DNA from: Pseudodesulfovibrio piezophilus C1TLV30 | GTDB lineage: Bacteria > Desulfobacterota > Desulfovibrionia > Desulfovibrionales > Desulfovibrionaceae | Reading direction: 5' to 3' | Assembly: GCF_000341895.1 (NCBI RefSeq) | Contig: NC_020409.1 | Span: 630,001-662,000, forward strand | Length of the DNA: 32,000 nucleotides | Part shown: piece by piece, positions 1 through 32,000 of the stretch | Numbering within the stretch: the stretch's first letter is position 1 | How the letters are laid out: each line of letters opens with the position of its first letter | The notes under the pieces: model-generated | The model's input: only the letters and a program-made list of their open reading frames with translations | What the model was told of the DNA's origin: nothing | Databases searched by the model: none | Translations under genes and position numbers: made by a program

Positions 1-2
1 AT

Positions 3-176
3 GAGCCGTATGGCATCGGCCTGCCCCAAGATGACTCTGCTTGGCGTGACGCCATCAACTTCACAGTGCAGGATATGTGGAAAGACGGCACCTACATGAC
101 CATCTACAATAAATGGTTCGGTCCTGAGTCTTCCTATCCGTTCCCCATGACTTCCAAGATCGAAATGTGGCCTTAA
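3..176 (+). CDS. Amino-acid ABC transporter periplasmic substrate-binding protein, C-terminal fragment (5' end outside window)
   Basis: Frame 3 is open from the window edge to TAA at 174-176. It reads EPYGIGLPQDDSAWRDAINFTVQDMWKDGTYMTIYNKWFG...KIEMWP, colinear with the C-terminus of the complete SBP at 8065-8871 (SEPYGLGVPSNDSAFRDFVNKALNEMWLDGSYQKTFKKWMG...IEIWPM). It is absent from the ORF track because it has no start in the window. Confidence 0.75.
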   Translation, partial: EPYGIGLPQDDSAWRDAINFTVQDMWKDGTYMTIYNKWFGPESSYPFPMTSKIEMWP

Positions 177-243
177 GCCCAGAGCTGAACGCCAAACCAG
201 GTCCCGAAGCCCCGGCTTCGGGACCTTTGCTTCGGATATATAC

Positions 244-2007
244 ATGCTGAAAAGATATTTTGAAAAGGCCTGGGTTCAGAACCTCACCCTGCTGGCAATG
301 CTCGGCTTGGTGGTTTGTTATTTCACCTTTTTCTTCGAATTCAAATACGACTTTGACTGGGCCGTCTTCGTCACCGAAGGTCAGTATGGGCACATGGGAC
401 ATCTGATGCTCAACGGTCTCAACCTGACCCTGACGATTACTATATACTCAGCCGTCATAGCGCTCCTCTTCGGAACTATTTTCGGATTGGCCAGACTTTC
501 GAGTTTCAAACCCGTATACTGGTTTGCAACCTGTTACGTCGAGCTATTCCGCAATACCCCACTTCTCATTCAGCTCTTTTTCTGGAACTTTGCATTCCCC
601 TATGCATTTCCTGATGAAATCAGATTTAAAATTTTTGAACTTGATTTTGAATTCTGGGTAGCTACAATCGGTTGTGGCATCTTCACAGGCGCATTCATGG
701 CTGAAATTATCCGAGCCGGTATACAATCTATTCCCAAAGGATTACTGGAAGCTTCCTACTCATCAGGTTTGAACTTCACACAAACTCTACGCAAGGTTAT
801 CCTGCCACTGGCTTTTCGAGAAATTATCCCCCCCTTGGGAAGTGAATTTCTCAACAATATGAAAAATACATCCCTTGCCATGACCATCGGAGTGACCGAA
901 CTTTTTTGGTCCATGCAGGAAGTTCTTTCACTGACATACCGCACATTCGAATCCATTACCGCTGCTACCGTTATTTACTTGATACTCTCGCTGACGATTG
1001 CGTGTATTCTCAATATAGTAAACGAAAAACTCAAGATCATGCCAAGAGGCGAGACGTCTTTCCTCCGGCGGATTGCCGATATTGTTTTCATGCCCTTTGG
1101 CCTAATAGGCTCCAGTCTTGAATACATATTCTGGTACTTTAGAAAACCTCCCGAAGCTCGCACGGTTTCACCGTTTCGCCGCCTGCTTCATACAAGTGTG
1201 AAAACCCTGATACAAGCGGCAAAGACTCTCTTTGTCATCGCCCTGCTGTATCTCATCTATTTAATAATAATGGCTGTCGCTGCCTTTAATTTTGATGTAA
1301 TCTTTGCAAACTTGAAGTCATTGCTCATTTGGAGATTTCCAAAGGGAGATGATACAGAATTCTTCATGGGACTTGGAGGCCTCTCGGGCTCCCTGCTCAT
1401 TTCGATATTCTCTATCAGTGGTAGCTTTATCATTGGCCTCTTCATCGGTATGGGGCGTACAGCAAAGAACAGGGCCATCAAAATCCCCTGTATGCTTTAC
1501 ATCGAATTAGTCCGTGGAATTCCCCTACTCCTCGTCATTTTCTGGTTTTATCAAGTCGTGCTGGATTTTGTTTTCAAAATCGATATTCACGCCTTCTGGG
1601 CTGGCACCATTGCCTTGACCTTCTTCTTTGGTGCGTATGTCGCAGAGACTGTCCGTGGGGGCATTGAAAATATTCCTGTGGGCCAAGTTGAAGCAGCAAA
1701 AGCCTCCGGGTTGAGTTACTTCCAGACCATGCGCAAAATAGTCCTCCCACAAGCTCTCAAACAAATGCTTCCTGCTTTGGTAGGGATGTTCATCGCTGCC
1801 TTCAAGGATACTTCTCTGCTCTACATCATCGGCGTCATGGATCTGACCCGAGCTGCCTACGCAGTCAACAACAGGCTTATGATTTATCCCTTTGAAATCT
1901 ATACCACTGTCGTGGTCTTGTATTTCATGTTCAGTTACATTATGAGCCTCTATGCAAAACGACTGGAAAGAAAACTCAGTCCAGAAAACATCCGTATTGA
2001 AATGTAA
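244..2007 (+). CDS. Polar amino-acid ABC transporter permease, fused tandem (two permease domains in one 587-aa chain)
   Basis: There are two copies of the His/Glu/Gln/Arg-type permease signature. The N half has ELFRNTPLLIQLFFWNF and EASYSSGL...ILPLA. The C half has ELVRGIPLLLVIFWFY and EAAKASGLSYFQTMRKIVLPQA. The halves resemble the separate permeases at 7211-7978 and 6482-7201 respectively. Confidence 0.85.
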   Translation: MLKRYFEKAWVQNLTLLAMLGLVVCYFTFFFEFKYDFDWAVFVTEGQYGHMGHLMLNGLNLTLTITIYSAVIALLFGTIFGLARLSSFKPVYWFATCYVELFRNTPLLIQLFFWNFAFPYAFPDEIRFKIFELDFEFWVATIGCGIFTGAFMAEIIRAGIQSIPKGLLEASYSSGLNFTQTLRKVILPLAFREIIPPLGSEFLNNMKNTSLAMTIGVTELFWSMQEVLSLTYRTFESITAATVIYLILSLTIACILNIVNEKLKIMPRGETSFLRRIADIVFMPFGLIGSSLEYIFWYFRKPPEARTVSPFRRLLHTSVKTLIQAAKTLFVIALLYLIYLIIMAVAAFNFDVIFANLKSLLIWRFPKGDDTEFFMGLGGLSGSLLISIFSISGSFIIGLFIGMGRTAKNRAIKIPCMLYIELVRGIPLLLVIFWFYQVVLDFVFKIDIHAFWAGTIALTFFFGAYVAETVRGGIENIPVGQVEAAKASGLSYFQTMRKIVLPQALKQMLPALVGMFIAAFKDTSLLYIIGVMDLTRAAYAVNNRLMIYPFEIYTTVVVLYFMFSYIMSLYAKRLERKLSPENIRIEM

Positions 2008-2023
2008 AGACACTCTCAAAAAA

Positions 2024-2051
2024 AATGGGGAAGCTAGAAAGCTTCCCCATT
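2024..2051. terminator. Bidirectional intrinsic terminator between convergent genes
   Basis: Perfect 12-bp stem AATGGGGAAGCT/AGCTTCCCCATT with a 4-nt loop. It is flanked by an A-run upstream and a T-rich tail downstream, between the stops at 2007 (+) and 2071 (-). Confidence 0.7.
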
Positions 2052-2070
2052 TTAATTTACAGAGTCTGAG

Positions 2071-2661
2071 CTAACTATCTATCGACCAAACATCACCAGC
2101 GTCCATTCCCCATTCCTTCTTGGCTAATCGGTGCCCCAAATTGAAGGCCTTGGTATTCACCGCTCGGATCTTGGCCGGAAGTGATGACTCCAAACTTTTC
2201 CGCATTGTAGCCTGATTTATGAAGGGCAAAAGAAATGAGAGAGAGCCAAGCACAACTGTATTCATAGCCTGAACAATGCCAACTTTCTCCTTGGCTAGCT
2301 TGGTATAAGCTAACCCAAGAAATCTATTCGTCGGTGGCTGTGGAACCAAATCCGACTCCAGAATCAAAATACCACCAGGTTTTAGATAAGGATAGTAGGC
2401 ATTACAAGCTTCCTGAGAAAGCGCGACCAATATATCCAAACTCTCAGCCTTTGGGTAACTAATCGATTCTGAACTGATAACAAGATCACATCGGCTTGAA
2501 CCACCGCGAGCTTCAGGCCCATAACTCTGGGTCTGAGTGACATTATATCCATGACCAAGAGCCAACCCTTGGCCCATGACACGCCCAAGGGTAATAATTC
2601 CCTGCCCGCCAAGACCGGAGAACCGTATTTCAAAACGATCCAAATCCTGTTGCGGTTTCAT
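2071..2661 (-). CDS. 2-oxoacid:ferredoxin oxidoreductase, gamma subunit
   Basis: MKPQQDLDRFEIRFSGLGGQGIITLG... matches the typical gamma-subunit N-terminus. The start was moved to the ATG at 2661, which has a GGGGGA SD and lies 1 nt after the beta-subunit stop. The longer ORF-track N-terminus overlaps the beta gene. Confidence 0.8.
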   Translation of the reverse strand: MKPQQDLDRFEIRFSGLGGQGIITLGRVMGQGLALGHGYNVTQTQSYGPEARGGSSRCDLVISSESISYPKAESLDILVALSQEACNAYYPYLKPGGILILESDLVPQPPTNRFLGLAYTKLAKEKVGIVQAMNTVVLGSLSFLLPFINQATMRKSLESSLPAKIRAVNTKAFNLGHRLAKKEWGMDAGDVWSIDS

Positions 2662-2662
2662 A

Positions 2663-3514
2663 TTATTTGTCCCCCTTTTCAACTTGCTCAAGGAGCCGTC
2701 TTTGTAAGGCGGAATACTTTTCCTCAAAGCCATCTCGATCTTTCTGCACGAAAACTCCGATAGGAATACGGTCTTCGCGTTCCTGCTCTGGCATTTCATT
2801 ATATCGATCTATGGGCACTGCCGCTTTTTTCATCCATTTGTACATATCCACAGGAGTCTTATAGCTATTTTTACGCCCATATTGCGTATGGCACGGGGTG
2901 ATGGCTTCAACCACACTGAAGCCAGGCCGGGCAATAGCATCGGTCAAAACTCTCTCAAGCTTTCTGACGTGAAAGACAGTTCCTCGTGCCACATAATTAG
3001 CCCCAGCCCCTCTGGCCAATTCAACGGTGTCGAAGCTCTTATCAAGCTGACCATATGGATTAGTCATGGTGGTTGAACCCGCCGGTGTCGCGGGAGAACT
3101 TTGACCACCAGTCATTCCATAAATATTATTATTGAGGATTAAGGCTGTAACACCAATATTCCTTCTGGCCGCATGGATAAGATGATTCCCACCTATGGAT
3201 AAGGCATCTCCATCACCCATGATGGTTATGACGTTAAGCTTGGGATTGGCCATCTTGATACCAGTAGCGAAAGTCAAAGCACGCCCGTGTGTGGTGTGAA
3301 TAGTGTTAAAATCCACATAAACAGCCAACCGCCCCGAGCACCCAATCCCAGCAACAATGACAACATCATCCTTGGGAATTCCCAAAGAGTGAAGAGAGCG
3401 GATAAGAGTACCGAGCACGATGCCATGCCCACAACCTGCACACAATACATGAGGAAATTTCTTGTTATGCCTCAAATATTGATGAATTATTTCATTTCCG
3501 GTAAATGTATTCAT
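2663..3514 (-). CDS. 2-oxoacid:ferredoxin oxidoreductase, beta (TPP-binding) subunit
   Basis: Contains CAGCGHG, GIGCSGR and the TPP motif IMGDGDALSIGGNH...NNNIYGMTGGQ. The start was taken at MNTFTGNE (3514), 4 nt after the alpha stop. Confidence 0.85.
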   Translation of the reverse strand: MNTFTGNEIIHQYLRHNKKFPHVLCAGCGHGIVLGTLIRSLHSLGIPKDDVVIVAGIGCSGRLAVYVDFNTIHTTHGRALTFATGIKMANPKLNVITIMGDGDALSIGGNHLIHAARRNIGVTALILNNNIYGMTGGQSSPATPAGSTTMTNPYGQLDKSFDTVELARGAGANYVARGTVFHVRKLERVLTDAIARPGFSVVEAITPCHTQYGRKNSYKTPVDMYKWMKKAAVPIDRYNEMPEQEREDRIPIGVFVQKDRDGFEEKYSALQRRLLEQVEKGDK

Positions 3515-3518
3515 CGTA

Positions 3519-4664
3519 CTATCCCTGCATGATAACCTTGAGAATTTCGGTAGGAGTGACAATCTGCCCGTCAATACGATTGATGGTACGAACTGCAGCC
3601 CTCCCCATATTCACTCGCTTAACCTCTCTCGACATCTGCCCCATATTCATTTCTGGTACAACAAGGGTTTTAGCATGAGCTAAAACCTTTTCGGTTTTTC
3701 GACGAGGATATGGAAACAAAGTCTTGAGCTTCAAGAGTCCGGCTTTCATACCATTCTCTCGGGCTTTTTGAACGGCGAGTTCGGCAGACCTGGCAACGCT
3801 GCCATACGCAATGACGACAATATCGGCATCGTCGAGTAGATATTCGCCTACCAATTGAATATCATAAAAAAATTGATCAATTTTACGATGAATGCGCTCC
3901 ATCAATTCAACGACTTCTTCAGGGCGCTGAGTGGGAAATCCATTCCGATCGTGTGTCAAACCTGTCGTATGAAAACGATATCCTGAACCAAGCGGTGGCA
4001 TGGGCGGAACTCCGCGAACGGTCTCTTCATACGGCTTATACCATTCTGGTGGCATAGAGGGGATAGTTCGAGAAAACACCTCATAATCACCCTCATTAGG
4101 AATCTCTATTTTCTCACGCGTATGGGCGGTCACCTCATCAAGAAGTAATATGACTGGAGTTCGATATTTTTCAGCCATGTTAAACGCCGTAATTGTCATA
4201 TCCATACATTCCTGAACATTGGATGCAGATAAAACGATTATAGGATGATCTCCATGAGTTCCCCACCGCGCTTGTTGTACATCTCCCTGAGCCGGACATG
4301 TTGGTAACCCCGTGGATGGGCCGCCCCGCATAACATTTACCAAAACCAATGGAGTTTCAGCCATGATAGCGTATCCAAGATTTTCCTGCTTCAGTGAAAA
4401 GCCAGGACCACTGGTTGCTGTTAAAACCTTTCTACCAGCAAGAGAAGCACCAATGACGGCACCCATACTTGCTATTTCATCTTCCATTTGAAGAAAAACT
4501 CCATCTTCAAGCTTTGGGAGCCTATTGGCCATGATCTCCATAATTTCGGAAGAAGGCGTGATAGGATATCCACTATAAAAAGAACATCCTGCCAAAAGAG
4601 CTCCCTCAACCACTGCCTCATTACCTAAAGCAAAAATTTCCCTATGTTTTTTGGGCCTAGGCAT
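3519..4664 (-). CDS. 2-oxoacid:ferredoxin oxidoreductase, alpha subunit
   Basis: 381 aa. GNEAVVEGALLAGCSFYSGYPITPSSEI and TATSGPGFSL are typical of KorA/PorA/VorB-type alpha subunits. The gene order delta-alpha-beta-gamma supports the call. Confidence 0.85.
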   Translation of the reverse strand: MPRPKKHREIFALGNEAVVEGALLAGCSFYSGYPITPSSEIMEIMANRLPKLEDGVFLQMEDEIASMGAVIGASLAGRKVLTATSGPGFSLKQENLGYAIMAETPLVLVNVMRGGPSTGLPTCPAQGDVQQARWGTHGDHPIIVLSASNVQECMDMTITAFNMAEKYRTPVILLLDEVTAHTREKIEIPNEGDYEVFSRTIPSMPPEWYKPYEETVRGVPPMPPLGSGYRFHTTGLTHDRNGFPTQRPEEVVELMERIHRKIDQFFYDIQLVGEYLLDDADIVVIAYGSVARSAELAVQKARENGMKAGLLKLKTLFPYPRRKTEKVLAHAKTLVVPEMNMGQMSREVKRVNMGRAAVRTINRIDGQIVTPTEILKVIMQG

Positions 4665-4669
4665 AACTA

Positions 4670-4939
4670 TTATGCTCCCTTGGTCTTCTTGGAATGCACA
4701 TCTGAAGGGTCATCATTTCCCTCACCTTCTTCCTTATCTTTTACGATAATCGCAAAATCAGGACAGTGCAGTTCACAAAATCCACACCGGATGCAATCCT
4801 CCTCGTGTGTTACCACAGCTTTCCCCTGATCGCTCAATTCAAGAACCTTGACTGGGCAGAATTCAACACAGATGCCGCACCCCTTACACCAGTCAGGATA
4901 GACGGTAACCTTACTTTTTCCCTTTTCTCTCTTGGCCAT
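4670..4939 (-). CDS. 2-oxoacid:ferredoxin oxidoreductase, delta subunit (2x[4Fe-4S] ferredoxin)
   Basis: Two CxxCxxCxxxCP motifs (CKGCGICVEFCP, CIRCGFCELHCP). The start was taken at MAKREKG (4939), preceded by GAAGGAG. Confidence 0.8.
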   Translation of the reverse strand: MAKREKGKSKVTVYPDWCKGCGICVEFCPVKVLELSDQGKAVVTHEEDCIRCGFCELHCPDFAIIVKDKEEGEGNDDPSDVHSKKTKGA

Positions 4940-5123
4940 AGCTCCTTCCACCAATGCTTTTACTCTGAGCATCATGCCCAGCAAGTTGTTCAAGACAACG
5001 TCAATAGATTTTCATACCCAATGGTATATACCTGAACTCCTAACAGGTTCTTTTCCTGTGTAAAGGCTTTTCGAAAATTCCTTCCGAGGGATTCTTAAAA
5101 TAAAAATGAAAAACAAAAAAAAA

Positions 5124-5149
5124 GCGCCAGAAATCTTTATTTCCGACGC
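5124..5149 (-). terminator. Intrinsic terminator after cbiC
   Basis: Imperfect GC-rich hairpin GCGCCAGAAAT/ATTTCCGACGC with 2 mismatches. On the minus strand it is followed by a long T-run, 27 nt downstream of the cbiC stop. Confidence 0.55.
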
Positions 5150-5175
5150 TTTTTTTGTTTTGTAAAAAATAAAAA

Positions 5176-5814
5176 TCAAAGAGCAAGAAGAGCCAATGCA
5201 TTGATCACGGATGCAGCAAGAGCACTCCCCCCCTTACGCCCCTCTACCGCAATATAAGGGATGTCACGACTCATCAGTAAATATTTTGACTCCGCAGCAT
5301 TCACGAAACCAACAGGCATTCCGACCACCAGAGCAGGCGAAACATTCCCAAGATCAAAATGTTCAACAAGCCGAATGAGCGCTGTAGGAGCATTCCCAAC
5401 AATATAAATCTTCGGTTTTATTTCTTGAATCGCGATGTCGATAGCTGCTTTAGCTCTCGTAATACCTTCATTCTTCGCTCTTATGACCACTCTTTTGTCA
5501 TTCATAAGACAATGAACCTGGCAGCCTAAGGGGGTAAGTCTACGAACAGGAATACCTCGTTTGGCCATCTCCGTATCAGTAACCAAGGTTGCTCCTGAGC
5601 GCAGGGCTTCAATTCCTGACTCCAAGGCATTTTCATGAAATCTGACAAGATCGAGCATTTCAAAGTCAGCCGTTGTGTGAATCATACGGCGGACTATTTG
5701 CCATTTTTGGCCATCAAATTTTCGCGGTTCAGGGATTTCCGAATCGATAATGCGAAACGATTCAGCTTCGATTTCTTCGGGTTTTTTAAAATTCTGAAGC
5801 ATTATTTTTGGCAT
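5176..5814 (-). CDS. cbiC: Cobalt-precorrin-8 methylmutase (precorrin isomerase)
   Basis: EIEAESFRIIDSE, IHTTADFE and IVGNAPTAL are characteristic of CbiC/CobH. An alternative start, the ATG at 5802, would form a TAATG overlap with the deoC stop. Confidence 0.8.
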   Translation of the reverse strand: MPKIMLQNFKKPEEIEAESFRIIDSEIPEPRKFDGQKWQIVRRMIHTTADFEMLDLVRFHENALESGIEALRSGATLVTDTEMAKRGIPVRRLTPLGCQVHCLMNDKRVVIRAKNEGITRAKAAIDIAIQEIKPKIYIVGNAPTALIRLVEHFDLGNVSPALVVGMPVGFVNAAESKYLLMSRDIPYIAVEGRKGGSALAASVINALALLAL

Positions 5815-6481
5815 TCTTCCCCCATTTGACCCGAAATAATGGCAACAGGTGCCGACGTTCCAAGTCGATTAGCTCCGGCCTCTATCATGGCAAGAGCATC
5901 TTTATAGTTCAAAACTCCGCCATTTGCTTTCACCCCGATATCAAAACCAACAGTCCTGCGCATTATTTTTACCGCTTCAACTGAGGCTCCACCGTAACCG
6001 AAACCGGTGCATATCTTAACAAAAGCAGCTCCACTCTCAAGACTCAAAAGGCATGCTCTCCCAGTCTCATTTTTGGACAAGATTAATATCTCAAGAATAA
6101 CCTTAACAAGGCTACCGGACGCAGCGTTGACAACCGATACAATATCTTCTGCGATAAACAACTCGTCTCCACTTTTGAACGCTCCAATATTCATAACCAT
6201 GTCAACTTCACACGCTCCTGATGCAATGGCTGCTCGTGCCTCAAGAACTTTTACTTCTGTAAAGGTTGCCCCTAAAGGAAAAACTATCACCAAAATAGCG
6301 AGTGAATTGGCCCCGTCCAAATTTGCGCTTATTCGCGAAACAAAATGAGGGTTAACACTAACACCATAAAACCAAACCGCACGGCCTAAGAGCAGACTTC
6401 ATCTAACTCTCGGACCGTGGCGGTGGGTTTAAGCAGCGTATGGTCAAGATAGGACGCAATGTCCTCTTGTCTCGGTATCAC
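5802..6481 (-). pseudogene. deoC: Deoxyribose-phosphate aldolase, interrupted by a 1-nt frameshift
   Basis: The C-terminal frame reads VFPLGA...GACEVDMVMNIG...VKVILE...FVKICTGFGYGGA...GVKANGG. The N-terminus (GTG at 6481, IASYLDHTLLKPTATVRELDEVCS*) sits in another frame and stops at 6386-6388. The span is 680 nt, which is not a multiple of 3. Restoring one T in the TT at 6388-6389 (minus strand) gives a colinear DeoC. Confidence 0.75.
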
Positions 6482-7201
6482 TTAGCGATCCCGAGCCTGA
6501 TATCGCGAAAGCTGTGCTTCAAGTCGACGACTGTATGAAGTCAACATGTAACAAACCATGAAGTACAGAGCCGCGATGGTAATCCATACCTCGAACGAAG
6601 CAACCATTTCTCTATTATCAACCTGAACTCCAGTCCGGGTCAACTCATTGACACCAAGTATGGCTGCGAGAGATGTGTCTTTTGTCAACGATACAAATTG
6701 ATTGACAAAAGAGGGGATCATATTCCTCAATGACTGTGGAAGAATAACGTATCGCATAGCCTGGTAATGAGATAGTCCCGAGCCTCGCGCAGCCTCCATC
6801 TGTCCTTTAGGCAAGGCTTGCACCCCAGCACGAACAATCTCAGCTACGTATGCCGCAGTAAAAATCATAAAGCAGACCATTGTTGTAGAGAAAGCCGGCA
6901 AAGAACGACCTATCAGAACTGGAGCAAGAAAGAAAAACCAGAATATGAGAAGCAAGAGCGGCATTCCGCGTATCATTTCTATATAAATGACAGCTGTCAG
7001 TTTAACCCACCATCTACGAGAAAGACGCATCAGGCCTGCCGCGAGTCCTATCCAAAAAGCGCCAAAGATTCCAACGCCTGCGAGTATAATTGCAGCAGCT
7101 AACCCACCCAAGTTGTGAACAAATGGAAAGACACCATTGAATTTAGCTTGCCCCCAAAGGAAGTAATCAAAATTATCTAGAACAATATCCCAATGCATCA
7201 A
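6482..7201 (-). CDS. Polar amino-acid ABC transporter permease
   Basis: EMIRGMPLLLLIFWFFF, EAARGSGLSHYQAMRYVILPQSL and multiple TM segments. Confidence 0.85.
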   Translation of the reverse strand: MMHWDIVLDNFDYFLWGQAKFNGVFPFVHNLGGLAAAIILAGVGIFGAFWIGLAAGLMRLSRRWWVKLTAVIYIEMIRGMPLLLLIFWFFFLAPVLIGRSLPAFSTTMVCFMIFTAAYVAEIVRAGVQALPKGQMEAARGSGLSHYQAMRYVILPQSLRNMIPSFVNQFVSLTKDTSLAAILGVNELTRTGVQVDNREMVASFEVWITIAALYFMVCYMLTSYSRRLEAQLSRYQARDR

Positions 7202-7210
7202 AGTATCCCC

Positions 7211-7978
7211 CTAGTACATGACCTGGATCATGAAGTGTTTATTATACATAGTGATGCAGAAGGAGACGACCAGAGAAATGATCAGGTAAATCAACAATGC
7301 AACGGAAAATGCCTCGAACGGAATGGCGTGGTATGACTCTATCTGACTCGCCATATACATCAGATCAGTCACCCCAATAACCATACACAAAGATGAGTTT
7401 TTGATAAGATTTAAAGCTTGGGAAATGAGTGGTGGTATAACAATCCGCAAAGCTTGTGGCAAAATGACATAACGATATCCCTGCAGAAAAGAAAGTCCTA
7501 CTGCCCGCGAGGCCTCAAGTTGATTTTTAGGGATGGAAAAGATGCCAGCTCGAATCTCTTCGGCAATGAATGCAGAGCTATAAACAGTCAAGGCAATCAC
7601 ACCGGAAATCAACTCAACATTGAAAAGAATCCACTCACCGACAAAAGTATGTCCTAAGAGTGAAAAAGGTCCGGGGAACCAATAGTACAAATCATTCATC
7701 CATTCATTAATGGCGCTGGGGATCACAAAATGGGAAGCATTGTACCAAAAGAAAATCTGAACAAGCAGCGGTGTATTCCTGAAAAATTCAGTATAAGCAA
7801 GGCTCAGCCATTGCAAAGGTTTAAATGGAACCATCCGCATGATACAAATTATGATCCCAAGAATCATGGCACAGATCAAAGCGATTGTAGAAATCTGCAA
7901 TGTTGTGACAAATCCTTCCCACATCCAAAGAGCGGGTTCGCCGGAAAACATTTTATCCCAGTGAAACGTATACTGCAA
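7211..7978 (-). CDS. Polar amino-acid ABC transporter permease
   Basis: EFFRNTPLLVQIFFWY and EASRAVGLSFLQGYRYVILPQAL. It lies 9 nt upstream of the second permease. Confidence 0.85.
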   Translation of the reverse strand: MQYTFHWDKMFSGEPALWMWEGFVTTLQISTIALICAMILGIIICIMRMVPFKPLQWLSLAYTEFFRNTPLLVQIFFWYNASHFVIPSAINEWMNDLYYWFPGPFSLLGHTFVGEWILFNVELISGVIALTVYSSAFIAEEIRAGIFSIPKNQLEASRAVGLSFLQGYRYVILPQALRIVIPPLISQALNLIKNSSLCMVIGVTDLMYMASQIESYHAIPFEAFSVALLIYLIISLVVSFCITMYNKHFMIQVMY

Positions 7979-8064
7979 GGCTCTATCCGTCGGTTTGAGT
8001 GAAATAGAAAAACAGGAAAACCGGGAGCACCCTGGGGTACTCCCGGTAAGAAGACACTATCAAA

Positions 8065-8871
8065 TTACATGGGCCAGATTTCGATAGACCAACCGGCAGG
8101 CAAGTCGTATCCCATCCATTTTTTGAACGTTTTTTGGTATGAACCGTCGAGCCACATCTCGTTAAGGGCCTTATTGACGAAATCGCGGAAAGCAGAGTCA
8201 TTGGAAGGCACACCCAATCCATATGGCTCTGAAGAGAAAAATTCTCCAACAATCTCCCAATTATCTGGGTTGTCATCGCCAGCCTTCAGACCTGCGAGAA
8301 TACCGGAATCAGTAGTGACAGCTTTCACCTTACCCTGCTTTAAAGCCATAAAAGCCTGCGGATATTCATCATAAGAAATAACCTGAGCTTTGGGCTGAGC
8401 AGCTTTGATATTCTTTTCTGAAGTTGACCCTTTAACAGTTCCAACTTTCTTGTTCACCAAGTCATCTGTGGACAGAATGCCAGATCCCTTCTTCACAAGG
8501 AGCTTTTGACCATCCATGAAGTAGGTGATTGAAAAATCAATCTGCTCGTCACGAGAGAACTTGTGAGTCATGGTTGCGGCCAGGATATCGACTGACCCTT
8601 GAGCCAACATCGGGATACGATTCTTGGAAGTAACCACTTTAAATTCAGTCTTCACACCCAGTTTGGAAGCAATGTACTTGCAAACGTCAACATCAAAGCC
8701 AACCAGATCCTTGGTGTCAGGGTCAATGAAACCAAAAAGATTCACAGAGTCCTTAACACCACAGACAAGTACACCGGCAGCTTTAACATCTTCAATTTTG
8801 CCGGCCGAGGCCACAGATGCCGCGAACATGAAGGACAATACCAAAGCCAGAACGATAACCAGACGTTTCAT
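8065..8871 (-). CDS. Amino-acid ABC transporter periplasmic substrate-binding protein
   Basis: Signal peptide MKRLVIVLALVLSFMFAASVASA, a family-3 SBP-like body, and a GGAGG SD before the ATG. Confidence 0.85.
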   Translation of the reverse strand: MKRLVIVLALVLSFMFAASVASAGKIEDVKAAGVLVCGVKDSVNLFGFIDPDTKDLVGFDVDVCKYIASKLGVKTEFKVVTSKNRIPMLAQGSVDILAATMTHKFSRDEQIDFSITYFMDGQKLLVKKGSGILSTDDLVNKKVGTVKGSTSEKNIKAAQPKAQVISYDEYPQAFMALKQGKVKAVTTDSGILAGLKAGDDNPDNWEIVGEFFSSEPYGLGVPSNDSAFRDFVNKALNEMWLDGSYQKTFKKWMGYDLPAGWSIEIWPM

Positions 8872-8914
8872 AGTTCCTCCTCTCTCAATAGGAATTACGG
8901 GTTGAATACCAATA

Positions 8915-9643
8915 TTAAAGAATTTCCTTCAGGAAGTTCCTTGTACGTTCATGCTGGGGATTTTTGAAAAATTCATCTGGCGGAGCTTGTTCTACAACTA
9001 TACCGCCATCCATGAAAAGGACCCGGTCACAGACTTCTCGGGCAAAACCCATTTCATGTGTGACACAGAGCATAGTCATTCCCTCACGAGCCAGGTCTTT
9101 CATGACATTCAGCACCTCATTAATCATTTCAGGATCAAGAGCTGAAGTCGGTTCATCAAAGAGCATCACTTTAGGTTTCATGGCCAAGGAACGCGCAATA
9201 GCCACTCGCTGTTGCTGCCCACCGGAAAGTTCTGCAGGATACTTATGAGCCTGATCATGAATGCCAACACGCTCCAAGAGCTGAAGAGCTGTCTCTTCCG
9301 CTTGTTCCTTGGGTACATTCTTGACCTTGATGGGCGCTAATGTAACATTTTTTAGCACCGAGAGATGGGGGTACAAGTTGAATTGTTGAAAAACGATGCC
9401 TATTTCTGCCCTCAGGTCATTAATATTAACATCTTTGTCCAGAATATCCTTCCCATCAAACAAGATTTGCCCTTTCTGATATTCTTCCAACCGATTGATA
9501 CACCTGATAAAGGTAGATTTACCGGATCCGGAAGGACCACAGATAACGAGGACTTCGCCCTTGTTGACGGACTCGGTGATTCCTTGAAGAACATGAAAAT
9601 CACCATACCATTTATGCAGTTTCTGCACTTCGATCATTGCCAT
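8915..9643 (-). CDS. Amino-acid ABC transporter ATP-binding protein
   Basis: Walker [10 protein letters not shown], signature [15 protein letters not shown], Walker [12 protein letters not shown] and the H-loop VTHEMGFA. Confidence 0.9.
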
Positions 9644-9724
9644 ATAAGAAAAACTCCAAACGTAAATTGGGCAAAAAAATGAATCCTAGCCAGTCTGTCG
9701 GGTGCTTCCGATTGGTAAGACCGG

Positions 9725-9739
9725 GCATCGGAATTGCCA
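9725..9739 (-). promoter_or_regulatory. Candidate sigma-54 (-24/-12) promoter for the ABC transporter operon
   Basis: The minus strand reads TGGCAATTCCGATGC. GG and GC have the canonical TGGCAC-N5-TTGC spacing, about 80 nt upstream of the ATPase ATG. This is a motif match only. Confidence 0.3.
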
Positions 9740-10108
9740 GTAAGTACTTATCCGAATCTGCAAAAAAGTCAAGGTACCGTTCATTTGACAGACGAATCTA
9801 CGCCTTAAAAACACTTTTGCAAAAGACTTATAATTACTGACGGACAAATACGAAAACAACGTGTTTTTTACTCTATGACACAAAGCTCACTTGTGTTCTA
9901 TTCAGGAGAACATTCACAAAGAGTTGAACCTTATCCCCGATGTGTTTTCCTCTATAGAGTCGTGATGATATAATATTTCCGATTACTCCCACCTCTGACA
10001 GGACAGAAAAGAAACGAACAGTTACTCTTTACCACATGAAAGAAGAGACGTCTTCACAATCTTGATTGGGGATCTTCGAAATAAAGCATTGTGAGGCAAT
10101 AAATAAAA

Positions 10109-10138
10109 AGAAGGCCCGCTCTTTCGAACGGGCCTTCT
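10109..10138 (-). terminator. Intrinsic terminator after qrcD
   Basis: Perfect 10-bp stem AGAAGGCCCG/CGGGCCTTCT with a 10-nt loop, followed on the minus strand by TTTTATTT. It sits 22 nt after the qrcD stop. Confidence 0.8.
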
Positions 10139-10159
10139 CAATTCATTACGTATTTGCTC

Positions 10160-11401
10160 TTATTCGCCAGACTGATAGTTTAACTTTGTCTCCAGTGGGA
10201 AGACCGGCAGATAACGATAAGCAAGACTGACCACAATTCCGCCAAAAGCGACAATCATGATAGAAGTTGCATACTCAACCCAATTCGGGAAGTAGACTTG
10301 CCACTTATCAAAAGGCATAGACGGAAAGGCGATAGTCTGAACCGTGAAAATATACCGATTCAGAGAAACACCGATGCAATCCAGAATAGCGGCTGTATAA
10401 AGCAAACCGGGACGATTTCTTATTGCAGGCACAACCAACATGATAGCAGGTACAACACCGCAGAGAATGATCTCGGAGAACATCAGCCACTTTCCGTAGG
10501 CCACACCATAGAACATATCATCAAAAGTCAAGCCGACGGAAGGCAGATACCCAGTCGCCCATGCCCATGTGTCAAGAATCTTGAAGAACATGTACACACT
10601 CAACATGGTGCCAGCAATCTTACCCATCAAAGCTTTTGTCTTGAAGTCCACCAGCTTCTTGCCTGTCAGTTTCTCCATAGTGGTAGCGATCAGAACGGTA
10701 AAGACCGGACCGGACCCGACGGCAGAAAGGACAAACAGGAAGAAGGTCCACGGCCATATGAAGAATCCCTCACGGAAGGAAAACGGACGCCCGATAAGGA
10801 CACCATACATTCCTCCGAGGGAACCTTGGTGGAATGTAGACAAGAAAGCACCAATACCGGCGAACAAAGCCATATTGACATGCATATTATGCGCAAGGGC
10901 ATGAATAAAAGGTATCTTGTTCAACTGTTTCTGTTCCAGAATCAACGGAATAAACTCGATGATGAGAACAGTCAGGTAACAGGTGATGCAGAAGATAACT
11001 TCGGTCAACATGGAATGAACATTCGGATGCCAGTAACCGAACCATGCACGTGTGGGCTGACCGACGTCGAGCACCAGAACCAACATGGCACCAGCATAGC
11101 AACAAAAACCGACGATAACCGTCAGGTTAATGATTTTTTCCAGTTGTTTTATCTTGAGAATATACTTGAGCAAGCCAGTGAAAAAGGCACCAGCACCAAG
11201 TGCGATAACCGCAAGGTCAAAGGTAATCCAGGCACCAAACCCGAAATAGTTGTCTAATCCGGTAGTACCGATTCCATTATACAATACAAGCACAGCTCCG
11301 TAGAAGCCCCACAGGAAGACGCCCACAAGGAAAGCCATCCAGATGAGGTACTGACCGAAGGAGCACCGCTGCGTCCCTTCCGGGAAGAGTTTGCTATCCA
11401 T
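10160..11401 (-). CDS. qrcD: Quinone reductase complex membrane subunit (NrfD/PsrC family)
   Basis: 413-aa polytopic membrane protein. It is the last gene of a cluster ordered multiheme cytochrome, Mo-oxidoreductase-like protein, 4-cluster FeS protein, NrfD-like protein. Confidence 0.75.
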   Translation of the reverse strand: MDSKLFPEGTQRCSFGQYLIWMAFLVGVFLWGFYGAVLVLYNGIGTTGLDNYFGFGAWITFDLAVIALGAGAFFTGLLKYILKIKQLEKIINLTVIVGFCCYAGAMLVLVLDVGQPTRAWFGYWHPNVHSMLTEVIFCITCYLTVLIIEFIPLILEQKQLNKIPFIHALAHNMHVNMALFAGIGAFLSTFHQGSLGGMYGVLIGRPFSFREGFFIWPWTFFLFVLSAVGSGPVFTVLIATTMEKLTGKKLVDFKTKALMGKIAGTMLSVYMFFKILDTWAWATGYLPSVGLTFDDMFYGVAYGKWLMFSEIILCGVVPAIMLVVPAIRNRPGLLYTAAILDCIGVSLNRYIFTVQTIAFPSMPFDKWQVYFPNWVEYATSIMIVAFGGIVVSLAYRYLPVFPLETKLNYQSGE

Positions 11402-11414
11402 TGTTCAGCTCCCT

Positions 11415-12227
11415 TTAGTGATGACCGCCGCCATCGGCGTTGTAGTTGTCGCCCTGCCTGCGGACCCATTCGCGCTCCGAGGCGTAGTAAACCTGAGGCT
11501 CCAGACCGAGCTTTTCAACCAGCCGAAAAGCATGTTTGCTTTTGGCGAGATCGTGAACGACATGCTCTGGATTATTCAGGTCACCGAAAGTAATCGCCTT
11601 AGTAGGACATATTTCCGCACACGCGGTAATATATGCACCATCAGGCAGATTCATCGGGTCCTCACCATTTTGACGCGCTTCATCTTTGGCGTTCATATAA
11701 CGCGTATGGCAGAAGTTACATTTTTCAACCACACCACGAGGACGAACGGAAACGGCCGGACTAAGTCCCTTATCCATACCTTCAGGCCAGAGGGGATCCC
11801 ACCAGTTGAAGTACCGGGCGTGATACGGACACGCAGCCATGCAGTACCGACAGCCGATACAACGTGGATATACCTGCGAGACGATACCACCTTCCTCATT
11901 CTTTTCCGTAGCGACCACCGGACACACTGGCACACAAGCAGGATTACCACATTGCATGCATGGTCTCGGCAGATATGCCGTCTCGTGATTCGGGAAGACT
12001 TCGCCGTTAGACAGTTCGTAGACATTCATCCAGGTCAGGGTCTTGAGCTTATTGGACGCATCATCGCGGTCCTTAGTCAATGCCTGGACATAGTTATAGG
12101 GGTCTTCTTTCGTCATGGGAGCGATATTATTCTCCACCTGGCAGCCGACCATACAGGCCCCGCACCCGGTGCATTTGTCAATATCAATGACCATGCCCCA
12201 CTTAATTTTGAATTCTTTCATATGCAT
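11415..12227 (-). CDS. qrcC: Quinone reductase complex iron-sulfur subunit (4Fe-4S dicluster, NrfC/PsrB-like)
   Basis: Contains CTGCGACMVGC, CMQCGNPACVPVCP, CIGCRYCMAACP and CNFC...CAEICP. The start was taken at MHMKEFKIKWGMVID (12227) with a GGGGGA SD. The longer ORF overlaps the end of qrcB. Confidence 0.8.
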   Translation of the reverse strand: MHMKEFKIKWGMVIDIDKCTGCGACMVGCQVENNIAPMTKEDPYNYVQALTKDRDDASNKLKTLTWMNVYELSNGEVFPNHETAYLPRPCMQCGNPACVPVCPVVATEKNEEGGIVSQVYPRCIGCRYCMAACPYHARYFNWWDPLWPEGMDKGLSPAVSVRPRGVVEKCNFCHTRYMNAKDEARQNGEDPMNLPDGAYITACAEICPTKAITFGDLNNPEHVVHDLAKSKHAFRLVEKLGLEPQVYYASEREWVRRQGDNYNADGGGHH

Positions 12228-12238
12228 GTCGGTTCCCC

Positions 12239-14188
12239 CTAGATTTTGGCGATGTTCACAGTGGAACCGGCCCATGTGGAAGCGCCAGTGGCAGCTTCGG
12301 AGCTCACCGTGAGGATCTTATAGACATTATCGCCCTTGCCCTTCGAGAACTCATCGCCGACCGTGTGCCCCATCCCTAAAGGAGCAGCGACCACGCCAGG
12401 CAACACGCCTTCGAATATCTGGACCAAAGCTTCACAATCTCCATTGCCACCGGAAAGCTTCACCTTGGAGCCGACGTTTACACCAAGTTTTTTGGCGGTC
12501 ACGGAAGCCATCATCACGACCATATTATCGCCGAGAAGCTGGTTATTGCTAATAGTGCAAGGAGCATTGGGAGTCGTTGCCTGATTCGCTGTACCGACAT
12601 TGAGCATCGTATAGGGAGCCAAGCTGACTGCACCAGTTCCTTTGACAGGAACGGCTGCTCTACTCAGAACATTGGCAGCCAAAATGACACCCGACATATC
12701 AGGAGTTTCCTCAAGAATGTAGGCAGCCCCTTCGGTCAATTCATCCAGATCAGCACCAATAACTCCAACTTTGGCTTCAATGACTTCCTGGAAGCTCTCA
12801 AATCCGAGATCAATCAGACCAAGAACAAAGTCTCCGGCATTCATGACATCATAAATCGGCTTGGCTACAGGCGCTCCCATTGAATATGTGGCGGCAGCAA
12901 CTCCGTAAGGACTTACCAGATCATCATACCGCTCATAAGGATGAGGCGTAGGGAGAACAAGATCCGCAGCTGCTGTAGTCTCAGTATTCACCGAATCAAA
13001 GGCAACAGTGAATCCGGCTTTAACTTGCTCCGTCAAAGCATACGTGGGATTTGCTTCATAAACAAACAGCAGATCGGCTTCAACACCTTGCAGGATATCC
13101 TGCTTGAGCATCTCAGAACGAGTCATCGCCGTTTCTACAGCCTTTCCGAATTCTGGCAGAATGTTCATTCCACCACCAAGCAGCAGGTTCAAAGCGAACG
13201 CGGCTGCATGTGCGGCAACGGATCCACCTGGAACCACCACCGGATTTTCAGCGGCGAGCAAGAGTTTGGCAACCTCGGCCATATCACTAGCCTTGACACC
13301 TGTCGCAGCCTCTACCTTGACAGGAGTATACCCACTCAGAACCATGGCTTTAAACTGATCAAAATCACGAGCGGGCACGGATTTGCCAGCTTGCAACACA
13401 TGATAGCATACGCCAAGGGTAAAAGCTGCCATGCCTTCAGTCGGCACGGGAACCCATTTGCTGGTGACGGATGCGGTCTTTGTCTGCATAGGGCCAGCAA
13501 AGATGAATTTTCCACCTTCGTTGGCTGCAAAGGCTTTCAGGTTCGCAACGGTTGGTCCCCATGATTCCAGTGCATCCGCACCGGCAAGAAGAACAACATC
13601 CGCACTTTCCATATCATACCCAACTTGACCAGAGCCGCCCATCAAACCAGTCCAAGCTTTATCAGCAGCTTGCATATCACAAGGCATGGCGTAGAAAGCA
13701 TCGCTTCCCTTATCGACCAATAATGCGGATAAAACTTCGTTGATTGTGCCTGTCTGATCACCGGAAATGACAGCAACTCTGTTGCCGGCTGCTTCCAGTT
13801 TTTCGGCAACAACTTCTGTAGCCTTTTCCCAGGTAATGGATTCACCGTTCAGCATCGGTGTCTTGATGCGGGTCGGACTGTTTTTGGTTTGCACACCATT
13901 GGCGCACAAAGGACATATACCACCACCAGAGAGCGGATTGTCCACGTTACCTTCAGTTCCGAAGGCTTCGCCAGCTACGGTGCGAACCTTCACGGCACAG
14001 CCGGATTCGCATATTTTAGAAACAGTTGGAATTCCTTTCACCTCACCATATTTCAGGGTGGGGATCCAGGGCCAGTTCTGCGTCCATATCGACGCATCAT
14101 CAAGGGCCGTCCAAACCGTCGGTGTAAAAAGGATACCGGCGGTTGCGCCCACAGTCATCTGTATAAAAGCTCTGCGTGCTACACTCAT
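12239..14188 (-). CDS. qrcB: Quinone reductase complex molybdopterin-oxidoreductase-like subunit, Tat-exported
   Basis: Twin-arginine leader MSVARRAFIQMTVGATAGILF at the start chosen (14188, GAGGGG SD). The body is a large Mo-bisPGD-enzyme-like fold. Confidence 0.75.
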   Translation of the reverse strand: MSVARRAFIQMTVGATAGILFTPTVWTALDDASIWTQNWPWIPTLKYGEVKGIPTVSKICESGCAVKVRTVAGEAFGTEGNVDNPLSGGGICPLCANGVQTKNSPTRIKTPMLNGESITWEKATEVVAEKLEAAGNRVAVISGDQTGTINEVLSALLVDKGSDAFYAMPCDMQAADKAWTGLMGGSGQVGYDMESADVVLLAGADALESWGPTVANLKAFAANEGGKFIFAGPMQTKTASVTSKWVPVPTEGMAAFTLGVCYHVLQAGKSVPARDFDQFKAMVLSGYTPVKVEAATGVKASDMAEVAKLLLAAENPVVVPGGSVAAHAAAFALNLLLGGGMNILPEFGKAVETAMTRSEMLKQDILQGVEADLLFVYEANPTYALTEQVKAGFTVAFDSVNTETTAAADLVLPTPHPYERYDDLVSPYGVAAATYSMGAPVAKPIYDVMNAGDFVLGLIDLGFESFQEVIEAKVGVIGADLDELTEGAAYILEETPDMSGVILAANVLSRAAVPVKGTGAVSLAPYTMLNVGTANQATTPNAPCTISNNQLLGDNMVVMMASVTAKKLGVNVGSKVKLSGGNGDCEALVQIFEGVLPGVVAAPLGMGHTVGDEFSKGKGDNVYKILTVSSEAATGASTWAGSTVNIAKI

Positions 14189-14201
14189 TCTCAGTACCCC
14201 T

Positions 14202-14948
14202 CTACTTGTGACAAGTGTAACAGGCGTTTGATTGGCCCTTGAGGGCATGACACCGCTCACACTTCCACATCTTCATTGTCGTCTTACTGTAACCAGTCAG
14301 CCTGTTCTGCTCAAAAGCCGGCGGTACATCATTCAGGTGAATATCCTTAAGATGACACAGATTACAATTCTGTTCGGCAGGCTCGTCGAACACCGAAGGA
14401 TCGACGACGCTGGACAGGTCATTTTTCATGTCTGCCAACTCGGCAATGTCAAGCCCAGCATGAGCCTTGTGCGAGAAATACACATTATCCGGTTGATACT
14501 GATAGTTCAACCAAGGGACCTCTTTGCCTTGGATCAAATACTTGACCACATACTCGCGTTCTGCCTGCAGCTTATCCTCATCGCCAGAAGCCAAGTTGTC
14601 TTCAATAGCTCCGATTTCAGCTTTCATAATAGCTTCATAATCATTCGGGTCGATTCCTTCTTCAGCAATGGCCTCCATTGCTTCCTCTGGATCGACCGCG
14701 TGACATTCAGCGCAGACTTCATTTGTCGGGAATCCGGCATAAGAGCCATCATCCCGGAAATAATGACAGCTTTCGCAATCCATTCCCTGATCTTCCACGT
14801 GCACTGCATGACTGAACCAAATCGGTTGTTCGACATCTTTGTAGAACAATCCCGGAATGACAGCCCAACCTAATACGCAGGTGGTCAGGAAGCCGATGAT
14901 AAAGGGAAGTCCCCCTCCACACCGTTTCGATGCTTTTCTTTCCTCCAT
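14202..14948 (-). CDS. qrcA: Membrane-anchored multiheme cytochrome c (five CXXCH motifs)
   Basis: N-terminal TM segment GLPFIIGFLTTCVLGWAVIPGLF. Heme motifs are CESCH, CAECH, CNLCH, CERCH and CYTCH. It is the first gene of the operon. Confidence 0.75.
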   Translation of the reverse strand: MEERKASKRCGGGLPFIIGFLTTCVLGWAVIPGLFYKDVEQPIWFSHAVHVEDQGMDCESCHYFRDDGSYAGFPTNEVCAECHAVDPEEAMEAIAEEGIDPNDYEAIMKAEIGAIEDNLASGDEDKLQAEREYVVKYLIQGKEVPWLNYQYQPDNVYFSHKAHAGLDIAELADMKNDLSSVVDPSVFDEPAEQNCNLCHLKDIHLNDVPPAFEQNRLTGYSKTTMKMWKCERCHALKGQSNACYTCHK

Positions 14949-15040
14949 AACCTCGCCCCATCACTCTAAAGTTTAAGTGAAAATCACACCAATTGAACTA
15001 AGTTCCCATACGGTAAGGATTGTTTTCGTGTCAAGAGAAT

Positions 15041-15056
15041 ATGAAAATTTTCACGA
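15041..15056 (-). promoter_or_regulatory. Perfect 12-bp palindrome TGAAAATTTTCA in the qrcA promoter region (Rex-like operator candidate), next to a TTGACA -35 at 15029-15034
   Basis: The minus strand reads TCGTGAAAATTTTCATAT, about 100 nt upstream of the qrcA ATG. It resembles the TTGTGAA-N4-TTCACAA Rex consensus in 13 of 18 positions by my alignment. Confidence 0.25.
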
Positions 15057-15120
15057 TCTCTCAAAAGCGCATACAACCACTAAAATCTTTACAGTATCGG
15101 GACCTTACGGCATACAGAAT

Positions 15121-16551
15121 TTATTTCTGAACTCGTCCGTAAACATCATCAAAACGAACGATATCGTCTTCTTCCAAGTATGGACCACTCTGAATTTCAA
15201 TAATATTGAGAGGAACCTTTCCCGGATTAGCAAGTCTATGTTGAGAAGCTTTGGGGATATCGATGGACTGGTTTTCCACTAGGATTACTGGCTTTTCATC
15301 AACTTCGACCTCAGCTGTCCCATCCACTACAACCCAATGCTCACTCCGATGGTGATGCATTTGAGAACTCAGCCGAGCCCCAGGATTTACCTGAATCCGT
15401 TTGATTTTGTAATGAGGCCCCTCTTCCAACACCGAGTAGCTACCCCAAGGGCGCACAACAGTGGGATGACTTTCCACAAGTCGGCTTCCCTCGGCCTTGA
15501 GAGTAGCCACGACATCTCGCACTGACTGTACATGTTCCATGGGACAAGACAAAGTGGCGTCGCGAGTTTGAACCATAATCATGTTCTCCACCCCAACCAC
15601 AGCCAGCTTTCCCCCTTCACTGATCAACAATGAATTATGACAATCCATAGCAAGTACATCACCTTGTATAACATTGCCATTCTGATCCTTTTCACCAATA
15701 CGGTATAATGCTTCCCAACTGCCAAGGTCGTCCCAATCAAATTGGGCACGAACCACCGCTATATTGTCTATCTTTTCAACAACACCATAATCTACTGAAA
15801 TATTGGGAAGTTCTCGATAACCCTGTACCAGAGACGTTTGATCTCTTTCCATCCACCAATCCCATAGATCCGGTTGAAATTTGGCAACTTGGGTCAAGAA
15901 ATCCTTAGCACGGAACAAGAACATGCCACTATTCCAGAAATGACTCCCCTCTCGAAGAAACGCCTCAGCCTTTTCCAATCCGGGTTTTTCAACAAACCCA
16001 TCCACGGCAAAAGCATCATCGCATATTTTTTTTCCTAGAGTGATGTATCCATACCCGGTTTCAGGCGTTCGTGGCTTGACACCAAAAGTGACAAAGAGCT
16101 TTTCAGCAGCCAGACAAGAGGCCTGAACAATATCCTCCCCCCAAGCCTGACAATTCCCTATCAAATGGTCGGAAGGAAAAATCGCAGCCTGAGCGCGGGG
16201 GTTTGCTTCCACGACCTTATCAAGACCAAGCATGATTGCTGGTAGGGTATTTCGCCCAACAGGCTCGGACAGGACCTGTGTTTCCATATTGGGACAAATT
16301 TCTGCGATCTGCTTGCGCACTTCGAAAACATGCTCATCATTTGTGACAACCCATATTTTTTCTGGGTCAAAAAGCTCGAGCACTCGGGCGACAGACTGCT
16401 GCAATAAAGTTTGCTCCCCATCCAAGACAAGCAACTGCTTGGGCAGGAGGTTACGACTTAATGGCCACAAACGGGTGCCAGACCCTCCAGCCAAGATAAT
16501 GGCATGGCACTCTTCGGCGAATTGGGCCTTGAGCGGCCTGTTCTTCTGCAT
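15121..16551 (-). CDS. manC: Mannose-1-phosphate guanylyltransferase / mannose-6-phosphate isomerase (bifunctional type)
   Basis: AIILAGGSGTRLWPLSR nucleotidyl-transferase motif, a C-terminal cupin (HHHRSEHWVVVDG), and the ending VRFDDVYGR. The start was taken at MQKNRPL (16551), 1 nt after the rmlC stop. The ORF-track N-terminal extension overlaps rmlC. Confidence 0.85.
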   Translation of the reverse strand: MQKNRPLKAQFAEECHAIILAGGSGTRLWPLSRNLLPKQLLVLDGEQTLLQQSVARVLELFDPEKIWVVTNDEHVFEVRKQIAEICPNMETQVLSEPVGRNTLPAIMLGLDKVVEANPRAQAAIFPSDHLIGNCQAWGEDIVQASCLAAEKLFVTFGVKPRTPETGYGYITLGKKICDDAFAVDGFVEKPGLEKAEAFLREGSHFWNSGMFLFRAKDFLTQVAKFQPDLWDWWMERDQTSLVQGYRELPNISVDYGVVEKIDNIAVVRAQFDWDDLGSWEALYRIGEKDQNGNVIQGDVLAMDCHNSLLISEGGKLAVVGVENMIMVQTRDATLSCPMEHVQSVRDVVATLKAEGSRLVESHPTVVRPWGSYSVLEEGPHYKIKRIQVNPGARLSSQMHHHRSEHWVVVDGTAEVEVDEKPVILVENQSIDIPKASQHRLANPGKVPLNIIEIQSGPYLEEDDIVRFDDVYGRVQK

Positions 16552-16552
16552 A

Positions 16553-17125
16553 TTAGTAGTCCTCGTATATGAAGGGGGAATGGAAATCGACGAATCGGGA
16601 CAATCGACGATCCTTTTCTGATAATATTGGTTTTTGACCATGCAAAGCGGGAGTCCAATCCATACCGATAGTAGGATCATCCCAGGCAATCCCCCCCTCG
16701 TGGTCCGGCGAATAAGGAGCATCAACTTTGTATTGAAATTCCGTATCCGGCATGATGGTTATATATGCATGTCCAAACCCTTTCGGGATGAACATTCGTT
16801 TAAAATTCGACGCACTCAAGACAACTGGAGCATATTTTCCATAGGTCACGGAACCGAGTCGCAAGTCAATGACGACATCAAGCACAGCTCCTCTGGTGAC
16901 CCAAACTAATTTAGCCTGAGCCATGGGCGGCCTCTGAAAATGAAAACCTCGAAGGACCCCTAAGTCTTTTGAATAGGCGTGATTATCTTGGACAAAATCA
17001 CATTCAATATCTAATAAGCGGAATGAATCCTTATTATAACTTTCAAGAAAAAAGCCCCTCTCATCCTGAAAGACCTTCGGCTCCAGCACAAAAAGGCCGG
17101 AAAAACCGGTCTCATAGACCTGCAT
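16553..17125 (-). CDS. rmlC: dTDP-4-dehydrorhamnose 3,5-epimerase
   Basis: FQDERGFFLESY, LRGFHFQ, KLVWVTRGAVLDVVIDLR and a length of 190 aa. Confidence 0.85.
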   Translation of the reverse strand: MQVYETGFSGLFVLEPKVFQDERGFFLESYNKDSFRLLDIECDFVQDNHAYSKDLGVLRGFHFQRPPMAQAKLVWVTRGAVLDVVIDLRLGSVTYGKYAPVVLSASNFKRMFIPKGFGHAYITIMPDTEFQYKVDAPYSPDHEGGIAWDDPTIGMDWTPALHGQKPILSEKDRRLSRFVDFHSPFIYEDY

Positions 17126-17307
17126 CTGCCCTCCTCACCTTATGTTGGCCTGACTGACGGTACCATGTATCCGAGTTCAAAGTCGGACACAACCCCATGT
17201 AGCAATCGCTGCCATAAAAAAAACATACAACCTGTTCACATTTGCCCGATGGTTTGCTAGTTCCTTTCTTGGGAGAATCATTTTCATATTATTAAGGATT
17301 CAATTAC

Positions 17308-17880
17308 ATGAACTTTCTCGATATAGCACTTATCTGCATAGTCGTCATATTTACCATACGTGGTTTTTTCAGAGGGTTGGTTCAGGAGGCTCTTTCACTG
17401 ATAGCCATCCTCCTGGCGATATTTCTTGCCACCAATTACCAGCACCTCCTTATTCCCCACTTAGAGCTTTATATTCACAGCGCCATTACTGTAAGCGCCC
17501 TTGCTTCAGTTATCCTTTTCTTCGGAACGATTATACTCTTTTGGCTCATAGCAAAAGCTGTTCGATCCATGCTTGAGATAGCCCTGCTGGGATGGGTCGA
17601 TAGACTCACTGGTGCTTTGTTCGGTTGTGTTGAGGGTGCCATTATTGGATTAATTCTTCTCATTTTTCTTCAGTCATTCTCTCCAAACTCTTCTCAACTC
17701 AGGGAATCCAGCATAGCCCCACGCGTCCAGCACTTAATGAAGTTAACAGGTGATCTGTTACCAGAAGGAGCACGAGAGACTCTTATGCCCAAAGGGTTTT
17801 CGCTCCCATCAGCTCAACAGGCCATGGACTCAGCAAAAGAAGCTATTGGATTTGACGATGAGATTGATAATCCGCAATAA
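17308..17880 (+). CDS. cvpA: CvpA-family membrane protein
   Basis: MNFLDIALICIVVIFTIRGFFRGLVQEALSLIAILLAIFLA is the typical CvpA N-terminus. There are 4 TM segments. Confidence 0.7.
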   Translation: MNFLDIALICIVVIFTIRGFFRGLVQEALSLIAILLAIFLATNYQHLLIPHLELYIHSAITVSALASVILFFGTIILFWLIAKAVRSMLEIALLGWVDRLTGALFGCVEGAIIGLILLIFLQSFSPNSSQLRESSIAPRVQHLMKLTGDLLPEGARETLMPKGFSLPSAQQAMDSAKEAIGFDDEIDNPQ

Positions 17881-17931
17881 TAATTTTTCTTAGAATTTCG
17901 TACTTATCACCTACACAAGGAATGAACGCCA

Positions 17932-18732
17932 ATGAGCGAACAAGCAAGCAATCCACATACTGACGCTATGCAGGAACTCTTAGGTATTATTGATACATTG
18001 CTTGCCCCAGAGGGATGCCCCTGGGACAAAGAGCAGACCCCCCTCTCCATGTGTGATTATCTCGCCGAAGAAACCTTTGAACTCATTGAAGGGATTCGCA
18101 GTAACGACCCCAAAGAATCCATGGAAGAGCTAGGGGACGTCCTATTCATTCTGCTCTTCCTAAGCACCCTGTTTGAAAGAGCAGGACTCTTTACGCTTTC
18201 TGACTCCCTCAAAAATACTACTGCCAAAATGATCAGACGCCACCCTCATGTGTTTGCCAACACCTGTTTTGAAGACCGAGAAACCCTCTTGGACAATTGG
18301 GAAACCATCAAAAAAGATGAAAATAAGGGTACCAACAAAAAACATGTATTCGACTCTCTGCCCAAAGGGCTTCCCCCTCTTCTCAAAGCTTATCGAATAA
18401 ACTCAAAAGCAGCTCGAAACGGTTTTACCTGGCAGTCAGATGACGAAGTAGAAAAACAGCTCAACGAAGAATGGCAGGAATGGCAGAACGCTCTCAAGTC
18501 CGGTGACAAGAAATCCTCTGAACAGGAATTTGGCGATTATCTTTTGACACTTGTGGAATTCGGTAGACGCAAAGGGATCAAGGCAAATAGTGCACTCGAC
18601 ATATCAAACCTGAAATTTTTAAGACGGTTTCAGGCGATGGAAGAACTCGCAGAATCTCGTGGGGTAGATTTTTCCGAGTTGGACTTAATGCATATGAATG
18701 CCCTCTGGGAAGAAGTCAAAACAACCGAATAA
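17932..18732 (+). CDS. mazG: Nucleoside triphosphate pyrophosphohydrolase MazG
   Basis: LLAPEGCPWDKEQT, YLAEETFELIEGI and EELGDVLF (EEXX(E/D) motifs), in a tandem MazG-domain layout of 266 aa. Confidence 0.85.
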   Translation: MSEQASNPHTDAMQELLGIIDTLLAPEGCPWDKEQTPLSMCDYLAEETFELIEGIRSNDPKESMEELGDVLFILLFLSTLFERAGLFTLSDSLKNTTAKMIRRHPHVFANTCFEDRETLLDNWETIKKDENKGTNKKHVFDSLPKGLPPLLKAYRINSKAARNGFTWQSDDEVEKQLNEEWQEWQNALKSGDKKSSEQEFGDYLLTLVEFGRRKGIKANSALDISNLKFLRRFQAMEELAESRGVDFSELDLMHMNALWEEVKTTE

Positions 18733-18878
18733 CCTTTTTTTCTCCCTCCCCCCCTGCTCTATCTAGCCTGATAGGGCGTTTTGCCTAACAAACAGTTGTC
18801 GCCCTGCTGTTTATCTACGTCAGAGAAAGCATCCTAGAACCAATCATACACCCCATTAAATTGCCTAACTCACAAAAA

Positions 18879-18908
18879 ATGGGCTTTTCTCTTTCAAGAA
18901 AAGCCCAT
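18879..18908 (-). terminator. Intrinsic terminator (minus strand) that now follows only a tRNA 3' stub
   Basis: Perfect 10-bp stem ATGGGCTTTT/AAAAGCCCAT. On the minus strand it is followed by TTTTTT, and it lies 10 nt downstream of the ...CTCTCCGCCA end at 18919. Confidence 0.7.
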
Positions 18909-18918
18909 GATACTCATA

Positions 18919-18937
18919 TGGCGGAGAGGGAGGGATC
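18919..18937 (-). other. Displaced 3' end of a tRNA (Ser-like acceptor, G73, CCA); att-type remnant marking the island junction
   Basis: The minus strand reads GATCCCTCCCTCTCCGCCA, which parses as T-stem 3' strand, acceptor CCTCTCC (pairs with GGAGAGG), discriminator G, and CCA. No tRNA body lies upstream; the sequence turns into AT-rich DNA at about 18938. Confidence 0.55.
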
Positions 18938-19134
18938 AGAAAATCATAATTTTACACAATGATTATAAATATATATAAAATTAAAGTAAAATTTTATACC
19001 ATTTATTATACCACCCACAAACAAGTGCCCTCCTGCGCCCTTAGCATTCCTAATACACTTAAAGCCAAATCAGTGTTCGGTTTAAACTCCTGTGTTAGTA
19101 CAATCGAACTGTAAAGAGTCAGAATAGGATAAGA

Positions 19135-19183
19135 ATTGACTCCCATTCAATAGGTCGTGGGTTCACTTCCCACTGCAACCACC
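19135..19183 (+). other. tRNA-like 3' two-thirds fragment (anticodon arm to acceptor end, CCC in anticodon position); not a functional tRNA
   Basis: ATTGA-CTCCCAT-TCAAT (5-bp stem, 7-nt loop with T33 and A37), variable AGGTC, T-arm GTGGG-TTCACTT-CCCAC (A58 replaced by C), then TGCAACC-A-CC. There is no complementary 5' acceptor strand or D-arm upstream. Confidence 0.45.
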
Positions 19184-19217
19184 TGTAATAAATACAATAC
19201 CAGCCATCGTTAGTCCT

Positions 19218-19237
19218 TGACATTGTGAGAAATGTCA
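19218..19237 (+). promoter_or_regulatory. Inverted repeat TGACAT-N8-ATGTCA overlapping a TTGACA -35-like hexamer upstream of the PP2C gene
   Basis: Read directly as TTGACATTGTGAGAAATGTCAC, 70-90 nt upstream of the ATG at 19309. Confidence 0.25.
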
Positions 19238-19308
19238 CTAACTTATAAAGAGGATCAAGAAGTCGCAGAGGCGCTATCGTTGCAATCTTTGAATCCTAAG
19301 AGTGAGCA

Positions 19309-19995
19309 ATGACGACTAGTTCAGTTCAATATGCATATGAATCGTTAAAAGGCACCAATAGAACATCTAATAAGGATGGCGTTGGGGCCTTCGATTTGGA
19401 CATCGATGGATACAGCTTATTTGCGATCTTTGATGGCGTTAGCAGCCTCGCCAACGCTAAAAATGGAGTCAACTTAGCACTCAGAGAGCTAGGGAGAATC
19501 TTCTACGAAAACAAACACAATAATGACATTGATCTTGTTAAAATAGTTGAATCTCTGAATGCTAAGATCAGAGAGAGTAAGTACAAAAAGCCCTATACGA
19601 CCTGCGCTATTTTAGCCATCCCTAAAGACAAAACTCGACCTGTGAAGATTGCAAGCTTAGGTGACTCAAGAATCTATGGCGTAGACAAACAATTTATCGA
19701 ACAGCTCACAGAGGATCATCATATCGATGGTCATCCAAGCGTTTTGACACGCTACCTTGGCATGGAGCAACTAGAGCACTCTGACATCTTTTACAAAGAA
19801 TTTATAAGTTCATTTTCTGATTATATGCTTTGCACCGACGGCTTCTGCTCTCTTTTTGAAAAAGATAAGTCCTTATTTCATGATATCTTTTTACGCCACA
19901 CTCCTACAGGCGCAAAGAAAGAAGTAAACAAGCTCATCCAAGGCAAAAATCAAGATGATGCAACGTATATCTATGTGAGGACTAATGATGTTTGA
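19309..19995 (+). CDS. PP2C-family Ser/Thr protein phosphatase
   Basis: Motifs NKDGVGAF...LFAIFDGVSS, ASLGDSRIYG, QLTEDHH, VLTRYLG, MLCTDGF and QDDATYIYV, in the order of bacterial PP2C metal-binding motifs. Confidence 0.8.
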   Translation: MTTSSVQYAYESLKGTNRTSNKDGVGAFDLDIDGYSLFAIFDGVSSLANAKNGVNLALRELGRIFYENKHNNDIDLVKIVESLNAKIRESKYKKPYTTCAILAIPKDKTRPVKIASLGDSRIYGVDKQFIEQLTEDHHIDGHPSVLTRYLGMEQLEHSDIFYKEFISSFSDYMLCTDGFCSLFEKDKSLFHDIFLRHTPTGAKKEVNKLIQGKNQDDATYIYVRTNDV

Positions 19996-20644
19996 TTCTG
20001 AACAAGCATTAGTAGACCTGCTAAAGGAGCAGTTGCCAGGACCTTTGTTTCAGAAGTCTGATGAGACATTGGTCTTAGATGAAGTCAACTTAGGCTATGG
20101 CATTGCCGACTTAGTCATCACTCAATACCTTCCGCCAAAGCCTTTAATGAGGAATAATTTCTTTTCGAATCTACATATAACCATTCTTGAGCTATTAAAA
20201 AACGTTAGATCGGCAACACTCCCCTGCATTGAAGACAAGACAAGGGCATCTAAACGCTCTATCAACAGATGTGTAGAAGCACTTATTGAAGATGCCTATG
20301 TCTCTCTTGAGAGCGATGTTGTTAGACTTGAAAGAGAGTACTACTGCTCTATAAAAAACACGATCGCGATAGAGGCAAAGCTCAAAAATTGGAAGAGAGC
20401 ACTTAATCAAGCTTACCGCTATAAATCATTCTCGAATGAGAGTTATGTCTGCTTGCCGGTTTCCAACTCTAGGCCAGCATTAAACAACCTCCACTTGTTT
20501 AAACAAATGGAGGTTGGACTACTAACCCTTCGCGATTGTGGCGATTTAGATATTATTTATGCTCCGCCTAGCGAGCAGCCAATTAGCAGCAAAATGAACA
20601 TGCTTTTGAATGAGCAAGTATTAACTAAGCTGCATTCATCTTGA
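19985..20644 (+). CDS. PD-(D/E)xK nuclease-fold protein (Cas4/RecB-like motif set) with an inserted winged-helix-like segment
   Basis: Contains LGYGIADLVI (GxhD), IAIEAKLKNW (ExK) and NQAYRY (QxxxY). The roughly 80 aa between motifs II and III (ILELLKNVRSATL...INRCVEALIEDAYV) looks wHTH-like. The start overlaps the PP2C stop by 11 nt, with a GAGGA SD. Confidence 0.55.
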   Translation: MMFDSEQALVDLLKEQLPGPLFQKSDETLVLDEVNLGYGIADLVITQYLPPKPLMRNNFFSNLHITILELLKNVRSATLPCIEDKTRASKRSINRCVEALIEDAYVSLESDVVRLEREYYCSIKNTIAIEAKLKNWKRALNQAYRYKSFSNESYVCLPVSNSRPALNNLHLFKQMEVGLLTLRDCGDLDIIYAPPSEQPISSKMNMLLNEQVLTKLHSS

Positions 20645-21794
20645 TTACAGATTGCCATATACCAAGGTGGTAATCAGCACTTTCATCTGTCAGAAAGACC
20701 TTATGGTCTCTCTCTAAACGCTCATAGAGCTCTCGGGCCTCTTCAACACGCTCCAAGAATGCAGATGGCCTAGCAGATAACGGCTTGCCCGCCAGTTCCT
20801 TCAACTGACGAGATACTGCTAGCAGGTAGTTCTTGTGAACATCCGGCTTGTGAGTATCCCTATAATACTCATCTTGAAGAATGACATCCGAAAAGATATT
20901 CTTTTCATTTGCAATCAATGAGATACAGTTTCTTGCACGAACGATTCCCAACTGTTGCGCCTTGATCATGTTCAAAAGCTTTTCAGAGTAATACCAACCC
21001 TTTGAAGGGCCGCCAGCAGTATCTTCTGTGAATCGAGTAACACTGAAGTTTCGCAGATTTTCATATGTGCCAATAGTGACACCATCTACATCAACAAGGG
21101 AAAGAAAGACCAGGGCGTCCCAATTGGCGTATCCTAAAATAGTTTTAAACCCCTGGGCCTTTAAAGTCGTAAGTACATTTAGCAAGTTTGTGTAATAGCT
21201 TACGTTTACGCTAATTTTCTTTTTGTACTCTAAGCTTGCACCACTTGCTATATAGTATCCGTCAAAGGCAATACTCATATCAGTTGCAGCTCTGAGAATC
21301 TTTTCAATATACTCTGAACTAGCGATTTGATTATCGGAAAAGCATAGAGTCATATAAAACTCCTCATCGCCCCTCACCTTCTGAAGCTTCTTGTTCACCC
21401 TATTCAGAATATCAATAGTTCTAGCGACGTCCCCCAGTTCATAAAAAAAGCTTGGGACTATTATCCTCTTAAGTCCAAGTTCTTGCTGATACTTTATCGA
21501 TGCCATTATGCAGTCGACACCGCTCACGCATGTGCCCTGTGATGAGGAATCATGGATAGGGTGGTAGGGATACGTGCCCAACTTACCACCTTGAGAAGCC
21601 TTATTTCCAAAAAACTGATGGTCAATCATCGATATAGGCAGATAGTCTTCTGCTTTATATCCACTGATAGGGTTGCCAATCTTTCCATACATAAAACTGT
21701 AGGCATTAAAAATGAATCCATCACCAATATCGTTAACAAAGTGGCTATCAAGGCTCCATTTATGATTGTGGCCTAGTTGGTGGTAGATTTCCAT
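20625..21794 (-). CDS. Hypothetical 389-aa protein, no recognisable motif; translationally coupled to the kinase
   Basis: GAGGAG SD inside the kinase 3' end, with the ATG 1 nt after the kinase TAA. A regular alternation of hydrophobic strand-like segments (IIVPSFFY, FYMTLCF, FDGYYI, TILGYANWD, DGVTIGTY) suggests an alpha/beta barrel-like fold. That fold suggestion is inference only. Confidence 0.6.
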   Translation of the reverse strand: MEIYHQLGHNHKWSLDSHFVNDIGDGFIFNAYSFMYGKIGNPISGYKAEDYLPISMIDHQFFGNKASQGGKLGTYPYHPIHDSSSQGTCVSGVDCIMASIKYQQELGLKRIIVPSFFYELGDVARTIDILNRVNKKLQKVRGDEEFYMTLCFSDNQIASSEYIEKILRAATDMSIAFDGYYIASGASLEYKKKISVNVSYYTNLLNVLTTLKAQGFKTILGYANWDALVFLSLVDVDGVTIGTYENLRNFSVTRFTEDTAGGPSKGWYYSEKLLNMIKAQQLGIVRARNCISLIANEKNIFSDVILQDEYYRDTHKPDVHKNYLLAVSRQLKELAGKPLSARPSAFLERVEEARELYERLERDHKVFLTDESADYHLGIWQSVIKMNAA

Positions 21795-21795
21795 A

Positions 21796-22581
21796 TTAGA
21801 GCTCCTCTAAAAACAAGTTCACAGTTCTAGGACGTAAGGAAATATTCTTCACAAATATCTTTTCAAAAAACTTTTTCAGAGAACAATCGTCATCCACATT
21901 ATAGTCGAAACTATCGGCAGCAAAGGTCGCACGAATTTCATCCTCAGTTGAACCGAACGGAAGAGAGGAATACTTCATCACATAAGCTATGATCCCAATA
22001 CTAAAAAAATCGGTTCGATATGAAATGGCATCACGATCTCCACTCAGTTGCTCAGGTGCAGCAAAGCCCGTTGTGTGAGGCTGAAATCCTGTTGTTGTGA
22101 TTGTGGAGTCTTCAGGATTTTTGTAGATGCCGAAATCGATTACATAAATCCCACCACCAGTTGTAACGATTATATTTTCTGGCTTTAAATCCCTATGCGT
22201 TTTGCCTTCCTGCCATATTGGTTCCATCACGCCACAAAGGCCCTGAACAAATGTCTTAATCGATGAATCTTCCCACTTGAGACGCAACATCTTATTAAGC
22301 GGAAGCCCTTCGATATACTCCTCAATGACAACAGTTTCACCCTTGTAAAGAACGACTTCAACAACCCTAGGGATGCCATCAAGGTGCTTATTTTCAAGGT
22401 AAAAATCTAGCTCCCGCTCATCCCGCTCATTAAAGCGGTACCTGAACATCTTCAAAGCAAACTTTTCATTTCCACGACTCACAATGAACACATATTTTTG
22501 AGCACCTTGAAAGCAGTCATGGACCTCAGTTATCCCCAACTGCTCAATCAAATCCTGCGGTAATGAAAAAATGGGTGGCAT
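21796..22581 (-). CDS. Minimal Hanks-type Ser/Thr protein kinase (kinase domain only, 261 aa)
   Basis: Contains FALKM (VAIK-like Lys), HRDLKPENI, DFG, GFAAPE, DFFSIGI and a subdomain XI Arg. The Gly-loop is degenerate (FQGAQKY). GAGGAG SD. Confidence 0.85.
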   Translation of the reverse strand: MPPIFSLPQDLIEQLGITEVHDCFQGAQKYVFIVSRGNEKFALKMFRYRFNERDERELDFYLENKHLDGIPRVVEVVLYKGETVVIEEYIEGLPLNKMLRLKWEDSSIKTFVQGLCGVMEPIWQEGKTHRDLKPENIIVTTGGGIYVIDFGIYKNPEDSTITTTGFQPHTTGFAAPEQLSGDRDAISYRTDFFSIGIIAYVMKYSSLPFGSTEDEIRATFAADSFDYNVDDDCSLKKFFEKIFVKNISLRPRTVNLFLEEL

Positions 22582-22730
22582 CTAGGCTCCTCACCGACAT
22601 GCTAAACTTGCCATCAATCAGATTGTTGATTCAAAAAACTTATAATACCTTTTGAATGCCGTGTAGTAAAGAATCAGAATGGCAAACATTTCATACCATT
22701 AAAGTCTACAATCAAGTAAGAGCATTATAA

Positions 22731-23447
22731 CTATGAAGCCTTCCGCTTAAGACTTTTAATATACAGGGACGAACTGTTCATAAAAAATACACCATGTGAC
22801 AAAGTTGAAACAAAGGCTCCGAGCGGCAGCCCCTCAATCTCAAACTGCTCCATGAAATACTGATCAAGATGCAGCTGCGCCATATGAAGGCCTTCATAGC
22901 ACGACAACTTCAACTGTTTATCCTTGTTGTTTTTCTCATTGCAACTGGTAAACCTCCGCTTCGTGAACCATGTCCTACAGACCATTGGCCGGACTGCATA
23001 AATTGAACAAACCCCATCGTCACAAAACGGACATTGAGAGCTAAATTCGCGGCAGATGGATCTAAACTCAGCCCTTTTGGTGGGCATTTGTTTGAAGCTA
23101 TCCCAAAAGGCTTCTCTAAATGGTTCAAAATCGACATCCCATTGTGGATACTTCTCAGCAAAGCTATTCCGGATGCCAGGCTGCTTATCTAGAAACTCAT
23201 TTATGCACAGCAATTCGCTGGGATAAGCGTGAATAATCTGGTTGCAACAAAAGCTGCACCCCGGCTTACACTTCACAGTTCGCTTCCCAATCTCGCTATC
23301 AATGATAAAGTCTGAAAGCTTCAGGAATTCACGATAAATATCCAAATACGCCGAAAGACGTTTCTTGAACTTCAAAGAAGTAAGATCGGGAAGAGCTTCT
23401 GGGCCATAATTCATAAATGAACATACCACTTCTTCAACTTTGCCCAT
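22731..23447 (-). CDS. YkgJ/UPF0153-type cysteine-cluster (Zn/Fe-chelating) protein
   Basis: CKPGCSFCC plus CPFCDDGVCSIYAVRPMVCRTW match the CxxCxxCC ... CPFL-x-G-x-C-x-IY-x-x-RP-x-x-CR pattern of that family. Confidence 0.6.
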   Translation of the reverse strand: MGKVEEVVCSFMNYGPEALPDLTSLKFKKRLSAYLDIYREFLKLSDFIIDSEIGKRTVKCKPGCSFCCNQIIHAYPSELLCINEFLDKQPGIRNSFAEKYPQWDVDFEPFREAFWDSFKQMPTKRAEFRSICREFSSQCPFCDDGVCSIYAVRPMVCRTWFTKRRFTSCNEKNNKDKQLKLSCYEGLHMAQLHLDQYFMEQFEIEGLPLGAFVSTLSHGVFFMNSSSLYIKSLKRKAS

Positions 23448-23611
23448 TATTCAACCTCACGTTAGAATTTGACGTTTGCTCAACTTGGCCCAACTGAGTC
23501 CAATCGTCAAATATGGTAAAATCAGGAGAAGACGATTTAGTAGACATAAAAAAAGGTATCAAGTTGGTACACTTGACACCTTTCTCCAAACACCCAACTG
23601 GGGATTAGCCC

Positions 23612-24061
23612 TTAACGACTAGACACAGTAGTTCGATCTTTATCCCAACGCCAATGCCTCTTCATTTTCCTCTTCAGGGCAGAAAAGACAAGGTGATCCA
23701 ACACCTTTCTTTTATTCGGATACCTAAACTTCTCAATCCAAGATGAAGCAGACTTGTCGGCCATCGTAGCCTCAAATACGGATTGAATATGTGGAACATC
23801 CGCCTGACTAACCACCAGATCCTCTTCATCTACAGCCTTCGACTCCAAAAACGACACCATCTCTGTTAGATAAGGTTTCACTTCGAGCCGTATATGCTCC
23901 GCCCAAACAACTGCCCCTGGAGTGCCTTCTAGGTCGGATTCTTCAATAATCTGCTTTCCACACTGTTCGCAAACCCGACTCTTTACCCATCGTCCTTCGC
24001 ATATTTTGCCACAGTAGTTACACGATTTATCGAGGTTTTTCTGAACCTTCTTCAATTTCAT
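23612..24061 (-). CDS. Hypothetical protein with N-terminal zinc-ribbon (CxxC...CxxC)
   Basis: CNYCGKICEGRWVKSRVCEQCG at the N-terminus. The rest is unrecognised. Confidence 0.5.
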   Translation of the reverse strand: MKLKKVQKNLDKSCNYCGKICEGRWVKSRVCEQCGKQIIEESDLEGTPGAVVWAEHIRLEVKPYLTEMVSFLESKAVDEEDLVVSQADVPHIQSVFEATMADKSASSWIEKFRYPNKRKVLDHLVFSALKRKMKRHWRWDKDRTTVSSR

Positions 24062-24178
24062 TTATCAACTCCCAAAAATATTCTTCAAAAACTACAACAC
24101 CAAGGGTCAAAACGAAAAAGAAGAAAACTTGACCGATGAGCCCCTTTCGACTTTCCGAGAGAAGGGGGGTATACCTGT

Positions 24179-24559
24179 CTAACTATCTACATCTAGAAAA
24201 TTTACGGCTTTATTCAAAACGATTTCAACCATCACAACCTGCTGGTAGTTAAGGGTTATTTCATTCAAGACACGCCCTTGCAGCGCGACCCTTGCATGCA
24301 AAAAGACCTCCCCATCTTTCTGGCATTTAGAGAAGGTCAAATAGCCCTGTTTATCGTTTCCAAAGGAATCAACATTTGACTTTATTGATCCAATCTTGTT
24401 GTATAAATAAGCCTGAAACCAACTTTTCAAATAGGCAAGCATCAGCAACGAAGAAACGTTCACCCCTAGAAATGAGGCCTTTAGCGTCTTCTCAACATTT
24501 CCACCGGCCACCTTTTCTTTCGCCATATAGCATTTAAGCCCGTACTCTTCGAACGTCAT
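24179..24559 (-). CDS. Hypothetical protein coupled to the recombinase gene
   Basis: ATGA start/stop overlap with the recombinase gene at 24556-24559. No motif recognised. Confidence 0.5.
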   Translation of the reverse strand: MTFEEYGLKCYMAKEKVAGGNVEKTLKASFLGVNVSSLLMLAYLKSWFQAYLYNKIGSIKSNVDSFGNDKQGYLTFSKCQKDGEVFLHARVALQGRVLNEITLNYQQVVMVEIVLNKAVNFLDVDS

Positions 24560-25479
24560 TTCAAGTAATGCTCCGTAATATCGGGCCGCTCATGGCCCAT
24601 TTCTTTGGATACACGACCTAGGCTTTCATAATAAGAAACACCACCTTGACGTAATTCTTTCATACGCCGTTGCGCGTAATTCCATCTAAGCCCATGAGAA
24701 CCATTATACTTCTGAGAAGTAAGCGCGGAAGCCTCTTTCAAACCAGCCCTATAATGATCCTTATTAATTTTAAATTTACCGTACTTTTGAATATGCTCTT
24801 TCAACTTCTGAAATGTTGCAGGAGAAAGTTGCGGCCTCAACACCTTCCCCCCCTTCCCCTTCGCTTCAAACTGCCCCCCTGGCCGAAGTTGACCTTTCCG
24901 AATCAACGAAATCTCATTAACTCGACTCCCGGCCTCATATTGCATCTGAGCTGCGAGTTGATGGTCAGCATTAGAAACAAATTGGATTAAAGCTTCAGGT
25001 TGATGGTACGCCCTCGTCGATTCAAACCGCTTCAGCTCTTTTGCATCCTCTCTCGTAGCCTCAATGCCGCTTTGCAGCTCAAAACGTCGCTTCATCCCCG
25101 TCTTATCTGCGAAGCCATTAAGAGCCACTTCCAGCTTACTCAGGGCAGCTGCGTACTGATTGTATGTAGCTCTTGCCACCCCCCTCTCAATGCACTCTTC
25201 TAAATACGACTGAACGTGCCGGGCTTCTATCCGAGTCAATTGCCTCAAACCATACTTATCCCTTGCGTGAATAAAGCACCTTCTCCAACACTCTCGATAA
25301 GCATCTGCAGTACTATACGAATGAATACCGAGCTTCTTACCCAAATCTCGCCAGGTCCTCGCCCCGTCTTTTCTGGCAACCTCCTTGGCTGCATGTTTAG
25401 AAGAGCCTATGCGTTTGATACCAGACACTTCATAAACGAGCTTAACTTGACGCTTTGGGCTTCCGTATTTCTTGGCCAT
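24556..25479 (-). CDS. Tyrosine recombinase / integrase
   Basis: Catalytic-signature candidates appear in order: AGSRVNE (Arg I), HGLRWNYA (His-x-x-Arg) and MGHERPDITEHYLK (His ... Tyr). Confidence 0.7.
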   Translation of the reverse strand: MAKKYGSPKRQVKLVYEVSGIKRIGSSKHAAKEVARKDGARTWRDLGKKLGIHSYSTADAYRECWRRCFIHARDKYGLRQLTRIEARHVQSYLEECIERGVARATYNQYAAALSKLEVALNGFADKTGMKRRFELQSGIEATREDAKELKRFESTRAYHQPEALIQFVSNADHQLAAQMQYEAGSRVNEISLIRKGQLRPGGQFEAKGKGGKVLRPQLSPATFQKLKEHIQKYGKFKINKDHYRAGLKEASALTSQKYNGSHGLRWNYAQRRMKELRQGGVSYYESLGRVSKEMGHERPDITEHYLK

Positions 25480-25909
25480 CGCTTTTCACTTTGATCAGAA
25501 TTATTGCCCCTGATCAGGGCGACTCTTCTTGAGACCAATCAGATTTTTGCTTCAGGAAGAATCACTAGATCCCCATGACCGCTGAGCGGCATAACTTCCT
25601 TCAGTACTTGAACCGGGTACTGAGCCGTGGCTTTTTCCGCGCTGACACTAATGGTGTCTATGGGCAGCGCGCAAAAGGTTTCCCAAAAGCATCGTGCCCC
25701 CAGCTGTTGGATTCGGAAGCTTGGTTTCCGAGGTCATTTTTTCCGCATTTGAGTCGAATGCTCAATTAGGACGATGCGCAAAAATGTACCCAAAAAGCTA
25801 TTGCCCTTCTCGCGCCAGCAGCACGAGTTCAAAAGGTAATAAGGGAACTGTCAACAATCTGCCCCATCAGAACAACAAGTGTCAATGCAAAATCGCGCAA
25901 AAGAAGCGG

Positions 25910-25946
25910 CTAACGCCGCTTTAGTCTTCGACTAAAGCGGCGTTAG
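25910..25946. repeat. Perfect 17-bp inverted repeat with 3-nt spacer
   Basis: CTAACGCCGCTTTAGTC-TTC-GACTAAAGCGGCGTTAG. An alternative hairpin AGCGGC-TAAC-GCCGCT (25905-25920) competes for the left arm. Confidence 0.7.
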
Positions 25947-25974
25947 GCATTGATATTAGTAAAGTTACGATCTA

Positions 25975-26040
25975 CAGTTTACATATGAGGTGACATATAT
26001 TCTTTACATATCACTTTACAACATTGTATGATGTCACACT
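25975..26040. repeat. Iteron-like phased repeats upstream of ORF 26099
   Basis: ACATAT occurs at 25981, 25993 and 26006 (12-13 bp phasing, as TTTACATAT/GTGACATAT/TTTACATAT), and TTTACA again at 26014. The block is flanked by the inverted pair GTGACAT (25990) / ATGTCAC (26031). Confidence 0.4.
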
Positions 26041-26098
26041 ATGTCTAAATTACATTGAATCTTTCATTTAATAAACAAATCTCACAACAGGTCATACA

Positions 26099-26596
26099 AT
26101 GTCATATAGTACCATATCCACAATTAAGAGGTATACGGACACGACCCCCGAGCAACGAGAGGATTTGTTTCACTGGTTCGCAACAATGACAGAAGCCGAA
26201 CAGATTCACGTGCTCGAATTGCAGCGCGACCTGCTCCGAAGACTAGCAGGCCAACAGACGAACCCCTCCCCAATGATCGCCCTTGCGACTCTAGCCGAAG
26301 CCCTCTCAAAACGAGCTGCCACGCTAGATATTTTGACAAATAAATATTTTGAAGGTGACGAAACTCAAAATCTAAAAATTTTAACAAAAATACGTATCGA
26401 CGCTTTCACGAAAGGACGCCCAGAGGGAAAAAAAGAAAGACAGTATCGCATACAACTGCATGGACTCGTCCAAGAACTGAGAGACTCGAATCTGAGCTGG
26501 AGAAACTGTGCCACGTATTTAAAAAAGCACCACAGATATACAATCAGCCACCAACGCCTCATGCAGCTATTTAAAAAATACTCAAAGGAGGAATAA
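26099..26596 (+). CDS. Hypothetical protein with C-terminal HTH-like segment
   Basis: 165 aa. LSWRNCATYLKKHHRYTISHQRLMQLFKKY resembles a resolvase/Hin-type HTH. The SD is weak. Confidence 0.45.
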   Translation: MSYSTISTIKRYTDTTPEQREDLFHWFATMTEAEQIHVLELQRDLLRRLAGQQTNPSPMIALATLAEALSKRAATLDILTNKYFEGDETQNLKILTKIRIDAFTKGRPEGKKERQYRIQLHGLVQELRDSNLSWRNCATYLKKHHRYTISHQRLMQLFKKYSKEE

Positions 26597-26653
26597 AAGG
26601 GGAAAAGCAAAGCAAGTGAGAGTTCTGGCAAACTAAAAAACAATGGAGGAGAA

Positions 26654-26968
26654 ATGGCGAACAAATTTAAAACTGCAATGACCTTCGGCCTACCCATCGG
26701 CTTCATCGCTTTTGCAGTTCACAACGGAGGTACAGGCTTCCTCAACCTACTAAACTTTTTGGGTTCAGTATTCCATGGCAGCGAGTTTGCCAACTACATA
26801 GGCCTATCTTTCAGGCAGTTCGGCAAGGATGTCGCTATGTTTACAGGCCCGGCCACGCCAATAGAAATGCAAAGCCTACTCTTGGGAGTCGGTGTATTTT
26901 CCTTAACGACTGCGACAGTATTTTTAATACTGACCCGACATTATGTAGCAATCGCACAAAACAAGTAA
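26654..26968 (+). CDS. Small membrane protein (hypothetical)
   Basis: GGAGGAG SD. Hydrophobic segments FGLPIGFIAFAV and LLLGVGVFSLTTATVFLIL. Confidence 0.55.
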   Translation: MANKFKTAMTFGLPIGFIAFAVHNGGTGFLNLLNFLGSVFHGSEFANYIGLSFRQFGKDVAMFTGPATPIEMQSLLLGVGVFSLTTATVFLILTRHYVAIAQNK

Positions 26969-26993
26969 CGACAGGCAGTTAAGCCTATTTCCT

Positions 26994-27023
26994 AAAGGGC
27001 GGCGTTTATGGCCGTCCTTTTTT
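26994..27023 (+). terminator. Intrinsic terminator
   Basis: 10-bp stem AAAGGGCGGC/GCCGTCCTTT (one G-U pair) running into a T-run. Confidence 0.65.
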
Positions 27024-27165
27024 GATCCCAATTTGACTTTTAAGGATGACAACTTACAATTGATTGGCTCAGGTCTTGAGGTTTACCTCTTTATACTGAG
27101 CGTTATCCTCTTCCGAAAAGGGGATCTGAGAAGTACCACCTTTTTCATAAAGAAGGAGATCAAAA

Positions 27166-27276
27166 ATGGATAGCAACCTTACGCCCTACATTGTCATCTT
27201 TGTGGCCGGGGTCGCCGCTTTTGTTTTTGCTCTCTGGTACGACCACAAAAACAAGCCAAATGGAAATCATAAATAA
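27166..27276 (+). CDS. Small single-TM peptide, 36 aa (not in ORF track)
   Basis: AAGGAGA SD 6 nt before the ATG. Sequence: MDSNLTPYIVIFVAGVAAFVFALWYDHKNKPNGNHK. Confidence 0.5.
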   Translation: MDSNLTPYIVIFVAGVAAFVFALWYDHKNKPNGNHK

Positions 27277-27466
27277 AGTAACATCTGCCCCTATCCCCAC
27301 AGAAGTGGCTATCTATAAGCTCAAATCAAGCAGCGAATTTGGCTACGCCATGTTGGAGTTTTCTCATGAATTCGTAGAAATCTTCTTCAACGAGATAAAC
27401 AAATACATTACTGAATTTTTGATACTAACCAGAAAAAGAAATGCGTTGGCTCAAACACACGGATAA
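27260..27466 (+). CDS. Hypothetical 68-aa protein
   Basis: An internal ATG of the track ORF 27191-27466 (which itself uses TTG). It overlaps the end of the 36-aa peptide gene by 17 nt. No own SD and no motif. Confidence 0.3.
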   Translation: MEIINKVTSAPIPTEVAIYKLKSSSEFGYAMLEFSHEFVEIFFNEINKYITEFLILTRKRNALAQTHG

Positions 27467-27468
27467 AA

Positions 27469-27494
27469 GAAAGCCCGGCTCAAACCGGGCTTTC
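27469..27494. terminator. Intrinsic terminator, best on minus strand
   Basis: 10-bp stem GAAAGCCCGG/CCGGGCTTTC with a 6-nt loop. On the minus strand it is followed by TTTTAT. Confidence 0.65.
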
Positions 27495-27510
27495 TCATTG
27501 TCTTCAGGAG

Positions 27511-27609
27511 CTATTTTTTCTGTTTTGATTGGTACCAAAGCCCATAGAGAAAAACAACGCCAAGCATGGCAAAACCAATCAGGTACTTGATAGTGCTATC
27601 TTCCATCAT
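27511..27609 (-). CDS. Small single-TM peptide, 32 aa (not in ORF track)
   Basis: GAGGAGAG SD. Sequence: MMEDSTIKYLIGFAMLGVVFLYGLWYQSKQKK. A terminator follows directly downstream. Confidence 0.55.
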   Translation of the reverse strand: MMEDSTIKYLIGFAMLGVVFLYGLWYQSKQKK

Positions 27610-27632
27610 TTTCTCTCCTCAGCCGGATTGGC

Positions 27633-27761
27633 TCACTCCGGGCTTTTATTGTTGTCTTCAGATTTATTCTTTTTGGGTGGTTTATACCAAAAATAACCGT
27701 ACAAAAAAACACCAATGCATGTCGCAAAACCAATCAGCGCATTTATCTGAGTACTTTTCAT
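27633..27761 (-). CDS. Small single-TM peptide, 42 aa (not in ORF track), paralogue of 27511-27609
   Basis: GGGGAA SD. Sequence: MKSTQINALIGFATCIGVFLYGYFWYKPPKKNKSEDNNKSPE. It shares ST-x-I-x-x-LIGFA-x4-VFLYG-x1-2-WY with the neighbouring peptide. Confidence 0.55.
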   Translation of the reverse strand: MKSTQINALIGFATCIGVFLYGYFWYKPPKKNKSEDNNKSPE

Positions 27762-27876
27762 TTCAGTTCCCCTTCAACACCACAGATTTACTTCATTGGT
27801 TCGCACCAAGCTGGACCGGCTCAGACCGGCCTAGTCCAATGCCGCGAACTAGCGAGAATTGTTAAGGGCATTCCTG

Positions 27877-28254
27877 CTACTTAACAGGCGTTGCCGTTAT
27901 GCTTTTACCCTGAGCGGCCAGCTCATCGAGCGCCCATTCAATAAGAAGAGCGCAAACCTGGCCTCTAGGTCCGACAGTTTTCTTCTCAAGCTTGTTCCGG
28001 ATCTCTGCTGAGATTGGCACATTTACGGACGTCCTCGGCTTTGGGCCTTGGCCATACATCAAAACCAATGGCCCCCGCTTGCCCAGGCGTTCTCCGACCT
28101 CCACCTCCAAACGTTTGACAGGCTTCTTTCCTCTCGCCCCTGGGCGACTTTGCTTCGTACTGCTTTTCCTCTTTTCTTCCTCTTCTTTGAGGACTTCCAT
28201 GTCGGTTGCTTCGTCTTTATCTAATTCATTCATCCAATCGTCATTATTAGACAT
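27877..28254 (-). CDS. Partition partner protein, ribbon-helix-helix type (ParG-like) with acidic/basic N-terminal tail
   Basis: It lies immediately downstream of parA. The C-terminus RTSVNVPISAEIRNKLEKK...ALLIEWALDEL fits a strand-helix-helix pattern. The start could be the ATG at 28254 or the GTG at 28266. Confidence 0.5.
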   Translation of the reverse strand: MSNNDDWMNELDKDEATDMEVLKEEEEKRKSSTKQSRPGARGKKPVKRLEVEVGERLGKRGPLVLMYGQGPKPRTSVNVPISAEIRNKLEKKTVGPRGQVCALLIEWALDELAAQGKSITATPVK

Positions 28255-28298
28255 TATGCAGCACACTCCGCTAATGTGAGTAAAGTTGAAATCTTTAT

Positions 28299-28862
28299 CT
28301 ATTTTTTTAGAACATTTTGAATCTCTTGTCGCGCATCTTGTACTGCATAGGCACTATTCAACTCAACATCAAAGATGGTCCTTCCTTGATCCATTGCCAC
28401 CCGATAAACAGTTCTGCTCTTCACGATCTTAGGCTCTGCAAAGAGCTTCATTTTGACAGCCCGCTGCATGGTCTGCCTTTCAACCCTGTGCTGTCTCTTC
28501 ACATCATTGAATACGACAACGACTTTCACTCCCGAAGCCACGAGACTACGCAAAGCTTTGACTCCGGCTTGCATGTCAGGACGGGATGGACGCATAGGGA
28601 AAACTACGGCCTGTGAAGTGGGAACCTCTGAAAACCCTGGAGGATGATCCACTATTACGACATCAAAACCATTGCGTGGGATTTTATCAGTCACCTCGAA
28701 CGGAAGGTTCCCATCGGCGGCAATCGCAAGAGCGGTTCCCTGAGGATCAAGGTCTGCCAAAACCACACTCTTTCCTTTAGCCTGAACTGCGGCTGAAAGG
28801 TTCAAAGCCAGGGTAGATTTCCCAACCCCTCCTTTTGGATTCCATACTGATATTGTAAGCAC
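28299..28862 (-). CDS. parA: ParA-family partition ATPase (small, type Ib-like)
   Basis: Deviant Walker A NPKGGVGKST, plus DLDPQG and VVIVDHPP. GTG start with an AGGAGG SD. Confidence 0.8.
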   Translation of the reverse strand: MLTISVWNPKGGVGKSTLALNLSAAVQAKGKSVVLADLDPQGTALAIAADGNLPFEVTDKIPRNGFDVVIVDHPPGFSEVPTSQAVVFPMRPSRPDMQAGVKALRSLVASGVKVVVVFNDVKRQHRVERQTMQRAVKMKLFAEPKIVKSRTVYRVAMDQGRTIFDVELNSAYAVQDARQEIQNVLKK

Positions 28863-28900
28863 TTAACCTCCTAGAAAAGACTTCCTTTTTTCATCATAAG

Positions 28901-28946
28901 ACTATATAGTTGTTAAAAGATGTAAACTTTATACAACTTATAGTCA
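28901..28946. promoter_or_regulatory. Inverted repeat upstream of parA (candidate operator / centromere-like site)
   Basis: GACTATATAGTTGT ... ACAACTTATAGTC, 13/14-nt arms with one indel and a 19-nt spacer, 40-85 nt upstream of the parA start. Confidence 0.35.
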
Positions 28947-29075
28947 ATTTGTCAGTGTGGATATTTAAAAACCCCTTCGCAAGAAGGTTTAAGGCAAGGC
29001 CACAAAAACGGCCTGACAGAGTTCCTACCACCCTGCCAGGCCTAAACCTAAAACCCCTCAAGGAGGCTTTCGGAA

Positions 29076-29411
29076 ATGCATCCCGAATTGCAAAATTTTG
29101 ATTACCAATTACGCACTATCGTGCGTGCTGTCGAGTCTGGCGCCGTGTTGCCCGTTGGAAACCGCCGCCTGTTCATGCCGGAGCCAGGACAATTTGCTAA
29201 CCTGATACAGCTCCCCAATGGCGAAAGCCGCTACGTCCCTCTCCAGGACATGACTATGAGCAGCTTCTTCGACGAACTGGACAACCTCCCAGAGGCCAGC
29301 CTGTTCACTGTCGTGGATCGTTCTCTAACGTTCCTCGTGGCTACCGCAGATCCGGACGAATTGGACGACATAGCACAAGACACGCGTCTCCCTGAAGGGG
29401 GCACTCCATAG
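29076..29411 (+). CDS. Hypothetical protein whose 3' end runs into the transposon inverted repeat (probably truncated by insertion)
   Basis: AAGGAGG SD and noticeably GC-richer coding sequence. The last 5 codons and the stop (29397-29411) lie inside the 38-bp IR. Confidence 0.5.
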   Translation: MHPELQNFDYQLRTIVRAVESGAVLPVGNRRLFMPEPGQFANLIQLPNGESRYVPLQDMTMSSFFDELDNLPEASLFTVVDRSLTFLVATADPDELDDIAQDTRLPEGGTP

Positions 29412-29434
29412 AGCGGACAAAGTTGCACGTTAAG
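29397..29434. repeat. Tn3-family 38-bp terminal inverted repeat
   Basis: GGGGGCACTCCATAGAGCGGACAAAGTTGCACGTTAAG. It has the GGGG outer end and the ACGTTAAG inner end seen in Tn3 (GGGGTCTGACGCTCAGTGGAACGAAAACTCACGTTAAG). The tnpA stop codon is embedded in TTAAG. Confidence 0.8.
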
Positions 29435-32000
29435 GCGTTTGGCCAAGATTCCAGATATAATCTCCTGTGAGATTGATGTGCTCCCATCCAAGCGGAGAAA
29501 GGTAGCTCTGAAACTCCTCCGGAACATCCATTTCCTCTCGTACTTTTTTCACGGCCTTTTCCAGATAGACCGTGTTCCAGAGGATTATCGTAGCTACGAC
29601 AAGGTTTAGACCAGAAGTCCTATAGCACTGGCTTTCAAAAGAACGATCTCGGACTTCTCCGAGTCGATTGAAAAACACTGCACGAGCAAGTGCGTTTCTG
29701 GACTCCCCTTTGTTCAGACCGGCTTGAACACGAGAACGGAGTTCTGGCTTTTTGACCCAATCCAATAGGAAAAGAGTCCTTTCCAAACGCCCAAGCTCGC
29801 GTATGGCCAAAGCCAATTTGTTTTGCCGTGGATAGGAGGCCAACTTACGAATTATGAGGGATGCCGTAACGGTTCCCAATCGAATTGAGCTTGCCAGCCT
29901 CAATATCTCTTCCCATTGGTTCTCAATGTCCTTTTGCTTGATCTTTGATCCTATCAACGGCTCCAGGTCAGCCCAGCGTTTTGCGCTGCCAAAGGTGTAT
30001 AGTTTTACGTCACCTATGTTGCGAATTCGGGGAGCAAAACGAAATCCGAGCAAATGGCAAAGAGCAAACACATGGTCCGTAAAACCTGCGGTGTCAGTGT
30101 AGTGTTCTTCAATATTGAGATTGCTTTCATGGTAAAGCAAGCCGTCCAGGACATAGGTTGCATCGCGTGCTGTTGCGTTGATGAGCTGGCTGTGAAATGG
30201 GGTGTATTGATCCGAGATGTGGGTGTAGAAAATCACACCGGGATCTCGCCCATATCGGGCATTTACATCTCCGAGGCCTCGACCAACACTGCCAAGAGGA
30301 AAGTGCTGCCCGTCTGAAGACGAGGTGGAGCCATCGCCCCACTGTCCTGCAAGTGGAATTATGTGGTGGTAATTGGTTATCTCAGCCAACCCTCTGGAAT
30401 AGCATTCGCTTCTGACATACCAATCCGAAACCCAAGACAACTGTTTATACGAGGCCCCGGAACTAGCCTCTGCCATCCTTGTCAGTCCAAGATTAATCCC
30501 ATCTGAGAGAATCACTGACAAAAGAGATTCCTTGTCTTGAGATGGTTGGCCAGTTCTCAAATGAGTGAATTGTTCGGTGAAACCTGTCCATTGATCTACT
30601 TCAATGAGGAGATCGGTAATTTTAATGCGAGGAAGCTCTGCATATACGCGCCGGCTGAATTGCTTGGCTTCATCGGGAACAGAGTTACCCCTATATGGTT
30701 GCATTGAAAGCCTACCATTCTTGAGACAAACCGTATCCAAATCATTGCTTCTGAGAAGCCTTTGGAATTCTTCCAACTGACTTTCAAGGAGTTCTTTCCG
30801 CTCTGAGATGTATCTTGTGCAATCCGTTTCGACCGCTACAGGTATTTCACGAGACTCCTGAAGCTGACGAAAAGCGGAAGGGCCCATGAGGTATTCGTTG
30901 AAATCTTCGAATTGACGGCTGCCTGGTACCCATACATCGCCAGAACGGAGTCGGTTACGGAGTTCGCTTAAAGCGCACAGTTCATAGTACCTACGGTTCA
31001 GGCCATCAGTTTCGAAAATAAATGGTTGCCAGCGTTTTGGGATAAATGAAGTAGGAACTTGGTCGGGCAATTTGCGTTTGCCCGTTTTGTTCATGTCACG
31101 GATGATATCAATAGCTGTAAGAACATCCCGTCCACCAGAGCTTGCACGGAAGTCAAAATGCTCCAACATGGTTGGAGCATACCGCCGAATCTGATTGAAA
31201 CTCGTGTCAACATAATGGAGATAATCGAACCGCTGAGGTTGAGACAGGTTTTCAGCAGCTTCAACCGTTGCACGAAAATCATCCCAGGACAGTTCAGCCT
31301 CGATTAGCTCCCAAGGGTCTAAATGCTCCTCACGCGCTTTGATTAAGGCTTGGCCAAGCTTTGAGAAAACGTTGACGGTTGTTTTGATGTTCTTTGCATC
31401 ATCTTGTAGCTGAGTAGCCTGTTTTCGTTGGCTACGCCGCATTAGGGAGCCAATGATGCGGTCATGCATGTTGACGACCTCATCCATTAAGGAGCGTTGA
31501 ATTTCAAGCAAGCATACGGTCATGATCGTATACCGTCTTTGTTCATTCAACATTCGCAGATTATGCACAGCAATTCGATTACCTTCTTGGGCAAGTTGCT
31601 TGCGGCGAATTGTCGGTACTGCGTCCAAGACCTCGGAAGGAAGACCAAGCAACCGGATAGCGGCCAACTTTTCCATTATCAAAATCACATTTATAGGAGA
31701 AGGACGGCCAGCAGGTTGACGAATCCATGAAAGTCTACTCTGTGATTTCTCGCCTCGTGGATTAAGCCAAAATTTAAGATCAGCCTGGTGCCTGTCGGAC
31801 AACAGGCCGGTCACTTCATTGTAGACTCTGCGATCTGCTTGGATCTTCACCTGGGCAACGAGGCGTTCCACAACTGTCAAAGCAGGATGCAGAATTTTGC
31901 GACGTCTCAATTCATTTAGGGTTGCACCTACAAGGAAAGTACTCTTTGGATTGTCTACAGCAATTGGCGTCAGCCAGCGCACCATCTCTTGATAGTGACT
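29430..32000 (-). CDS. tnpA: Tn3-family transposase (N-terminal ~140 aa beyond window)
   Basis: More than 851 aa. The frame stays open upstream of the track's Met to the window edge. Typical Tn3 TnpA length and C-terminal DDE region (YTDTAGFTDHVFALCHLLGFRFAPRIRN), ending in the IR. Confidence 0.85.
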   Translation of the reverse strand, partial: SHYQEMVRWLTPIAVDNPKSTFLVGATLNELRRRKILHPALTVVERLVAQVKIQADRRVYNEVTGLLSDRHQADLKFWLNPRGEKSQSRLSWIRQPAGRPSPINVILIMEKLAAIRLLGLPSEVLDAVPTIRRKQLAQEGNRIAVHNLRMLNEQRRYTIMTVCLLEIQRSLMDEVVNMHDRIIGSLMRRSQRKQATQLQDDAKNIKTTVNVFSKLGQALIKAREEHLDPWELIEAELSWDDFRATVEAAENLSQPQRFDYLHYVDTSFNQIRRYAPTMLEHFDFRASSGGRDVLTAIDIIRDMNKTGKRKLPDQVPTSFIPKRWQPFIFETDGLNRRYYELCALSELRNRLRSGDVWVPGSRQFEDFNEYLMGPSAFRQLQESREIPVAVETDCTRYISERKELLESQLEEFQRLLRSNDLDTVCLKNGRLSMQPYRGNSVPDEAKQFSRRVYAELPRIKITDLLIEVDQWTGFTEQFTHLRTGQPSQDKESLLSVILSDGINLGLTRMAEASSGASYKQLSWVSDWYVRSECYSRGLAEITNYHHIIPLAGQWGDGSTSSSDGQHFPLGSVGRGLGDVNARYGRDPGVIFYTHISDQYTPFHSQLINATARDATYVLDGLLYHESNLNIEEHYTDTAGFTDHVFALCHLLGFRFAPRIRNIGDVKLYTFGSAKRWADLEPLIGSKIKQKDIENQWEEILRLASSIRLGTVTASLIIRKLASYPRQNKLALAIRELGRLERTLFLLDWVKKPELRSRVQAGLNKGESRNALARAVFFNRLGEVRDRSFESQCYRTSGLNLVVATIILWNTVYLEKAVKKVREEMDVPEEFQSYLSPLGWEHINLTGDYIWNLGQTP

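Follow-up and report, generated by a model that had tools for sequence, protein, structure and literature searches.

The single-gene kinase defenses PD-T4-6 and Stk2 act in abortive infection. BREX type 2/Pgl (with the kinase PglW and the phosphatase-like PglZ) and MADS (with the kinase MAD6) are multigene defenses that include a Ser/Thr kinase, and the TerY-P triad (Gao_TerY) joins a TerY vWA protein to a PP2C phosphatase and a Ser/Thr kinase. KKP, which is found on Pf and other prophages, comprises the kinases PfkA and PfkB and the PP2C phosphatase PfpC (PMC11341870). It is a tripartite kinase/phosphatase toxin-antitoxin system in which the kinase is toxic and the phosphatase is the antitoxin; it defends against lytic phages and also controls Pf prophage production (PMC11341870).

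Among kinase/phosphatase-controlled conflict systems, the four-gene cassette of Pseudodesulfovibrio piezophilus C1TLV30 described here appears, on our best reading of the analogies, closest in logic to KKP. Both oppose a Hanks-type kinase with a PP2C_2-family phosphatase, and both are carried by prophages and by mobile elements of other kinds. In contrast with KKP, the cassette has a single bare kinase, its phosphatase gene lies on the opposite strand and is dispensable in variants, and a TIM barrel and a PD-(D/E)xK-like protein, both missing from KKP, are obligatory. PD-T4-6 and Stk2 are longer, stand-alone proteins with extra domains, whereas the cassette kinase is bare and has partners. It matches the PADLOC PD-T4-6 models (best E, 6.1e-23) through the generic catalytic domain only (profile positions 31-215 of 327), and these models also match housekeeping PASTA kinases (PMC11514479). 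The sequence-only reading of this DNA had proposed that the cassette was undescribed and lacked vWA, PglZ, and methylase partners, and profile searches agree on both points. The partners in TerY-P triads differ from those of the cassette; no vWA/TerY protein was found in the cassette or its flanks, and its kinase carries no zinc ribbon. BREX type 2/Pgl and MADS were rejected, with scores of 30.6 bits for NCBIfam PglW (cutoff, 990) and 55.5 bits for MAD6 (cutoff, 460), and searches of Pfam, PADLOC, and NCBIfam found no methyltransferase, PglZ, ATPase, or other MADS/BREX gene in the cassette. No named system in the PADLOC, Pfam, or NCBIfam models or in the literature searched covers the four genes, and the cassette is apparently unnamed.

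The four open reading frames (ORFs) form two convergent pairs at 19309-22581 (ORF coordinates) of the window, the 32,000-nt stretch of DNA that was analyzed (Table 1). The coupled pairs and the 11-, 1-, and 20-nt junctions first read from the sequence are all present. The PP2C stop overlaps the start of the 219-aa gene by 11 nt; use of a second ATG at 19988 would reduce this overlap to 8 nt and the product to 218 aa. This ATG, which agrees with the deposited 218-aa CCH47859 and with the -8 spacing of most related loci, is probably the true start. A site scan found no terminator-like site within the cassette. The junctions are similarly tight elsewhere: the pairs overlap at their 3′ ends by 8 to 44 nt in 24 of 26 distinct tabulated loci, including two with a disrupted gene, and by 0 nt in one further locus. 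Every intact locus has a kinase-to-TIM barrel gap between -7 and +10 nt, in each distant variant these two genes abut or overlap, and the PP2C-to-nuclease-like gap is -32 to +8 nt in related loci. A sigma-70-like site upstream of the kinase is a possible promoter of the kinase/TIM barrel pair, and it is only a candidate because the scan gave fewer sites than shuffled sequence.

Table 1. Features of the cassette and its upstream edge, with positions in the window
Feature	Position	Strand	Basis or remark
Degenerate tRNA-like remnant	19118..19181	+	Rfam tRNA; island edge just 5′ of cassette, context only
PP2C (PPM-family) Ser/Thr phosphatase, 228 aa, CCH47858 / WP_015413912	19309..19995	+	Pfam PP2C_2; source annotation agrees
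PD-(D/E)xK-like protein with inserted winged-helix domain, 219 aa	19985..20644	+	Motifs, predicted topology
20-nt tail-to-tail overlap of convergent pairs, without terminator	20625..20644	.	ORF coordinates
Predicted TIM barrel with C-terminal three-helix bundle, 389 aa, CCH47860 / WP_015413914	20625..21794	-	AlphaFold2 model
Kinase stop / 1 nt / TIM barrel start codon	21792..21798	-	ORF coordinates; translational coupling
Bare Hanks-type Ser/Thr protein kinase, 261 aa, CCH47862 / WP_015413916	21796..22581	-	Pfam Pkinase
Weak sigma-70-like site (candidate)	22642..22670	-	9/12 consensus match; within 149-nt spacer 5′ of kinase

Both enzyme assignments made from motifs are borne out by profiles. 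The kinase matches Pfam Pkinase over residues 35-252 (E, 4.1e-24; 85.8 bits; cutoff, 31.7), and K44, E57, H128-R-D130, D149-F-G, A-P-E, and the activation-loop Thr162 are invariant in an alignment of 24 distinct loci. The phosphatase matches PP2C_2 (E, 1.5e-9; 38.1 bits; cutoff, 24) and, partially, NCBIfam Stp1_PP2C. In the same 24 loci, the Asp-Gly of its first motif (FDGVSS), the Gly-Asp of GDSR, and the Asp-Gly of TDG are invariant, and the QDD motif region carries invariant positions. These invariant catalytic residues suggest that both proteins are competent enzymes.

The 389-aa protein, deposited as a hypothetical protein, had yielded nothing recognizable on first reading. That holds for the profile libraries, where it has no significant match in Pfam, NCBIfam, PADLOC, or PHROGs, but a fold is predicted with confidence: the AlphaFold2 model (pLDDT, 93.4; pTM, 0.92) has eight beta-alpha units followed by helices at 317-387. 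Foldseek returned generic TIM barrels only (TMq, 0.25 to 0.46), and the protein would represent a new family, a predicted TIM barrel with no close known relative. Clustering at 90% gave 323 homologues, and clustering at 50% gave 605 cluster representatives. No chemistry can be assigned to the barrel, whose putative active-site residues differ within the superfamily.

The 219-aa protein likewise has no significant match in Pfam, NCBIfam, PADLOC, or PHROGs, with only faint matches to Herpes_UL24 profiles. It had been credited with Cas4/RecB-style nuclease motifs. The motif set is conserved in 70 homologues, in which E6, E33, D42, E130-x-K132, Q142, and Y146 are invariant or at least 90% conserved, and it is retained in distant variants, but neither profile (Pfam, PDB) nor fold searches matched a known nuclease family. 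The order E...D...ExK...Q..Y on an alpha-beta-beta-beta-alpha-beta core resembles RecB/Cas4-type proteins, although Cas4-type cysteines are absent. We call the protein nuclease-like, a description drawn from motifs and from the predicted order of strands and helices. A winged-helix (wHTH) insert had been overlooked. In the AlphaFold2 model (pLDDT, 95; alpha-beta-beta-[wHTH]-beta-alpha-beta), it sits between core strands 2 and 3; it matches PDB profiles of MarR/Lrp-type regulators and wHTH structures in Foldseek (rmsd, 1 to 2.5 Å), and HTH_24 was matched in 20 of the 70 family members. Mrr-type proteins also join a winged helix to a PD-(D/E)xK domain, but there the wHTH is appended rather than inserted.

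A check of synteny showed the gene order to be strictly kept across phyla. Every related locus with enough flank has the same order and orientation (kinase→TIM→ ←nuclease-like←PP2C), and the hosts span seven or more groups of about phylum rank (Desulfobacterota, SAR324, Bacteroidota, Ignavibacteria, Spirochaetota, Gammaproteobacteria, and Patescibacteria). The four proteins codiverge, with correlated matrices of pairwise identity (r, 0.80 to 0.90). The cassette is rare, with at least 31 loci among 185,579 species genomes, a count that is a lower bound because the scan was pattern limited. In all seven distant TIM family members with usable sequence, the TIM barrel gene directly follows a kinase gene and has a nuclease-like gene beside it; an eighth, for which there is no DNA, has a kinase and is left out of this count. 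The kinase was not found apart from its cassette partners in these variants or in the related loci.

The cargo of an island in the window starts with the cassette. The AT-richer island noted earlier is seen as a drop in GC to 0.40-0.42 over about 18.5 to 24.5 kb (0.43-0.51 upstream), and the neighbors noted with it, a tyrosine-recombinase-like ORF, a ParA ATPase, and a Tn3 transposase, lie past the cassette. The claim of tRNA-derived remnants stands in part: a degenerate tRNA-like sequence is present at the edge, but it scores 22.6 bits against an Rfam gathering score of 29, its 3′ half occurs once in the window, and ARAGORN calls no intact tRNA in the window. Related cassettes are also on mobile elements, with ParAB, integrase, serine recombinase, relaxase, and T4SS genes nearby; one context includes TrbL/NikA, a resolvase, PIN, IS21, and Abi_2. 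One variant lies in a prophage lysogeny module and is also present in IMG/VR, where the core family was not found. A check for defense neighbors gave individual named loci. The cassette is directly abutted by SIR2+HerA in Puia and by Helicase+DUF2290 in Niastella caeni and by an SspH-like protein in SAR324, and flanking ORFs of related loci include matches to GajA, SoFic, and AbiD.

We give about an even chance to the reading that the cassette is a mobile-element-borne conflict module (anti-phage or anti-plasmid, of the abortive-infection type) built on protein phosphorylation, and we consider it a credible candidate for phosphorylation-controlled defense. In its favor are the conserved synteny and close gene spacing, the codivergence, the invariant enzyme residues, the constant core of three genes, the replacement of the phosphatase in one variant, the mobile-element and defense neighbors, the KKP precedent, and the disruption of the kinase in all four decayed copies. 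Counting against it are the rarity of the cassette, the negative search for the core family in IMG/VR, the lack of a profile or fold match to a nuclease for the 219-aa protein, the variable putative active site of the barrel, and the variants without a phosphatase. The computational checks that the sequence-only reading had named as possible refutations were all carried out, and none went against it. The defense phenotype, nuclease activity, complex formation, direction of signaling, and sensor and effector roles in the following model are those that we infer, and gating of the nuclease by phosphorylation is purely conjectural. The bare kinase, cotranslated with the TIM barrel protein, would probably act in complex with it, and the barrel would contribute the surface for sensing or regulation that is missing from the kinase. 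In the uninfected cell, PP2C would strip kinase-dependent phosphates, including that on the conserved activation-loop Thr, and keep the system off. Invasion would shift the balance to the kinase, and phosphorylation would license the winged-helix/PD-(D/E)xK protein for DNA cutting. Direct modification of host targets by the kinase is a further possibility, on the pattern of the kinase toxin systems KKP and Stk2. The end result would be arrest of the invader or of the cell.

The module might instead stabilize its carrier island, plasmid, or prophage or exclude rival elements, with the kinase and/or the nuclease-like protein as toxin and PP2C as a labile or titratable antitoxin, a role that we consider unlikely but that has several observations behind it. 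[quoted passage not shown] Further, the kinase is the disrupted gene in four of four decayed copies (some frameshifts may be MAG assembly errors), as would be expected if the kinase were costly or toxic. However, several variants lack any phosphatase, and simple kinase/phosphatase toxin-antitoxin logic is therefore not general; direct adjacency to SIR2-HerA or Helicase-DUF2290 is also more typical of immune genes. Addiction and phage defense are not mutually exclusive.

The clear MarR/Lrp-type wHTH raises the rather improbable alternative that the 219-aa protein is a DNA-binding regulator of element excision, induction, or transfer, set by the kinase/phosphatase balance, with its PD-(D/E)xK-like domain serving as a sensor or dimerization domain instead of a nuclease. 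KKP offers a precedent for lysogeny control, and the prophage variant lies between ImmA-like protease/cI-type repressor genes and the integrase. However, the 150- to 173-aa forms in several variants lack the wHTH while the E/D/ExK/Q..Y set is always present, which places the conserved function in the nuclease-like core rather than in sequence-specific DNA regulation. Many unrelated kinds of element carry the cassette (prophage, ICE, plasmid-like, and integrative islands), so that a shared life-cycle regulator is unlikely.

A quite improbable reading has the TIM barrel modifying or marking the cell's own nucleic acid, or stripping a sugar or base modification specific to phage, with the PD-(D/E)xK protein cutting unmarked or marked DNA and the kinase and phosphatase only tuning the process. 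The conserved convergence of two functional pairs and weak glycoside-hydrolase-like and AP-endonuclease-like similarities of the barrel are consistent with such a restriction-modification-like scheme, as is the barrel's mean identity of 0.51, the highest among the four proteins, which would suit a fixed-substrate enzyme. Against it, the top 50 fold matches include no TGT/DpdA or other known DNA-modifying TIM barrel, the residues that might be catalytic are not constant within the superfamily, and the invariant partner is the kinase, not the barrel to which it is translationally coupled. It is very improbable that the barrel is a carbohydrate or envelope enzyme regulated by phosphorylation, that it comes with a transcription factor of its own, and that mobile DNA carries the set only by chance: faint GH114, GH31, and GH18-like matches of the barrel and the wHTH protein are in its favor, but the spread over distant phyla is patchy and rare, all four genes codiverge, the context is of mobile elements or defense throughout, and there is no signal peptide, transport partner, or conserved metabolic neighbor.

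For the conflict module that we favor, the variants separate core from accessory. The core of the family is the kinase, the TIM barrel, and the nuclease-like protein, and the phosphatase slot holds PP2C, Metallophos, or nothing. The antagonistic kinase/phosphatase switch proposed from the sequence gains from the one variant in which PP2C is replaced by an unrelated Metallophos phosphoesterase, an independent sign of selection for a phosphatase function together with the kinase. Its generality does not hold: since several variants lack a phosphatase, the antagonistic switch would be a feature of this subfamily and not of the whole family, in whose phosphatase-less members it can work differently or be dispensed with.

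The four ORFs claimed in a sequence-only reading of the window were all found in place, and the junctions claimed for them hold: the PP2C gene overlaps that of the 219-aa protein by 11 nt, the kinase stop lies 1 nt from the start of the 389-aa gene, and the two pairs overlap tail to tail by 20 nt. The first overlap shrinks to 8 nt if the second ATG, at 19988, is the start; this is the start of the deposited 218-aa protein, and it yields the -8 spacing usual among related loci. The deposited C1TLV30 annotation of the four genes reads PP2C phosphatase, hypothetical, hypothetical, and Ser/Thr kinase. A scan of the cassette for RNA elements and terminators returned nothing convincing.

Features of the cassette and its surroundings in the window and, where an L number is given, of related loci in other genomes (coordinates within that locus)
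Feature	Location	Strand	Size
PP2C phosphatase	19309-19995	+	228 aa
Nuclease-like protein	19985-20644	+	219 aa
Predicted TIM-barrel protein	20625-21794	-	389 aa
Hanks kinase	21796-22581	-	261 aa
Terminator-like hairpin	18879-18908	-	13 pairs
tRNA-like fragment, shorter	18921-18939
tRNA-like fragment, longer	19118-19181
Cys-rich ORF	22731-23447	-	238 aa
Recombinase-like ORF	24556-25479	-	307 aa
ParA-type ATPase ORF	28299-28862	-	187 aa
Tn3 transposase ORF	29430-31985	-
SIR2+HerA	L032, 9384-12376
Helicase+DUF2290	L028, 8731-11515
SspH-like ATPase	L011, 8876-11917
J-domain protein	L005, 6815-7204; L006, 2652-3041		129 aa
FRG-domain protein	L043, 1192-2208
Metallophos phosphoesterase	L047, 6332-7018	+

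Homologues of the 389-aa and 219-aa proteins formed 323 and 161 clusters, respectively, from very different bacteria, and often shared contigs with adjacent locus tags. Conservation of gene order, a check named by the sequence-only reading, was examined in neighborhoods from Leptospira meyeri, a Desulfobacter genome, Sphingobacteriaceae, and a Yanofskybacteria genome and in 31 loci from a scan of species-representative genomes. Apart from loci cut off by a contig end, every related locus with enough flank had its genes arranged as kinase→TIM→ ←nuclease-like←PP2C, with order and orientation alike. Among 24 intact distinct loci, the gap between the kinase and TIM genes ranged from -7 to +10 nt and that between the PP2C and nuclease-like genes from -32 to +8 nt. 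Of the 26 distinct loci tabulated, 24, including two with a disrupted gene, had a 3′ overlap of 8 to 44 nt, and one other had 0 nt. Pairwise identities of the four proteins correlated with one another (r 0.80 to 0.90), indicating that the cassette is inherited and exchanged as a unit. Neighborhood comparison of the related loci revealed no fifth conserved gene flanking it. The cassette is rare, with at least 31 loci among 185,579 species genomes, a count that is a lower bound because the scan was pattern based; its host range is broad, from Patescibacteria to Bacteroidota and Desulfobacterota.

Several genes lie beside individual copies. In two Sphingobacteriaceae loci a J-domain (DnaJ) protein is encoded 2 nt before the kinase, and an FRG-domain protein is encoded directly upstream of the kinase in another variant; both genes are lineage specific, and neither is kept across loci. 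In the window, the Cys-rich ORF, which shares the strand of the kinase and lies just upstream of it, had a sub-threshold match to a CxxCxxCC zinc/iron-chelating domain (E 0.024). It was left out of the system because it is not conserved beside the cassette in other genomes. Decayed copies were seen at four loci (L012, L018, L026, and L036), and the kinase was disrupted in all four: it is frameshifted in three, and a deletion in L036 fuses the kinase N terminus to the TIM C terminus. Each of the other cassette genes was hit just once. The kinase disruptions may reflect selection against a toxic or costly kinase, or some may be errors of MAG assembly.

Two assignments made from the sequence, a bare 261-aa Hanks kinase and a PP2C phosphatase, were borne out by profiles and invariant residues. 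The kinase matched PF00069 (Pkinase) with 85.8 bits against a threshold of 31.7, and K44, E57, HRD128-130, DFG149-151, APE, and the activation-loop Thr were invariant among 24 distinct loci, as expected of the Hanks type; 9 residues remain after the end of the domain. The phosphatase scored 38.1 bits against PF13672 (PP2C_2; cutoff, 24) and has the features of the PP2C/PPM family. Over the same 24 loci, the Asp-Gly of FDGVSS was invariant, the Gly-Asp of GDSR and the Asp-Gly of TDG were marked invariant in the alignment, and invariant positions were present in the QDD motif, for which the residue mapping is incomplete. Judging from these residues, the kinase and PP2C are probably both active enzymes.

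The 389-aa protein had no match in Pfam, NCBIfam, PADLOC, or PHROGs, and PDB sequence searches with its family and superfamily profiles returned nothing significant. When 71 family members were scanned singly against Pfam, only faint GH114 and GH31 matches appeared. The confidently predicted model (pLDDT 93.4) has the TIM fold, a barrel of eight beta-alpha units followed by a C-terminal three-helix bundle. Its top Foldseek matches in PDB and BFVD were all TIM barrels with TMq values of only 0.25 to 0.46, among them PEPC, enzyme I, HpcH aldolase, GH5/18/53/84, xylose isomerase, and AP endonuclease 2. Since Foldseek yielded generic TIM barrels only, a specific enzyme assignment was rejected, including TGT/DpdA, endonuclease IV, adenosine deaminase, and GH84 as identities of the protein. 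We treat it as a new TIM-barrel family. Of the four proteins, the barrel shows the highest conservation (mean identity, 0.51), and its family-level invariant residues lie at strand C termini. Across the superfamily, only Q6 and Y181 are invariant, and D58, Q60, Y75, and Q103 are conserved at 90% or more. The protein may act as a ligand-binding regulator, or it may be an enzyme whose catalytic set shifts.

For the 219-aa protein, too, no significant family match came from Pfam, NCBIfam, PADLOC, or PHROGs. Its predicted model is highly confident (pLDDT 95) and runs H6-16, E28-35, E40-48, insert, E123-131, H136-148, E152-158, which is the PD-(D/E)xK topology (alpha-beta-beta-beta-alpha-beta, with E, D, and (D/E)xK on helix 1, strand 2, and strand 3). 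E6, D42, E130-x-K132, and then Q142..Y146 are invariant or nearly so in the family. A winged-helix domain sits between strands 2 and 3; this insert was recognized by PDB profiles, by Foldseek, and by Pfam HTH_24 in 20 of 70 members, and E6, D42, E130, and K132 are retained in variants that do not have it. Neither the full profile nor the insert-free profile (A3) found relatives in PDB or Pfam, and the whole-model Foldseek matches all fell to the winged-helix insert. A member-by-member Pfam scan gave faint Herpes_UL24 matches in 5 of 70 members (best E, 0.04). The order of the core elements, together with the conservation of E6, D42, ExK, and Q..Y, makes a PD-(D/E)xK nuclease-like reading of the modeled protein well motivated. 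The nuclease motif set proposed from the sequence stood at the level of motif residues, and the predicted topology agrees with it; no profile or fold search gave a match to a known nuclease.

A TIM-family profile was searched against 1.84 billion representatives. The search found 605 clusters, most of about 390 to 400 aa, and eight distant members, seven with usable sequence, were examined. All seven have a Hanks kinase gene immediately upstream, overlapping or abutting the TIM gene, and an adjacent, HMM-verified gene of the 219-aa family (E 1e-31 to 1e-44); in the eighth the kinase is present, and the third gene falls outside the available data. The nuclease-like protein of the variants can be without the winged helix (150- to 173-aa forms), and its gene may occur on either strand or precede the kinase gene. 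The phosphatase is a PP2C in one distant variant and a Metallophos phosphoesterase in another and is absent from prophage, plasmid-like, and recombinase-linked variants. In locus L047, the Metallophos (calcineurin-like) protein stands in the place of PP2C beside a distant kinase/TIM/nuclease-like triad, by its family assignment a non-homologous phosphatase displacement. Since kinase, TIM, and nuclease-like genes are kept in distant members while the phosphatase varies, the three-gene set is the invariant core. The phosphatase is an add-on to that core, recruited at least twice from unrelated folds, which argues that phosphorylation state matters. The variants amount to a natural experiment: the phosphatase is PP2C, Metallophos, or missing, and the winged helix of the nuclease-like protein is present or absent.

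The surroundings of the cassette in the window fit an island. CvpA and MazG are encoded upstream of it, GC content is lower (0.40 to 0.42), in line with the AT-richer island first described, and the recombinase, partition, and Tn3 genes claimed alongside are represented by a recombinase-like ORF, ParA, and a Tn3 transposase downstream. The tRNA-derived remnants were recovered in part, as a degenerate, full-length tRNA match (the longer fragment) with a sub-threshold score of 22.6 bits. At the island edge, an AT-rich stretch separates the two tRNA-like fragments; the shorter is, by eye, a tRNA 3′ end in reverse complement (TGGCGGAGAGGGAGGGAT), and since the 3′ fragment has no second copy in the window, the other end of the island was not placed. 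A strong terminator-like hairpin with a T-run lies between mazG and the island and overlaps a weak Rfam match to the sRNA BTnc231 that falls below threshold (27.4 bits versus 80.4). In the recombinase-like ORF, the N-terminal SAM-like integrase domain is clear, but the catalytic Phage_integrase domain is matched only marginally (E 0.066); the ORF may encode a tyrosine recombinase that has diverged or degenerated. The ParA-type ORF has only 187 aa, and the Tn3 ORF, which runs close to the edge of the window, matches the N-terminal DUF4158 over only the final 45 positions of that domain; either ORF may be truncated or begin at a wrongly called start.

Elsewhere, flanking genes are mostly integrases, transposases, resolvases, and T4SS or relaxase genes. 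The prophage variant lies between ImmA-like protease/repressor genes and an integrase and recurs in IMG/VR, where it was the only form found; the search there did not find the core family. In three unrelated genomes, the PP2C end of the cassette is abutted by defense genes: a complete SIR2+HerA system in Puia, a complete Helicase+DUF2290 system in Niastella caeni, and an SspH-like ATPase in SAR324. GajA, SoFic, and AbiD matches occurred among 139 flanking ORFs of 27 loci, Abi_2 and PIN genes lie near the Desulfobacter locus, and a CHAT protease gene lies near the Leptospira locus. As a rough estimate, a known defense gene lies within 5 kb in at least 6 of 27 loci, which by rough judgment would be well above the level at random positions. 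Mobile-element cargo and defense neighbors make the cassette, through guilt by association, a candidate for an anti-phage role.

Profile searches (Pfam, NCBIfam, PADLOC, and PHROGs) and structure searches (Foldseek with the 389-aa and 219-aa models), both named as checks by the sequence-only reading, placed the four genes in no named system. The closest experimentally studied logic, by analogy, is that of KKP, in which the kinases act as toxins and PP2C as the antitoxin, the phosphatase being inhibited by a phage protein (PMC11341870). In KKP, PP2C is followed by two kinases, of which one carries a cold-shock domain and the other an FHA domain (PMC11341870); membership was rejected because the cassette has a single 261-aa kinase without either domain, and no second kinase was present in the cassette at any locus inspected. 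TerY-P triads place a TerY-like vWA protein beside PP2C and a kinase that ends in a zinc ribbon, whereas our kinase has no zinc ribbon and neither the cassette nor its neighbors encode a vWA protein, so TerY-P was also rejected. The cassette contains none of the vWA, PglX/PglZ, or methylase partners, as first noted. The PADLOC match of the kinase to PD-T4-6 (E 6.1e-23) covers the catalytic domain only and is a generic kinase-domain match; PD-T4-6 models are non-specific and also label housekeeping PASTA kinases (PMC11514479). PD-T4-6 is a stand-alone single-gene defense; the cassette kinase never stood alone in the loci inspected. MADS (kinase versus MAD6, 55.5 against 460 bits) and BREX type 2 (kinase versus PglW, 30.6 against 990 bits) were rejected, the kinase scores being far under the equivalog cutoffs, and their partner genes are absent. 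The PADLOC candidate PDC-M21 (A, B, C) was dismissed, as only PDC-M21C matched, and weakly (PP2C, E 2.4e-6, 25 bits). Other PADLOC components gave only insignificant CARF3 matches for the 219-aa protein (E 0.0086 to 0.033) and none for the 389-aa protein. No description of the gene set was found in the incompletely searchable literature on a kinase and PP2C with a TIM barrel or with defense.

To our knowledge, bacterial kinase-based immunity comprises few systems (Stk2, PD-T4-6, KKP, TerY-P, and PglW), and it is mostly unclear how their kinases detect infection. Every computational test available supports the interpretation of the four genes as an undescribed conflict cassette based on phosphorylation. 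The analysis shows tight kinase-TIM coupling, two obligatory partners, four-gene co-inheritance, and a mobile-element and defense context; it also shows a kinase and a PP2C that, with their catalytic residues intact, are predicted to be antagonistic. Since the kinase has no sensor domain, its coupled TIM partner is most likely sensing or regulatory. In the proposed mechanism, the TIM-barrel partner would supply sensing or regulation for the kinase, and PP2C would hold the system off. Upon invasion, kinase activity would outweigh the phosphatase, and the kinase could license the nuclease-like protein, phosphorylate host targets, or both, with abortive infection or exclusion as the outcome. A bolder and rather doubtful reading is a new immune-system family built on a Hanks kinase, a new TIM barrel, and a new PD-(D/E)xK core, in which TIM sensing or catalysis would be read out by phosphorylation, with an interchangeable PP2C/Metallophos off-switch; the barrel might then, for example, recognize or hydrolyze a phage-specific glycosylated or modified nucleotide or DNA.

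The cassette is best read as a kinase/phosphatase-controlled defense or toxin module with two new protein families, a well-delimited and experimentally tractable candidate rather than a demonstrated mechanism. In so compact and evolutionarily rigid a unit, sensing or effector functions must reside in two small, well-predicted partner proteins. Should it prove to be a defense system, immunity would gain two new protein families and perhaps a new activity of TIM barrels; otherwise, it remains a widespread module of mobile elements.
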